NCBI GenBank assembly: GCA_034520965.1
Contig: JAXHMY010000008.1
Span: 160,001 to 224,000 of the forward strand
DNA length: 64,000 bases
Direction: 5' to 3'
Origin: Spirochaetia bacterium
GTDB lineage: Bacteria; Spirochaetota; Spirochaetia; DSM-16054; Sediminispirochaetaceae
Below are positions 1 through 64,000 of this stretch, one piece after another. The position numbers and the translations under genes are program-made. The notes beneath the pieces were generated by a model. It was not told the DNA's origin, searched no databases, and worked only from the letters and a program-made list of their open reading frames with translations. The first letter of the stretch is position 1, and each line of letters starts with the position of its first letter.

Positions 1-198
1 GTTATTTATAATATCTTCAATTCTGCCGTCGAAGCGTAGTACCCGGGATGCCGCGTTGGCAGCATAACATTCACGGGTAATCCTGTGGTTCCAGTCGTGA
101 AACGGAGCTGCTGAAGGCTGCATAGCGACGATACCTGTCCAGGGGTCCTCCCTTGGGGGTTGATAAAAATGGCCATGGAATACTAAATAGTTTTTCAT
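1..198 (-). CDS. GH57-family / DUF3536 glycoside hydrolase, N-terminal part (runs off the window)
   Basis: Not in the ORF track. Manual translation from the ATG at 198 gives MKNYLVFHGHFYQPPREDPWTGIVAMQPSAAPFHDWNHRITRECYAANAASRVL..., with the HGHFYQPPRE-PW and HDWN-RI--ECY signatures of DUF3536/GH57 proteins. Confidence 0.85.
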   Translation of the reverse strand, partial: MKNYLVFHGHFYQPPREDPWTGIVAMQPSAAPFHDWNHRITRECYAANAASRVLRFDGRIEDIINN

Positions 199-291
199 AC
201 CATAATTCTAACTAATCACTAAAGATTGTAAAGCTCATTAGGCATTAGAGTTAAGAAAAATCTTACAGATAACGGAATGTTCAGCGCAGGG

Positions 292-321
292 TTGACATAA
301 CCGTGAATAATTTCCTAGTAT
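292..321 (+). promoter_or_regulatory. sigma70-like promoter for the DUF4912-GH57 operon
   Basis: TTGACA (292-297), 18-nt spacer, TAGTAT (316-321); GGAGG RBS before ATG 347. Confidence 0.55.
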
Positions 322-346
322 AACGTACCTCATATATGGAGGCCAT

Positions 347-1099
347 ATGACAAGAGAGAAGCTACAGTCTCTTTCCGAAGAGCAGTTACAATGTATTGCA
401 AAACGTGAGGGAATCTTCAAGCATAATGATGCCCATCGGGAAAAGTTGGTTGATCTTATTCTTGAAGCCCTGGAAGAAGATCGTGATGAGCGTGAGTTTA
501 GCAATAACTCGGCTATGCGATTGGAGCATAAAAAATACGATATTCTTCGGGATGAAGAAATTGATGTGCTCACCCAGGATGAATTTCCGCTTCCGAGTTC
601 CTATTCAGACACTCGAATTGTGCTTCTATTGCGCGACCCCCTTTGGGTATACGTATACTGGGATATTAACAAGGCGCAATTAGATGCTTTGAAGGAAGAA
701 CCTTTTTTTGAAGGCTTATTTCTGCGGGTGTATGAGTTTAATGGAGATATTCCGGAGAAAAGCAATATTATTAACTTTTTTGATATTCCAATTGAAGAGA
801 CGGACTGCAGTTGGTACGTCAACCTCAACCGCAACGGAAATGATTATTTTGTTGACCTGCGCTGTAGGGTGATGCACAAAGAGCGTCTGATGGCATCGTC
901 AAATGCAGTTCACAGTCCTCGAGGCTATTTTGCCCGAAATCAGAAGGAATTTTACGACGATCCCAGCGCAATGATGCTGATGCTTTCGGGGTTGTGGAAC
1001 TATGAGGAGGGGGCTGTTGAAACCCAGGAAATCCCCCAGAGAATTATCTCAATCTTAGATACCCACAATATTGAACTTGAAACGTCTTACGAGAAGTAA
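347..1099 (+). CDS. DUF4912 domain protein with a Rho-N-like N-terminal helix bundle
   Basis: LP-SY-DTRIVLLLRDPLWVYVYWDI motif and SNAVHSPR; this family typically lies next to GH57 branching-enzyme genes. Confidence 0.8.
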   Translation: MTREKLQSLSEEQLQCIAKREGIFKHNDAHREKLVDLILEALEEDRDEREFSNNSAMRLEHKKYDILRDEEIDVLTQDEFPLPSSYSDTRIVLLLRDPLWVYVYWDINKAQLDALKEEPFFEGLFLRVYEFNGDIPEKSNIINFFDIPIEETDCSWYVNLNRNGNDYFVDLRCRVMHKERLMASSNAVHSPRGYFARNQKEFYDDPSAMMLMLSGLWNYEEGAVETQEIPQRIISILDTHNIELETSYEK

Positions 1100-1149
1100 C
1101 AACTTCCAAGAAGTATCGTCTTCAAACAAGTAAATTAGAAGGATTTTTG

Positions 1150-2742
1150 ATGAATGCTTATTTAGGTTTTGTTCTCCATGCTCACTTGCCCTTTGTCCGG
1201 CACCCGGAATATGATAAGTTTTTAGAAGAAAACTGGTTGTACGAGGCGATTTCAGAAACATACTTGCCCTTTCTGCGGATGTGCAATCGTCTTAAGCGGG
1301 AAAAGGTTCCCTTCCATCTAACCGTGTCAATCAGTCCCACTTTGTCTGCTATGCTGTCAGATGAATTACTGCAGGCGCGTTACATCGGGCATCTCAAAAG
1401 GCTGATCGAGCTTGGAGAGAAAGAACTGACCCGAACTCAAAATGACCCGGAGTTTCATCCCCTCGCCAAAATGTACAAGCAGCTATTTGAGCAAAATCTG
1501 CAAGATTTCGAAGAACTGTATCATAAGAACATATTATGGGGTTTTAAGAACCTGGAAAAAGAGGGGTATCTGGAAATAATTACAACTGCAGCTACCCACG
1601 CTTTTCTTCCGCTTTATCAACCCTATCCCGAGGCACTTGAGGCTCAGGTGCAGACTGCAGTTCTTGATCATAGTCGTAAATTTGGTAAAAAACCCCAGGG
1701 CTTTTGGCTGCCGGAATTTGGGTATTATCCTGGAATAGAAGAGGTCCTCCGAAAAAACAATATTGAGTATTTCTTTACCGCCGCTCACGGCATCCTTTTT
1801 GCCAGTCAAAGAACTCCCTATGGTGTGTATGCCCCACTGACGTTGCCAAACGGAGTGCATGCCTTCGGTCGCGACTATCCTTCCTCAGATGCGGTATGGT
1901 CCTCCGACAGGGGCTATCCGAGTGATGAGGATTATCGTGAGTTCTATCGAGATGTTGGCTATGATGAGCCGCTTGAGTATGTTCGTCCCTATATTCACGA
2001 ACCTGATGTGCGGGTGTGTACCGGTTATAAGTATTTCGCCGTTACCGGTTCGACGGACCAGAAGCGACCGTACGACCCTGATAAGGCGGATGCCAAAGTG
2101 AAAGAGCATGCCGAGAATTTTGTATATAACCGTACACGACAGTTAAAGAAGTTTGAGGGGCTTATAGACCGACCACCCTTTATAATTGCTCCTTTTGATG
2201 CGGAGTTATTCGGCCACTGGTGGTTTGAGGGGAATCAGTGGCTTGAGCAGGTAATTCGACAGGTGGCGGATTGTGATAATCTCAGTTTACTAACCCCTGC
2301 TAAGTATTTAAAACAGCACAAAGCCTGTCAGCGCGGCCGCCCTTCCTTTTCCAGTTGGGGGAATGAGGGCTATGCCGATGTGTGGCTGGACGGAAAGAAC
2401 GACTGGATTTATCGCCACATACACAAAGCTATCGAGCGGATGTCGGAGCTGGTAAGCCGCTACCCCGAGGTGAACGGCTTAAAACATCGTACCCTTAACC
2501 AGGCTGCCCGTGAGGTAATGCTTGCAATGGCCTCGGATTGGCCTTTCATTATGAAAACCGGAACTACCGTGCCCTACGCAGAGCGGCGGGTGAAAGAGCA
2601 TCTGTATAATTTTAATTATATTTACGACCGTCTCTGTCGCAATACGGTGGATACGGAGTGGCTCACTTCAATCGAGAAAAAGAATAATTTATTTCCGGAT
2701 ATCGACTACAAGATATTTTCTAAAAATAAGACGCAAGCCTAA
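1150..2742 (+). CDS. GH57 glycoside hydrolase, 1,4-alpha-glucan branching enzyme type (DUF1957 C-terminus)
   Basis: LHAHLPFVRHPE, ETYLP, GFWLPE (nucleophile Glu), PFDAELFGHWWFEG (acid/base Asp) and ASDWPF motifs. Confidence 0.9.
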   Translation: MNAYLGFVLHAHLPFVRHPEYDKFLEENWLYEAISETYLPFLRMCNRLKREKVPFHLTVSISPTLSAMLSDELLQARYIGHLKRLIELGEKELTRTQNDPEFHPLAKMYKQLFEQNLQDFEELYHKNILWGFKNLEKEGYLEIITTAATHAFLPLYQPYPEALEAQVQTAVLDHSRKFGKKPQGFWLPEFGYYPGIEEVLRKNNIEYFFTAAHGILFASQRTPYGVYAPLTLPNGVHAFGRDYPSSDAVWSSDRGYPSDEDYREFYRDVGYDEPLEYVRPYIHEPDVRVCTGYKYFAVTGSTDQKRPYDPDKADAKVKEHAENFVYNRTRQLKKFEGLIDRPPFIIAPFDAELFGHWWFEGNQWLEQVIRQVADCDNLSLLTPAKYLKQHKACQRGRPSFSSWGNEGYADVWLDGKNDWIYRHIHKAIERMSELVSRYPEVNGLKHRTLNQAAREVMLAMASDWPFIMKTGTTVPYAERRVKEHLYNFNYIYDRLCRNTVDTEWLTSIEKKNNLFPDIDYKIFSKNKTQA

Positions 2743-2760
2743 GCTCCTGCTGTTGTGCGC

Positions 2761-3006
2761 TTAACGGGCAGCAAGTGAAAATAATTCATCTCCCCTGACA
2801 AGTTCTAAGTGATAATAATGGGCGGTTTCTCCTTTCATCTCTTTGTTCTGAATTTTTACGACCTTATATACTATCATTTTATGGCTGGCCAGGGGCAGTG
2901 AGACCGGCCGGCCGTTTATATCTACAATTTGGTTAAACTGTAGCCTGAATTCTATTTCTTGGGTTTCTCCTTCCGGGTATACAAGAAAATAGCTCTCCAT
3001 GAACAT
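2761..3006 (-). CDS. small hypothetical protein (81 aa)
   Basis: Non-overlapping ORF with a strong GGAGG RBS just upstream on the - strand; natural globular composition. Confidence 0.7.
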   Translation of the reverse strand: MFMESYFLVYPEGETQEIEFRLQFNQIVDINGRPVSLPLASHKMIVYKVVKIQNKEMKGETAHYYHLELVRGDELFSLAAR

Positions 3007-3089
3007 CCATTACCTCCAAAGCACTTAACGCATGTAAAGTATATAGTATCGGCATCTTCTACTTTTCACTTTAATATAAAAAATCTCAG

Positions 3090-3117
3090 TTGACATCATT
3101 TTCTAATGCGATAGTAT
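3090..3117 (+). promoter_or_regulatory. sigma70-like promoter of the dcw operon (Pmra)
   Basis: TTGACA (3090-3095), 16-nt spacer, TAGTAT (3112-3117), directly upstream of the MraZ boxes. Confidence 0.7.
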
Positions 3118-3128
3118 GTAGTGTAAAG

Positions 3129-3163
3129 GTGGGTAAAAGTGGGAAAATATAGGAGAAAGTGGT
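3129..3163 (+). promoter_or_regulatory. MraZ operator (10-bp periodic GTGGG direct repeats)
   Basis: GTGGG at 3129 and 3139, degenerate ATAGG at 3149, GTGGT at 3159; exact 10-nt period upstream of mraZ. Confidence 0.85.
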
Positions 3164-3169
3164 AAAAAT

Positions 3170-3619
3170 ATGTTGATGGGTGAATACCACAACTCTATAG
3201 ATGATAAAAGCAGACTCTTATTACCTTCACGCTTGCGGACTGAAGTTGCCGGTTCGACACTGATTCTGACTCGTGGGGTAGATAAGTGTTTGTGGCTTTT
3301 TCCTCCAGAGGAATGGCGTAGAATTTCCGACAGCATCATGGGTTCATCATCAATGTTTAAGTCCAAAACACGCCTGCTGCAGCGGCGCATAATTGCACCG
3401 GCGCAGGAGTGCGAAATAGATAAAAGCGGTAGAATTTCGATTCCCCCCACCTTGCGTGAATCCGCCGAGATGAAGCTGAAGGGCGAGGCCGTCATACTTG
3501 GAATCGACAGCTATATGGAGCTCTGGGATATTGATGCGTATGCTGATTATCTGCAGGAGAGCGAAACTGATTTCATGGAAGCCGCCGAAGAATTGGGAGA
3601 GCTGCTGTCCCTACAGTAA
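3170..3619 (+). CDS. mraZ: division/cell wall cluster transcriptional repressor MraZ
   Basis: GEYHNSIDDKSRL and EIDKSGRISIP duplicated AbrB-like motifs; first gene of the dcw cluster. Confidence 0.97.
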   Translation: MLMGEYHNSIDDKSRLLLPSRLRTEVAGSTLILTRGVDKCLWLFPPEEWRRISDSIMGSSSMFKSKTRLLQRRIIAPAQECEIDKSGRISIPPTLRESAEMKLKGEAVILGIDSYMELWDIDAYADYLQESETDFMEAAEELGELLSLQ

Positions 3620-3675
3620 GTAGAGACAGGCTGGATATAGAAAGCAGATTGAAAAGGAGACACATCGGGTTGCTC

Positions 3676-4623
3676 ATGGATACCGTGCATTATTCCGTAC
3701 TTCAACAGGAAGTATTACAGTACCTATTACCGCCCCAGGGCGAAGGCCTGTTCATAGACTGTACCCTCGGCGAGGGGGGCCACTCAGAGCTGGTACTGCA
3801 AGAAAACCCCGGCATCAAACTAGTGGGTCTTGATGCCGATGCACACATCTTGGAAATTGCACGTCAGCGGCTAGAACCGTTTAAGGAACGGGTAAGGTTG
3901 TACAATACATGGTTCAACACCTTCTTCCGCGAGTATCCACTGGGAGGTGAGCGGCCTGATGCAATCCTTTTCGATCTCGGCATCTCAATATTTCATTACG
4001 AGCGGGCCGGCCGTGGTTTTTCCTTTCAAAAAGAAGAGCCCCTGGATATGCGTCTGGATACCACACTAGAAATTTCTGCTTATGATATTATCAATACGTA
4101 TCCGGAGAAGGAATTGGCAAGAATCTTTTTTGAATATGGTGAAGAACGCTATTCACGTATGATTGCTGCTGCTATTGTGCGTGAAAGAGCGAAAAGCAGC
4201 ATCGAAACCAGTGCCGAACTGGCTCAGCTCATTAAATCTTCGGTACCGGCCAAATACCGTTATGGACGAATTCATCCGGCCACCCGTTCCTTTCAAGCTC
4301 TGAGGATTATGGTGAATGGTGAATTAGCTCGACTTGAATCGGTTTTAGAGGATGCCTTAAGTGTGATAAAGGTCGGTGGGCGGATAGGAGTAATATCATT
4401 TCATTCCTTGGAAGACAGAATCGTAAAACAGTTTCTACAAAAGAAAAGTCAAACCTGCACTTGTCCGCCGGAATGGCCGATATGTAAATGTGGGGGGCAG
4501 GCAGTTGTAAAACTGATTCAAAAGAAGCCTATTCAACCGTCGGATGATGAGGTCGATCAAAATGCTCCTTCACGGAGCGCCAAATTGAGGGTTGCTGAAA
4601 AACTGATGGATGAGGAGCGCTGA
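3676..4623 (+). CDS. rsmH: 16S rRNA m4C1402 methyltransferase RsmH
   Basis: DCTLGEGGHS, FDLGIS, PLDMR, HPATRSFQALRI, ISFHSLEDRIVK, RSAKLR; start moved to ATG 3676. Confidence 0.97.
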   Translation: MDTVHYSVLQQEVLQYLLPPQGEGLFIDCTLGEGGHSELVLQENPGIKLVGLDADAHILEIARQRLEPFKERVRLYNTWFNTFFREYPLGGERPDAILFDLGISIFHYERAGRGFSFQKEEPLDMRLDTTLEISAYDIINTYPEKELARIFFEYGEERYSRMIAAAIVRERAKSSIETSAELAQLIKSSVPAKYRYGRIHPATRSFQALRIMVNGELARLESVLEDALSVIKVGGRIGVISFHSLEDRIVKQFLQKKSQTCTCPPEWPICKCGGQAVVKLIQKKPIQPSDDEVDQNAPSRSAKLRVAEKLMDEER

Positions 4624-4624
4624 G

Positions 4625-4915
4625 ATGAAGAAACTGGTATTAATAGTTATGGCTGTAAGTGTCCCGATGATGTTCTTTCTGTCGGTACACCAGGTATATC
4701 GTTATCAACAGCTTGAAAGAGAAATAACCCAGCTGCAGGCTAAGCAGACGGAACAATTTGAAAGCAATAAGCGAAAAATTGCGAATATTGCAATTCTAAG
4801 TTCACCAAAAAGAATAGCCGAGCTTGCCCAGACTAGTCTGGACCTTACACAGCAGCAGCCGGACTCAAAAGTATTGAGAATTGTCCTGGGAACGAAGGAG
4901 AAGCCGGATGGATAG
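4625..4915 (+). CDS. ftsL: cell division protein FtsL-like
   Basis: N-terminal TM helix, coiled coil and LSSPKRIAELA motif; position right after rsmH. Confidence 0.75.
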   Translation: MKKLVLIVMAVSVPMMFFLSVHQVYRYQQLEREITQLQAKQTEQFESNKRKIANIAILSSPKRIAELAQTSLDLTQQQPDSKVLRIVLGTKEKPDG

Positions 4916-6320
4916 GCTTTTTTCTGTACGGGAGGCGGCTGCAATGGCCCAGTGCACACTGGTCTATGAAGGCAGTAAAATCCACGACGCCTGTATTTCA
5001 GGTGTTGCCACCGACTCACGAAAAGTGGGGCGGGACTTTTTATTTGTGGCTCTTAAGGGCGAACGAACTGATGGACATCGGTTTATAAGACAGGCAGTGG
5101 AAAATGGCGCCTCAGCGCTGCTGCTTTCTCAAGGTTTTACCAACTCCGAGGAGTATGCCCGAGAGCTTCAAGACGTACAGGTGCCGATTTTAGCACATGA
5201 AAATCCACTGCGAGCTATGCAGCTCTTGGCTTCGGAGTATCTGAAGGGATTCCCGCAGCTTATGAAAATAGGGGTAACCGGCAGCAATGGAAAAACAACC
5301 ACCAAGGAGTTATTAGCCTCGATTCTTAGTGAGCTAGTTTCGACGGTAAAAAACGAAGGCAACCTTAACTCGGATATTGGGCTGCCTTTATCTGTGTTTC
5401 AGGTGCGGGAACGGCACCATTTTGCGGTGTTTGAAATGGGAATTAACCGCGTGGGTGAAATGCAGACAATGGTGGATGTGCTGCAGCCTCAGTATGCAGT
5501 GATAACCAATATAGGGACTGCCCATATCGGCCTTTTGGCCAGCCAGGAAGGAATTTCAAGGGAGAAGGGAAGTCTGTTTGCAGCATTGCCGGCCGATGGA
5601 ATTGGTTTTTATCCTGAGACCTTTGAGTGGAAAAGCTATTTTACTCGGATATGTCGGGCACCTTTAGTGCCGTTTGGAGTGGAAACTACTGTAGGCGTGT
5701 ATAAAAGCGTAAGTCGAGGGTTGAAGGGCTGGATAATCACTTATGAAAACATACCGATTGAGTTGAGGCTGCCGGGAATACACAACTTAAATAATGCCCT
5801 GGCAGCTATTCAGGTTGCTCGTACACTCGGTGCGCACCCAGCACAGGTAAAGGCTGGGTTAGAAAAATATCAAACCCTGGAAGGGCGCAGTCAGATAATT
5901 GAAGGGGCTGCTACCATCGTTCAGGATTCCTACAACGCGAATGCAGAATCGGTAAACGCTATCCTCAGCACTCTGCAGGATGGAGTATCCGGGAGGCTGA
6001 TTGTTGTATTGGGGGCAATGAAGGAACTGGGCGCGAAAGCCGAGTCTTCACATCGAAAGGTGGGAAGTGCTATTGCCGGTATTGATGCGGAGGCGGTGTT
6101 TCTGTTTGGTGAAGAAATGCGCTTTGCGTTTCAGGAGGCTCAGCAGCAGGGTTTTCATAATAGGTTAGAGTTTACAACCGACTACAATGAGTTAGCCCAG
6201 TGGGTGTCCGATTTTGTGCAGCCGGGGGATACCGTGTTGTTAAAGGGTTCCCGTTCTATGGAGCTTGAAAGACTGGTGCCCCATATAGAAAAAAAATTTA
6301 AAACCCAGGAAAATCTTTAG
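4908..6320 (+). CDS. murF: UDP-N-acetylmuramoyl-tripeptide--D-Ala-D-Ala ligase
   Basis: TDSRKV, GERTDGH, GVTGSNGKTTTKE, FEMG, DSYNAN, LLKGSRSMELE. Confidence 0.95.
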   Translation: MDRLFSVREAAAMAQCTLVYEGSKIHDACISGVATDSRKVGRDFLFVALKGERTDGHRFIRQAVENGASALLLSQGFTNSEEYARELQDVQVPILAHENPLRAMQLLASEYLKGFPQLMKIGVTGSNGKTTTKELLASILSELVSTVKNEGNLNSDIGLPLSVFQVRERHHFAVFEMGINRVGEMQTMVDVLQPQYAVITNIGTAHIGLLASQEGISREKGSLFAALPADGIGFYPETFEWKSYFTRICRAPLVPFGVETTVGVYKSVSRGLKGWIITYENIPIELRLPGIHNLNNALAAIQVARTLGAHPAQVKAGLEKYQTLEGRSQIIEGAATIVQDSYNANAESVNAILSTLQDGVSGRLIVVLGAMKELGAKAESSHRKVGSAIAGIDAEAVFLFGEEMRFAFQEAQQQGFHNRLEFTTDYNELAQWVSDFVQPGDTVLLKGSRSMELERLVPHIEKKFKTQENL

Positions 6321-6328
6321 GAGGGCGT

Positions 6329-7408
6329 GTGTTTCCGGAACTTTTTTTACCGTTGGTAAAATATTTTAGTGGCTTTAACATCTTTCAGTACATCACCTTC
6401 CGCTCAGCATATGCTGCAATGACGGCACTGTTGGTCTCGTTTGTGTTCGGGCGCCCGCTTATACGCAAACTGCAGCGCCTAAAAGCCGGGCAAGAGGTGC
6501 GGGAAGACGGTCCGGAGACCCATCTTGTAAAGTCGGGGACTCCGACTATGGGTGGTCTGCTTATTCTGATCTCGGTTACGATAGCAACCCTCCTATGGCA
6601 AGATCTCAACAATCCCTATACTTGGCTGCTTCTGTTTTCAATGATTGCTTTTGGCGGTATTGGCTTTGTTGATGACTATTTGAAGATTTTCCGCAAGAGT
6701 TCCGACGGCATGCATGCCAGGGTTAAGTTTATTGGTCAAACTTTGGTGGCACTGATAATTGTGGTGCTGCTGTATGTTTATGGAAACGAGCATACTACCT
6801 TGCTGTATATTCCCTTTTTCAAGCATGCGGTCCTTGATATGTCATATTTTTACATTCCCTTTGGAGTTGTATTGCTGGTGGGTACTTCCAATGCGGTAAA
6901 CCTTACTGATGGACTGGATGGTCTTGCGATTGGATTGGTAATTTTAGTAGGGATCACCTTTGCAATACTCACCTACATTACGGGGCGCATGGATTATTCT
7001 GAATATCTGCAGATTCCCTATCTGGTCGGTACAGGAGAACTGACGATTTTAACATTAGCCTTGGTGGGTGCGAGTATCGGCTTTTTGTGGTTTAACTCTC
7101 ATCCGGCTGAGGTTTTTATGGGCGATACCGGCAGTCTGGCTATCGGAGGAGTAATTGGGGTATTGGCTCTCGTGTTGAAAAAGGAGATCCTGTTGATTGT
7201 GATTGGTGGAGTTTTTGTGTTAGAAGCTCTATCGGTAATAATTCAGGTAGTCTCATATAAGTTGCGCAAGAAGCGGGTCTTTAAAATGGCTCCGCTGCAT
7301 CACCATTTTGAATTGAAAGGGTGGGCGGAAAGCAAAGTGGTAATCAGGTTTTGGATATTAGGCACCCTGTTTACCATTTTGAGTCTTTCAACCCTGAAGA
7401 TACAATGA
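6329..7408 (+). CDS. mraY: phospho-N-acetylmuramoyl-pentapeptide transferase
   Basis: KSGTPTMGG, DDYLK, NAVNLTDGLDGL, FMGDTGS, MAPLHHHFE. Confidence 0.97.
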   Translation: MFPELFLPLVKYFSGFNIFQYITFRSAYAAMTALLVSFVFGRPLIRKLQRLKAGQEVREDGPETHLVKSGTPTMGGLLILISVTIATLLWQDLNNPYTWLLLFSMIAFGGIGFVDDYLKIFRKSSDGMHARVKFIGQTLVALIIVVLLYVYGNEHTTLLYIPFFKHAVLDMSYFYIPFGVVLLVGTSNAVNLTDGLDGLAIGLVILVGITFAILTYITGRMDYSEYLQIPYLVGTGELTILTLALVGASIGFLWFNSHPAEVFMGDTGSLAIGGVIGVLALVLKKEILLIVIGGVFVLEALSVIIQVVSYKLRKKRVFKMAPLHHHFELKGWAESKVVIRFWILGTLFTILSLSTLKIQ

Positions 7409-8553
7409 TGAATGATAGATTTTATGCTGAAAGAGTAAAAGAAGAGCGCCACGACACGACTCTGTTTATCCTGTTCATACTTATTGTAGGAATAGGCCTG
7501 GGGACGCTCTTCTCCGCCTCGTACTATTACGGGGGTAAGCGCTTCGACGACCCGTTTTACTTCTTTTATCGGCAAATCGCCTTTGTCGGAGTGGGGGCTG
7601 TTCTGGCTTTTATCTCCTCAAGGATTCCCCTGCAGGCATTGGTTCGCAAAACACCCTTGCTGTTGGTACTTACTCTTGCCTTGTTGGTCGCTACCTTCAT
7701 ACCGGGGCTGAAACACAGCATTATGGGGGCTAATCGCTGGCTTAGTATTGGGGGGTATACCTTTCAACCTTCGGAATTAGCAAAGCTTACTCTGGTAATA
7801 TACCTAAGTGCTATTCTTTCAAAGAAGGGTGAACGACTCGATGATGTGGTTAATTCAATTATTCCCCCTCTTCTAGTGGTTTTTTTGTTTACAACGTTAA
7901 TTTACCTGCAGAATGATTTTTCAACAGCCTTGTTTGTTATCCTTGTTTCCCTGCTGTTGTTTTTTGTGGCCGGCATAAAGTTTCGCTATTTTTTGTTTTT
8001 GTTTTCATTGGTGTTGCCCCTGGCCTCTATGCTGGTGCTTACGAAGGAGTACCGGGTACGGCGGGTGATTGCGTTTCTGGATCCGAACAGCGATCCCATA
8101 GGCACTGGATATCAGGTAATAGCCGCCCGGCATGCACTGGCATCCGGTGACTTCTGGGGACGAGGTTTTGGTATGGGAACTGAGAAGTTCGGAGGGCTTC
8201 CGGAAGCCCATTCCGACTTTATTTTCGCCGTGTTTGCCGAGGAAATGGGCTTTGTTGGAGTTGTATTTGCGGTGGTTCTGTTTTTGGCCCTGGCCGTGCG
8301 CGGTTATTCTTTAGCGCTTCAGTATGAGTCAAGTGATCGCTTTAGTTTTATGCTCACCATCGGTCTTACGAGCTGTTTAGTGTTTCAGGCCTTGGCTAAT
8401 ATGGCAGTAGTGGTCGGAATGGTACCGGCTACAGGCCTTCCGCTGCCCTTTTTCTCGCATGGAGGGTCGTCGATGGTGATAAGTTTGATAATGGGTGGCT
8501 TATTGCTTAACTTGTCTCGGAATGCTCCCGTATCCGCAAGGGGGGAGTTATGA
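7405..8553 (+). CDS. ftsW: peptidoglycan glycosyltransferase FtsW (SEDS family)
   Basis: GANRWL, FQPSELAK, GYQ, LPEAHSDFIF, TGLPLPFFSHGGSS; ATG overlaps the mraY stop. Confidence 0.95.
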   Translation: MMNDRFYAERVKEERHDTTLFILFILIVGIGLGTLFSASYYYGGKRFDDPFYFFYRQIAFVGVGAVLAFISSRIPLQALVRKTPLLLVLTLALLVATFIPGLKHSIMGANRWLSIGGYTFQPSELAKLTLVIYLSAILSKKGERLDDVVNSIIPPLLVVFLFTTLIYLQNDFSTALFVILVSLLLFFVAGIKFRYFLFLFSLVLPLASMLVLTKEYRVRRVIAFLDPNSDPIGTGYQVIAARHALASGDFWGRGFGMGTEKFGGLPEAHSDFIFAVFAEEMGFVGVVFAVVLFLALAVRGYSLALQYESSDRFSFMLTIGLTSCLVFQALANMAVVVGMVPATGLPLPFFSHGGSSMVISLIMGGLLLNLSRNAPVSARGEL

Positions 8554-9413
8554 GCAGCATTGCATTATTTAAGAACTTTGATAGAAAATACCAGCCCCAG
8601 CACAGCACCATCCAGGACCAACGTGTTCAGCGGCGGGTCGAGCGGGACCAGCGAGATTTACGGCGCCTGTTTACCTTTATTATTGGAGTACTAGCTTTTC
8701 TGCTGGCGGCTGAGATCGTATATCATGTACTGATAGCTCCATATTTAGTGGTAAATAAAATCAGTATCCAAGCTGCCGGTGATTTTCCCTATACAAATGA
8801 GGAGCTGCTTTCTATCGCAGCGGTTGAAGGGAGTACTTATTTCTTCGATGTGAAACCGGAGTTAATCTCAGCGCGATTAGAACGCGTTCCGTTAGTAAAG
8901 AGTGCTGAAGTCAGCAAGAGGTTTCCCCACAGTTTGAATATAGCCATAACCGAACGCGAGCCCTTAGCGGCTCTTACCATTTTGGATGCCGAAGGAATGG
9001 TACCTACTTATGTTGATTCTTCTGGTATAATATTCCGATCCAGGGGAGTTGAATTTTTAGATTTACCGATCATTTCGGGGATAGACGTTCCTGTATATAA
9101 GGATGGAATGCAATTGCCGCAGGTACTCACAAGTTTCCTGGAGGATTTGAACCGTTTGCAGGTAGAGAATCCAGCCCTCTATCGGTTGATTTCCGAAGTG
9201 AAATTCGTTAAAAAGAACGCAACCGATTACGAAGTAGTGCTATTTCCATCACAATACCAGGTAAGAGTTCGGATCGGTCCTGTTCTTACCGAAGAATTGA
9301 TGAAATATATTGTATTGGTATTGGATGTGGTAGCTGAGAAAGGTATGGAAACAACCATTGAGGAGATCGATTTTAGAACGGATGAGGTTGTATACCGTGT
9401 GGGGGAGGAATAG
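8550..9413 (+). CDS. ftsQ: cell division protein FtsQ/DivIB
   Basis: TM helix then a POTRA-like segment (PLVKSAEVSKRFPHSLNIAITEREP), C-terminal IDFR; between ftsW and ftsA. Confidence 0.9.
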   Translation: MSSIALFKNFDRKYQPQHSTIQDQRVQRRVERDQRDLRRLFTFIIGVLAFLLAAEIVYHVLIAPYLVVNKISIQAAGDFPYTNEELLSIAAVEGSTYFFDVKPELISARLERVPLVKSAEVSKRFPHSLNIAITEREPLAALTILDAEGMVPTYVDSSGIIFRSRGVEFLDLPIISGIDVPVYKDGMQLPQVLTSFLEDLNRLQVENPALYRLISEVKFVKKNATDYEVVLFPSQYQVRVRIGPVLTEELMKYIVLVLDVVAEKGMETTIEEIDFRTDEVVYRVGEE

Positions 9414-10649
9414 GTGCCTGCAAAAGATATGATTGTCGGACTTGATATTGGAACAAACAAGGTCTGCGCCGTTATCGGAGAATGGAACGAGAATGGTTTC
9501 ATCCAGATTACCGGTGTCGGTACAAGTCCGTCCGAAGGTCTTCGTCGCGGTGTGGTGGTGAACATAGAGTCTACTCTCCGTTCGGTACATGCGGCCATTG
9601 AAGCAGCCGAAATGATGTCCGGCCGAGAGGTTCAGGAAGTGGTAACCGGTATGGGCGGAGCTCATATTGAAGGGATCAACTCACGCGGAGTGGTGGCGGT
9701 AACCGGTAAGGGTCGGGAGATAAACCGTAATGATGTTGGACGGGTAATTGATGCCGCCAAAGCGATTGTAATACCAATGGACCGTGAGGTGATCCATGTT
9801 ATTCCGCAGGAGTTTATTGTTGATGACCAAGGAGGTATTAAAGATCCCCTGGATATGATCGGCATCAGGCTCGAGGCGGAAGTGCATATAATTACCGGCG
9901 CCGTGACAAGCGCTCAAAATTTATTGAAGTGTGTAAACAGAGCCGGCTTTCGAGTGCAGGATATCGTACTGCAGTCTCTGGCTTCGGGAAAGGCTGTTCT
10001 TTCTAAAGAGGAGAAAGAACTTGGGGTGCTGCTGATAGATCTTGGCGGCGGGACTACGGATATATTGGTGTATTCTGAAGGAGCTCCCTACTATACCGAT
10101 GTGCTTTCGATCGGTGGAGGGCAGGTAACCAACGATGTGTCGATTATGCTGAAAACACCCTTTGAGGCGGCGGAGAAGATCAAGCAGGAGGCCGGCTGCG
10201 CTTTTATGCCGATGATTGATGCTGAGGAGGAAGTGATTATCCCTGGAGTCGGTGGGTGGCCTTCGGCCTCAATACCACGCAAGGAGATCTGTAAAATTAT
10301 TCAACCGCGGATGGAAGAAATTTTCACTATGATTCGCAGCCGCCTTGAAAAGAAGGGTTTTGATAAGCACCTCGGCGGTGGAGTGGTAATTACCGGCGGG
10401 GGAGCACAGTTGCCGGGAACTGCTGAATTGGCGCGGGAGGTGTTCGGAATACCCGGCCGTATAGGGTATCCGGTGAAGGTTGGCGGCTTGTCCGACGTAT
10501 ATCAGAGTCCTATGTATGCAACTGGGGTTGGACTTGTGTTATATGCCGCTGAAATTATGGAAGCGGAAGGTGGGCACGTATCGCCGGGCAAGCGCAGTGG
10601 TGACGGAATGATGGGAAAGCTCAAGAACTGGTTCAAGGAGTTTCTATGA
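9414..10649 (+). CDS. ftsA: cell division protein FtsA
   Basis: VGLDIGTNKV, LIDLGGGTTD, VITGGGA, C-terminal amphipathic KLKNWFKEFL. Confidence 0.97.
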   Translation: MPAKDMIVGLDIGTNKVCAVIGEWNENGFIQITGVGTSPSEGLRRGVVVNIESTLRSVHAAIEAAEMMSGREVQEVVTGMGGAHIEGINSRGVVAVTGKGREINRNDVGRVIDAAKAIVIPMDREVIHVIPQEFIVDDQGGIKDPLDMIGIRLEAEVHIITGAVTSAQNLLKCVNRAGFRVQDIVLQSLASGKAVLSKEEKELGVLLIDLGGGTTDILVYSEGAPYYTDVLSIGGGQVTNDVSIMLKTPFEAAEKIKQEAGCAFMPMIDAEEEVIIPGVGGWPSASIPRKEICKIIQPRMEEIFTMIRSRLEKKGFDKHLGGGVVITGGGAQLPGTAELAREVFGIPGRIGYPVKVGGLSDVYQSPMYATGVGLVLYAAEIMEAEGGHVSPGKRSGDGMMGKLKNWFKEFL

Positions 10650-10679
10650 GTTTCTAGAAACAAAGTGAAAATGAAAGTT

Positions 10680-10725
10680 GGGGCAATACGGAGTGCACAA
10701 GGGTTAGTGCCTTCCGTACTATCCC
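10680..10725 (+). other. intercistronic RNA stem-loop between ftsA and ftsZ
   Basis: GGGGCAATACGGAGTGCAC-AAGGGTTA-GTGCCTTCCGTACTATCCC folds into a long imperfect hairpin; no U-tract follows. Confidence 0.55.
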
Positions 10726-10766
10726 GCTATAAAATATATTTTCAAAACTATGCTCGGGAGGGGGCA

Positions 10767-11936
10767 ATGCAAATCGAAATAATTGATGATCACACACAAG
10801 AGCAGATAGAACCTACCGTTATCAAGGTAATCGGAGTAGGTGGCGGCGGAAGTAATGCGGTGAACCGCATGATTACATCCGGATTAAAGAAGGTAGATTT
10901 TATTGCAGTAAATACCGACATGCAGGCACTGCAGCGGTCGAACGCCCGTACTACGTTGCCGATTGGTTCTCAGCTCACCGGCGGCTTAGGTGCCGGAGGG
11001 GTTCCGGATGTTGGAGAAAAGGCCGCAGAGGAGTCGCGTGAGGAGATCAAAAACGCTCTGCAGGGGGCCGACATGGTCTTTATTACGGCTGGAATGGGCG
11101 GTGGTACCGGCACGGGCTCCGCACCGATTGTGGCACAGATTGCCCGTGAGATGGATGCACTTACGGTAGCAGTAGTAACGAAACCCTTCGATTTTGAGGG
11201 ACGGCAGAAAATGAAGCTGGCTGACCAGGGCATCGCTAAGCTGCGGAACGAAGTGGACACCCTTATTACTATTCCTAATCAGTACCTCCTCAAAATAGTT
11301 GAGCGGCGAACTCCAATACGCGAGGCTTTTTTGATGGCCGATGATGTCCTGCGTCAGGGAGTTCAGGGTATTTCTGAACTGATTACTGAACCCGGCGAAA
11401 TAAATATAGACTTTGCTGATGTGCGGACAATTATGAAGGGCCGCGGCGATGCTCTAATGGGTATTGGCGTGGGACACGGTGATAACCGGGCAGTAGATGC
11501 GGCGACCAATGCTATCAATAATCCCCTTTTAGAAGATGCTCATATTGAGGGAGCAAAAGGAATTTTAGTCAACGTAACCGGTGGGGAGGATTTGTCGCTT
11601 AGCGAGTATGAGGAGGTAGTGAAGATCATTACTGCCAATGCTGATGATGATGCTCTTATTATTCCCGGTCAGTCGATTAAAAGCGATTTGGAAGATGAGG
11701 TGAAGGTTACTGTTGTTGCTACCGGATTTCACAGCCAGGCCGTAACAGTGGATGAAGAGGTGTCACAGGAGCCCCAGGATGAAATTATTAAATATAAAGA
11801 GTGGCTGAATCTGCAGAAGGGGTTGAATCGTAATACCTCTGGTGGCTTCCTTAGCGGCCGTAATTCCGGTGATCACGATTTAGGGATACCAACGGTCCTG
11901 CGAGGCAAAAAAGCCTCGGGAGAGAACGAGCAGTAA
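10767..11936 (+). CDS. ftsZ: cell division protein FtsZ
   Basis: [17 protein letters not shown], tubulin signature [18 protein letters not shown]-terminal LGIPTVLR; start at ATG 10767 after a GGAGG RBS. Confidence 0.98.
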
Positions 11937-11938
11937 TA

Positions 11939-12940
11939 ATGGAGAATCAGGTGCTCTTGAGAGAATACGAAGATTTCCTCACTTCCGCGGCGCAGATTGC
12001 CCCCTTGAGCCGCGAGACCTATATGCGGGAGATCCGTTTCCTCTCTGAATGGTGCACTGAATCTGCATGCAGCTTGGAGCGCGTGCAGACACTCGAACTG
12101 CTCGATTTTATTACCCACCGTCGACAGGGTGGGGTTGATCACCGAACTCTGGCAAAAACGATCAGCGCCTTGCGCTCGTTTTTCAAATTCCTGTTGCAGG
12201 AAGAGTATCGGGCTGATAATCCCGCCGGGCAAATTGACTCGCCCCGCCGCTCGGCCCCCCTTCCGGATGTAATGACCCGTGAGGAAGTTGAGGCTTTCTT
12301 CAGGGCAATTCCACTTGATACCCATTATGGTCTGCGGGATCGTGCCCTTTTTGAAATAATTTATTCCTGCGGATTGAGAATCTCTGAGGCGGCACACTTA
12401 AAGATCGGTTCTCTCTTCTCGCTGAGGGAGTAGCCAGGGTGCACTGGAGAGGGCAACCGGGAGAGAATTGTCCCGGTCAGGGATCATGGTGTCTATTGGA
12501 TTAGGCAGTACCTGCAACGCTCCCGACCGCATATGTTAAAACGTGACCGGATTGAAGAGAGCCTGTTTCTGAGCATGCGAGGGACTGCTATTTCCAGGAA
12601 AGGAATTTGGAAGCGGTTTAAGCAGATATGTGAAAGGGCGGGAATTGAAGCCAAGGTACACACTTTGAGACACTCCTTCGCTACCCATCTGCTTCAGGGA
12701 GGAGCCGATTTACGCTCTGTACAGGCCCTTTTGGGGCATGCGGATATCGGAACCACACAGATCTATACCCATGTAGAGAATGAGGAGCTGCGGCAGGTAC
12801 ATGCTGCTTTACATCCGCGAGGTTCTGAAGCCCCGGGGCAAGGGACCCCTCTAGTACTACTAGGAGGTATACCCCATGATGCGTATAAAAGCGGTAGTAT
12901 TTCTAGTAGTTGTGGCGGCGATTGTGTTTACTGGTTGTAA
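11939..12940 (+). pseudogene. xerD: tyrosine recombinase XerD, interrupted as assembled (compensating -1/+1 indels near 12419 and 12442 create TAG 12431-12433; probably consensus error)
   Basis: RDRALFEIIYSCGLRISE in ORF 11939-12433; [12 protein letters not shown] and [16 protein letters not shown] in ORF 12533-12940 in the same frame; the shifted frame restores AEGVARV. Confidence 0.85.
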
Positions 12941-13604
12941 CGAAGAACAGAAGAGAATCCTCAACAGATTGATGGATACCGAAACAGGTCAGTACAGCGG
13001 TGAAGAGGTTGATACTCAGCGAGTTGCCGAACTGGAGGATCATGTAAAACGTTTCTCGGATGAGGTTCAGGAGTTGGTTGAAGAGACAGGGAAGCTGGGT
13101 ATCTACTATAAGATGCTGGCCCTTGAGTATATGGACCAGGAGATGTACGGTCCGGCCCGGGAGTACTTTCTGAAATCTCTGGAGATATACCCTAACAACC
13201 ACCTAGTTCAGTATTATACGGGCTTATCCAGTGCGCAGACAGTAGGTGCTCAAGCAAGTGAAGCCCAGCGGACCATCCGTTTAGAAGAGGCGGCCTATCG
13301 ACTATCGGCGGGCCGCTGAACTTAAGCGTAATTACTTTGAGGCCCTCTATGCCCTTTCGGTGCTCTATGTTTTGAGCTTGACCGGGCTCCGGAAGCTGAA
13401 GAGTATGTGAAGCGGGCCCTTGAAGTTCGCCCCGGCAGCCAAAAGACCCGCTTTCTCCTCGCGGCGATTCGAGTTAGACAGAATCGCTTTGAAGAGGCAA
13501 TCGAGATTTATGATCAGATAATAGACGAGACTGAAGATGCAACTATGCAGCAGCGGGCCCGAGAAAACCGGGAACAGCTCCTGGGAGGAGGGTATAATGG
13601 CTGA
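12876..13604 (+). pseudogene. TPR-repeat lipoprotein, interrupted as assembled (+1 near 13299, -1 in the T-run 13370-13373)
   Basis: Signal peptide with lipobox IVFTGC; TPR helices (AREYFLKSLEIYPNN). The shifted frame YRRAAELKRNYFEALYALSVLYV bridges ORFs 12876-13319 and 13407-13604. Confidence 0.8.
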
Positions 13605-14583
13605 TATCCTTTCCATCGCCATAAGCCTCATAAAGGGCATTAAGCCCAGGGACCGCCTCTCATTGGGATTCTACTTCTCCTCTATAGAGGAATTTGAACA
13701 GACTAAACCCTTTGAAATGATACAGATGACCACAAAGGGGATTTCTTATAACAATCCTGCCAATGCCGAATTAGTGCGCCGAGCCCGGAAAATTGCCGAG
13801 GATGTGGAGCGTTCCGGAGCGCGGGCCGTCAGTTATTGGGACCGTGAATATCCGCCGTTACTGCGCGAAATGTACGATTCACCGTACATGCTGTATATAC
13901 GCGGGACCCTGCCGAAGCAGGACCGTCCGGCTGTTGCAATTGTGGGAACCCGTCATCCAAGCCCTGCAGGCCGTAAAGCCGCCTTTTCATTGGCGGCGGA
14001 ACTCGGATTGGCTGGCCTTCCGATTATCTCCGGCTTAGCCGCCGGTATTGATGCTGCAGCTCATTGGGGTACTCTCAAAACCCAGCAGCAGACTGTGGCG
14101 ATAATGGGAAATGGAATTGATAGGGTGTATCCCTCAAGTAATAGCGAGCTCGCTGGACGAATACTTCAAAATGGAGGGGCGCTGATCAGTGAATATCCTC
14201 CTTTCACTCCGGCCAGCCGATTCCGTTTTCCGGAACGGAACCGAATTATAAGTGGGATAGCCCGAGCACTGGTGGTTGTTCAGGCCCCTGAAAAATCGGG
14301 AGCTCTCATCACCGCTGATCATGCACTCGACCAAAACAAAGAAGTTTATGTGCATTCCGCCGGTACCTACGGCCGACGAGGGGCCGGCGCATTGCGGCTG
14401 TCGGGAGATGGCGGTATGCTGATTGAAAATGCAAAAAAAATACTTGATGCATGGCGGATACCGATGGACGAGTGCCTCGAGACATTACAACTGGACAGTT
14501 TCACCCCGAGCCAACGGCTTGAGGAAGAGCTGGATGGGCGTCTGCTGAGATTTGACGGCCTATGGTATCGGAGGGTTGGATGA
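13597..14583 (+). CDS. dprA: DNA-processing protein DprA (Smf)
   Basis: EYPPLLREMYDSP, VAIVGTR, IISGLAAGIDAAAH, FPERNRIISG, SGALITA. Confidence 0.95.
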   Translation: MADILSIAISLIKGIKPRDRLSLGFYFSSIEEFEQTKPFEMIQMTTKGISYNNPANAELVRRARKIAEDVERSGARAVSYWDREYPPLLREMYDSPYMLYIRGTLPKQDRPAVAIVGTRHPSPAGRKAAFSLAAELGLAGLPIISGLAAGIDAAAHWGTLKTQQQTVAIMGNGIDRVYPSSNSELAGRILQNGGALISEYPPFTPASRFRFPERNRIISGIARALVVVQAPEKSGALITADHALDQNKEVYVHSAGTYGRRGAGALRLSGDGGMLIENAKKILDAWRIPMDECLETLQLDSFTPSQRLEEELDGRLLRFDGLWYRRVG

Positions 14584-15479
14584 AACTGCAGGCAGTTTTA
14601 AAAGATTATATCCATTACCTTGAATCGGTTCGAGGGCTTTCGACTCATAGTATTCGTGCCTACCAAAGCGATCTTTCCCGCTTTGAGGGCTTTGTCAATG
14701 ACCGGGAGAGTGAGTGGACGCAGCTGCGGCCCGCCGATGTACGTGCCTTTGTGGGCAGCTTGCACCGTGAGAACCTGAGCGGAAGTTCGATTAATCGAGC
14801 TTTGTCGGCAGTAAAGGGTTTGTATCATTACGCCGTGCAGTTTGGGATAACTGCGGTTGATCCTTTTGAGCATATTAAAAGCAGCTCCAGTGGGAGGAGG
14901 CTTCCTCAGGTGCTGAGTGGAACCGAAGTAGATCAGTTGCTTGCTCTGCCCGACGATTCGTTTAACGGTTCCCGTGATCGAGCTTTGCTGGAACTCCTTT
15001 ATTCGACCGGGTGTCGTGTTGCAGAGATCTCGGCAATGGATATTTCGGATGTACAACGCGGAAGAAAATCTATCAGAGTACTTGGAAAAGGAAATAAAGA
15101 GCGCTATGTCTATGTAGGCCGGCCGGCTCAAGCAGCCCTGTCATATTATCTTGATATGCGCAGGCAGTATGTAACTCGGAATTCACTTGCTGAAACAGGG
15201 GCCCTGTTTATAAATTTAAAGGGTACCCGCCTAACTGCGCGTGGTATGGCTCTTATTATCAACAAATACATGCAGCGTAGTGGTATTTCAAAGAAGGTCT
15301 CACCCCACACCTTCCGTCATAGTTTTGCTACACACCTTCTCGATCAGGGCGCGGATATTCGTATGGTGCAGGAGATGCTCGGGCACTCAAGTGTGTCTAC
15401 CACGCAAATTTACACGCACGTGGGGCTAGAGAAGCTGAAAAAGGTTTATAGGGAGGCTCATCCACATGGAAAACGATAA
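14580..15479 (+). CDS. xerC: tyrosine recombinase XerC
   Basis: [53 protein letters not shown]; catalytic R-K-H-R-H-Y residues intact; upstream of hslV. Confidence 0.88.
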
Positions 15480-16011
15480 GAACTTTCATGGAACAACGAT
15501 TCTGGCAGTCCGCAAGGGAAATGAAGTAGCCATGGCCGGTGACGGTCAGGTGACCCTGGGCGAGACAGTTATGAAAGGGAACGCTCGCAAGGTACGGAGT
15601 ATGTATGACGGACAAATTTTAACCGGTTTTGCCGGTGCGACTGCCGATGCATTTACCCTGTTTGAGCGTTTTGAAGGGAAAGTAAAGGAATACAACGGCG
15701 ATATAACCCGTGCTGCAGTGGAATTAGCAAAGGAATGGCGTACCGACCGAATGCTGCGTAAACTGGAAGCTATGCTGCTGGTGGCCGATAAAAACAAGAC
15801 TTTGTTGATATCCGGCACCGGAGATGTAGTTGAACCGGAACGCGGAGTGATTTCGATCGGCTCCGGCGGCAATTATGCATATGCGGCGGCATTGGCTTAC
15901 CTGGATACTGCCGAATTGAGTGCTCGAGAGATAGTTGAACGAGCAATGAAGATTGCCGCCCACATTTGTATTTACACCAACGATCAATTTACTGTGGAGG
16001 AACTAAAATGA
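15466..16011 (+). CDS. hslV: ATP-dependent protease subunit HslV
   Basis: HGTTILAV (catalytic Thr), [23 protein letters not shown]. Confidence 0.97.
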
Positions 16012-17460
16012 TAGAGGCGTTGTTTTCACTCACACCAAAAGAAATAGTCAAAGCTTTAGATAAATATATTATCGGACAAGAGAAGGCCAAAAAGTCGGTA
16101 GCAATAGCCCTGCGTAATAGAGTACGGCGGCGTAATTTGCCGGATGACCTGCGGGACGAGGTTGCTCCGAAGAACATCATCATGATCGGTTCAACCGGAG
16201 TCGGCAAAACCGAGATCGCCCGCCGCCTTTCTAAACTCAGCGGTGCACCCTTTATCAAGGTAGAGGCTACAAAATACACAGAAGTAGGATACGTAGGGCG
16301 CGATGTTGAGTCGATGGTGCGCGACCTTATGAGCGTAGCCTTGTCGATGGTAAAGAGCGAAATGGCTGAAGATGTGCGTGAAGAAGCGGAAAAGCGCGCA
16401 GAGGAGTCTGTGCTGGACTTGCTGCTGCCGGGTGTGAAAAAAAGCGGCCGCAGCAGCGATAAGAAGGATCAATCCGTCGATGGAAACAGTAGTGCTTCAG
16501 CAGCTTCGGGGGCGGGACCTTCCGACGTGATCTATGTCGGCGACGGTACGGAAAACGGCTCCGAGAGGAGCTCCGACAGCGGCGGAACCACCCGTGAAAA
16601 ATTTAGAAAAATGCTGAGAGACGGAAAACTGGACGATAAAATGGTTGAGGTTGAAACCTCCGGGTCCAAGTCCCCTTCTATCTGAAGTTTTTTCCGGACA
16701 GAGCTTTGAAGAAATGAATATGAATTTCGGAAATCTTGGAAATATCTTTGGGGGGAACAAGAAAAAACGGCGGGTATCGGTTAAGAATGCCCGCGAAATT
16801 CTGCTGGACCAGGAAATGGATAAGTTGATTGACGACGAGAGTGCCGCGGATGTGGCCCGTGAGAGGGTTGAGCAGATGGGCATCATCTTTATCGACGAAA
16901 TTGATAAAGTGGCAGTGAAAGAAGGGCGCGGCGGAATGGATGTATCCCGCGAAGGGGTGCAGCGCGATATTCTGCCGATTGTAGAAGGCAGTAAAATCAA
17001 TACTAAATACGGACTGATCGATACCAGTCACATATTATTTATTGCAGCAGGTGCTTTTCACATGAGCAAGCCTTCGGATTTGATTCCGGAGCTGCAGGGG
17101 CGGTTTCCCCTGCGGGTAGAACTTGAAGACCTCTCTGATAAGGACTTTTTCCGTATTCTGACCGAACCGGAAAACGCCCTTACCAAACAGTACCGCGAGC
17201 TTTTGAAAACTGAAGGGGTTGAACTTGATTTTTCCGACGACTCCTTGAAGAGGATAAGTGAGATTGCCGCCGATGTGAATTCGAAGACCGAAAATATCGG
17301 TGCCCGTCGGTTGCAGACGATAATGGAGCTGCTGTTGGAGGATATATCTTTCAATGCTCCGGAGCTTGAGGGACAAAAAATACCGATTACTCCGGAGTAT
17401 GTGAATGAACGGCTGCAGGATATTGTGCAGGACCAGGATCTTTCGCGATATATTCTGTAA
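16008..17460 (+). pseudogene. hslU: ATP-dependent protease ATPase subunit HslU, split by a +1 insertion near 16683 as assembled (probably consensus error)
   Basis: Walker A GSTGVGKT and GYVG pore loop in the 5' ORF; Walker [15 protein letters not shown] and GARRL in the 3' ORF. Removing one base gives ...[11 protein letters not shown]... Confidence 0.9.
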
Positions 17461-17482
17461 AGGTTTTTTGGGGAGAAGTTAC

Positions 17483-17510
17483 TAAGTGAGCGAGGTGAAT
17501 GTGTCGAAAC
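17483..17510 (+). promoter_or_regulatory. possible sigma28-like promoter upstream of flgB
   Basis: TAAG-N16-GTCGAAAC versus the consensus TAAA-N15/16-GCCGATAA; imperfect match. Confidence 0.3.
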
Positions 17511-17585
17511 TAGAAATTAGAAAACCCAGGCCTTTCAAAAACTTTCGGTTTTTGCGGATGCCTGTAGCAAAAAGGAGAGCACAGG

Positions 17586-18002
17586 GTGTTTTTAAATAAT
17601 AGCTTTGGAAAAACCCTCGATATTCTGCATAGAACAATGGATGCGTCGATGCTGCGTCATCAGGTGAGTGCCAACAACATCGCAAATGCCGACACCCCTA
17701 ACTTCAAGCGAACTACAGTGAACTTTGAGTCTGAATTGAAGCGGGCGTTGGACTCCGAAAAGGTAGACAAACCGCAGGCGTACCTGACGCATCCCAAACA
17801 TATCCCCTTTGATAAAGTGCAGAATTACCGAGAAGTGAAACCCCGGCGGGTACTGGACTATCTGTCCCAAACCGATAACAACGGGAACAATGTGAACCTG
17901 GAAGAGGAGAGTATGCTGCTCCTGCAAAATCAGCTGCGTTATAACATGTTGACCAGATCCGTTTCTGAACAATTCAATCGGGTTAATCTGGTACTAAGGT
18001 AG
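17586..18002 (+). CDS. flgB: flagellar basal-body rod protein FlgB
   Basis: ANNIANADTPNFK, DNNGNNVNLEEE. Confidence 0.95.
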   Translation: MFLNNSFGKTLDILHRTMDASMLRHQVSANNIANADTPNFKRTTVNFESELKRALDSEKVDKPQAYLTHPKHIPFDKVQNYREVKPRRVLDYLSQTDNNGNNVNLEEESMLLLQNQLRYNMLTRSVSEQFNRVNLVLR

Positions 18003-18014
18003 TGGAGGTAAGCA

Positions 18015-18473
18015 ATGGGCTTATTCAGTAGTATTAATGTCGCATCCTCCGGCCTGACCGCACAGAGGACTCGACTCGATGTAGTGTCTAATAATATCGC
18101 CAATGCAGATACCACCCGTACTCCTGAAGGCGGGCCGTTCCGCCGTAGTCGGGTTATATTTCGGCCGCGGGTCAGTCAGCCCTACTGGCGGAGTCCTTTT
18201 CAGCCTAAAACACTGGATAACGGAGTTGGTCAGGGGGTACGAATAGTTGAGGTTGAGAAGGATAGCGATTCAAAACCGCGAATGGTCTACGATCCGACCC
18301 ATCCGGATGCAATTAAAACCGGTCCGCAGCAGGGATATGTAGAAATGCCGAATGTAAATGTTGTCGAAGAAATGGTGGACATGATTTCGGCATCCCGTTC
18401 TTATGAAGCGAACGTCGCTGTTATAAATGGTGCGAAAACCATGTTTCAGGGCGCACTTAATATTGGAAGATGA
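18015..18473 (+). CDS. flgC: flagellar basal-body rod protein FlgC
   Basis: SGLTAQRTRLDVVSNNIANA, YDPTHPDA, PNVNVVEEMVDMISASRSYEAN. Confidence 0.97.
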   Translation: MGLFSSINVASSGLTAQRTRLDVVSNNIANADTTRTPEGGPFRRSRVIFRPRVSQPYWRSPFQPKTLDNGVGQGVRIVEVEKDSDSKPRMVYDPTHPDAIKTGPQQGYVEMPNVNVVEEMVDMISASRSYEANVAVINGAKTMFQGALNIGR

Positions 18474-18497
18474 TTATTCCGAGGGAGGAGTAACTAA

Positions 18498-18830
18498 ATG
18501 TCAAATATGTTTTCAAGCCAAGTGAGCGGTCACATTGTTCCGATGGAACTTACAAACCCTCGGCATATGACCGGAAAACTCACAAAGCCGCAACAGCAAG
18601 GCAGCGAAAACCTTGATTTTGGAAAGATGGTGTTTGATAAACTGCAGGAAGCGAATAGTCTTACCCAGGAAAGTACGCAGTTGAGTCAGCAATTTATTAC
18701 CGACCCTGATAGTGTAGATGCACACGATGTGACGATTGCAATGAGCAAGGCTAATTTTGCAGTATCGCTGACAAAGTCCGTCGTCGATGGAGCGTTGAAG
18801 GCTTACAGGGAGATTTCAAACTTGAGATAA
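18498..18830 (+). CDS. fliE: flagellar hook-basal body complex protein FliE
   Basis: DAHDVTIAMSKA...AYREI C-terminal motif; position after flgC. Confidence 0.93.
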   Translation: MSNMFSSQVSGHIVPMELTNPRHMTGKLTKPQQQGSENLDFGKMVFDKLQEANSLTQESTQLSQQFITDPDSVDAHDVTIAMSKANFAVSLTKSVVDGALKAYREISNLR

Positions 18831-18864
18831 AGTGATGTGATCGTTCTTCTTTTTGGGAGGGGAA

Positions 18865-20580
18865 ATGAACGAATTTTTTCAGAAAACAATTACGCAGATT
18901 AAGAGCCTGTGGGGCAAATTTTCGCTTGTGCAAAAGGTTATCCTGTTTGCAGTAGTGATTGTCTCAGTACTCGGGTTAGTACTGTTGGTCAACTTTAGCG
19001 CCAGCCCGAGCATGGTGCCGCTTATTACCGCGCCGATTACCGATCAGGAGAAACTGAACCGCATCTCCGTGCGACTCGACGAGGAAGGTGTGCAGCACAG
19101 CATAACCGAGGAAGGACGGGTGTATGTGGAGGACCGGCGTACTGCCCAGCGGATGGTAACGGTGTTGATGCGGGAGGATCTTATTCCGCAGGAAGCCAGC
19201 CCATGGGATGTATTTAAGATGGACCGCTGGAGTGTCACGGACTTCGAAAGGAACGTGAACTTGCGCCAGGCTATCACCCGGAATTTGGAACAGCATATCG
19301 AATCGCTGCAGGATGTAGATTCAGCTCAAGTTACCCTGGTACTGCCGGAGGATACTCTGTTTCAAGAGGACCAGGAGCCGGTGACTGCCTCTGTTATTGT
19401 AACCCCGCGTCCGGGGAGTGATATTATTGAAAATCGGAAGAAAATTGAGGGTATAGAGAAGCTGGTGATGTTCGCTGTAGAAGGCTTGTCGGATAGAAAT
19501 GTAGTCATTTCCGACCACAACGGATTGGTGCTGAACGATTTCGAAAATATGGCTGAATTTGATCGGCTTGAACTTTCAAAACGGCAGCTTGATCAAAAGG
19601 CGCTGCTTGAAAATAAGTATAAATCTCAGATTTTCAAGGAGCTTTCGCAGATTTTCGGGGCTAAACGGGTAAGTGTGCTGAAGGTTGATATGAGCCTTAA
19701 TTTTAGAAAAGAGACGGTAGAAACCCAGGAACACTTTCCAATTACTACGGTCCCGGATAATCCGAATACTCCCTTTAGTGAGCGTGAATATGTGCTTTCA
19801 ATTCCGCGTTCCAAAGAGATCGTAAATGAAGAGTTTAAGGGTACCGGTTTTAATCCTGAGGGGCCTCCGGGACAGGAAGGACAGACTCCGCCGGCCTATA
19901 AGGACCTTGACAACCTGGTTGGGGAATACAAAAACAGCTCGGAGATTGTGAATGAAGAGGTCAATACCCGAAATATTTACCAGGAGAAAAGCCCCTGGGA
20001 GATAGATCGGATATCTGTTGGTGTGGCTATCGATGGAATATGGGAAAAGAAGTATAATGAAAACGGTACAGTCAAACTTGACGAAGAGGGCCGTATAGTC
20101 AGGGAATATATCCCGGTTGACGATGAACAGCTGGAGAAAGCCCAGACTTTATTAGAGCATGCGGTAGGTTACAATAGAGAGCGGGGAGATTCAATTACAG
20201 TACAGCATTTGCAGTTTGACCGGACCAGTCAGTTTGAGGAAGAGGACGAAAAGTTCCGCCGGCAGAAGCGGGTGCAACAGATATTGCTGTATTCAATCCT
20301 CGGAGTCGTTATTATTATTGTGGCTTTTGTAGTGTTTAGGTTGATTTCACGGGAAATTGAACGTCGACGACGCTTACGCGAAGAGGAACTTGCTAGACAG
20401 CACCAGATGGCCCGTGAGGCTGCCCTGCGCAGTGCTGAAGAGGAAGAAGAGGGCATGGAAGTCGGTATGTCGGTTGAGGAGCGTGCCCGAATGGAGATGC
20501 AGGAAAACGCCATCAATATGGCCAGGGAGCATCCTGAAGACGTTGCACAGCTTATCAGAACCTGGCTGGCGGAGGAGTAA
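18865..20580 (+). CDS. fliF: flagellar MS-ring protein FliF
   Basis: Two TM helices, VTASV, AVGYNRERGDSITV, C-terminal HPEDVAQLIRTWL; start moved to ATG 18865. Confidence 0.96.
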   Translation: MNEFFQKTITQIKSLWGKFSLVQKVILFAVVIVSVLGLVLLVNFSASPSMVPLITAPITDQEKLNRISVRLDEEGVQHSITEEGRVYVEDRRTAQRMVTVLMREDLIPQEASPWDVFKMDRWSVTDFERNVNLRQAITRNLEQHIESLQDVDSAQVTLVLPEDTLFQEDQEPVTASVIVTPRPGSDIIENRKKIEGIEKLVMFAVEGLSDRNVVISDHNGLVLNDFENMAEFDRLELSKRQLDQKALLENKYKSQIFKELSQIFGAKRVSVLKVDMSLNFRKETVETQEHFPITTVPDNPNTPFSEREYVLSIPRSKEIVNEEFKGTGFNPEGPPGQEGQTPPAYKDLDNLVGEYKNSSEIVNEEVNTRNIYQEKSPWEIDRISVGVAIDGIWEKKYNENGTVKLDEEGRIVREYIPVDDEQLEKAQTLLEHAVGYNRERGDSITVQHLQFDRTSQFEEEDEKFRRQKRVQQILLYSILGVVIIIVAFVVFRLISREIERRRRLREEELARQHQMAREAALRSAEEEEEGMEVGMSVEERARMEMQENAINMAREHPEDVAQLIRTWLAEE

Positions 20581-20583
20581 ATT

Positions 20584-21648
20584 ATGGCAAAAGCAGCTGG
20601 TCAGCAACAAGGAGCCGCCGCCGGTTCCTCTCAGAAGCGAGGCGGGAAACGGGAGCTAAACGGCCGCCAGAAAGCCGCAATTTTCCTGGTAACCCTCGGT
20701 TCGGAGATATCATCAGAAATTTTTAAACACCTGCGTGAAGACGAAATAGAGACCCTCACCTTTGAGATAGCCCGTCTTGACAATGTTGAGTCGGCAGAGC
20801 GTGATAAAGTGTTGCAGGAGTTTAAAGAGTTAATGATGGCCCAGGACTTCATAACCTCCGGGGGGATCGATTACGCCCGCGAGTTGTTGGAGAAGTCTTT
20901 AGGCAGTCAGAAGGCTGTCGACATTATCAATCGATTAACCAGTAGTCTGCAGGTGAGGCCCTTCGATTTTGTTCGTCGGACCGACCCTGCACACCTGTTG
21001 AACTTTATTCAACAGGAGCATCCCCAGACTATTGCTCTGATTCTTGCGTATTTGGAGCCCCAGAAAGCCTCCAATATCCTGGGCAGCTTGCCCCATGAGG
21101 TGCAGTCGGATGTTGCCCGGCGAATTGCCACTATGGACCGTACCAGTCCGGAAGTGCTGCGCGAGGTGGAGCGTGTGTTGGAGAAAAAGCTTTCCACCCT
21201 TTCTAATGAAGATTTTACTGCAGCAGGTGGTGTTGAAAATATCGTCGAGATTCTCAACTTGGTCGACCGGACCACGGAAAAGACCATTATTGAGTCCCTG
21301 GAGGAAGAGGATGCCGAACTGGCTGAAGAGATTAAGAAGCGTATGTTCGTATTCGAGGATATTGTTCTGCTTGATAACCAGGCAATCCAGAAGGTGCTGC
21401 GCGAGGTTGATACAAACGATCTGGCAAAAGCCCTGCGAGGGGTTGAAGCTGAAGTACAGGATAAGATCTTTCGTAATATGTCCAAACGCGCCGCTGCTCT
21501 GCTGAAAGAGGAAATGGAATATATGGGCCCGATACGGCTGAAAGACGTGGAAGAGGTGCAGCAAAAAATTGTGGCATCCATACGCAAGCTGGAAGAGCAG
21601 GGCGAAATTGTAGTTGCCCGCGGCGGCGAAGACGAGATGGTAATTTAG
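20584..21648 (+). CDS. fliG: flagellar motor switch protein FliG
   Basis: QKAAIFLVTLG, GGIDYAR, EHPQTIALIL, MFVFED, NMSKRAA. Confidence 0.97.
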   Translation: MAKAAGQQQGAAAGSSQKRGGKRELNGRQKAAIFLVTLGSEISSEIFKHLREDEIETLTFEIARLDNVESAERDKVLQEFKELMMAQDFITSGGIDYARELLEKSLGSQKAVDIINRLTSSLQVRPFDFVRRTDPAHLLNFIQQEHPQTIALILAYLEPQKASNILGSLPHEVQSDVARRIATMDRTSPEVLREVERVLEKKLSTLSNEDFTAAGGVENIVEILNLVDRTTEKTIIESLEEEDAELAEEIKKRMFVFEDIVLLDNQAIQKVLREVDTNDLAKALRGVEAEVQDKIFRNMSKRAAALLKEEMEYMGPIRLKDVEEVQQKIVASIRKLEEQGEIVVARGGEDEMVI

Positions 21649-21676
21649 TTTTGTTGATAGATAGGGGAGGTTGCCC

Positions 21677-22582
21677 ATGGCTAAAAATGTGTTTCGCGCT
21701 CAGGAAGTAACCCACACCGGAAAATGGGTAGAACTTGAAACTCCGTTTGAAGAAGAGGCTGCTGAAGTTGAAATTGAATCGGTAGAGGAGTACACAGGTC
21801 CGACTGCCGACGACCTGAAGCGTGAAGCTGAAGCCTTCAAGCGCAACTGGGATAATGAAAAACAGAAAATGCTCGATGAGGCCAAGGCCGAGGCGGAAAA
21901 AATTGTCAAAGAAGCCGAACAGCACGCCTTTGAAGAAGTTCAGAAAAAAACGGAAGATGTCCGGCGCGAAAAACAGGATGCCGAGGAAGAAGCCGAGAGG
22001 GTAAAGCAGGAGGCCCAGCAAGAGGCCTCTCAGATGCGCAAGGAGGCGGAAAGTGAAGTCGAGACGATCCGTCGGGATGCCTACAAGGAGGGGTACCAGG
22101 CTGGTCACGAAGAGGGGTTTGCTTCGGGTAAACCGGAGGTTGAACGCCTGGTCGAGCAGCTGCACCATATCATAGATAAGACTTTGGATAAGCGCTCTGA
22201 GATTATTGAAGAGTCCGAAACTCAGTTAGTGAACCTAGTGCTGATGATCACTAAAAAGGTAGTGAAAGTTATTTCTGAAAATCAGAAAAATGTAGTTATC
22301 AACAATGTAATTCAGGCTCTCCGTAAGCTAAAGAGTCGGGGAGAGGTTCTCATTAAGGTGAATCTTGAAGATGTGGAGCTTACTACGGAGCATGTGAAGG
22401 ACTTTATGCGGATGGTCGATAATGTACAATCAGTAACTGTAGTGGAGGATTCAACTGTAGATAAGGGCGGCTGTATTATAGAAACAGATTTTGGAGAAAT
22501 CGATGCCCGGATTTCCTCGCAACTGCAGGAGATTGAAGAGAAAATTATAGAGCTTGCGCCGATACGATCCAAGGGAGAATAG
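21677..22582 (+). CDS. fliH: flagellar assembly protein FliH
   Basis: AYKEGYQAGHEEG repeats, GGCIIETDFGEIDARI. Confidence 0.95.
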   Translation: MAKNVFRAQEVTHTGKWVELETPFEEEAAEVEIESVEEYTGPTADDLKREAEAFKRNWDNEKQKMLDEAKAEAEKIVKEAEQHAFEEVQKKTEDVRREKQDAEEEAERVKQEAQQEASQMRKEAESEVETIRRDAYKEGYQAGHEEGFASGKPEVERLVEQLHHIIDKTLDKRSEIIEESETQLVNLVLMITKKVVKVISENQKNVVINNVIQALRKLKSRGEVLIKVNLEDVELTTEHVKDFMRMVDNVQSVTVVEDSTVDKGGCIIETDFGEIDARISSQLQEIEEKIIELAPIRSKGE

Positions 22583-22620
22583 CAGACTGAGCAGCGGAGA
22601 GCATACCTTGGGAGGGGAAT

Positions 22621-23967
22621 ATGTTTGAAAAGTACAGTGACATGGTTGAGCGGATGGACCCTATTAAATACACCGGAACGGTAAAGCAAGTAAAGGGTTT
22701 GCTGATCGAAAGCCACGGTCCACAGGTAGTAGTTGGAGAGAGCTGCCAAATTGTTATCTCAGGTAAGGATAGAACCGTTGGTGCCGAAGTAATAGGCTTC
22801 AACGGAACGAGTGTCCAGATGATGGCCTTTGACCAGATGGAGGGTATCGAACCCGGCTGCCAGGTAATTGCCATGGGTGAACCCCTTACCGTCCCGGTTT
22901 CCGACCAATTAAAGGGGCGTGTGCTCAATGCAATGGGCAAACCGATTGACGGGAAAGGTTCAATTGGATCTGCCGTTGGGGCTTCCACCAATAACACCCC
23001 TCCGAACGTGTTGTTCCGAAAAACCATTGATGACAGAATGATCACTGGAGTTCGTTCAATTGATGCGATGACCCCGGTCGGAAAAGGCCAGCGTATTGGT
23101 ATTTTTTCCGGTAGTGGGGTTGGGAAATCTACGCTTCTGGGGATGACCGCCCGCAATACAGCTGCAGATGTAAATGTAATTGCCTTGATCGGTGAACGTG
23201 GCCGGGAGGTACGGGAGTTTATCGAACAGGACCTTGGTGAGGAGGGGCTCAAGCGGTCGGTATTGGTGGTTTCCACTAGCGATACCAGCCCCTTAGCCCG
23301 TGTGCGCGGTGCATTTGTCGCAACTGCCATAGCGGAGTACTTTCGTGACCAGGGGCAGGATGTAATGTTGCTGTTTGATTCGATAACCCGGTTTGCCAGG
23401 GCTCAGCGTGAAATAGGCCTGACATTAGGCGAACCACCGGCAACCCGCGGATATACCCCCTCCGTGTTCTCGATACTGCCGAAGCTGCTGGAACGGTGTG
23501 GAAATTCTGAGAAAGGGACCATTACCGGGTTTTATACGATTTTAGTGGAAGGGGATGATATGGATGAGCCGGTTTCCGATACGGTACGAGGTATCCTAGA
23601 TGGGCATATCGTATTAAGTCGGAAGCTGGCCCAGGCGTATCATTATCCGGCCATTGACATACTCGCCTCTCTCTCTCGTTTGGGCAGAAAAGTTACCGGA
23701 CGTGAGGAGCAGGATGCGGCTGGAAGAGTACGGCGGCTGCTGGCTACCTATACCGACTCTGAAGACCTTATAAACGTCGGTGCTTATGCCGAAGGTAGTA
23801 ATAGTGAAATAGACGAGGCAATCAAAAAAATTGACGATATATGGGATTTCCTTGGTCAGGATATTGAAGAGAAAGCCCATTTACGAGATACGGTTCAGCG
23901 ATTAGCACAGATTTCAGGCGTTGAAGTGCCGCTGCCGGAGGAAGAAGATGCGGAAGTTTCAGTTTAA
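22621..23967 (+). CDS. fliI: flagellar export ATPase FliI
   Basis: GSGVGKSTLLGM, IGERGREV, DSITRFA, GEPP, LDGHIVLSR. Confidence 0.97.
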   Translation: MFEKYSDMVERMDPIKYTGTVKQVKGLLIESHGPQVVVGESCQIVISGKDRTVGAEVIGFNGTSVQMMAFDQMEGIEPGCQVIAMGEPLTVPVSDQLKGRVLNAMGKPIDGKGSIGSAVGASTNNTPPNVLFRKTIDDRMITGVRSIDAMTPVGKGQRIGIFSGSGVGKSTLLGMTARNTAADVNVIALIGERGREVREFIEQDLGEEGLKRSVLVVSTSDTSPLARVRGAFVATAIAEYFRDQGQDVMLLFDSITRFARAQREIGLTLGEPPATRGYTPSVFSILPKLLERCGNSEKGTITGFYTILVEGDDMDEPVSDTVRGILDGHIVLSRKLAQAYHYPAIDILASLSRLGRKVTGREEQDAAGRVRRLLATYTDSEDLINVGAYAEGSNSEIDEAIKKIDDIWDFLGQDIEEKAHLRDTVQRLAQISGVEVPLPEEEDAEVSV

Positions 23968-24394
23968 TCTAGAAAAAATTCTTGAATTGCGAAAATATGA
24001 TGAACAGCAGTGGGAGATAAAGCTGGGGCAGGCTATCGGTCGCTGCACTGCTTTAAAGAAGAAAATTGAAGAACGGCGGTCGAGCCGAAAACGAACTTTT
24101 AATCAGCGGCACCTTGATACCGGTGATATGAGAATGTTCATGTATGTAGAAAACTACACACATCGTATGGATCAGGAGATTACGGAACTACGGGCGGAGC
24201 TTGAGCAGGCCGAAAAAGAGCGAAAGGATGTTCAGGAGAAATTTCTGGAAGTTTCAAAAAAACGCAAAATTTTAGATAAGCTGAAAGAGAGAAAGCAGCA
24301 GATGTATTATAAGAAGCAGGAAAAGCAGGAGCAGAAAGTACTCGATGATATCAGTTCCGCTCAGTATGCACGTAAGCTGGAGGATGTCGGATGA
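23948..24394 (+). CDS. fliJ: flagellar export protein FliJ
   Basis: MRKFQFNLEKILELR N-terminus, coiled coil, EQKVLDD; follows fliI. Confidence 0.92.
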   Translation: MRKFQFNLEKILELRKYDEQQWEIKLGQAIGRCTALKKKIEERRSSRKRTFNQRHLDTGDMRMFMYVENYTHRMDQEITELRAELEQAEKERKDVQEKFLEVSKKRKILDKLKERKQQMYYKKQEKQEQKVLDDISSAQYARKLEDVG

Positions 24395-24425
24395 AAATAG
24401 GATTACCGCACCCTAGGAGGCAATT

Positions 24426-25043
24426 GTGGCTGGAGGAATGAAGTTGTTTTCGCGTATCCTGATGTTGTTGTTACTTATAATTGTACTTCTGGTTGGAGGA
24501 CTGCTCTGGTTTGATTATTTAGGATTGATGAACGTGAAGCAGATCTTCGCTCCGGCGACCCAATTGGTCGGAATTTCAGCGCCCGAGAAACTTGAAAACG
24601 ATGAGGATGCCCTTTTACTGGAGCGGGAGCGTCTTCTGAAGCGAGAAGAGGCGGTTAAGCTTCAGCAGGAGGCCCTTGAATCACGGTCCGAAGAAATTGT
24701 CGAAATGGAGGCTGAGGTCCAGCAAAAGTTGGAATTGTTGGAAGAAAAAGAGAAAGCCCTAGCTGAACAGGAAAAATCATTTAACGAAAGACTAAAACAG
24801 TACGAAAATAGAAGAGCGAACCTTAGGCAGTCAGCTGAGTATTTTGCCGGCATGCCGCCGCAGCAAGCGGTGGATAGACTGCTTGAGATGGAAGATCAGG
24901 ATATAATTGATATCCTGCGAACTTCTGAAAGGTTAGCCCAGGAACGCGGTGAGGGGTCATTAGTCGCATATTGGCTTTCCCTCATGCCGTCGGAGCGGGC
25001 TGCCCAACTCAGCAGAAAAATGCTGAAAAAACCTGAAGGATAG
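24426..25043 (+). CDS. flbB: periplasmic-flagellum collar protein FlbB
   Basis: TM helix with WFDYLG, long coiled coil, GMPPQQAV...YWLSLM C-terminal domain; between fliJ and fliK as in spirochaetes. Confidence 0.85.
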   Translation: MAGGMKLFSRILMLLLLIIVLLVGGLLWFDYLGLMNVKQIFAPATQLVGISAPEKLENDEDALLLERERLLKREEAVKLQQEALESRSEEIVEMEAEVQQKLELLEEKEKALAEQEKSFNERLKQYENRRANLRQSAEYFAGMPPQQAVDRLLEMEDQDIIDILRTSERLAQERGEGSLVAYWLSLMPSERAAQLSRKMLKKPEG

Positions 25044-26789
25044 GTGAAAGCAGTGATAAATGCTTTAATGGCCGACATTCAAGCTCCCGGTTCTCCAGGC
25101 GGTTCACACCCGTCTTTGGATTACCGGCAGACGGAGTTCTCGTCCTCCTCGGCACGCTCTTCTTTTGCTTCTTATTTGGAGCAAATTTCACAGGAAACCT
25201 CTTTTTCTACAACGCAAGGTAGGGAGGAACGCACAGGAGGCAGTACTAACCTGTCACGGCAGGACGAATTTGCCATGCGCGAAGCTCAGCAGCAGCGGGA
25301 AGCGGCCTTGCAGAGATCTGCAGAGCAGAATGCGGCGGAGGAACACCGTAAACTTCAAGCTGATGCGCAGGCTGCTTCGGAAAGCAGGCGCGACTCCTTA
25401 GTGAAAGGTGACCAATCGAGGACCGAAAGACGAGACAACTCAGACCCCGCCGGGTCCTCTGCTGAACAGAAGAGCGGGTCTGTTGAGGATGGTTCCCGGA
25501 TAGACACACAAAATGAAAACGCAAAAAATGAGAAGCCCCTAGTAAATACGGACAAAATTGAAGATGGAAAATCTAACCCAAAGAGGAGCACCCCTGATAC
25601 CGGTGAAAAGGCCGCTTCCGAATCTCAATCATCGGAAGAGCACACAAAAAAAACAGTGCAGGTTGATACGACAAAGTTAGACGAAGGGGCCCAGGAATCG
25701 GCCACACAGGCGTCGGCGAAAAAAAGAATAAGCGCTGAAGATGCACGGGAGACCGCACTCAAGCAGACTTCCGAGGAGGGCCACTCCCAAAAAAATGATC
25801 AAAATCAGGCTGCACGTAAAGCCTCCCGTAAAGCTGCGCTTAAAGAGGTTCAGTTGAGTACGGAAGCAGCAGCCCACGCCAAAAACTCCTCCGGAGAGAA
25901 TGAGGTGCAGTCGGCGACAGCCGCTGCTGAGGGCAGCAGGGGCGGTGTAGTCGGCGAAAAAGGTACAAGTGCTGCAGATACCGAGGATTCCGCAAAAAAA
26001 CTCTCTTCACAACAGCGGGCTTCACAGCCACGGGGTGATGAAAAACGCGAAGACCGCGGGACGAATGACTCGAACAGCCGCCGTACCGGAGAGAGTGCGG
26101 GAAGACCGAAACTGACGGTAATTGATAAGCGCGGGGCATCTGCCCGCAATAATAGCGGCAATCAAAACGGCTCCGAGAGCCGGCAGCAGAACTCCGAGTT
26201 CAAACTGTTCAGTTTGGGAAACGAAAGCGGCAGCAGCACCGGCAAGGGAATCAGCAATGAAAACGGCGACTCCATGCAGGTGATGCAGGTTAATCTGCGG
26301 GAAGATGCGGGACAGTCCTTTTCAGCAGCGTCTGTAAAGAGTTCCGGCAACGGTATCCGCAACGAGTTGATGCAACAGCTTCAGGATCACCTTAACAAGG
26401 ATATTGTCAAACGCAGTTCCATTTTAATTCGGGAGAACGGCTCTGGAGAAATCGAGCTTGATCTGAAACCGGATAATCTTGGACAGGTAAGAATCCGGAT
26501 CACAATGGAGAATAATAATATAGCTGGGAAGATTTTTGTCGAGAATAGTAATGTAAAGGAAGCGTTCGATCAGAATATGCAGCAGTTATATCGAGCTTTC
26601 AAAGAGCATGGCTTTGAAAATGCAGCTTTGAATGTCTCGGTTGGAGATCAGGGCAGTGAGCAGCGTGAGCGCGGCCGGTCCCATGGACCGCAGTTGTCTC
26701 CCGCCTCTCAGGTACGGGCCCTTGATGAGCAAGGGTTACCGGCAAATGACAGCAGCGGTGAACTGCGGCTGATCGACGTGATGGCGTAA
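25044..26789 (+). CDS. fliK: flagellar hook-length control protein FliK
   Basis: Long low-complexity N-terminus; C-terminal T3S4 domain ELDLKPDNLGQVRI; precedes flgD. Confidence 0.9.
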   Translation: MKAVINALMADIQAPGSPGGSHPSLDYRQTEFSSSSARSSFASYLEQISQETSFSTTQGREERTGGSTNLSRQDEFAMREAQQQREAALQRSAEQNAAEEHRKLQADAQAASESRRDSLVKGDQSRTERRDNSDPAGSSAEQKSGSVEDGSRIDTQNENAKNEKPLVNTDKIEDGKSNPKRSTPDTGEKAASESQSSEEHTKKTVQVDTTKLDEGAQESATQASAKKRISAEDARETALKQTSEEGHSQKNDQNQAARKASRKAALKEVQLSTEAAAHAKNSSGENEVQSATAAAEGSRGGVVGEKGTSAADTEDSAKKLSSQQRASQPRGDEKREDRGTNDSNSRRTGESAGRPKLTVIDKRGASARNNSGNQNGSESRQQNSEFKLFSLGNESGSSTGKGISNENGDSMQVMQVNLREDAGQSFSAASVKSSGNGIRNELMQQLQDHLNKDIVKRSSILIRENGSGEIELDLKPDNLGQVRIRITMENNNIAGKIFVENSNVKEAFDQNMQQLYRAFKEHGFENAALNVSVGDQGSEQRERGRSHGPQLSPASQVRALDEQGLPANDSSGELRLIDVMA

Positions 26790-26803
26790 ATAAGGAGCTT
26801 TAG

Positions 26804-27253
26804 ATGGATTTTACATCAATGTTATCCGGTGCGGAAAGCAGTAAGGTAGCGATGCAGGTAGATGCATCCAACAAGAGCCTAAAACAGGGAGACGGACTGA
26901 GTCAGGAGCTGGGAAAAGACGATTTTCTACAGCTGTTGATTACCCAGCTGCAGCATCAGGATCCTACAAAACCAATGGATGATAAGCAGTTTATCTCGCA
27001 GATGGCTCAATTCTCATCCCTTGAACAGATGACTAATCTGGGACAGGAGTTTTCTAAGATAAGTGGAATTGTGAATCGTGGAAATGCGTTAAACCTACTC
27101 GACAAGCATGTTGAAATTCTGGACGGCAATCAGCGAGTGTATGGAACAGTTGAGGCGGTGTCCGGGACGGAGAACCCGCAGGTAAAAGTAAATGGCCGTT
27201 ATTACGATTATTCGGTAGTTGAAACAGTGAATACCAAGGAGGCAGCAGAATGA
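26804..27253 (+). CDS. flgD: flagellar hook capping protein FlgD
   Basis: [33 protein letters not shown]. Confidence 0.96.
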
Positions 27254-28635
27254 TGCGTTCTCTCTATGCCGGTGTATCCGGTCTGCAAAATCACCAAACA
27301 CGTATGGATGTGATTGGTAATAACATATCAAATGTAAACACCACCGGTTTTAAGAAAGGCCGGGTAGAGTTTCAGGATATGCTGTCTCAAACTATGTCGG
27401 GGGCAGCCCGTCCCACCGACGAGGTCGGAGGTGTGAACCCCAAACAGGTGGGGCTGGGAATGAATATTGCGTCTATCGATACCATTCATACTCAGGGCTC
27501 AATGAAGACTACCGGTGTTATGAGCGACGTAGCCGTACAGGGGGATGGATTCTTCGTGATGCGGGCCGGCAATAAGCAATTCCATACCCGTGCCGGTTCT
27601 TTTGGTTTGGATGAAAACGGCACCCTGGTGAATCCGGCCAACGGTATGCGGGTCCAGGGATGGAACGCCGAAACTATTGACGGGGAAAACTATATAAACA
27701 CCGCTGCGGATGTGGAAGACCTAATAATCCCGGTAGGAAGTAAAGATCCCGCCGGCGCCACCACTGAGGTCGAACTGGCTTCCAATCTGGACAAGCGTAC
27801 CCCGCTGATCCCGGCCGGCGCGACCGCCGGTGAAACCCGCGAAGGTACCTGGAGTATTGATAAGACCATTTATGATAATTTTGGAAATACTCATACCCTA
27901 CGGGTCAACTATACCCGCGTACCTGGAACCCAGAACCAGTGGCAGGGAGAAGTTATTATAGACCCCGATTCAGAGACTCCCACCAATACCTTGACGGATG
28001 TTGGAGCAGAGAATAACGATACTAATACCTTCATCGTTGAATTCGACAACCTGGGCACTATTCAATCAGTAACCGACGCACAGGGGGATGTAGTTGAAGA
28101 GGGAGAGCTACAGGTGAACGTAGGCTTTGATGTACTGGAGGCAGCTCCGGAAGAGGGTGAACAGGTACGTCAGAACTTTCAGCTGACTCTAGGCGAGATC
28201 GGCAGCGTGGTCGACAGCATGACACAGTTTGCCGAGAAAAGTTCTACCAAGGCCTTTCGTCAAAACGGGTATCCGATGGGGTATCTGGAAAACTACAAAA
28301 TCGATCAGTCCGGAATTATCACGGGTGTATACTCCAACGGCACCAACCGGATGCTAGGACAAATCGCACTTTCAAGTTTTACCAACCCCGGCGGCCTTGA
28401 AAAAGCAGGTGAAAACACCTACGTTGTATCGAACAACTCCGGCGAAGCGCGTATAGGTGAATCGGGAGTTGCCGGCAAGGGAAAAGTAATCGCCGGGGCT
28501 CTGGAAATGAGTAATGTAGATTTGGCTGAACAGTTTACCGATATGATTGTGACTCAAAGAGGTTTTCAAGCCAATTCGAAGAGCATCACCACCTCGGATC
28601 AGATGCTCCAAGAACTACTTACATTGAAAAGGTAG
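27250..28635 (+). CDS. flgE: flagellar hook protein FlgE
   Basis: [51 protein letters not shown]. Confidence 0.98.
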
Positions 28636-28671
28636 TTAATATAAAATGAGGGAGAGCAGGATAGTAGTTAA

Positions 28672-28869
28672 ATGATTAAGGTTACCCAGTTAAACGGGCG
28701 GGTGTATTATGTAAATCCGCACCAGATTGAGCATATTGAATTAAACCCCGATACTACACTTGTGATGCTCTCCGGTAAGCGACTGGTAGTGAAGGAGGAC
28801 TATCAGTCGATTTTTGATAGTATAATCGAATACAGACGGCTGATAGGCGCCTTCAAAAACGAGGAGTAA
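28672..28869 (+). CDS. flbD: flagellar FlbD (SwrD) family protein
   Basis: MIKVTQLNG..YVNPHQIEHIELNPDT; between flgE and motA. Confidence 0.92.
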   Translation: MIKVTQLNGRVYYVNPHQIEHIELNPDTTLVMLSGKRLVVKEDYQSIFDSIIEYRRLIGAFKNEE

Positions 28870-28872
28870 AGA

Positions 28873-29655
28873 ATGGATATTTCCACCTTAGCAGGACTTG
28901 GACTCGGATTTACGATGATCCTGATGTCGATGGTACTCGGCGGAAGTGGTTTAGGCGTATATATCAATGTCCCTTCTGTACTAATGGTAATCGGCGGCTC
29001 TTTTGGCGCGCTCATGGTAGGCAATCCGCTTGCGCGGGTGTTGGGCATTGTACGTTATTTTAATATTGTACTGCGGGTTCCTAACTATGAGCTGGAACGT
29101 ACAATTACTACTTTGGTAAATTTCTCTGAGCGAGCTCGTCGTGAAGGACTGCTGGCACTTGAGGATGATGTTGAAGAGGTTCAGGACGATTTTCTGAAGA
29201 ACGGTATCCAACTGGTTGTTGATGGTACCGATCCGGAAATTATAAAAACAGTTTTGTTTAATGATCTCGATCAGTTGACAGCCAGACATGATACCGGGAT
29301 AAAGATCTTTGACGATTGGGGGAAACTAGCCCCGGCCTTTGGAATGATAGGAACTTTGGCGGGGCTGATTGCAATGTTGGCCAACCTGGACGATCCCGAT
29401 GCAATTGGTTCAGGTATGGCTCTGGCCTTGATAACCACTATGTACGGTTCAATTTTTGCGAATCTGGTGCTTATACCGATTAAGGGTAAGTTGGAAGATC
29501 GACATAAGGAGGAGCAGCTGCTGCGGGAGATAATGATCGAGGGAATACTCTCGATACAAGCGGGGGATAACCCGAATATTCTCAAATACAAGCTGGTATC
29601 CTTCCTCGATCCAAACCGCAGGCGCGAGATGCTCGAAGTGTTAATGGGAGAATAA
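28873..29655 (+). CDS. motA: flagellar stator protein MotA
   Basis: ARREGLLALE, APAFGMIGTLAGLI, ALITTMYG. Confidence 0.96.
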   Translation: MDISTLAGLGLGFTMILMSMVLGGSGLGVYINVPSVLMVIGGSFGALMVGNPLARVLGIVRYFNIVLRVPNYELERTITTLVNFSERARREGLLALEDDVEEVQDDFLKNGIQLVVDGTDPEIIKTVLFNDLDQLTARHDTGIKIFDDWGKLAPAFGMIGTLAGLIAMLANLDDPDAIGSGMALALITTMYGSIFANLVLIPIKGKLEDRHKEEQLLREIMIEGILSIQAGDNPNILKYKLVSFLDPNRRREMLEVLMGE

Positions 29656-30384
29656 ATGGCTGAGCGACGCAGAAAAAAGAAATGTCCTCCCGAGGGCGCG
29701 CCGGAGTGGATGACCACATACGGCGACATGGTAACTCTGCTGCTCACCTTCTTCGTAATGATGTATACAACCGCCACGGTAGATGGAGCTAAAATCCAAC
29801 TGATCCTGGCGGCGTTTAACGGATTGGGCTTGCGCTCCGGGGGTACAACCTTACAGGCAACCGGTCAGCTTGCGGATATGGGAAATACGGTTATGTCCTT
29901 GCCTTCAGCACAGAAAGGCCGGGCTTTGGATGAAGCACGCAAGAAAGCGGTGAGTATGTTTCAGCCGGAGATTAAAACCAAGAAGGTTCAGGTGAAAGAG
30001 GATGAACGTGGACTGGTCATTAGTTTAGCGGCGGACGCCTTTTTTGAACCTGCCAGTGCCGAGGTGAGGATAGAGGAGAGTCGGGATGTTCTTGAGCGGG
30101 TTTCTAACCTGCTTATATCGATGGAGGGCTATAAGTTCCGAATTGAGGGACATACCGATTCGATGCCAACTGACCCACAGGGACAATGGCGTACCAACTG
30201 GGAACTATCCACCGCCCGGGCTACCAACGTACTCCACTATTTAGTGGATTTTGGTGTATCTGAAGACAATTTCCAAGTGGCCGGCTTCGCCGACACGGTT
30301 CCTATCGCCGCCGAAGAGACGGAAGAGGGACGTTCTTATAACCGACGGGTGGATATTATTGTACTGTCGGAGGGACATTTATAG
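29656..30384 (+). CDS. motB: flagellar stator protein MotB
   Basis: WMTTYGDMVTLLL (essential Asp24); OmpA-like domain IEGHTD, NWELSTARA, NRRVDI. Confidence 0.96.
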   Translation: MAERRRKKKCPPEGAPEWMTTYGDMVTLLLTFFVMMYTTATVDGAKIQLILAAFNGLGLRSGGTTLQATGQLADMGNTVMSLPSAQKGRALDEARKKAVSMFQPEIKTKKVQVKEDERGLVISLAADAFFEPASAEVRIEESRDVLERVSNLLISMEGYKFRIEGHTDSMPTDPQGQWRTNWELSTARATNVLHYLVDFGVSEDNFQVAGFADTVPIAAEETEEGRSYNRRVDIIVLSEGHL

Positions 30385-30385
30385 T

Positions 30386-30414
30386 TTGCAATAAACTGAT
30401 TCTTTTGATAGAAT
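30386..30414 (+). promoter_or_regulatory. internal sigma70-like promoter upstream of fliL
   Basis: TTGCAA (30386-30391), 17-nt spacer, extended -10 TGnTAGAAT (30406-30414); fills the motB-fliL gap. Confidence 0.65.
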
Positions 30415-30439
30415 TTTACTGATACTACAGGAGCTGAGT

Positions 30440-30991
30440 ATGGGAGATGAAGAGGTCTTTTCGGAAGAAGAGGTTGCCGGGGGAGCAGCAGAAGAAGAAG
30501 CGGGGGGAAGTCGAAGATTAATACCCGCGTTTGTACTTAAAATACTCAAATGGGTTGCCCTGGGTTTGGCGGCAATTATCTTTATCGTGACGGTGGTGGT
30601 AATTACTGTGAGCCTCATGAATCAAGGCCCCCAAAGCGCAGCGTATCCGTCTGCTTCTGAAGAGTATCAGGGTTCGGTAGAGATCCTTTCTTGGTATGAT
30701 ATACCGGAAATACGGACTCGGACATCCGATGAAAATCCGTATACGGTAATAGTCGATCCGAAATTGGGTTATGAAAGTGAAAGCAAGAAGATTCAAACTG
30801 AATTAATTGCACGTCGGGAGCAAATTATTGATATGATGCGCCGCTATTTTTCAAGACGTACTGCCAGTGAGTTAGCACCGCAGTATGAAGATGAAATTAA
30901 GGCTGAACTGGAAGAACAGATCAATCGTATAATGAACAGCAAAGGTATCGAGGATATAGTGTTTCTGCAGTTCAACGTGGTAGAGTTTTAG
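30440..30991 (+). CDS. fliL: flagellar basal body-associated protein FliL
   Basis: Single TM helix plus periplasmic domain ending IEDIVFLQF; between motB and fliM. Confidence 0.88.
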   Translation: MGDEEVFSEEEVAGGAAEEEAGGSRRLIPAFVLKILKWVALGLAAIIFIVTVVVITVSLMNQGPQSAAYPSASEEYQGSVEILSWYDIPEIRTRTSDENPYTVIVDPKLGYESESKKIQTELIARREQIIDMMRRYFSRRTASELAPQYEDEIKAELEEQINRIMNSKGIEDIVFLQFNVVEF

Positions 30992-31020
30992 AAGAGGAAG
31001 AGGGTGAGGATGAGAACGGT

Positions 31021-32052
31021 ATGAATGAAGTTTTGTCGCAGGATGAAATAGATCAACTACTCACGGCAATATCCACCGGTGAAATAGAGAGTGAAGCCTC
31101 AGCACCGGCTGCACAGGATCAGCGTAAGATCAAGATCTATGATTTTAAACGTCCCGACAAATTTTCTAAAGAGCAAATCCGAACCGTCTCAATCATGCAC
31201 GAAACTTTTGCACGGCTTACAACAACCGCGCTTTCCGCTCAGCTGCGGAGCATGGTTCATGTGCATGTGGCTTCGGTAGATCAGTTAACCTATGAAGAAT
31301 TTATCCGTTCGATACCGAATCCGACTACCCTTGGGATAATAAATATGGATCCTCTCAAGGGTTCAGCTATTTTGGAAATAGATCCTGCCATTACCTTTTC
31401 AGTTATTGATCGCCTGTTCGGCGGCCAGGGAGAAGGTACCAAGGTGAACCGTGATCTTACCGATATAGAGCAATCGGTAATGGAAGGAATTATTGTCCGG
31501 ATATTGGGAAACTTGCGAGAAGCCTGGAGCCAGGTAATTGACTTGCGCCCCCGTTTGGGACAGATCGAAACCAATCCGCAGTTTGCGCAGATTGTACCGC
31601 CGACAGAGATGGTGGTGCTGGTTACGTTAGAGACGAAGGTCGGGGAAGTTGAGGGAATGATGAACTTCTGTATTCCCTACCTGACTATCGAACCGATTAT
31701 CTCCAAACTATCGGCTCAGTATATGTACTCGTCGGTACGGAGCGGGGCGACAACTGAAAACCTGAATATATTGAAAGATCGACTTTCGAATATTGAGGTT
31801 TCAGTGGTTGCAGAGGTCGGTAGTATGCAGCTTACGGTACGTGATGTGCTTGCTCTGCGGCAGGGCGATGTAATTCGATTTCCGAATGTACAGACCAAGG
31901 ATGCAATGACGATGAAAATAGGCAACCGCAAAAAGTTTCTCTGCCGGCCTGGAATAATGGCAAATAAGGTAGCGGTGCAGATAACTGAAAAACTAGAAGA
32001 TATTACTAAAGACGAGTTTGAAGAGCTCGTAGCGGAAGAAGGAGAAGAGTAA
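31021..32052 (+). CDS. fliM: flagellar motor switch protein FliM
   Basis: LSQDEIDQLL CheY-binding peptide, YDFKRPDKFSKEQ, GGQG, ETNPQF. Confidence 0.97.
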   Translation: MNEVLSQDEIDQLLTAISTGEIESEASAPAAQDQRKIKIYDFKRPDKFSKEQIRTVSIMHETFARLTTTALSAQLRSMVHVHVASVDQLTYEEFIRSIPNPTTLGIINMDPLKGSAILEIDPAITFSVIDRLFGGQGEGTKVNRDLTDIEQSVMEGIIVRILGNLREAWSQVIDLRPRLGQIETNPQFAQIVPPTEMVVLVTLETKVGEVEGMMNFCIPYLTIEPIISKLSAQYMYSSVRSGATTENLNILKDRLSNIEVSVVAEVGSMQLTVRDVLALRQGDVIRFPNVQTKDAMTMKIGNRKKFLCRPGIMANKVAVQITEKLEDITKDEFEELVAEEGEE

Positions 32053-33194
32053 TGAGTGATGGTTCTCTCTCTCAAGATGAAATTGATGCTTTATTACAGG
32101 GAAGCAGCATGGATTTGGGCGGTCAGGACGCTTCCTCATCCGGAGGGGGTGGAAATGCCGGGCTTTCGGAACAGGAAAAGCAGCAGTTTGCCCAAATATT
32201 AGGTCAGATTGTGCAGTCCCAGGGTTCTAATCTCTCAGGTATGATTGGTGAAACAGTAACTTTACGCACACCATCTATTGAACTTGTTGCGGGTGATAGT
32301 GCCGGGCAAGGCTTGTCCGATAATATGGTCGAGATTCAGATAGATTTCTCAGAAGGTCTTAGCGGTTTTCACTCATATTTGCTGCCAAATGAAGCTGCTA
32401 CCACCATTGCCGGTAAAATGATGGGGCAGACAGAGGTAGAGTTGAACGAGGCTGCCTTATCAGCATTGGAAGAAGCCGGTAATACTCTGGCAGGGTCGGC
32501 GGCCACCAGTATTGGTGATGTGATCGGTACAACCGTAATGACCTCACCGGGCAGTACTAAAACCGTGTCTAATGCAGATGTTCAAGGCCCCAGTGGTCAG
32601 GCGGTCAAGGCGACCTATTCTCTTAAGATAGATGACGAACAAGAGACCAGCCTGGTAGAGCTGTTTGATCTATCGGTAGTCAAGTCAATCCTCCAGGCCG
32701 GCAGCGGCGGCCAGCAAGCGGCCGCACAGCCACAGCAAACAGGACAGATGGCTGGTCAGCAGGTGCAGCAGCAGGCAATGGGGAATCAGCAAATGGGAGG
32801 CGGCCAGATGTGGGGCGGCCAAGCATCCTTCGGCGGTCAGTCTGCAGCTGGTACCCAGGGAATGGGTGGAGGCGGAGCAAATGTGCAAGCGGTTCAATTT
32901 CCTAATCTAAACCCCCAGTCGGGCGGTTCCGAGCAGGGGAATATCGGTCTGTTGATGGATGTATACATGGAGATGACGGTAGAACTGGGACGAACCCGTC
33001 GTCTTATAAAAGATATTCTAGGCATGGGCGAGGGTACCATCATCGAGCTGGATAAACTGGCCGGCGAACCTGTTGATATCCTTGTAAACCATAAACTTAT
33101 TGCCCGGGGAGAGGTAGTAGTTATTGATGAAAACTTCGGAGTACGTGTCACCGAGATCGTATCTCCGTTGGACAGGGTTGAAGGTATGACATAA
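32052..33194 (+). CDS. fliY: flagellar motor switch protein FliY (CheC-like domain plus FliN domain)
   Basis: LSQDEIDALL, CheC-like middle domain with EAGN, Q/G-rich linker, SpoA/FliN domain (GEVVVIDENFGVR). Confidence 0.9.
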   Translation: MSDGSLSQDEIDALLQGSSMDLGGQDASSSGGGGNAGLSEQEKQQFAQILGQIVQSQGSNLSGMIGETVTLRTPSIELVAGDSAGQGLSDNMVEIQIDFSEGLSGFHSYLLPNEAATTIAGKMMGQTEVELNEAALSALEEAGNTLAGSAATSIGDVIGTTVMTSPGSTKTVSNADVQGPSGQAVKATYSLKIDDEQETSLVELFDLSVVKSILQAGSGGQQAAAQPQQTGQMAGQQVQQQAMGNQQMGGGQMWGGQASFGGQSAAGTQGMGGGGANVQAVQFPNLNPQSGGSEQGNIGLLMDVYMEMTVELGRTRRLIKDILGMGEGTIIELDKLAGEPVDILVNHKLIARGEVVVIDENFGVRVTEIVSPLDRVEGMT

Positions 33195-33255
33195 TCTTTA
33201 GCCTGAACATATAACATATTTTAACGGCGAGCGATGCAGATAATTGGGAGGGGAC

Positions 33256-34050
33256 GTGAAACACGTATTTATTATCATCGCCTTGTCCGGAGTGTTGTTT
33301 CTTTGTGGGTTACCCGTGTGGTCACAGACCGCTGCGGGATCAGAAAATGACACATCCGTACAAAGTGCCGCAGAAGAACAAGGTGCGACTCAAAGCACAA
33401 ATGGTGAAGCTGCGGATCAGGAAAACACCGACACGGCACGGCCGTCGGCGGTGAATGAAGAAGAACTTGAAATATTAGACACACAATCACCACAAGTAGA
33501 GCTTGAGGAAGGTCTCAATACCTTCACTGTGTGGGATTTTTTGCGCATGGTGTTGGTTTTGGGCGGAGTTATTGCCGCTATCTACGGGATCTTTTTTCTG
33601 CTGAAGCGGGTAGGTAATCCACGGGCCCAGCCTGATAGTCTGATCAATGTACTTTCAACTCAAAACTTACAGGGGAATCGTTCTCTTCATTTGGTCGAAG
33701 TCGGGAATGAGGTCTTTCTAGTTGGTTCTGCCGAAGGTGGGGTACAGTTGGTTTCACGGATAGAGGAAAGTGAGACACTGGATGCCATCCATCTGTACCG
33801 GTCGCAGCTTAGTGCCGGAACCCAAACTTTTCAGAACACCCTGAAAGGGATTTTCTCAAAAACCTCAGCCCCTAATGGGCAGGGGCCAAGTGGAGATCCT
33901 GCAACCGCAACAGCCGGCGCAGCTGGGAATACAGCCGGATCCAGCGGTGGTACTACAGGGACAGGTGGGTCGCAGAGGACACAGAGTAACAGTATGAACG
34001 GCAGTGCACTCTTCCTGCAGCAGCAGCGTGAACGATTGAAGAAGCTGTGA
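33256..34050 (+). CDS. fliO: flagellar biosynthesis protein FliO/FliZ
   Basis: Signal-like N-terminus, TM helix, LQGNRSLHLVEVGNEVFLVG motif; precedes fliP. Confidence 0.85.
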   Translation: MKHVFIIIALSGVLFLCGLPVWSQTAAGSENDTSVQSAAEEQGATQSTNGEAADQENTDTARPSAVNEEELEILDTQSPQVELEEGLNTFTVWDFLRMVLVLGGVIAAIYGIFFLLKRVGNPRAQPDSLINVLSTQNLQGNRSLHLVEVGNEVFLVGSAEGGVQLVSRIEESETLDAIHLYRSQLSAGTQTFQNTLKGIFSKTSAPNGQGPSGDPATATAGAAGNTAGSSGGTTGTGGSQRTQSNSMNGSALFLQQQRERLKKL

Positions 34051-34064
34051 TGCGGGGGGTAAGA

Positions 34065-34850
34065 ATGAACAAACGTATCTTGCTGTTAATTATTATCTTA
34101 GTTCTACAATTGCTTGCCGTTGGTTCTGTCTTTGGACAGGAAGCGGTAGCTGAGACTGATCAAGGTTTGAATATTCCCTTTATCGATATTACCGTTCAGG
34201 AGCCGCAGAACAATCAAGAGGTGGCACTCAGTTTGCAGATTCTCCTGCTGCTGGCCGTCATAACACTCTCCCCTTCAATCCTCATTCTTACAACTAGCTT
34301 TCTGAGAATTGCAATAGTGCTGGATTTTATTCGTCGCGCCCTTTCTTTGCAGCAAGTCCCGCCGAACCAGGTGCTGATGGGGATTGCCTTGTTTATGACC
34401 CTTTTTATAATGTGGCCAACCTTTGATGAAGTGTACCAAAGCTCATTTAAGCCTTTTGCCGAGGGAGAAATCGGAATAGAGGAGATGTACGAGGAAGGTA
34501 TTTCACCTCTGCGGATTTTTATGTACCGCCAGATGAATGACAACCACGAAATGATACAACTGTTTATGCGGATGCGCGGCCTGCCCAAGCCGGAGAATTT
34601 TGCGGAGGTTCCCACCTATGTTCTCGTACCGGCCTACATACTGCATGAGCTAACGGTTGCCTTCAAGATCGGAATTCTGCTGTTTATACCGTTTATTGTG
34701 ATCGATATGGTGGTTGCCTCTACCTTGATGTCCATGGGAATGATCATGCTGCCGCCTATTATGATCTCCCTTCCCTTTAAGATTATTTTATTCGTGCTGG
34801 TTGACGGCTGGGGCTTAATTACCCAGCAGCTTATACAGAGCTTTAGTTAA
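34065..34850 (+). CDS. fliP: flagellar export gate protein FliP
   Basis: TSFLRI, QQVPPNQVL, MGMIMLPP, LPFKIILFVLVDGW. Confidence 0.97.
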   Translation: MNKRILLLIIILVLQLLAVGSVFGQEAVAETDQGLNIPFIDITVQEPQNNQEVALSLQILLLLAVITLSPSILILTTSFLRIAIVLDFIRRALSLQQVPPNQVLMGIALFMTLFIMWPTFDEVYQSSFKPFAEGEIGIEEMYEEGISPLRIFMYRQMNDNHEMIQLFMRMRGLPKPENFAEVPTYVLVPAYILHELTVAFKIGILLFIPFIVIDMVVASTLMSMGMIMLPPIMISLPFKIILFVLVDGWGLITQQLIQSFS

Positions 34851-34873
34851 TTGATAAGACAAAGGAGGAGAAA

Positions 34874-35143
34874 ATGAGTATAGGAATGGCTGCCAATATT
34901 ATGCAGAGCGGTGTGTTTCAGGTTCTGCTTGTTGCAGCTCCCATGCTGATCATTGCCGTTACAGTTGGTTTGGTGATATCAATCTTTCAGGCAACCACCA
35001 GTATTCAGGAGCAAACTCTCACCTTCGTACCCAAGATTATTGCAATTTTGGGGAGTGTGGCCTTTTTCGGTCCCTGGATGCTGTCGTCAATGCAGCAGTA
35101 TACACTGAGACTTCTTGGGCTTATCTCACAGATGGGGGGCTAA
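34874..35143 (+). CDS. fliQ: flagellar export gate protein FliQ
   Basis: FQATTSIQEQTLTFVPK. Confidence 0.97.
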   Translation: MSIGMAANIMQSGVFQVLLVAAPMLIIAVTVGLVISIFQATTSIQEQTLTFVPKIIAILGSVAFFGPWMLSSMQQYTLRLLGLISQMGG

Positions 35144-35149
35144 ACAGAG

Positions 35150-35947
35150 GTGGATATAGACCTCATGGCGCAAAACGTCCAACTTTTACTCATTATTTTT
35201 GCGCGGATCTTCGCCATGCTCAGTATTGCACCCCTGCTCTCCTCTCAGGCAATTCCCGGAGTCGCCCGGGTTGCCCTGGGACTGTTTGCAGCGGTAATGG
35301 TTTTTCCCTGGGTCCTTGAGGCCGGGTACCCCATGCCGGGGACCGGCGTGCAATACATGTTTCTGTTAATCGGAGAAGTCTTAATAGGGATTAGTCTGGG
35401 TTTCAGTCTTACAGTCATTTATGCTGCTTTCCTAGTTGCCGGCCAGTATTTTTCGTTTCAAATGGGTTTCGGGGCCTCTCAGGTATACGACCCAATGGCA
35501 CAGGTACAGATTCCTCTGATGGGACAATTTCTGAATATGATTGCGATGTTTGTTTTTATCATTACCAATGGTTTTCAAAAGTTGTTTCTGGTCGGTATTT
35601 TACGTTCTTTTCAGGTTATGCGGGCTGTCGATATTATTGGCAGTCGAGATGAACTTATAACTTTAATACTCGGCAGTCTTACGGAACTTTTCAGACAGGC
35701 ACTTATCATCTCTTTTCCAATTCTGGGAACGCTGATGTTGGTATCGGTTGCAATGGGGCTGCTGGCCAAGGCTGCACCTCAGATGAACCTGCTTATGCTG
35801 GGCTTTCCCCTGAAAATTGGAGTTGCCTTTTTGATGATAACTATCACCATGCCTCTGCTGATGGAAGCCTTTGCCCGGATAATCGATGCCAGCTTTCTGG
35901 AAATAATGCGTTACCTGGCTGATGTAGAGCGGGGAGGTACGGTATGA
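35150..35947 (+). CDS. fliR: flagellar export gate protein FliR
   Basis: AGQYFSFQMGFG, KAAPQMNLLMLGFPLK. Confidence 0.96.
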   Translation: MDIDLMAQNVQLLLIIFARIFAMLSIAPLLSSQAIPGVARVALGLFAAVMVFPWVLEAGYPMPGTGVQYMFLLIGEVLIGISLGFSLTVIYAAFLVAGQYFSFQMGFGASQVYDPMAQVQIPLMGQFLNMIAMFVFIITNGFQKLFLVGILRSFQVMRAVDIIGSRDELITLILGSLTELFRQALIISFPILGTLMLVSVAMGLLAKAAPQMNLLMLGFPLKIGVAFLMITITMPLLMEAFARIIDASFLEIMRYLADVERGGTV

Positions 35948-37101
35948 ACGGCTGGTACGTTGCGGAAGAGTATTACCGCTCCCTTACTGCCCGCGGGGAG
36001 TCCCTCTTCAACATTCACTTGCAGTGGTTTGCTGCTGAAGATGAAGGCCGGACTGAGGAGCCGACTGAGCAGAAAATCAGAAAGGCCAGGGAAGATGGAA
36101 AGGTGGCCAAGAGCTCGGAGTTTACCTCCTCCCTGGTGCTGCTGTTTCCGATTATTGGAATCGGTATAATGGCGCCGCGAATGTTGGCTACTATGGAGGA
36201 GATGTTGGCCTATTTCCTGGAACTTTCCACTCAGCTTGATGTATCCAGGGAGGCGCAAATTGTACCGGCCTTTTTTAGCTATTATGCCCAGCTGGTTGCC
36301 CCGCCGGCACTGATTGCTTTTGCGGCTGCCCTGCTGGCGAATCTACTGCAGGTAGGGTTCCTATTTAGTACCAAACCAATTACTCCGGATTTTAGTAAAA
36401 TTGTACCTAACTTTCCCCGATTTTTGCAAAAGTCATTTTTTTCCGGCGAGGCCTTGTTTAATTTTTCAAAATCGATTTTCAAGGTAGTCATAATAGGTAT
36501 AATCGCTTACATAAACATACGGATGGAGTTGGACTTAATTATTCAGTTTGTCAACGCACCATACCAGTATTCCTTTGTTAATTTGGCCGGAATCGCCTTT
36601 CGAATATTAGTAGAGGCGGCGATAGCCCTGCTCCTGTTGTCATTGCCTGATTATCTGTTTCAAAAGAAACAGCATCGAGAGTCAATAAAAATGACCAAGC
36701 AGGAAGTGAAAGAGGAACGTAAAACCATGGAAGGTGATCCTCTGGTGCGGAGCCGGCTGCGCGAAAGGATGAGGGATATGCTGAATCAAAACATGATGCA
36801 GAATGTTCCCGAAGCGGATGTAGTGGTAACCAACCCGACTCACTTTGCCATTGGACTTGAGTGGAAGCAGGAGCGGATGAATGCACCTGTTGTAATTGCA
36901 AAGGGACAGGACAATATTGCACAACGTATCAAAGAAATTGCCCGGGAAAGCGAGGTGCCGATTATTGAGAATAAGCCCTTAGCCCGTGCTCTCTATAGTG
37001 AAGTGGAAATAGGTGATGAAATTCCGGAACAGTATTATGAGGTTATGGCAATTGTACTGTCGGAGGTATATCGAATGAAAGCACAGGAGCAGGTATCGTA
37101 A
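35944..37101 (+). CDS. flhB: flagellar export protein FlhB
   Basis: TEEPTEQKIRKAREDGKV, EGDP, NPTH autocleavage motif, VIAKG. Confidence 0.97.
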   Translation: MNGWYVAEEYYRSLTARGESLFNIHLQWFAAEDEGRTEEPTEQKIRKAREDGKVAKSSEFTSSLVLLFPIIGIGIMAPRMLATMEEMLAYFLELSTQLDVSREAQIVPAFFSYYAQLVAPPALIAFAAALLANLLQVGFLFSTKPITPDFSKIVPNFPRFLQKSFFSGEALFNFSKSIFKVVIIGIIAYINIRMELDLIIQFVNAPYQYSFVNLAGIAFRILVEAAIALLLLSLPDYLFQKKQHRESIKMTKQEVKEERKTMEGDPLVRSRLRERMRDMLNQNMMQNVPEADVVVTNPTHFAIGLEWKQERMNAPVVIAKGQDNIAQRIKEIARESEVPIIENKPLARALYSEVEIGDEIPEQYYEVMAIVLSEVYRMKAQEQVS

Positions 37102-37135
37102 GTGAAGCATTGTACACAGACTCAAGGAGATTATT

Positions 37136-39238
37136 ATGGCTGATATTTCCGGCACATTACGGGGTTCGCTGCTAAACGGAAGAAGCGATATAATGGTGGC
37201 AGTTGGTGTAATTGCAGTAATTGCTATGCTAATTATACCTCTGCCGGCCTTTATGCTGGATTTACTCATGGCCTCAAACCTGGTATTTAGTTTACTGGTG
37301 ATATTGATCGTGCTCTATACCCGCCGGGCGTTGGAGTTTTCTGTATTCCCGACTCTACTTCTGCTTTCAACAGTGTTTGGATTAGCCTTAAATGTAAGCT
37401 CTACCCGTCTCATTCTTTCCCAGGGCAGTGAGTTCGACGGCAAGATAGTAAAGGCTTTTGCTACGTTTGTGGTTGGTACTTCGGGAACCGAGGGGCTGGT
37501 CATTGGTTTTATTATATTCGTCATTTTAATTTCGGTACAGTTTATAGTTATTACCAAGGGCGCGACCCGAGTTGCAGAGGTAGCCGCACGGTTTACCCTG
37601 GATGCGCTGCCCGGAAAACAGATGGCGATTGAAGCTGCCTACAATTCCGGCTCATTGACCGAAGAAGAGGCCACCCGTCAGAAAAATGATCTGCAGCGGG
37701 AGGTTGATTTCTATGGTGCAATGGATGGTGCTTCTAAGTTTGTTTCTGGAAATGTGAAGGTCGGTATGCTGATCACTGCGATTAACATAGTCGGTGGTTT
37801 GATTGTCGGGACTACAATTCACGGAGAATCAATCGGATTGGCCGCCAATACCTATGTCTCGTTAACCGTCGGTGATGGTCTGGTTACCCAGTTTCCAGCC
37901 TTGTTTATTTCTACCGCCACCGGTCTAATAGTTACCAGGGCTATTTCCGACGGAACCTTTGGTTCGGATGTTTCAGAGCAGTTCAGTCAGCACTCGCGGG
38001 TCTATTGGATTGCAGCAATATTTCTGTTGTTTCTATCATTTTTACCCGGCTTTCCTTCTTTAGTTCTGCTTCCTCTTTCACTGTTGATTGGCTATCTGGC
38101 CTACCGGCTCTCCCGTAAGCAGATGGCGGAGCAAAGATCTGCCCGGGAGGCAGAAGAAACAGCTGCACCGGAGGAAGAACCTCAGGATGTATCTCCAATT
38201 GTGCCCTTGGATCCCCTTTCCTTGGAACTTGGATACGGGTTGATTCCGCTTGTTGATAAAGATCAAGGTGCGGAACTGCTGGATCGGATTACCCGCATAC
38301 GCCGCGAATCTGCACTGGAACTAGGCTTAGTAGTACCGCGTATAAGAATTATAGATAATATGCGTCTTGAACCAAGTGAATACAGTGTAAAGATCAAGGG
38401 AGTTGAAGTAGGCCGGGCTAAGCTGAAAACCGGCTTCTATCTGGCTATCAATCCGGGAGATGTAAGTGAAGAAATCGAGGGTGATAAGACAACCGATCCC
38501 GCCTTTGGCCTGCCGGCACTGTGGATTGACGATAGTAACCGTGAAGAGGCTGAACGGGCAGGTTATACGGTAGTCGACAGCCCGTCGATTATTGCTACCC
38601 ATCTCACAGAAATCATTAAACGACACGCCCATGAAATGCTCGGACGTCAGGAAGTGAAGTCAATTCTGGATACCCTGCGAGGTAACTATCCGGCGGTTGT
38701 GGATGATGTAAATAAATCATTGTCTCTGGGAGAAATGCAGAAAGTACTGCAAGGCTTATTGCAGGAACGGGTTTCAATCCGTAATATGGTGCCCATACTG
38801 GAGACACTGGCCGATTATGCACCAGTTTCCAACAATGTAACCTTTTTGGGGGAAAAAGCCCGGCAAGCTCTGGGAAGGCAGATTTGTCTTCAGTATGCTG
38901 ATGAGAATCGGGTGCTCCGGGTATTGACTATCAATCCGGAGCTTGAACAGGAAATTATTGATTCACGGGTCGATACAGCCCAGGGGCCGATTGCTTCACT
39001 GGAGCCTGAGAAGCACCGGGCATGGATCACTGCTGCCACCAATGCGGTTCATCAGGTACAGCAGCTGGGGTATATGCCGGTAATGCTATGCTCCGAGGCT
39101 GCCCGAAAGTTGGTTCGAAAGAGCCTGGAGCGTGATATACCCGATATCGCCGTTTTGTCCGTACCGGAGGTTGTTGCGGATATAACAACGGAAGGTCTGG
39201 GAGAAATAGTCCTGGATACCCAGGTACAGCAGTCATGA
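37136..39238 (+). CDS. flhA: flagellar export protein FlhA
   Basis: RVAEVAARFTLDALPGKQMAI, FYGAMDGASKFV, GDGLV. Confidence 0.98.
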   Translation: MADISGTLRGSLLNGRSDIMVAVGVIAVIAMLIIPLPAFMLDLLMASNLVFSLLVILIVLYTRRALEFSVFPTLLLLSTVFGLALNVSSTRLILSQGSEFDGKIVKAFATFVVGTSGTEGLVIGFIIFVILISVQFIVITKGATRVAEVAARFTLDALPGKQMAIEAAYNSGSLTEEEATRQKNDLQREVDFYGAMDGASKFVSGNVKVGMLITAINIVGGLIVGTTIHGESIGLAANTYVSLTVGDGLVTQFPALFISTATGLIVTRAISDGTFGSDVSEQFSQHSRVYWIAAIFLLFLSFLPGFPSLVLLPLSLLIGYLAYRLSRKQMAEQRSAREAEETAAPEEEPQDVSPIVPLDPLSLELGYGLIPLVDKDQGAELLDRITRIRRESALELGLVVPRIRIIDNMRLEPSEYSVKIKGVEVGRAKLKTGFYLAINPGDVSEEIEGDKTTDPAFGLPALWIDDSNREEAERAGYTVVDSPSIIATHLTEIIKRHAHEMLGRQEVKSILDTLRGNYPAVVDDVNKSLSLGEMQKVLQGLLQERVSIRNMVPILETLADYAPVSNNVTFLGEKARQALGRQICLQYADENRVLRVLTINPELEQEIIDSRVDTAQGPIASLEPEKHRAWITAATNAVHQVQQLGYMPVMLCSEAARKLVRKSLERDIPDIAVLSVPEVVADITTEGLGEIVLDTQVQQS

Positions 39239-39250
39239 AGAGGATAAGAT

Positions 39251-40513
39251 ATGCAGTATTTTACTGAACAAGCGCCCAGTCACCACGAAGTCTTGGAGAA
39301 AATTCGCCGGAAGTACGGAGAGCGGGCGAAGATTCTGACCCACAGAACAGTACGGCTGGGAGGATTTATGGGAATGTTTTCAAAAGAGGGTGTTGAGATG
39401 ACCGGTTACATTGCTCAGGAAGCCCCCAGTAAGCAGAAAGCACGGGTGCAGGAAGAGAAACAAAAAATCCTCGATAGCGTGAAAGGGGATAAAACCCTGC
39501 AGAAGGTTCTTGAGGAAGTTCAGTCTCTAAAGCAGCAGTTTGAATCCTACACGCCTCCTAAAGTGCAGGAGGATCATCCAGTTTTTTCTGAGGTGACTGA
39601 TGTGCTGTCACAGAATGAGTTTTCCTTTCACTTTATTCAGGACTTGCTGGAGCGGGTACGGCAGGAACTCAGTTATGAACAATTGAATGATACGGAGTTT
39701 GTGTTATCCCAGGTGCTGGAGTGGATTGGCGAGATTGTACCTGTCAAGGAAAACTACCGTGAGGGAAAACCCCGTATACTAATTTTGGTAGGGCCGACGG
39801 GGGTTGGAAAAACAACTACCATTGCCAAACTGGCGGCTATACATAGCCTTGGAAGCAAGGGTGAGCGATCGAAGGATGTGCGGATTATTACTATAGATAA
39901 TTATAGAATCGGTGCGAAGCAGCAGATTCGCACCTATGCGGAAATTCTGCAGGTACCTTTTACAAGCGTGGAGTCTTTCCAGGATTTACAGAATCAGATA
40001 GCCCTTGACCAGGATGCCGATTTAGTGCTGATCGATACGATCGGCAAGAGTCCGAAGGATTATATGAATCTGGCAAAAATGCGTGAGATTCTGGACGGCT
40101 GCGGCGGAAAAGCGGAAGTCCATCTAGCTGTGAGTGCTACCACCAAGGTCTCGGACCTAAAAGAGATTATGCAGCAGTTTGAACCCTTTAATTATGAGGC
40201 GGTCGTACTAACTAAACTTGATGAGACAATGCGGATCGGAAACTTGATCAGCGTGTTGAATGAAAGGGGTAAACAGCTCTCGTATATTGCCGACGGGCAG
40301 CGGGTTCCGGAAGATATCCAGCGGGCGACCCGTATACGAATATTAAAAACCTTGGAAGGCTTTCCGGTGTATGTGGGTCGACTAAAGCAGAAATTCGGTG
40401 AGGTAGATCACTCAGAAGAGGCCGGCGCAGATGGAAATGATGCGGTTACACCTGGAGGAACAAGAGCAGCTATACAGGGTCGGAAAAGAGATCACAAAAA
40501 CAAAGCGGGGTGA
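39251..40513 (+). CDS. flhF: flagellar biosynthesis SRP-family GTPase FlhF
   Basis: GPTGVGKTTTIAKLAA, DNYRIGA, DTIG, TKLDET. Confidence 0.96.
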   Translation: MQYFTEQAPSHHEVLEKIRRKYGERAKILTHRTVRLGGFMGMFSKEGVEMTGYIAQEAPSKQKARVQEEKQKILDSVKGDKTLQKVLEEVQSLKQQFESYTPPKVQEDHPVFSEVTDVLSQNEFSFHFIQDLLERVRQELSYEQLNDTEFVLSQVLEWIGEIVPVKENYREGKPRILILVGPTGVGKTTTIAKLAAIHSLGSKGERSKDVRIITIDNYRIGAKQQIRTYAEILQVPFTSVESFQDLQNQIALDQDADLVLIDTIGKSPKDYMNLAKMREILDGCGGKAEVHLAVSATTKVSDLKEIMQQFEPFNYEAVVLTKLDETMRIGNLISVLNERGKQLSYIADGQRVPEDIQRATRIRILKTLEGFPVYVGRLKQKFGEVDHSEEAGADGNDAVTPGGTRAAIQGRKRDHKNKAG

Positions 40514-40516
40514 AAA

Positions 40517-41386
40517 ATGACGGATCAGGCTGAACAGTTGCGGGAGCTCATGAAAAACCGCACATCCGAAGAGGGTGGTTCCGAGAACAAAACCAGAATC
40601 ATTGCAATTGCCAGCGGGAAAGGCGGAGTCGGAAAGACAAATATTTCGATTAACCTGGCAATGGCCTATGCGCAACTGGGCAAGAAAGTAATTGTTATGG
40701 ATGCTGATCTCGGACTTGCCAATGTAAACGTAATACTTGGAATTATTCCCAAGTACAACCTGTACCACCTTATCCGCAAGCAAAAGCGGATGAGCGAAAT
40801 ACTGATGGATACCGAGTATGGTATACAAATAGTTGCGGGTGCCTCCGGTTTTTCAAAAATTGCCAATCTCACCGATGAGGAACGGGGCCATTTTATTGAG
40901 GAACTGTCTGCTCTATCTGATGCAGATATCATCATTATTGATACCAGCGCAGGGGTTTCGAGTAATGTGCTGGGCTTTATCGCGGCGGCGGATGATGCAA
41001 TTATTGTCACCACTCCTGAGCCTACCGCTATCACCGATGCGTATGGTATAATAAAGATTATAGCAACAGAAATAGAAAATATGGACTTAGGCTTAAAATT
41101 GATAGTAAATAGAGTGAAAAGTGTGACGGAAGGGCGTAAAATAGCAGAAAGGGTGATCAATATTGCCGGTCAGTTCTTGAATCTGAAGCTTGATTATCTG
41201 GGCTACGTATATGAAGATCAAGGAGTTGGTTCGGCGGTAATTCACCAGAAGCCGTTTATGGCATCCGAACCAAACGGTAAAGCCGCAATTTGCGTGCGTC
41301 ATATCGTGAGCCGGTTGGAAAACGTTGAGTATAAGGAAGGCAGCGGGGTCGGCAGCTTTTTGAAACGACTGTTAGGAAAGACTTAA
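40517..41386 (+). CDS. flhG: MinD-like ATPase FlhG
   Basis: DQAEQLR N-terminus, SGKGGVGKT, DADLGLAN, TPEPTAITDAY. Confidence 0.95.
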   Translation: MTDQAEQLRELMKNRTSEEGGSENKTRIIAIASGKGGVGKTNISINLAMAYAQLGKKVIVMDADLGLANVNVILGIIPKYNLYHLIRKQKRMSEILMDTEYGIQIVAGASGFSKIANLTDEERGHFIEELSALSDADIIIIDTSAGVSSNVLGFIAAADDAIIVTTPEPTAITDAYGIIKIIATEIENMDLGLKLIVNRVKSVTEGRKIAERVINIAGQFLNLKLDYLGYVYEDQGVGSAVIHQKPFMASEPNGKAAICVRHIVSRLENVEYKEGSGVGSFLKRLLGKT

Positions 41387-41389
41387 AAC

Positions 41390-41418
41390 TTGACGGTTTT
41401 GGAATATTCTCATAGTCT
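41390..41418 (+). promoter_or_regulatory. internal sigma70-like promoter for the flgV-fliA-fapA...cheA-like sub-operon
   Basis: TTGACG (41390-41395), 17-nt spacer, TAGTCT (41413-41418). Confidence 0.6.
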
Positions 41419-41442
41419 TTATGTAGGGGGACCGAGGCTTAT

Positions 41443-42183
41443 ATGCCTAATATAAAAGTTATTCTTTGGAGTGCCGGCAGTGCAGCTGTAATTGCTTTGC
41501 TTGCAGGACTGTTCGGTAGAGTCACTTTTTTTGACCTTCTTCTGAGGGTTTTACTTGGCGGAGCAGCATTTGGTCTGTTCGGCGCCGGGGTAAGCCTGTT
41601 GCTGATGCGCTTTGTTCCAGAACTGTTTGAACAGCAGGAATCGGAAGAGGACGGCTTTACGGCTGCGACCAGTGAGGCTGGAGAAAAAGAAGCTCCGGCA
41701 CAACAGGGGAATAATCTTAATATTGTCCTTGATGGGGATGAATACAGTTACGGGGACACCGCAGAGGCGACGGCTGAGAATGAAGTAGAGTCCGGTGATT
41801 TCGTGGAAGATGAAGAGCAGTTTGTAGAGGAAGTTTCGGAGTCGGAAGATCAAAGCGCATTGGGGAGGCAGACGGAAACCGGCACAGCACACAGAGCACA
41901 AGTCTCTTCCGACCCTGAGAGCAGTAGTGCGGAGAAACCAGCCGCTGCTTCCGCGGACTATCAGGAGTTCGAAAACTTAGCTGATGTAGACACACTGCCC
42001 GATTTAGATGAGTTTTCCGACTCATTTGAAAGTGTAGCTGCAGCTCAAGACTCAGAAAATGAATCTAATGGAGGAGGGGGGTACTCTTCTACGGATTCGG
42101 TAGATATAATGGGGGATGAACAGGATCCGGCCACAGTTGCCAAGGCGGTTCGTACTATTATAGGAAGAGACCAAGAAGGATAA
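41443..42183 (+). CDS. flgV: FlgV-like flagellar membrane protein (2 TM helices, acidic disordered linker, C-terminal helix)
   Basis: Architecture and position right after flhF-flhG match FlgV described in Borrelia; the call rests on synteny and architecture only. Confidence 0.6.
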   Translation: MPNIKVILWSAGSAAVIALLAGLFGRVTFFDLLLRVLLGGAAFGLFGAGVSLLLMRFVPELFEQQESEEDGFTAATSEAGEKEAPAQQGNNLNIVLDGDEYSYGDTAEATAENEVESGDFVEDEEQFVEEVSESEDQSALGRQTETGTAHRAQVSSDPESSSAEKPAAASADYQEFENLADVDTLPDLDEFSDSFESVAAAQDSENESNGGGGYSSTDSVDIMGDEQDPATVAKAVRTIIGRDQEG

Positions 42184-42186
42184 AGT

Positions 42187-42975
42187 ATGGGGGAGAAACT
42201 GTTAGAGGAGAAGACAGAAGAAGAACTCTGGGAATTGTACAGAAAAAATCAAGATCCCAAAATTCGCGATATGTTTGTCAAGCAGTACGCACCCTTGGTG
42301 AAGTATGTTGCCGGCAAGGTGGCAGTAGGAATGCCGCATAACGTTGACTTTGACGATCTGGTAGGGTTCGGAGTCTTTGGTTTGATCGATGCCATCAATA
42401 AATACGATCCGGATAAACACGTGAAGTTCAAAACCTATGCTGTCACACGTATTCGTGGAGCTATCTTTGATGAACTGCGGTCTATAGACTGGGTGCCCCG
42501 GTCGGTAAGACAAAAATCACGTGAAATTGAAGATACAGTCCATCACCTCGAGGCATCCTTGGGACGTGCGGCAACTGATAAAGAGATAGCTGCGGAACTG
42601 GGCATGTCGGAGAGCGATTTTCAGAAGACTATGATGAAGATCAGTGGTACTTCTATTCTTTCGCTGAACGATGTATGGTACACCAGCGAAGAAAACGATA
42701 GTATTTCTATAGTCGACAGTATAGAATCGCCCCAGAGTCTGAATCCTGATACAATTGTAGAGAAAGAAGAAATAAAGAGGGTGATTGTTCAGGCTATCGA
42801 TGAGCTTCCTGAGAAAGAGAAAAAAGTGCTGGTTCTGTATTACTACGAGGATCTTACTCTTAAGGAAATCGGTAAAGTGCTGGAAGTCACTGAATCGCGG
42901 ATTAGTCAACTGCATACAAAGGCAATTATTCGTCTTCGTTCAAAACTGACCAATATTAAAAAGGGGATTTTTTAG
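42187..42975 (+). CDS. fliA: RNA polymerase sigma28 factor (FliA/WhiG family)
   Basis: [58 protein letters not shown]. Confidence 0.96.
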
Positions 42976-42993
42976 TTACCGTGGGAGGCCGAA

Positions 42994-44955
42994 GTGGTTG
43001 AAATTGCCAAACTGAGAGAGTTTATGCGGACTCAGGCAGAAGAAGACCGCAAGAGTCGCTGGGTGCAGGTCGAGGGTGAAGACCTCGATGAAGCCTTGCG
43101 TCAGGCTGCGATTGAGCTTTCCCTTCCAATAAAAAAGATAGAATACGAAATTCGCGATCCCGGTAAAAAAGGAACCTTTGGAATCGGCCGGACAAACTGT
43201 GTGATAGTAGCTTACCCGGCAATTGATCCGGCCCAACTTCAACTGACTGAAGATTCCCTTGAAATGGGTTCGGGTATGGAACAGGGTGAAGATCAAGATA
43301 AAGACGGAGAGGCTATTGTGCGGCTTTTCCCCGAAGGGGTGTTCCTAAAGGTGATACCGCCGGTTGGGAACGGAGCTCACGCCACTGAAAGACAAGTCTA
43401 TGCCAAGGTAAAAGAGCGGGACATTGAACGCTATGATAAACAGTTGATCCAGAAAATTGTCAAGGCCGCCGATAACCGCTATATAAAAATTGGCGACTTT
43501 GATTACAATCCTGCCAACGATTCAATTATTACCGTCGATATTACAGATTTCGATATGAAGGCGTTTATAATCTGCAAACCGCCCACTAAGAATGGAGCAG
43601 ATCCAAATTTTGACGGGCTGCTTGGCTTTCTCAAAACAAACGGTGTGGTATTTGGAATCAAGGAAGAGCCTCTACGAAAGTTTGTAGACTTTCCCAAGTA
43701 CAATGAGACAGTTTTAGTGGCAGAGGGAACCGCCCCGGTAAATGGGAATGATGCCCGAATTATTTATAATTTTGAAACCGATCGTTCAAAAATTAAGCTG
43801 AAGGAAAAGAACGGACGGGTAGATTTTAAGGAATCAAATGTAATCCAGAATGTGGTTGAAGGTCAGGCGTTAGCAAAGAAGATTCCTCCCGGTGAAGGCC
43901 AACCCGGCCGAACGGTAACCGGGAAGCTTCTGCCTGCGAAAGACGGCAATGATGTGAAGTTTGAAATAGGCAAGAACGTTCATCTGTCGGACGACGGAAT
44001 TACTGCAGTGGCTTCTATCAATGGCCAGGTGATGTTGGCAAACAGCAAAATCAGTGTGGAACCGGTTTTAGTAGTTCCGGGAGATGTAAACTTGAAAACC
44101 GGTGGTAATGTCATTTTCTTGGGTACGGTAATCGTCAAAGGTAATGTCGAGGACGGTTTTAAGGTGCAAGCTGCCGGAAATATTGAAATTATGGGAAATG
44201 TAGGGAAGAGCGAGTTGGATGCCGAGGGCGATGTAATCGTGCATCAAGGAATAACCGGAAAAGGCGAAGGGTTCGTACGGGCCGGGCGAGGAGTGTGGTC
44301 AAAGTTCATCGAAAACGCTCGGATTGAATCGGGTGACCTGGTGGTTGCCTCCGATGGAATTATTAACTCTAGGGTGAGCGCTAATCATCGAATTATCTGC
44401 CAGGGAAAGCGTGCAACTATTGTAGGCGGGCATCTGCGGGCAGCTGAAGAGATCCATGCGAAAACTTTGGGGTCGGTGGCAGGCTCAGAAACAGTGCTCG
44501 AAGTAGGTTACGATCCAAACAGCAAACAGCGCTTATATGATCTCAATACTCGAAATGAAGAAATTGAAGAGCAGCTTGATAAGATTATGCAGGATATGGC
44601 TACCATAAAAAAACTAAAAGAGAAAAGCGGTAAAAAGCTGTCGAAGGAAAAACTTGCGTATCTTAAAGAGATTACCGAAAAGAAGTCCGCCATCGAGCAG
44701 GAAAAGCAAGAGAAACAGGAAGAGATCGATGAACTGCAGCACTACCTATCGTCTTTGAAGGTAAAGGGACGGATATCAGCCTCTGAACGGGTGTTCAGTG
44801 GAGTCAAGCTCAGCATCAAAGAAGCTGCTTTAGAAGTAAGAAATGAATATAAATCAGTTACTTTTGTGAACGAGAAGGACGATATAAAAGTAACGAAATA
44901 CATTCAACCTGAGGAGGACTATTCGAGGCCGAACAATGCCGCTTCAACCGATTGA
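42994..44955 (+). CDS. fapA: FapA (DUF342) family protein with an N-terminal Jag_N-like domain
   Basis: EGEDLDEAL...IEYEIRDPGKKGTFGIG (Jag_N-like); GDVNLKTGGNVIFLGTVIVKGNV beta-helix repeats; C-terminal coiled coil. Confidence 0.85.
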   Translation: MVEIAKLREFMRTQAEEDRKSRWVQVEGEDLDEALRQAAIELSLPIKKIEYEIRDPGKKGTFGIGRTNCVIVAYPAIDPAQLQLTEDSLEMGSGMEQGEDQDKDGEAIVRLFPEGVFLKVIPPVGNGAHATERQVYAKVKERDIERYDKQLIQKIVKAADNRYIKIGDFDYNPANDSIITVDITDFDMKAFIICKPPTKNGADPNFDGLLGFLKTNGVVFGIKEEPLRKFVDFPKYNETVLVAEGTAPVNGNDARIIYNFETDRSKIKLKEKNGRVDFKESNVIQNVVEGQALAKKIPPGEGQPGRTVTGKLLPAKDGNDVKFEIGKNVHLSDDGITAVASINGQVMLANSKISVEPVLVVPGDVNLKTGGNVIFLGTVIVKGNVEDGFKVQAAGNIEIMGNVGKSELDAEGDVIVHQGITGKGEGFVRAGRGVWSKFIENARIESGDLVVASDGIINSRVSANHRIICQGKRATIVGGHLRAAEEIHAKTLGSVAGSETVLEVGYDPNSKQRLYDLNTRNEEIEEQLDKIMQDMATIKKLKEKSGKKLSKEKLAYLKEITEKKSAIEQEKQEKQEEIDELQHYLSSLKVKGRISASERVFSGVKLSIKEAALEVRNEYKSVTFVNEKDDIKVTKYIQPEEDYSRPNNAASTD

Positions 44956-45265
44956 TTTACAGGTATTATTTGCTCATATTAATCAAGTAGGAAAACAGCA
45001 GGCAGTGCTGAAAGAGGCTTCAGTGGTGCAGCAGGGTCTCCGCGGGGCGGAGCTTGCCAAACAGACGCGACAGAATGCTGAATCAGTGAGGCAAACTGAA
45101 GAAGTACCGGAGGAAAGTACACAAATACGGGAAAAGCAGTCTGAGGGAGGCGACCTCACGCATGAAGAGGCCGGAGGGGAAGAGTCTGAGCAGTCGGAAG
45201 AGAAGAGGAAAAAGCACTATTTCGAGGATCCTGCCTTAGGAAAAAACATCGATATATCGGGATAA
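44936..45265 (+). CDS. hypothetical protein of flagellar clusters
   Basis: MPLQPIDLQ N-terminus and DPALGKNIDISG C-terminus, a pattern I recall downstream of DUF342 genes; overlaps the fapA stop. Confidence 0.7.
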   Translation: MPLQPIDLQVLFAHINQVGKQQAVLKEASVVQQGLRGAELAKQTRQNAESVRQTEEVPEESTQIREKQSEGGDLTHEEAGGEESEQSEEKRKKHYFEDPALGKNIDISG

Positions 45266-45268
45266 CAT

Positions 45269-45868
45269 ATGTATATTACTTCAATCATGGTGAGCACCGG
45301 AATAAGTATAATGATAGCAGGGATAGTATATATACTGCTGGTAAAAAGAATAAACAGAGAAAAGTCGAGTACTGCAATAACAGAACAGGTAAGAAACGAA
45401 ATAGATCGTATGGTTGTAGATTTGAATCAAACCGCCGACAGAAATATTGGATTGATCGAACAGCAACTCAAATCATTGACGGAGATGATTCAAGAGGCTG
45501 ATCATAGGATTTCTCTACTTCAAAAACATTCGGAAAAACTGAACAGAAGCACTGATACTTATAATCAGATTCGTCCTGCCCAGATAGTGAAACCAAAGGC
45601 AACTCCAGAACCAAAAGCATCACCAGCTCCACAGGCCAGTGAAGTCTCTCCACCAAATTCTCATACTGTGGATATTTCTGAGAAAATACAGCCCAGCACC
45701 TCCGTTTCGGAGAGCGAGGATGCACAGGATTCAGTGACGACCTCAAAACGTGAGCGTGTAATCAACCTCCATCGACAGGGAATTTCACTTGATATTATCG
45801 CTTCCAGGGTTGGTTCTACTGTAGCTGAGGTAGAGCTGATTATATCAATGACAGAGGGCCACCGATGA
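45269..45868 (+). CDS. SwrB/DUF2802/DUF6115-like protein (TM, coiled coil, C-terminal HTH-like motif)
   Basis: N-terminal TM helix; C-terminal VINLHRQGISLDIIASRVGSTVAEVELII; downstream of sigma28, like swrB after sigD. Confidence 0.65.
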   Translation: MYITSIMVSTGISIMIAGIVYILLVKRINREKSSTAITEQVRNEIDRMVVDLNQTADRNIGLIEQQLKSLTEMIQEADHRISLLQKHSEKLNRSTDTYNQIRPAQIVKPKATPEPKASPAPQASEVSPPNSHTVDISEKIQPSTSVSESEDAQDSVTTSKRERVINLHRQGISLDIIASRVGSTVAEVELIISMTEGHR

Positions 45869-47562
45869 GCCGAATAATAGGGATAGATCTAGGCACCACA
45901 AATACTGCCGCTGCCTTTATGGATGATGATACTCCTCGTATAATACCTAATGATCGCGGTAAAATGCTAACCCCCTCAGTGGTAGCTTTAACTGATTCGG
46001 GGGAGCTTTTAGTTGGAGAAGCTGCGAAGAACCAGGCGATGGTGAATGCCGAGGGTACAATAAGTTCTATCAAGCGTCTAATCGGAAAAAAGACGGAAGT
46101 AAAACTGCGGAATCGGTCATTTTCACCACAGGAGATAAGTGCGGAAATACTCAAAAAAGTGCGGCGGGATTGTGAAGCATATATGGGGGAGGAAATACGG
46201 GATGTTGTTATTTCGGTGCCCGCATATTTTAATGAGCTTCAGCGAAAGGCCACCCAGGAAGCTGGGCGTTTAGCAGGATTAAGAGTTCATCGCATAATCA
46301 ATGAGCCCACCGCTGCTTCCCTGGCCTACGCATCTCAGATACATACTCGTAAGAATATTTTAGTGTATGATATTGGTGGTGGAACCTTTGACGCAACCGT
46401 ACTTACCAGTGATGGAAGCAATTTTGAAGTCCTGGCAAGCAACGGCAATAATCAGTTAGGCGGAATCGATTTTGATGCATTGCTGTTTCAGCAAATCTCC
46501 GAACCCTTTAATCAGCAGGCAGGCTTTAGTGTGACTGAAGATCCATTTCTGCGTCAGCAGCTGCTCGACCAGGTTGAAAGGGCTAAAATTGAACTATCCG
46601 AAAGGGACACTGCCGCAGTCGCTCTGCCGTTTATCGATGTAGATCGTACACCGATACATCTGCACTACACTGTACAGCGGCAAGAGTTCAACAAACTCAT
46701 TTATCCGTTGATTGAAAAGACTATCGCCCTGAGCCGTGAAGCGGTTCACGATTCAAAAGTTGCGATCGATACCCTCATTTTTAGCGGCGGTTCCAGTAGA
46801 ATCCCGCTCATCTCCCATTTAATGAACGAGCTCCTACAAGTACGTCCCCAGGCTAAGGTGAACCCCGATGAAGTTGTAGCCCTTGGAACAGCGGTGCACG
46901 CCTCCATACTGACCACCAATTCTACTGTGCAGCGAAGCCGGCTTCATTCACTGAAAGATGTCACTCCCTTGCCCTTAGGGGTTGAAATCGAAGGTGAAAG
47001 GTTTTTGCCGGTAGTCGAGAAGAATGCTCCCCTCCCGGCAGAAAGGAAACAGTTGTTCACCACGGTAGCCGATGGTCAGCAGAGTGTCGCGGTGCATATC
47101 CTCCAGGGAGAGAGCCAATCTGCTGTGGAAAACGTCTCTTTAGGACGTTTCCTTCTTTCCGGAATCAAAAAGATGGAGAGGGGGGCGGCAAAGATCGAGG
47201 TAGTGTTTAAGATTGATCTTGATGGATTGTTAAAGGTAGTTGCCCGGGATATAGATACCGGGATCGAAAAAAATGTCACGATCGACCGGGAAAGTGACTC
47301 CTCAAATACGGTATCCGAAGATGAACACTTCGAAAAACTCAAGAATTTGATACGTCGGACTGATACTTTAATCGAAATGGTCCCGGCGGACACCGCTCCT
47401 GCTTTTATTAAAGAGGTAAATGCAATACTTTCTGCTGCGCGTAAGGCTGCTGCGGACTCTCCAATTGAAGTACTGCGTCAGTACCAGGTTGCACTAGAAG
47501 CGGTTTTAGCCGAGATCCACGAACTTTTAAAAGAGCAGGAGGTTCAATGTGGAAGAGCTTAG
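45865..47562 (+). CDS. atypical Hsp70/DnaK-family chaperone
   Basis: IGIDLGTTN, TPSVVA, VPAYF, INEPTAA, YDIGGGTFD, GGSSRIP, DVTPLPLG, HILQGE; only 565 aa. Confidence 0.93.
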   Translation: MSRIIGIDLGTTNTAAAFMDDDTPRIIPNDRGKMLTPSVVALTDSGELLVGEAAKNQAMVNAEGTISSIKRLIGKKTEVKLRNRSFSPQEISAEILKKVRRDCEAYMGEEIRDVVISVPAYFNELQRKATQEAGRLAGLRVHRIINEPTAASLAYASQIHTRKNILVYDIGGGTFDATVLTSDGSNFEVLASNGNNQLGGIDFDALLFQQISEPFNQQAGFSVTEDPFLRQQLLDQVERAKIELSERDTAAVALPFIDVDRTPIHLHYTVQRQEFNKLIYPLIEKTIALSREAVHDSKVAIDTLIFSGGSSRIPLISHLMNELLQVRPQAKVNPDEVVALGTAVHASILTTNSTVQRSRLHSLKDVTPLPLGVEIEGERFLPVVEKNAPLPAERKQLFTTVADGQQSVAVHILQGESQSAVENVSLGRFLLSGIKKMERGAAKIEVVFKIDLDGLLKVVARDIDTGIEKNVTIDRESDSSNTVSEDEHFEKLKNLIRRTDTLIEMVPADTAPAFIKEVNAILSAARKAAADSPIEVLRQYQVALEAVLAEIHELLKEQEVQCGRA

Positions 47563-48193
47563 GTACTACCGTGCATTAGGTCTTCCTGCAGGGGCAGATG
47601 CCGGACAAATAAAATCTGCCTACCGGGTTCTGGCAAAAAAGTACCATCCTGATATGAGTAAAGATCCAGCTACGGGTGATGAGTTTAGAAAAGTTGCGGC
47701 CGCCTATAAAACTCTCCTCGCTCGCGAGGAGAAACGAAGTTACCTTGATTCAACTGTACGGCGTACATATAGAACGTCCCCGATACGGCCGGCCACACAG
47801 CCTTCTACGGGGGAGGCAAAAAAATCAATTTACGAGATTGGCCAACTCCTTCTGAGGGGAAAAACGGCGAGTATGCGTGCCTTTGCGGCGAGGCGTCTGG
47901 GTTTTTCTCAACAGAAAGGAGCTTATGTATATCTGCGGAAGTCTTTACAGGACCCTTCCGAGGCGGTAGTTCTTGCTGCTGTCGAGGCAATCGGCCGTCT
48001 ACGGGTGAGCATCTCCGCTGAAGAGCTTGAAGCTCTGTTTGAAGGTAGTTCAAGGCCGGTAAAATTGGCAATACTCCAAACTGTCGAAATGTGTGGTACA
48101 AAAAATGTTTTTCTCGGAATACTCGTCAAAGGAATGCAATCTTTAGACCGCAAAGTTCGCAGCAAGTCTTTGTCCCTGTTTTCACAAATTTGA
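47549..48193 (+). CDS. J-domain protein with C-terminal HEAT-like repeats (class C JDP)
   Basis: YYRALGL...IKSAYRVLAKKYHPD; HEAT/PBS-like RAFAARRLG, LQDPSEAVVLAAVEAIGRL, DRKVRSK. Confidence 0.88.
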   Translation: MEELRYYRALGLPAGADAGQIKSAYRVLAKKYHPDMSKDPATGDEFRKVAAAYKTLLAREEKRSYLDSTVRRTYRTSPIRPATQPSTGEAKKSIYEIGQLLLRGKTASMRAFAARRLGFSQQKGAYVYLRKSLQDPSEAVVLAAVEAIGRLRVSISAEELEALFEGSSRPVKLAILQTVEMCGTKNVFLGILVKGMQSLDRKVRSKSLSLFSQI

Positions 48194-48206
48194 AAGGAGT
48201 CTCGTA

Positions 48207-50144
48207 ATGGTAAAAGATAATCAAAACTCTCTGTTTCACTCCTTTCTGCGAGACAGCGAGGGTTTCATTAAAGGGCTCAATCGCAGTCTTCTGGCCCTGG
48301 AACAGAATCCAAGGGATCCAAGCCACATTGATGAGCTGTTTCGAAATGCTCACTCCTTAAAATCTGAAGCTGATTATCTCAATCAAACGGAAATTGCAGC
48401 TGAAGCCCATCAGATAGAAAGCGCTATACAGAATATTCGAGATCATTCTGAAGCGCCGAACCGTCGTCAATTTGATGCTTTTTTTTCCAGTGTAGATAAG
48501 GTTCAGGAGATGCTGGGCCAATTGCGACAGCATCGTATGCAAAGCAAGGGTCAAAGCAAGAACAAAGCTCAGGATGCTGCCGGGGATGAACTGCACTACA
48601 AAGCTGCGACAGGTTCAGAAAACGGGCCGAAGGGCTCCCAGGAACCCTTGATGCCGATCCTCAGTGATTTTGAGAAATCCCTGCTGCGGGAGTCAAGAAA
48701 AAGAGAGGAGCGCTTTTTCCGGGTGTATGTAGAGCTCTCGGATCAAGCTGAACTTCCATATGCCAAAGCCTACCTTATCTTGAGTAATCTGGAACAGCTG
48801 GTTCAAGTAATTCACAGGGAACCCCAATTTGGTGCGGCGGCAGAGAATGAGGACCCAAAGCGCTTTCTGCGGCTTATGTTTTTCTGTACGGGCAAGCTCC
48901 CTGAAAGTGAATTGTACCGGGCGGTAAATATTGATCAAATAAAAAAAATTAGCATCTCGCCGCTGGACTACAAAAGTGTGTTGGGTGAACAGGTTCAGAA
49001 AAGAGGCAGCCTCGATTTTACGAATGAACTGCAGGTGCACATAAACGGAGGTGATCTGGACGAGCTCAACGGCTATGTGGACGAACTGAAGATCAGGGCC
49101 CATCGCCTGAAACGTGAGCTATCCGCAAGCTTCGGCAAAGAAAGCGAGCACCTTTCCCTGTTCACTCGGCTAGTAGATGATCTTGAAGCATTTAGCCATA
49201 GAATCAGCCTGGTACAGCTTGATGATGCCCTGCAGCCACACTACCGGCTAGTTCGTGACCTGGCAAGTTCCCTGGATAAAGAGGTTGAACTGCATCTTGA
49301 ACACTGCAATATTACCCTGGACCGCCGGGCAGCAGAGCTTATATCTGAAATTCTCGTCCACCTGGTGCGTAATGCGGTGAGTCACGGCATTGAAAAACCG
49401 ATAGAGCGGGCGCAGAAGGGAAAGGCCTCTCTGGGTAGAATCACCATTGCCGCCGAAAAAGCGGATGAGCAGATCCGCATAACAGTTGCCGATGACGGTT
49501 CAGGTATTGACGAGGAAGGACTGAAACAGCAGGCTCGTAAAGCGGGTATAGAGACTGAGAGTAATGAGCTGCTTTCATATTTAGTGTATCCGGGTCTCTC
49601 AACACTCTCTGAGGCGGACTCCCGTGCCGGTCGCGGATATGGTTTGGATTTAGTCTACCAAAAATTACAAGAGTTTGAGGGGGGAACACTGGAGGTTGCT
49701 TCCCACCCCGGGCTTGGGACCAGTTTTATAATGACCTTGCCGGCGGGCTTTTCAATACTCTCCCTGTTGGTGATACGATATGAGAATAAATTGGTAGCAA
49801 TACCGGCTAAGTATGTGGAGTCGCAGATAGAATTGAAAAGCGGCACGTTTTCCTCCGGTAAAAATGGAGAGTTATTCTGGAACGAATTACCGGTATTTAA
49901 CCCGGAGGGGCAGCTTTTCTATACCGATACATATCCTCCTCAAAGCCTTGGGCTTGTCATCTCCTATCTAAAATATAAAGTCCTTGTATTAGTAGACGAG
50001 ATGCTCTTTCACAAGGAAGTTGCCGAGGAGAGCATCACCCTGTATATTGCGGGCAGTCTTCATTTGCATAAGATGAGTCTGTATAATACGGAATCCGAAC
50101 TCTATTATTTGAGTCCTTCCATTGCCGTAACCGGCTCTCTATAG
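48207..50144 (+). CDS. divergent orphan CheA-like histidine kinase (HPt, P2, P3, HATPase, degenerate CheW-like)
   Basis: ELFRNAHSLKS (phospho-His), HLVRNAVSHG (N box), DDGSGID (G1), PGLST, GRGYGLD (G2), GTSFIMTLP; AAGGAG RBS. Confidence 0.88.
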   Translation: MVKDNQNSLFHSFLRDSEGFIKGLNRSLLALEQNPRDPSHIDELFRNAHSLKSEADYLNQTEIAAEAHQIESAIQNIRDHSEAPNRRQFDAFFSSVDKVQEMLGQLRQHRMQSKGQSKNKAQDAAGDELHYKAATGSENGPKGSQEPLMPILSDFEKSLLRESRKREERFFRVYVELSDQAELPYAKAYLILSNLEQLVQVIHREPQFGAAAENEDPKRFLRLMFFCTGKLPESELYRAVNIDQIKKISISPLDYKSVLGEQVQKRGSLDFTNELQVHINGGDLDELNGYVDELKIRAHRLKRELSASFGKESEHLSLFTRLVDDLEAFSHRISLVQLDDALQPHYRLVRDLASSLDKEVELHLEHCNITLDRRAAELISEILVHLVRNAVSHGIEKPIERAQKGKASLGRITIAAEKADEQIRITVADDGSGIDEEGLKQQARKAGIETESNELLSYLVYPGLSTLSEADSRAGRGYGLDLVYQKLQEFEGGTLEVASHPGLGTSFIMTLPAGFSILSLLVIRYENKLVAIPAKYVESQIELKSGTFSSGKNGELFWNELPVFNPEGQLFYTDTYPPQSLGLVISYLKYKVLVLVDEMLFHKEVAEESITLYIAGSLHLHKMSLYNTESELYYLSPSIAVTGSL

Positions 50145-50164
50145 TGCCTGAGCAGTGCGTGGGC

Positions 50165-50209
50165 AAAAAAAAACGGTATGCTTCTGGACGTTTCAAAAAG
50201 CATACCGTT
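50165..50209 (-). terminator. intrinsic terminator on the - strand
   Basis: Perfect 12-bp stem AACGGTATGCTT (50172-50183) / AAGCATACCGTT (50198-50209), with a 9-nt U-tract on the - strand (A-run 50165-50173). Confidence 0.8.
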
Positions 50210-50240
50210 AAATAAATTAAAAAGGCTATTATTCTAATAA

Positions 50241-50266
50241 GAAAATAGCCGTATCCGGCTATTTTC
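50241..50266. terminator. perfect 11-bp hairpin; possible bidirectional terminator or sRNA stem
   Basis: GAAAATAGCCG-TATC-CGGCTATTTTC between the convergent cheA-like and maf genes. Confidence 0.6.
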
Positions 50267-50320
50267 GTCGTTTCGGTTGTCGCACAGCGGCATCCGAAAC
50301 TAGTTAATGCCCTATTTATC

Positions 50321-50347
50321 ATTTCGGTAACAGTGAGGCATTCTTTA
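50321..50347 (-). promoter_or_regulatory. sigma28-like promoter
   Basis: The - strand reads TAAA-gaatgcctcactgtt (15 nt)-ACCGAAAT, versus the consensus TAAA-N15-GCCGATAA. Confidence 0.55.
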
Positions 50348-50401
50348 ATAATTTTGTATAAAAAGTGCGAAAGGATTTAAGTGCTACCGGTTCTGCAGCC
50401 T

Positions 50402-52225
50402 CTACTTGCTGTTACTAAATACTTCTATATGGAACTTCGCCGAATCTAAGAGGTGCTGATAAACCCGTTGGGAACTTTGTAGGTTTTCTTGTAGATTTTG
50501 GCTGGATGATAATTCATCTTGGATCTGCTCAAGTACGGGGTTAATCAAAAATCCGACTACATGACGGCTTGCGGAGAGCAGCAGTTTTTGATCCAGAGTA
50601 TCCAGGGTATACAACGTTTCCTGGATTTTGGAGCGACTCAGCTGGTCATCGGAATAGCCTTCAACTCCGGCTATTACCCGTAAACCTTGTTGTGCAATGC
50701 TTTTCAGGCTGTGAAGTTCTTCGATAAGAGAATTGATCCGCCCCTGCAGCTGTTCTGCTCTTTTTTTTTGGTCCCGCTGCTGTTGAGCGGTATATAATTG
50801 AAGAGCGCGATCTATTTGCCGATCAATTACAGGACGGGATGGTGGGAGTTTCAGCAGCTGAGATATTGTGGCCAATTGTATCCCCGGTATTTTTACTCCC
50901 TTTGGCGAAAGGGTAAAAGTGCTGCCCGAGTCCTTTGCTATCTGTTCTTCAAACCACTGTCGATATATAATAAGCCGCCGGTCGGTTAAAGTAAGGCCGC
51001 CGCCGTAGTTTTCGTGGTAGAAGGGATCGCCGCTATGAAGGTAGTTAAAAATAAGTCCTTCGTAAGGCCTGAAGCGGTACGAGTGAGTAAACAGCAACTG
51101 TTCGAAAAAGCTGCCGCAATAGTGGGTCCGTTTTTCCGGAAAACCCAAGTCTAAACCGCTTAAATATATTTCATCGGCACCTATGTAGCGAGCAAAGTCC
51201 CAGGCGGTAGTGGTAACTGAACCACCGGCTCCCAACTTATGGGCTGCCTCATCTCCCGGCTCCAGGTATCCCCCGAGGGGAAACACCGAGCCGCTGAAAA
51301 AAACAGCCCGGTAAGAATTTTGAAAAACCCGAGAATGAGTGGCGGATTCTGAAATAAGAATGGTTGCTTGTAAATCAAGTCCATCGAGATGGCGGGTGTT
51401 CCAGTACTGGGGGTCAACTACAAGGGTAAAGTCGGGGGTAACTCCATTGCGCAAAAGGGCTCGCAATGAGGTGTCTGTAGCGATTAAAACCATCCGTTGC
51501 TGCAGCTGCTTCAAATCGGGAAGCACTGCATCCAGAGTCGGCCCGGCCGCAATGACCAGAGCCGGTATTCCCCGAAGGAGATCCCTAAGCTGATTCAAGT
51601 TTCCAGCCATAGCCATTGTGTCCAGGTTTTGAGCGAGATTACGAATCCATCTACGTCCGAAACGCTTCACGGTGGTACTGTTCACTCTCTTTCGTGATCG
51701 CTCGGCTTCAACGATGCTGTGAGCAAGGGAGTAATAATCGGGAGCGGTCTGTGTAATCGGCAGCAGAGGGATAACCGCATGGTTTCTGCTGATCAGTGGC
51801 GAGAGAGCTGCTCTCAAATCCGTGACTCCCAGCCCAATGAGCAACGAGGTCTTTTCGTTGAACAGAGACGTATAGTCACGGGCTGTGAGGGCTTTCAGAA
51901 AAAGTTCGGGGCTCTGCTCAACAATAATTGCCTCGCCCTGGGGAAACCTGCGAAAAAACTCCTCAATTTGATAACCAAGGCCAAAACCAAAAAAGATACA
52001 GGCCGGCGTAAGAGGCTCACTATTGTTATCAAGCAGACGTGCCGCTTCCCTGCACGGATTATGCTTTGAATGGATCCATCGGCCCTCAAGTTGTGCGGTA
52101 GCTGCGTGCTGTGCCGATACGCCGATAGATAAACTTTCCGACGGATGGAATCGTGCAAAAACTTCTGTACTTAGTTTAGGAAACAGCTGTACCAGATGCC
52201 TGCGGTTCTGTTCAAAGAAGTTCAT
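50402..52225 (-). CDS. motility-associated factor (Maf / MAF_flag10 / DUF115) putative flagellin glycosyltransferase
   Basis: IHSKHNPCREA, FGFGLGYQ, AAGPTLD, TPDFTLVVDPQ, GGSVTTTAW, IYLSGLDLGF..THY. Confidence 0.85.
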   Translation of the reverse strand: MNFFEQNRRHLVQLFPKLSTEVFARFHPSESLSIGVSAQHAATAQLEGRWIHSKHNPCREAARLLDNNSEPLTPACIFFGFGLGYQIEEFFRRFPQGEAIIVEQSPELFLKALTARDYTSLFNEKTSLLIGLGVTDLRAALSPLISRNHAVIPLLPITQTAPDYYSLAHSIVEAERSRKRVNSTTVKRFGRRWIRNLAQNLDTMAMAGNLNQLRDLLRGIPALVIAAGPTLDAVLPDLKQLQQRMVLIATDTSLRALLRNGVTPDFTLVVDPQYWNTRHLDGLDLQATILISESATHSRVFQNSYRAVFFSGSVFPLGGYLEPGDEAAHKLGAGGSVTTTAWDFARYIGADEIYLSGLDLGFPEKRTHYCGSFFEQLLFTHSYRFRPYEGLIFNYLHSGDPFYHENYGGGLTLTDRRLIIYRQWFEEQIAKDSGSTFTLSPKGVKIPGIQLATISQLLKLPPSRPVIDRQIDRALQLYTAQQQRDQKKRAEQLQGRINSLIEELHSLKSIAQQGLRVIAGVEGYSDDQLSRSKIQETLYTLDTLDQKLLLSASRHVVGFLINPVLEQIQDELSSSQNLQENLQSSQRVYQHLLDSAKFHIEVFSNSK

Positions 52226-54093
52226 TCAAACTCCAAAATTAACTGCATGTTTTCAGTTACCGGAGTACCCGGCGGAGGGTTCTGGGACTCGACCCATCCT
52301 TCGCCTCGAAAAACAACATCAATATCTTCGTGGGAGAGCAAGGGCAGCAGACGGCGTTTGGATATTCCCCTAAGGTCAGGCAGGCTGCTTCCTATCTCAA
52401 TCTGAGGCTGCTGCTTAAGTTTTATAACCCCCGAATGTCGGATAACTTCATCATTTTCGGTGGGTATCCCCATATAGGGGATCAGTTTTAGACCCAGCTC
52501 CTTGATCATGGGGGCGGCAATTCTTCCCCCGTAAAACTCATCCCCTTGGGGAGTGTCGATTACGATATAGGTGATCAGTCTAGGATCGTCGGTCGGATAA
52601 ATTGCCAAACAGGAGGCAACAAAAGAGCTTTCGGAGTAGTTCCCGGTGCGCGGATCAACTTTTTGGGCGGTACCGGTTTTGGCGGACATCCGGATACCAT
52701 CGATTCTTGCCCGGTGTGCGGTTCCACCATCGGCAGTGACAGTTTCCATCATCAAAAGAGTAGCTTCAGCAACCTCCGGCCGGACAGCCTGTCGGATAGG
52801 TTCACGTTTGTTTTCCTGTATAATTTTCCCGTCGGGAGACACGATTTTTTTCACTATATGCGGCTGCAATAGCATTCCCCGGTTGGTGAACGCGCTCGCG
52901 GCGGTGAGCATTTGAACTGCTGTAACGGATATTTCCTGACCAATCGCAACGGTAGGTTTGGTACGCCCCGACCACCTTTCAGCTTCACTGAATATTCCCC
53001 TTGTTTCACCAGGAAAGGGTAAATGGGTTTTGCTTCCAAATCCGAATTCGGTGATTTGTCGGTGAAAATCTTCTTTACTCACCAGATCAGAGGCATAGGC
53101 AGCGCCGGCGTTGCATGAGTACTGCAGAATTTTCTGTGCATTGACTGTTCCGTGAGTTCCTAGACAGTTAATATGCACCGTCTCGGCGTTTGGAAATTCC
53201 CGTTCGTAATAGCCGTTGCAGTAAAACTCGGTATCCGGTGCCAGTGCCCCGAGTTCTAAGAGTGAGGCAATTGAGTAGATCTTAAATACCGATCCCGGTT
53301 CGTACGCGTAAGTGATGGGGCGGTTTTTTTTAGCAAAAACATCAGTCCGGTTAAAGGTATTCGGATCAAAATCCGGTGAATTTGCCCATCCCAAAATATC
53401 TCCGTTACGGGCATCCATCACTAGGACCATCACTGAATTTGCATCGTGTTCTTCGTAGGTTTTCCGGGCAACTTCCTCAGCCATATACTGAATATTGAGG
53501 TCAAGGGTAAGAAAGAGTTGGTTGCCGTATTTTACCGGTGCGCTGTCTTCGGTTTCGGCCGGGGGGGCCAGAGTATCATTGTAGGTAAGTTCGATGCCAT
53601 CCAGCCCGACATTGTCGGTACCTACAAAACCTAATACATGAGCAGCTAAATCTTGCTCAGGATAGTTACGACCGTACTCCGGTTCCAGGGAAATACCGGG
53701 CAGCTTGCGGGCGGCAATCAGCCTTTGCACTTTCTCATGGGTGCTGGGTGAGACTTTTCGTTTGATGTACAAAAAGCCTCGACTCTGCTCAATACGGCGT
53801 TTAAGCATTTCAGTGTCAAGTTTAAGAAGAGGGGCCAAAGTTTCGGCAGTATACGCAGGATTTTCTATGTTTGGAACCCAGGCGGTAACGGAGAACAGCC
53901 GGGTCTGCATAGCTAAGATGCGACCGTTTCTATCCAGAATCGGACCACGTTCAGATGAAGTCTGAACGGTCCGTTCAGGTGCTGCTTTATCCGGTTCTAA
54001 TACCATCACTTTAAAATATTGAGCAACCAGCAGAAGCACGAATACTGTAAAAAAAATTATAACTATTCCGAATCTTCTAGTAGCTTTCGACAT
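52222..54093 (-). CDS. ftsI: class B penicillin-binding protein with a C-terminal PASTA domain (FtsI-like)
   Basis: RGPILDRNG, RNYP, GLDGIE, LTLD, SxxK (GSVFK), SxN (SCN), KTGTAQ, PASTA (LPDLRG...QNPPPG). Confidence 0.88.
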   Translation of the reverse strand: MSKATRRFGIVIIFFTVFVLLLVAQYFKVMVLEPDKAAPERTVQTSSERGPILDRNGRILAMQTRLFSVTAWVPNIENPAYTAETLAPLLKLDTEMLKRRIEQSRGFLYIKRKVSPSTHEKVQRLIAARKLPGISLEPEYGRNYPEQDLAAHVLGFVGTDNVGLDGIELTYNDTLAPPAETEDSAPVKYGNQLFLTLDLNIQYMAEEVARKTYEEHDANSVMVLVMDARNGDILGWANSPDFDPNTFNRTDVFAKKNRPITYAYEPGSVFKIYSIASLLELGALAPDTEFYCNGYYEREFPNAETVHINCLGTHGTVNAQKILQYSCNAGAAYASDLVSKEDFHRQITEFGFGSKTHLPFPGETRGIFSEAERWSGRTKPTVAIGQEISVTAVQMLTAASAFTNRGMLLQPHIVKKIVSPDGKIIQENKREPIRQAVRPEVAEATLLMMETVTADGGTAHRARIDGIRMSAKTGTAQKVDPRTGNYSESSFVASCLAIYPTDDPRLITYIVIDTPQGDEFYGGRIAAPMIKELGLKLIPYMGIPTENDEVIRHSGVIKLKQQPQIEIGSSLPDLRGISKRRLLPLLSHEDIDVVFRGEGWVESQNPPPGTPVTENMQLILEFE

Positions 54094-54107
54094 ATTGTTT
54101 TGCCCGC

Positions 54108-54599
54108 CTAGTTATATCCCATTACCCGCCCCTCTATGCGACTTACATCTATAAGCCCATAATAACGGGAGTCCAGGGACACCTTACGGTTATCCCCGAG
54201 GAGAAATACTTTTCCCTCAGGTATCGCCTCCAAATTCAAAAGTTCAGTTGCATGAATTTCACTGATCGGAATGTGTATGTTACCAATTATAAACATATTT
54301 TCCTCACGCTGCACTGCTGTTCCAGCGGCTCCAACACAGCGTTTTACTACTGGAAGAGAGTGAGCCGGTTCTCTGAAGAATACAAGCTCATGCTGTTTAA
54401 TTCTACCCCACCGAATAATATATCCTTTGCTCCAAGGCAGTCTGGCCCCATACGCCCAGCGATATATAAAAATTGTCTGGTCTGACCTCAAAGTTGGAAA
54501 CATAGAGTCCCCATCGATATACTTTACATCATAAAGTGAGATTGCTGCAAAGCAGACTCCAAGGGCTATAAGTACTATGTGTGTAAAGGGTGATTTCAT
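54108..54599 (-). CDS. lepB: signal peptidase I (S26)
   Basis: GDSMFPTL (catalytic Ser), VVKRCVG (Lys), LGDNRKVSLDSRYYG. Confidence 0.9.
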   Translation of the reverse strand: MKSPFTHIVLIALGVCFAAISLYDVKYIDGDSMFPTLRSDQTIFIYRWAYGARLPWSKGYIIRWGRIKQHELVFFREPAHSLPVVKRCVGAAGTAVQREENMFIIGNIHIPISEIHATELLNLEAIPEGKVFLLGDNRKVSLDSRYYGLIDVSRIEGRVMGYN

Positions 54600-54629
54600 A
54601 AACTGTCCTACAAAAGTGAGAACTAATAT

Positions 54630-54657
54630 TAATATGTAAGTTCCGTTTTGTCGATAT
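54630..54657 (+). promoter_or_regulatory. possible sigma28-like promoter upstream of the LysM/M23 peptidase
   Basis: TAAT-N16-GTCGATAT, ending 14 nt before ATG 54672. Confidence 0.4.
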
Positions 54658-54671
54658 GAATATTAAGAGTT

Positions 54672-55904
54672 ATGAGCAAAACAGTTTTTACTAACCATGG
54701 ATTAACTATGCAGCGTATACAGAAAATAAGAAGAAAAACACGTCGAAATTCTTTGGTGGAGAAGGCTACACTTCTACGGCGGCAATCTGTTCGCAAGGGG
54801 AAGTTAAAAACGCTCATCCCTAAGCATAAGTGTAAGCCCAAAGCCAAAGCAACTAAAACAACCCGTATAACCCTCAAAATTCCTAAAATGAAGTTGCCGA
54901 AGTTGCCCAAGTGGTTGAAGCTAAAACTTCCAAAACAACTCAAAATAGATGAGCATAAGTTGTTTTTAACCGGTACAGGTGTATTAGTAGTAGGGCTTCT
55001 TGCCTTGGGGGCTCTGCAGCTGGACGGCAGTTTTTCCCAGGCGGAGGAGTTTCAGCTGAACTTACCTGAAAGCAGCGGTACTATAAGCGGTGAACTTCTT
55101 GCTTTTGCTTCTCCGGAATCTGAATCGCGTGGTTCTGGTGATATTACTTTTGGGGATCGTCCGATTGTGACTTCTGTAAGTACCAACTCTTATGTGGTGC
55201 AGCGAGGAGATACCCTGTCTGAGATAGCGGCGGAGAACAATCTGGATGTAGGGACGTTGATAAGTTTTAATAAAATCGATGATGTCCGGCGCTTGATTGC
55301 AGGCAGCGAAATTACTATTCCGGACATTGATGGGGTGCCTTATACGGTGCAGCGAGGTGATTCGCTGGAGAAGATTTCCAACCGCTATGAGGTTTCACTG
55401 GAAAATTTATTAGATGCCAATGATCTGCAGACGGACCAAATTCAACCCGGTCAGAAGCTGTTTATTCCGGGTGCGGCGATAAGTGAATATGAGTATAAGA
55501 AGGCGATGGGTACTCTGTTTATTTATCCTACCTCCGGCCGGCTTACCTCCGGTTTCGGCTATCGATCCGATCCTTTTACCGGAGTGCGTCGCATGCACTA
55601 CGGTGTCGATTTAGCCAACCGTACCGGTACCATTGTGAAAGCTACCATGGCCGGTCGGGTGGTAGCCGTGGGAAATCAGACACGGGGCTATGGAAAATAT
55701 ATAGTTGTTAAACATAACCATGGATATCAGAGTCTCTATGGACATCTGAGTACCATTGAGGTCAGTCAAAATCAGTACATCTCACAGGGGCAGCGACTTG
55801 GCCTGATGGGCAACAGCGGCCGCAGCACCGGCTCCCATCTGCACTTCTCGCTGTATAAAAATAATGTGCCGGTAAACCCTCTGGGTGGATACCTATATAA
55901 ATAA
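54672..55904 (+). CDS. membrane-anchored LysM-LysM-M23 peptidoglycan endopeptidase
   Basis: Basic N-terminal tail, TM helix, two LysM domains (YVVQRGDTLSEIA, YTVQRGDSLEKIS), M23 Zn motifs HYGVD and HLH. The start could be the downstream ATG (MQRIQ). Confidence 0.92.
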   Translation: MSKTVFTNHGLTMQRIQKIRRKTRRNSLVEKATLLRRQSVRKGKLKTLIPKHKCKPKAKATKTTRITLKIPKMKLPKLPKWLKLKLPKQLKIDEHKLFLTGTGVLVVGLLALGALQLDGSFSQAEEFQLNLPESSGTISGELLAFASPESESRGSGDITFGDRPIVTSVSTNSYVVQRGDTLSEIAAENNLDVGTLISFNKIDDVRRLIAGSEITIPDIDGVPYTVQRGDSLEKISNRYEVSLENLLDANDLQTDQIQPGQKLFIPGAAISEYEYKKAMGTLFIYPTSGRLTSGFGYRSDPFTGVRRMHYGVDLANRTGTIVKATMAGRVVAVGNQTRGYGKYIVVKHNHGYQSLYGHLSTIEVSQNQYISQGQRLGLMGNSGRSTGSHLHFSLYKNNVPVNPLGGYLYK

Positions 55905-55935
55905 GCCGGGCAAAGAAGCCCGGCTCTATTTTATT
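55904..55935. terminator. intrinsic terminator between the convergent M23 and secA genes
   Basis: AGCCGGGC-AAAGAA-GCCCGGCT 8-bp GC-rich stem; CTATTTTATT downstream and A-rich sequence upstream. Confidence 0.75.
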
Positions 55936-55944
55936 GTCCGTATT

Positions 55945-58674
55945 TTACTTTCCGTGGCAATGCTTGTATTTTTTTCCGCTTCCACAGGGGCAGGGCTCGT
56001 TACGGCCGACCTTCGGTACGGTTCGCTTTACCTGTGCCCCCTGGGGTTGAGACCCTCCCCCTGAAGGGGCTGCTGCCGGTACCCCTCCGGCGGCAAATTG
56101 ACCCAACTGCTTATGACTGGCCGCTGCGGCAGCAACCGGCTGCCTTCTGCGGGCTTGCTCCGGCTGCTTGATTTCAACATTAATTATCATTCTAGCTATT
56201 TGGCTTCTGATGTTATAAATGAGGGTGTCGAATATATCGAAACCTTCCAGTTTGTATTCGAGTAACGGGTTTTTTTGTCCGTAGGTGCGCAGATAAACCG
56301 CTTCGCGCAGGGCTTCTAATTCATCCAGATGGTCCTGCCAGCGCTGGTCGATCTGCCGGAGGTAGTTGTACCGGATAAAGTCATTGAAGGGCTTTACTCC
56401 AACTGCATCTATCTTATCCTGAATCTCCCGGTCAATACGCGCTACAATCCTGTCTACTATATCCTCCTCCGAGTCCTTCAGCAGATCGATGTCGGAAAGA
56501 TCCGGCTGATGGTACATTTTTGCCTGGAACTCCTGTTCCAGGTCGACTTTGGCGGAATCAAGGTCCCCTCTATTCTGGGTATAGTTGTACACTACCTCCT
56601 CGGTCAGCTGACGGATAGTGCCGACAACCCGCTCTTTCAGGTTTGAATCCTTTAGAATTTCGTCCCGCTGACCATAAATGAACTTTCTCTGCTCGTTGAG
56701 CACATCGTCAAAATCAAGCAGATGCTTTCTTATTTCAAAGTTTCGTTCCTCAACACGGTTTTGGGCGCGCTCGATTGCCTTATTGATCAGCGAATGATAA
56801 ATCGGCTCTCCGCTGTCCATCCCGATTCGCCCCATAAGGCTCTTCAGATTGTCCTTCGCAAACAGGCGCATCAAGTCGTCGTCCAGGGAGAGAAAAAAGC
56901 GGGACTCCCCCGGGTCCCCCTGACGTCCGGAACGGCCGCGCAGCTGATTGTCGATTCGCCTGGATTCGTGCCGCTCCGTACCCAGAATGTAAAGACCGCC
57001 GAGCTGTTTGACTTCGTTGTAGTCTTTTACCCAGGACTGGTACTCTTTTTCATATGCTGCACGGAACTCCTCATGGGACGCTTCGGTGCCCGCTTTTCGG
57101 CGGGCCCGGAAATCGGGGTTTCCCCCCAGTTTTATATCGGTACCGCGTCCGGCCATATTGGTTGCAATGGTAACCGAGCCCTTGGCTCCAGCCTCTGCGA
57201 TAATGAGGGCCTCACGAGCATGGTTTTTGGCGTTGAGTACCTCGTGCTGAACTCCCTTTTTCTTGAGCAGTGATGAAAGATGTTCCGATTTTTCAATCGA
57301 AACCGTACCAACCAAGACCGGCTGTCCCTTCTGTTTCAGCCGTGCAATCTCATCACTAATCGATTCGTATTTGAACTTTTCATTGAGGTAGATAGCATCA
57401 TCCTGGTCAAGACGTACCATCGGGCGATTGGTCGGAATCACTACCACTTCAAGGTTGTAGATTTTTCCAAACTCCCGCGCCTCAGTATCGGCGGTACCGG
57501 TCATGCCGGAGATCTTATCGTACATTCGAAAGAAGTTCTGAAAGGTGATAGTGGCCAAGGTTTTATTACGTTTGGCTACTTTGATACCCTCTTTCGCCTC
57601 GATGGCCTGGTGCAGTCCTTCTGAGTAGCGCCGACCGGTGAGAATACGCCCGGTAAACTCATCGACGATTTCAACCTTGCCTTCCTGCACCACGTAATCT
57701 ACATCTTTCTGAAACATGCGATGGGCTTTTACCGCCTGGGTGAAATAGTGAATGTATTCAAAATTATTATCGGTAAACAGTGAATCCTGAATGACTTTAT
57801 GCTTCAGCAGCAGCTGCTCAATGTGGTTCATACCTTCCTCGGTGAAGGTTACCCGTTTTCCCTTCTCATCCACCTTAAAATCACCCTCCGGCTCATCGGG
57901 GTATTCACCGGTCTCAGGCTCTTTATCGCACTCTTTAAGAAAGGGAACCAGGCGGTTTACATCCATAAACTTTCGGGTATCGTCTTCAGCCTGACCGGAG
58001 ATTATCAGCGGAGTTCGAGCCTCATCGATGAGGATCGAGTCGATTTCATCAATGATACAGTAGTTGTGGTCCCTCTGCACCTTTTCCTCCGAGCTCCACC
58101 GCATATTGTCGCGCAGATAATCAAAACCGAACTCATTGTTGGTTCCGTAGGTGATATCTTGTTTGTAGGCACTAATCCGATTCTGATTGTCCATCTGGGG
58201 CAGTACCGCCCCAACACTTAAGCCCAAATAGTTATAAACCGGTGCCATCCATTCGGCATCACGTTCGGCCAAATAGTCGTTTACGGTAACCACATGGACC
58301 CCTTTTCCGGGAACGGCATTTAGGTAGGCGGCGGTTACACTGGAGAGGGTTTTTCCTTCACCGGTTTTCATTTCCATGATTTTCCCGAAATGAAGGACAA
58401 TTCCCCCTAACAGCTGTACATCGTAGTGTCGCTCGCCAAGTACGCGCCGGGCTGCCTCCCGGACCATTGCGAATGCTTCAGGAAGCATTTTGTCCAGGGC
58501 CTCACCCTCCTGGTACCGTACGCGGAATTCCGCCGTTTTTTTTGGAAAATCATTCGGAGAGAGCTCCGCCGCCCAATTTTCCAGTTGATTGATTTGGTAA
58601 AGCATTGGGAGCATAGTCTTTAGGTCCTTTTCATGCTGGGACCCCATAATTTTATTTGTAATCTTCTGTATCAT
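55945..58674 (-). CDS. secA: preprotein translocase subunit SecA
   Basis: [65 protein letters not shown] motif [19 protein letters not shown]; start moved to ATG 58674. Confidence 0.98.
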
Positions 58675-58781
58675 ATAGAAAAATCCTGCCTTGCATAGAA
58701 CATTAAGTTTTAACAGCATACTATTTTACACAATAAGAGGGTATGTTTCTACCGGTGAGTTCAACGAATGACTTCATCGAA

Positions 58782-58811
58782 TTGACATTACTGAATTGTG
58801 AAGAGTACTAT
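58782..58811 (+). promoter_or_regulatory. sigma70-like promoter of the lipoprotein-nnr operon
   Basis: TTGACA (58782-58787), 18-nt spacer, TACTAT (58806-58811). Confidence 0.6.
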
Positions 58812-58819
58812 GGGGTAAG

Positions 58820-60056
58820 ATGAAACGACTAATTATTCTACTAACGCTGTTACCGGTACTATTTTTGTTATCCTGTCAGGTAGATGAGCAAAGGACCCTT
58901 GAACGGGAAAAGCTTTTTGAGCTTGAGATTGGTAAGATGGAAGACCAGCTTGATATGCTTCAGCTAAGAGGGATTCCCTTTAGACAGAAAAGCCGTATTC
59001 TCATGCGGAATGGACTGTTTTTTATCTCAAACGGAAGTTCGCAGAAAGTAATGGAGTTTACCAGTTACGGTGATATAGTATCGCTCTATTACAATCCCGA
59101 CCAGAATCCCGAACCCTTTCTGCTGAATGAAAACGCCCCTGATGACCAGCTCTCTAACAGACGGGCCTTCAAGTACCCATTTAAGGAGGTTGGCGAAATC
59201 GCAGTAACCTCCAACAAAACTCTGTTGGTAGAAGACCGTGTCTCTGAAATGCAGCAGGAATATGATAAAGAGATTCAGGCTATGTTGAACCGGGTGGTGC
59301 TTCGCTTCGATCAAAATGGACAAATGATTGATTATCTCGGAAGGGAGGGCAGCGGTGGAACCCCTTTTCCCTATATAGAATCGATCCAGGTAACTAATTC
59401 TGATCAAATTGTAGTCATATCCCGCTCAATTCAGCACTGGTTCGTGTACTGGTTCAATTCCCAGGGTTCACTTTTATACGAAGCGACAATCTCCCGGAGT
59501 AATCTCCCGGTGCCCGAAGGGCAAGAGCTTTTGCCCTCACTTGGATCCGTTTCTGCCGACACTGATGAACACCTGTTGTATTTAAAGATAGATTACTATG
59601 GTGGTGAAAGTACAGACACAGGGACTAAGCGAAATATTTATTTTCAACATTCCCGAATTTGGTGGTACGATCTTGAGAGCGAGAAATATGCGGGTTCTGT
59701 GACCGTGCCTGTCAGGACAGATGAATATCGTATATCAGAGTTTGAAGAGTCAAAAAAGATACGAAGCCTTTATGAATTAATGAGGTAATAGTCGCGGCAA
59801 TGTGTTTTTTTTGATGACCCATGATCATAACGAATTGTTTGAACTGCTGCTGCTGAGGCGTGACGGTACAGTTATTCAGCGCAACTATATTGAGATTCCA
59901 GAAGAATCGATTATGTACCGCGATTTCCACTTGAATCATGATGGCGTGCTATCAGCTATGCTGGTGCATGAATACAGTGCCGATGTAGTGTGGTGGCGAA
60001 CCGACCGGTTTTTGGAGGAGAAAAATGAAGATAGTTCAACCGCAGATAATGGCTGA
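58820..60056 (+). pseudogene. spirochaetal lipoprotein (possibly LIC_12708-like, beta-propeller-like), split by a +1 insertion near 59783 as assembled
   Basis: Lipobox FLLSC. Deleting one A from ATG-A-GGT gives ELMGNSRGNVFFLMT, joining ORFs 58820-59788 and 59802-60056. Family name is from recollection only. Confidence 0.7.
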
Positions 60057-61608
60057 GATAGACCGGCTATCTGAGGAAGAATACGGTATACCGGGGCTTC
60101 TGCTGATGGAGAATGCCGGGATCAAAGCCTTCCGCCAGTTCTCTGTTGAGTGGGAGTTGAATCGTCCTTCTCAGAGGCGAGGGGGCTGCTCACTGGTATT
60201 TCTTGCCGGAGGTGGTAACAACGGGGGAGATGCATTGGTAATGGCCCGTCAAGCCTTCCTTGAGGCGACAGATGAAGTTACTGTTGTCTGTCGTGATGCA
60301 AAAAAAATGAACGAAGCTGCAGCTATTCACCTTGATATTGTGACAAAACTCGGTATACCGGTGCTGTTTTGGGCGGAAGATGAAAGTGAAGCCCGTTTGA
60401 AGATTCGCAGTGCAGATGTCCTGTTTGACGGTATTAGCGGTACCGGCATACGCGGGGCGCTGCGCGGAAGTGCTGCCGATATGGTAAAGGCTGTGAACGA
60501 AGAGAGCACCGGATATGTGGTGGCAGTCGATGTCCCCAGCGGCCTGGGCAGTGACTTCTTGGGAGAATATCCGGCTGTAAAAGCACATCTTACTCTGACT
60601 ATGGGCTTAGCAAAAGTCCCTCTATATACTCCTGCCGGTCGGCCTTATGCGGGGACTATTCGTACTGTAAAGCTTGGTTTTCCTCCACAGCTATTACAAA
60701 ACCCTCCTAAGCTTGAAGGTGAGGGGAGCGGAGAATTGCTGGAGGGTCTTGAAAGGCCTGCCTTCCAGGCACAGGATTACAAAAATGTTCGCGGACACGC
60801 AGCTATATGGGCAGGCAGTGTTGGAACGAGTGGGGCGGCGGCCTTGGCGGCGGAAGGGGCAGGTCGGGCCGGGGCAGGGCTAGTAAGCTTGTTCACAGAT
60901 CAGGAAATCTATCCCGTCCTGGCAGGCAAGCTTTCCGAAACAATGGTCAGTCCTCATAAGCCCATGCAGGCCGCTGATCTGAAAAGTTGCTATTCAGCCC
61001 TTTTAGCAGGCCCTGGATGGGGACAAGACTCCCGCAGTTCTATACTGCAGACATTATTGAAGAGCGAACTTCCCGGAGTAATAGATGCCGATGGTATCGG
61101 GATACTCAGGGAAATCTGGAATGAGCACGGAAGCAGCAAAGTGCAGAACTTGTCGGCAGGGCGCTGGATTCTCACTCCCCATCCGGGTGAATTCCTTGCA
61201 TTAGTCAAGGATAGTCCCTTTGAAATTGATAAACCGGGCCTTCTCTCTAATCCTCTGACTGCAGTTGTACCTGTAGCTCGAGAGCTCCAAATGGTGATAG
61301 TCCTAAAGAGTCATGTGGTCTGGATTGTATCTCCTGAAGGCAGGTTCGCTGTGGTAGACGGAATGAATCCGGCAATGGCAACCGGGGGATCGGGGGATGT
61401 CTTAGCCGGCATTATTACCGGCATTCTCGCTTCGGGAGTTTTTACCTTTGAGGCCGCCTGCAGAGGTGCTTTACTTCACCAGGCAGCCGGGCGTTTAGCT
61501 TATCGGACTAAGGGCTGGTTTTTAGCCGGAGATCTGGCACAGGCAGTCTCCCAAGTCTGGGTTGATCAAGCACGGGGAGACAAAGATGAATTCGCCGGAC
61601 AGTTCTGA
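60025..61608 (+). CDS. nnr: bifunctional NAD(P)HX epimerase/dehydratase
   Basis: LMENAG, GGGNNGGD, DGISGTG, AVDVPSG (YjeF_N); GPGWG, VIDADG, LTPHPGEF, GGSGDVLAG (YjeF_C). Confidence 0.95.
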   Translation: MKIVQPQIMAEIDRLSEEEYGIPGLLLMENAGIKAFRQFSVEWELNRPSQRRGGCSLVFLAGGGNNGGDALVMARQAFLEATDEVTVVCRDAKKMNEAAAIHLDIVTKLGIPVLFWAEDESEARLKIRSADVLFDGISGTGIRGALRGSAADMVKAVNEESTGYVVAVDVPSGLGSDFLGEYPAVKAHLTLTMGLAKVPLYTPAGRPYAGTIRTVKLGFPPQLLQNPPKLEGEGSGELLEGLERPAFQAQDYKNVRGHAAIWAGSVGTSGAAALAAEGAGRAGAGLVSLFTDQEIYPVLAGKLSETMVSPHKPMQAADLKSCYSALLAGPGWGQDSRSSILQTLLKSELPGVIDADGIGILREIWNEHGSSKVQNLSAGRWILTPHPGEFLALVKDSPFEIDKPGLLSNPLTAVVPVARELQMVIVLKSHVVWIVSPEGRFAVVDGMNPAMATGGSGDVLAGIITGILASGVFTFEAACRGALLHQAAGRLAYRTKGWFLAGDLAQAVSQVWVDQARGDKDEFAGQF

Positions 61609-62212
61609 ACCGCAGAATGGCTCATCTTCAGAATCCCAGTATTCCGCCAAGGAACTGGCTGATCAGTCAATATTCGAGCAACATGTAGCTTCAGGGGAAA
61701 TAAAGTTCCATAGCCGCGGGAGCGCCCCGGAGCCTGAACTGCCTGGGGCGAGTAGGAAACCGCGGTTTGGTACCGTGTTCCGGAGTAATCCCGGCCTCCT
61801 GATTATTCTTGTCGATATCCTGCTGGTGATATTGGTTCTAACCCTGGTATTCCCGTTTATACGGCCTGGAAGCAGTGTGGACAACTTTGGGGGATATTCT
61901 TTCTCTTTGCATGGGTATCTCAACGAAGGAGCGGTATATACAAGCTTGATGCTGCAGCCGAATCCATCCGAGATTGAAGCGGGAAGCTCAGCCAAAGGGG
62001 CGTTTCAGATAGAGTTTAGAATATTGGAGAGCGATACACGAATACAGACCGAACTCGTACCGTTTACGGAGGAGGAAACGCTTGACACGCGGATTCTACG
62101 GAAAAAAATTGAGTTGCCTCACGAACTGCAGGGTACCCCCGCAGTGCGGATTAGAACTACAATAAGCTTAGGTGAAGAAAGCGTGACTTTAGAAAAAAAG
62201 ATGAGACAATAA
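61586..62212 (+). CDS. hypothetical membrane protein (single TM helix)
   Basis: TM helix LLIILVDILLVILVLTLVF; GGAG RBS before ATG 61586; overlaps the nnr stop. Confidence 0.7.
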   Translation: MNSPDSSEPQNGSSSESQYSAKELADQSIFEQHVASGEIKFHSRGSAPEPELPGASRKPRFGTVFRSNPGLLIILVDILLVILVLTLVFPFIRPGSSVDNFGGYSFSLHGYLNEGAVYTSLMLQPNPSEIEAGSSAKGAFQIEFRILESDTRIQTELVPFTEEETLDTRILRKKIELPHELQGTPAVRIRTTISLGEESVTLEKKMRQ

Positions 62213-62215
62213 AGC

Positions 62216-62242
62216 TTGACGATGCTATATTGATTGTATAAT
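62216..62242 (+). promoter_or_regulatory. possible sigma70-like promoter
   Basis: TTGACG (62216-62221) and a perfect TATAAT (62237-62242), but only a 15-nt spacer. Confidence 0.4.
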
Positions 62243-62272
62243 TTGATAATATCTTACAGGTAGGGGAGTCCC

Positions 62273-62686
62273 ATGGTACAATTTTATTTACTTGCAGTTA
62301 TATTGAATATTTTAGGCGGTCTTATATTGGCAGCCCCTCTCTTACAGGAAAAAATTCCTATGTTAGAGAAAATTCACGAAGGGCTGCGGATTAACATTGC
62401 CTCGCGTATGGTCTTTATTCTACTATCCCTTGTGGTCGGCATATTTAAAATTTTAAGTGTGACCAAGGGTGATGTAGCCGTAGTGGGTGATCTTTTACCG
62501 GCGTTGAGTCTGTTGCTGATGGCCGGGGTGTTTTTCCTCGATTACTATAAAGAACAGTCGGAAATCGGCTCTTCTTTTATAGATAAACTGCAGCGGATTT
62601 TCGTGGACAATAAGAGCGCCATCGGAATTATTCTGGTAGTTATTGGACTGCTGCATTTTCTTTTTCCCCGAGTTCTGTTTCTCTAA
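62273..62686 (+). CDS. hypothetical integral membrane protein (4 TM helices)
   Basis: Four hydrophobic segments, VVGDLLPA motif, LHFLFP C-terminus; GGGGAG RBS. Confidence 0.8.
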   Translation: MVQFYLLAVILNILGGLILAAPLLQEKIPMLEKIHEGLRINIASRMVFILLSLVVGIFKILSVTKGDVAVVGDLLPALSLLLMAGVFFLDYYKEQSEIGSSFIDKLQRIFVDNKSAIGIILVVIGLLHFLFPRVLFL

Positions 62687-62719
62687 CGATACAGATAATT
62701 TCAGGAAATTTTAGGATAA

Positions 62720-63157
62720 GTGGAGCACACATCAGTGAAGCAGCAATCCGGTCCTACAACACGAGTCTCGACTGCGGGTATTGCCCGCAGGAGGGATAAA
62801 TTTTTAGTAGCCCTCCGAAAGCCTGGCACCAGTATCGGTGAATCGTGGGAGTTTCCGGGTGGAAAAAAAGAGGATTCAGAGACGCCACAACAGGCCCTGA
62901 AACGGGAGTTTTTTGAAGAGTTCTCTATAGATATTCTGGTTGGCGAAAAACTCTGCAGCGATCAGTTTGTGAATCGAGATCAGGTGTATGAACTTTCGGC
63001 GTATTCAGTGCGTTTGATAAGCGATGCTTTTGTACTGAAGGAACATCAAGAAATCAGATGGGTTTCATTGGACGATCTGATGCATATGCCGATGGCGGAT
63101 TCGGATAAAAAAATTGTGCGCTGTCTCAGAAAATCTAATCAGATGATAGTCCCCTGA
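62720..63157 (+). CDS. NUDIX hydrolase (MutT-like)
   Basis: WEFPGGKKEDSETPQQALKREFFEE Nudix box. Confidence 0.9.
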   Translation: MEHTSVKQQSGPTTRVSTAGIARRRDKFLVALRKPGTSIGESWEFPGGKKEDSETPQQALKREFFEEFSIDILVGEKLCSDQFVNRDQVYELSAYSVRLISDAFVLKEHQEIRWVSLDDLMHMPMADSDKKIVRCLRKSNQMIVP

Positions 63158-64000
63158 GGGATTATCCCGTTTTTTGGTATTATGATGATTCCATCTACAA
63201 TCCAGTAATTACCGTAATCGCCGTCTTGGCGATCTATATGATCAATACCTATGCGGCATCCGTCTCCAATTCTAACGTTTTTGTCGATTATGGCACGCTT
63301 GACTATTGTTCCGCGTCCTATTCCTATATTGGGAATACCCTTAGCTTGGTTTTCCAGTTTTTTCTCGTGGGTTTCGTAGTAATTTGCACCCATACAATAT
63401 ACTCCGTCCAGATTGGCCCCAGACTCTATCAGGGTGCGCACGCCCACCACAGAATTTACAATTGATGCATTGGTAATGATACTTCCTTCGCCGGTGAGGG
63501 ATTGACTGATAGTACAGAAATTGACCTTTGTTGCCGGCAGATGCCGCCGATGCGTATAGATAGGCATCTGCTCATCGTAGAAGTTAAACGCCGGCGTAAG
63601 AGAAGCCAAATTAAGGTTTGTTTCGTAGAAGGCCTTGATGGTTCCAATATCCTCCCAGAAGCCGTTAAAAACGTAGGTATTCACATGCCGTTCGCTGATT
63701 GCGATCGGAATAATCTCTTTTCCAAAATCGGTATAATTGTTATCTAAAACCTTCTCCATGGTGTCGGCATTGAAGATGTAAATACCCATCGAGGCCAAAT
63801 ACTCTTTTGAAGTGTCCGCCTGCATACCTTGAGAATAGAGGATGCTCTGGGGTACCTTCATCTCCTCTATATTGGCTTCGGGAGTCGGTTTTTCAATAAA
63901 AGAAACCGCCCTGCGGTTCTTGTCGGCCTTCATTATTCCTAAACCGGTTGCCTCGCTGCGTGAAACCGGAGTAGCTGCTACGGTAATTTCAGCACCGCTC
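63139..64000 (-). CDS. glgC: glucose-1-phosphate adenylyltransferase, C-terminal part (5' end outside the window)
   Basis: FIEKP, LASMGIYIF, DFGKEIIP, WEDIGTI, AIIDKNVRIG beta-helix; the frame stays open to the window edge (SGAEITVAATPV). Confidence 0.95.
   Translation of the reverse strand, partial: SGAEITVAATPVSRSEATGLGIMKADKNRRAVSFIEKPTPEANIEEMKVPQSILYSQGMQADTSKEYLASMGIYIFNADTMEKVLDNNYTDFGKEIIPIAISERHVNTYVFNGFWEDIGTIKAFYETNLNLASLTPAFNFYDEQMPIYTHRRHLPATKVNFCTISQSLTGEGSIITNASIVNSVVGVRTLIESGANLDGVYCMGANYYETHEKKLENQAKGIPNIGIGRGTIVKRAIIDKNVRIGDGCRIGIDHIDRQDGDYGNYWIVDGIIIIPKNGIIPQGTII

Follow-up and report, generated by a model that had tools for sequence, protein, structure and literature searches.

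The end of the flagellar operon in the window, a stretch of 64,000 nucleotides from a Spirochaetia bacterium, on balance probably carries two separable modules, namely a self-tethered flagellar Hsp70/J-protein pair and an array-uncoupled CheA that would feed or buffer phosphate on a CheY encoded beside prfB. This reading builds on the order of the genes, on catalytic motifs that are intact and under purifying selection, and on the observed independent losses and patterns of co-loss; the features involved are the following.

45269..45868, + strand: TM and helix-turn-helix gene (SwrB-like, DUF6115-like), the constant 5' neighbour of the Hsp70 or kinase gene
45865..47562, + strand: flagellar-operon hsp70, 565 aa (ORF, Pfam HSP70)
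47317..47556, + strand: Hsp70 lid, a three-helix bundle (residues 485-564), predicted docking site of the HEAT repeats (model)
47549..48193, + strand: J-HEAT gene, class C J-domain protein of 214 aa (Pfam DnaJ and HEAT_2)
48194..48199, + strand: AAGGAG, RBS of the kinase gene, read from the sequence
48207..50144, + strand: cheA-like tail kinase (tail CheA paralogue), 645 aa (Pfam Hpt, P2 and HATPase_c)
50241..50265, no strand assigned: 11-bp hairpin, likely a terminator, between the kinase gene and a convergent maf-like gene

The hsp70 start codon (ATG, 45865) shares bases with the TGA stop of the swrB-like gene; J-HEAT starts with GTG, preceded by GCAGGAGG, and overlaps hsp70 by 14 nt, and a 13-nt gap holding the AAGGAG leads to the kinase ATG. 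These reading frames and overlaps are as the first-pass annotation had described them, and so are the neighbours missing from the locus: grpE next to hsp70, and cheW, cheY or MCP genes beside the kinase. Its statement that no terminator is visible between fliA and 50144 also holds, as the five + strand candidates (5-8 pairs) in a scan of 41000-51000 are all within coding sequence; the hairpin 3' of the kinase folds with -15.5 kcal/mol (50240-50275). The canonical loci that it expected elsewhere in the genome are there, namely grpE-dnaK-dnaJ (G000:C1:400418-404372) and three che loci, each with a Pfam-positive CheA P5, in a genome with 17 MCP matches above cut-off. The order of the trio is conserved across Spirochaetota, and cultured free-living species such as Sediminispirochaeta smaragdinae and Spirochaeta africana carry it. 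Judged by their substitution rates, hsp70, J-HEAT and the kinase are each under purifying selection, with dN/dS of 0.05-0.10 between the window and two close relatives, and of 0.03-0.27 across all computable pairs.

The window Hsp70 (Pfam HSP70, 487 bits) has the ATPase motifs DLGTT, K70, EPTAA, DxGGGTFD and GGSSR, in columns invariant over 37 rows. In the structural model, the beta-sandwich substrate-binding domain is present (strands 362-471; best Foldseek matches to DnaK, TM 0.77-0.80), with an acidic residue at the arch of the pocket, while a disordered stretch (474-483) and a three-helix lid stand in place of the long helical lid with acidic tail. The interdomain linker is degenerate, reading HSLKDV as against VLLLDV in the DnaK of the same genome. 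An assignment to the housekeeping DnaK was rejected, for the protein falls below the DnaK equivalog cut-offs (526 < 648; 512 < 823) and in a separate clade, the true grpE-dnaK-dnaJ being on contig C1; it likewise falls below those of HscA (428 < 709; 425 < 620).

It is a second Hsp70 and the orthologue of Borrelia BB0264/DnaK-1, with which it forms one clade (support 100) and shares the position flgV-fapA-yjfB-TM/HTH-hsp70, followed in Borrelia by a convergent lepB. BB0264 differs in its length (485-489 aa), in the absence of the lid and in having no adjoining J-HEAT or tail CheA. According to the accessible text of PMC11607428, bb0264 is the final gene of the Borrelia flgB superoperon, co-transcribed with bb0268; the six text supplements of that paper do not mention Hsp70, DnaK, bb0264, CheA or DnaJ, and the literature searched, in the text open to the search, offered no mechanism for BB0264. 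The name dnaK-1 is given in the supplement of PMC3485029, whose Table 3 reports insertion mutants that are viable and of intermediate infectivity. This phenotype counts against the view that hsp70, J-HEAT and the kinase are decaying passengers of a conserved operon; numerous independent losses and truncations and long branches might suggest decay, yet the dN/dS range above, the invariant catalytic residues and the reach of the genes into other classes make it very improbable.

By its motifs, J-HEAT is a class C J-domain protein. Its J-domain (residues 6-65; Pfam DnaJ, 61 bits) has an HPD that is invariant in 35/35 aligned sequences, and DnaJ and HEAT are the only families matched in its 214 aa; the G/F region, the zinc finger and the C-terminal domains of DnaJ are absent. 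The motif [ILVFY]xFP is found in the J-linker of 29/65 J-HEAT proteins and is missing from that of the window. The HEAT repeats span residues ~99-214, the last being 189-214. What was first proposed, that the Hsp70 and a class C J-protein form a dedicated pair joined to the flagellar operon, is supported.

A model of the two proteins in complex, which the first-pass annotation had recommended, docks the HEAT domain via its last repeat on the three-helix lid of the Hsp70. The score, itself a prediction, is 0.71 (best of 3 controls, 0.00), over a mark that is reached by 116/157 solved pairs and 2/215 mismatched ones (counts that are rough for the alignments used here) and is also passed by 7/44 blind neighbour pairs. 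Between runs of the model, at least 96% of the contacts recur, with a partner pLDDT of at least 87. The predicted interface is near-invariant (E550 in 68/68, R204 in 66/68; the neighbouring L544 in 67/68). J-HEAT is thus predicted to be clipped onto the lid of its own Hsp70. Compared with the PDB by sequence, the HEAT part matched only engineered repeat proteins or constructs (21 matches) and the lid matched nothing; when longer proteins were searched with the lid alone, nine Hsp70-family proteins (205-565 aa) and no lid-HEAT fusion came up, which is weak evidence.

Another specialised Hsp70 with class C J-proteins is HscC, with DjlB and DjlC. In HscA/HscB, too, a specialised Hsp70 is co-encoded with a class C J-protein (PMC6715715, in the text available) and GrpE does not adjoin; here, in contrast, HEAT repeats replace the HscB C-domain and are predicted to sit on the chaperone lid, and ATPase-less forms persist among relatives of the Hsp70. 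A conventional pair of this kind, in which the HEAT repeats capture and hand over a flagellar client and the lid contact of the model is short-lived or spurious, would agree with the habit of class C J-proteins to bind clients via their non-J part (HscB with IscU, AtcJ with AtcC; same source, same text) and with the conservation of the first HEAT repeats (RAFAAxxLG) outside the predicted interface. It is nevertheless quite unlikely, given a passing model on conserved residues and the way lid and HEAT behave in evolution. They are lost together in Borreliaceae (lid missing in 3/3 checked, J-HEAT found in 0/31), and they are kept together without ATPase and J-domain: seven loci (L037, L253, L256-L260) have deleted the ATPase and retained pocket, lid and HEAT, and four of these seven, and no full-ATPase locus, have lost the J-domain. 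At one locus (L255), J-HEAT is retained and Hsp70 is absent. No neighbour, CheA included, strictly co-occurs with the pair. A lid tether and client capture by the HEAT repeats are roles that can coexist. Along the same line, the class C J-protein AtcJ of Shewanella (AtcJ-AtcC-AtcB) is encoded in an operon and its C-terminus binds a neighbour tightly (7 nM; PMC6715715, text available), but AtcJ works with the housekeeping DnaK and has a 21-residue tail, whereas the window J-protein has HEAT repeats and an Hsp70 of its own.

As to the kinase, it has the P1-P2-P3-P4-P5 order of five-domain CheA (Thermotoga/E. coli; spirochete F2). His49 of P1 lies within H-S-L-K-S-E-A, the N, G1, F and G2 boxes of P4 are conserved, and the model, with P3 helices at 281-333 and the P3 hairpin present, matches CheA P3-P5 structures (E 5e-24). 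With P3 and a full-length P5 fold in the model, a truncated kinase was rejected. Unlike five-domain CheA, it has HSxKSE in P1, no local cheW, cheY or MCP, and no match to Pfam CheW (PF01584) or H-kinase_dim at E 0.01; the three other CheAs of the same genome do match PF01584. In P5 the fold is kept in the model and the VIKP..FSG..LGDG motif is lost. This motif is present in 10/10 complete cheW- and cheY-flanked kinases versus 0/72 others (leaving out the contig-cut kinases of L037, L041 and L258), a contrast that amounts to few events, given the relatedness of the genomes and the single clade into which the cheW/cheY loci of the class fall.

The intact cheW-cheA-cheY cassette occurs at 11 loci. 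In a full-length tree, a single branch (SH-aLRT 99.8) sets all 19 tested tail kinases apart. In a FastTree of P3-P4 only, the intact ones adjoin F2 CheA (0.785); this tree split the tail kinases through long branches, and the full-length one joins them. By sequence comparison, the tail kinase derives from this cassette and has since lost the array-docking motif. It is likely uncoupled from CheW/receptor arrays, so that, of the chaperone-gated, receptor-independent kinase first proposed, receptor independence is retained as likely and chaperone gating finds no support.

Another reading is that the kinase serves chiefly as a scaffold without catalysis or as a sink for phosphate, its P2 sequestering a CheY and its P1 retaking phosphate, with the chaperone pair acting separately. 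The P2 residues L190, L195 and E196 are invariant (26/26); the Gly of the canonical P1 HTxKG is replaced (HSxKSE in 65/85); end branches are ~0.3-1.0, versus ~0.2-0.5 for F2 CheA; and in family f91 (7 loci) the kinase is retained without His or ATP lid, such forms showing a dN/dS of 0.20 (L264/L266), so that catalysis is not its sole value. On the other hand, His49, N389, D429-G431 and G477-G479 are invariant in 26/26 tail kinases, HSxKSE is common to them and to intact cheW-flanked kinases, and genomes with a His-less kinase yielded no prfB-linked CheY, which renders a mainly non-catalytic kinase rather unlikely.

An orphan CheY encoded beside prfB (30/30 best matches, 18/20 weaker ones) follows the distribution of the kinase closely: among 301 genomes, 113 have both, 4 the kinase only, 9 the CheY only and 175 neither. 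It clusters with the tail CheYs (support 94/95). Genomes with an intact cassette carry both the tail CheY and the prfB-linked one, which is therefore a paralogue, and the idea of a relocated partner was dropped. Trees set the cassette and the CheY apart from F2, and both may resemble an F1-class chemosensory system. The shared profile may merely mark free-living lineages. The probable target of the tail kinase is a CheY whose gene lies at another locus, the two likely forming an array-uncoupled CheA-CheY pair.

The kinase and the chaperones are often found apart. Among the 301 genomes, kinase and J-HEAT occur together in 58, the kinase by itself in 59 and J-HEAT by itself in 11, while 173 have neither; in the 21 chaperone-less genomes checked among the 59, the kinase always follows swrB. 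Conversely, the pair occurs without kinase at L038, L039, L253 and L261 and adjoins a His-less kinase at the seven f91 loci. Contig-end loci (L035, L043, L187, L188, L189, L269) were excluded from the losses, and L268 (G459, a chance HEAT match) and L249 (an F2 locus) were left out. These counts needed profiles, a single-protein search of the phylum finding only 3/300 other genomes, and in a scan of genome contigs with the J-protein only 2/80 loci held full-length relatives, the remainder being ordinary J-domains. A profile of the Hsp70 C-terminus (51 matches at E <= 2.2e-54) was not used for co-occurrence, since it missed divergent or truncated orthologues found by synteny.

In another class, too, chaperones and che genes occur together (L364, L367), an arrangement that fits an old functional link between them. 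In the model of the first-pass annotation, the pair would fold or gate the adjacent CheA, possibly putting a motor input that needs no receptors under chaperone control. In its favour, 58/301 genomes have the genes side by side, overlapping or a short gap apart, L364 has the order hsp70-jdp-cheW-cheA-cheY, and the degenerate P5, with its retained fold and distinct pattern, could bind a new partner. Going by the title of PMC4319316, Myxococcus xanthus StkA is Hsp70-like and has a regulatory role upstream of Dif signalling in a motility/chemosensory pathway, in another phylum and another pathway than here. However, the same degenerate-P5 kinase stands without chaperones in 16/21 chaperone-less loci checked, the pair lacks a kinase or has a His-less one at 11 loci of this class and 4 of another, and the most conserved C-terminal HEAT residue is assigned to the lid. 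A gated CheA is accordingly unlikely. The kinase as the defining client is not supported, and the HEAT domain, presumed to hold the client, is predicted on the lid of its own Hsp70. The case for CheA as the client of the chaperone is weak, although it may be a facultative one. As pair and kinase are often lost separately, two add-ons to motility are likely, not one chaperone-gated switch.

Under the two-module reading, in which the lid-HEAT contact is a model prediction and the roles of tether, client and kinase are inferred, the HEAT repeats likely clip the J-protein onto the lid and so form a standing private Hsp70/J pair. The tether would retain the J-domain on its own Hsp70 and off the housekeeping DnaK, and the peptide pocket, kept even without ATPase, would grip a fixed client, which, at a guess from gene position, is most likely encoded in the late-flagellar block fliA-fapA-yjfB-swrB. 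Released from CheW and receptors, the kinase would run slowly and unregulated and set the baseline of phosphorylated CheY. A bolder version is tentative: an ancient, self-contained Hsp70/J-HEAT clamp that outlives ATPase and J-domain and would hold a single flagellar or chemosensory protein, and an array-free CheA/prfB-CheY acting as a second, receptor-independent motor input in free-living spirochetes.

The assertion that no such system had been described holds for the modules, no paper on the Hsp70/J-HEAT or tail-kinase modules having been found by a literature search whose reach excluded most subscription papers, but not for the Hsp70, whose orthologue BB0264 (dnaK-1) was already named. J-proteins generally choose their Hsp70 via the J-domain, the remaining chain serving clients. 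A lid-docked HEAT domain, if true, would be another way to fix Hsp70/J pairing, and its survival with the lid without ATPase would show an Hsp70 becoming a static adaptor; a testable role is also framed for Borrelia DnaK-1. In more than one third of the class as sampled, the tail kinases represent a CheA branch without detectable CheW domain, and a candidate response regulator comes with them. This branch departs from the rule of Berry et al., in the available text of PMC10542144, that HMMER finds a CheW domain in every CheA of their set.

The window holds a flagellar superoperon of the spirochete type, running from flgC to fliA-fapA-yjfB and a SwrB-like gene (TM/HTH; 45269..45868, +), and three more genes stand at its end:

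45865-47562, +, hsp70, after TM/HTH at the superoperon end
47549-48193, +, J-domain/HEAT gene (J-HEAT; jdp in gene orders), second of the trio
48207-50144, +, CheA-like gene, encoding the "tail" kinase, last of the trio

The junctions described in the first-pass annotation hold: the ATGA overlap at the hsp70 start, 14 nt shared by hsp70 and the J-HEAT gene, and 13 nt, including AAGGAG, between the J-HEAT and kinase genes. Its reading that no terminator interrupts fliA to the kinase gene holds too, the five plus-strand terminator-like matches in 41000-51000 each lying within coding sequence; an 11-bp hairpin lies 3' of the kinase gene. Canonical loci, presumed to exist elsewhere in the genome, are indeed there: grpE-dnaK-dnaJ on contig C1, and three ordinary che loci. 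Convergent to the operon end is a Maf/PseD-like flagellin-modification gene (50402-52225, -), which in many loci comes next, chaperones present or absent. Elsewhere in the window, an hslU-like gene (15966-17460) is split into two overlapping ORFs (239 + 271 aa) in different frames, which is a frameshift or an assembly error; a XerD-like ORF (11939-12433) has 164 aa only, with an apparent end before the catalytic end, and a full-length XerC-like gene lies at 14562-15479.

In relatives, the gene order hsp70-jdp-cheA is kept in 19/19 first loci, and in 18/20, 20/20 and 10/10 loci of larger stretches, selected by J-protein or Hsp70 matches; as for the two exceptions, one stretch starts within hsp70 and the other has a 221-aa Hsp70. 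The dN/dS of all three genes is 0.05-0.10 against two close relatives, and, for 15 other locus pairs, 0.03-0.27 wherever a value could be computed. In other Spirochaetota classes (251 genomes), seven weak HEAT matches all proved to be J-HEAT genes, with an Hsp70 gene immediately upstream in 6/7 and TM/HTH before it in 5/6; one such locus reads hsp70-jdp-cheW-cheA-cheY (L364), another jdp-cheW-cheR-cheA (L367). Judging from these loci, the arrangement is old in Spirochaetota. In family f94 (L177:1-1737, L178:1-1875), the housekeeping grpE-dnaK is found further on, two or three genes past the tail kinase.

The first-pass annotation had proposed a chaperone pair whose client is the adjacent CheA or a flagellar component, possibly making a chaperone-gated, receptor-independent input to the motor, and had looked to co-occurrence for support. 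Among 301 class genomes taken in a single draw, the kinase is matched in 117 at E <= 1e-93 (G485, an ordinary CheA, removed; G406 and G407 unverified) and J-HEAT in 69 (full-length match or confirmed by synteny). Speaking for the proposal, 58 genomes have both; against it, 59 have the kinase only and 11 J-HEAT only, and 173 have neither. At the locus of the 11 J-HEAT-only genomes there is a His-less kinase in seven, a divergent His-bearing kinase in one and none in three. Among the kinase-only genomes, 21/59 were inspected: the kinase directly follows TM/HTH in 16 and cheW in 5, and a chaperone gene stands at the kinase locus in 0/21. On the FapA tree, whose backbone is weakly supported, these states intermingle, a pattern that fits repeated loss. 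As a facultative link, the chaperone-gated kinase appears improbable.

The tail kinase conserves the P1 His, P2 and the N, G1, F and G2 boxes, and its model matches CheA P3-P5 structures. Its P1 motif is HSxKSE in 65/85 tail kinases vs H[TS]xKG in 36/38 other CheAs, and intact and degenerate tail kinases fall on one side of a branch (support 99.8), the 13 degenerate ones tested forming one clade (support 100). The kinase gene is preceded by cheW in 11 loci and followed by cheY in 10 of these (L258 is cut); the P5 motif VIKP..FSG, which presumably forms the CheW interface, occurs in 10/10 complete kinases of cheW-preceded loci vs 0/72 others. Pfam CheW is detected in the CheAs of the genome's three ordinary che loci, not in the window kinase. 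In Berry et al. (PMC10542144), HMMER finds a CheW domain in every CheA of their set; as Pfam finds none in the tail kinase, this form departs from that description. An orphan cheW with non-chemotaxis neighbours lies ~10 kb before the window (G000:C8:150060-150560) and is the best local match to the tail CheW profile, at only 106 bits. In L168 and L262-L267 the tail CheA is without P1 His and ATP lid, still 541-626 aa long and beside intact chaperones; in one genus (L171:1178-3484, L180) the gene after the tail kinase encodes a chemoreceptor that carries a zinc-binding CZB domain.

A candidate response regulator for this kinase, identified from sequence, is encoded elsewhere in the genome:

G000:C2:235179-235574 (L310:2180-2575), -, orphan CheY, directly behind prfB, synteny conserved

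It scores 142 bits with the tail CheY profile vs 105 for the next protein in the genome, groups with tail CheYs (94/95) and retains D53 and K103. Its occurrence parallels that of the kinase: with CheY matches counted at E <= 2e-29, 113 genomes have both CheY and kinase, 4 the kinase only, 9 the CheY only and 175 neither, counts that include kin genomes and are not independent; lifestyle may drive the presence of both. Linkage to prfB was found in 30/30 best and 18/20 weaker matches, the two exceptions being ordinary cheA-cheX-cheY loci of His-less genomes. Genomes with an intact cheW-cheA-cheY cassette carry both CheYs, tail and prfB-linked.

The window Hsp70 has complete ATP motifs, scores under both the DnaK and HscA cut-offs, and has the linker HSLKDV vs VLLLDV in the same genome's DnaK. 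At two pocket-arch positions, which we take to be M404 and A429 of E. coli DnaK, 43/61 Hsp70s have E or D and 56/61 V or I (10 unparsed), residues that suggest a narrower client range. In the tree, 28 flagellar Hsp70s, three Borreliaceae included, split from 20 others (support 100). The Borreliaceae hsp70 lies four genes past flgV, its protein cluster being titled Borreliella Hsp70, 489 aa; in Borrelia, flgV is bb0268, fapA bb0267 and the last superoperon gene bb0264 (PMC11607428), and BB0264 is dnaK-1, insertions in which are viable with an intermediate infectivity phenotype (PMC3485029, supplement and Table 3).

The modelled Hsp70 lid is a three-helix bundle following a disordered linker (pLDDT 87.7). 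The ATPase domain has been deleted or has decayed in several lineages. In seven loci (L037, L253, L256-L260) it is gone and the remaining protein (200-285 aa), encoded immediately 3' of TM/HTH, consists of pocket and lid; the J-domain is lost, with HEAT alone remaining, in 4/7 of them and in 0 loci with full ATPase. Because of this pattern, and because Borreliaceae Hsp70s are without lid (3/3) and J-HEAT was found in 0 of 31 Borreliaceae genomes, a contact between lid and HEAT is predicted. Modelling of Hsp70 residues 362-565 with J-HEAT residues 90-214 supports it (score 0.71; best of three controls 0.00), the calibration, in which the mark was reached by 116/157 solved and 2/215 mismatched pairs, being rough here since our own alignments were used. 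Contact agreement between runs is at least 96% and partner pLDDT at least 87. The modelled interface sets lid 513-553 against HEAT 189-214, with E550 kept in 68/68 and R204 in 66/68; L544 (67/68) sits in the same helix as E550. A sequence search of the PDB found no similar natural complex. Against the tether, L255 has J-HEAT but no Hsp70, and 7/44 blind neighbour pairs passed in the modelling tool's own test. The Hsp70 ATPase is decayed in L250-L252, and in the same lineage the gene next after the tail CheA (L250:2234-4348, L251, L252) is for a hybrid sensor kinase with SBP_bac_3, HisKA, HATPase and receiver domains. After the J-domain, 29/65 J-HEAT linkers (e.g. L026, L035, L155), that of the window not among them, carry an [ILVFY]xFP motif with basic flanks, which we take to resemble DnaJ DIF motifs.

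A literature search, with subscription papers and figure contents outside its reach, found no paper on the module. That the trio consists of two modules, a likely standing Hsp70/J-HEAT pair and a likely array-free CheA, is given a slightly better than even chance. The pair, its lid tethered to HEAT, would grip one motility protein, gene position making the late-flagellar block upstream the best guess for the client, and the CheA would set or buffer phosphate on the prfB-linked CheY.
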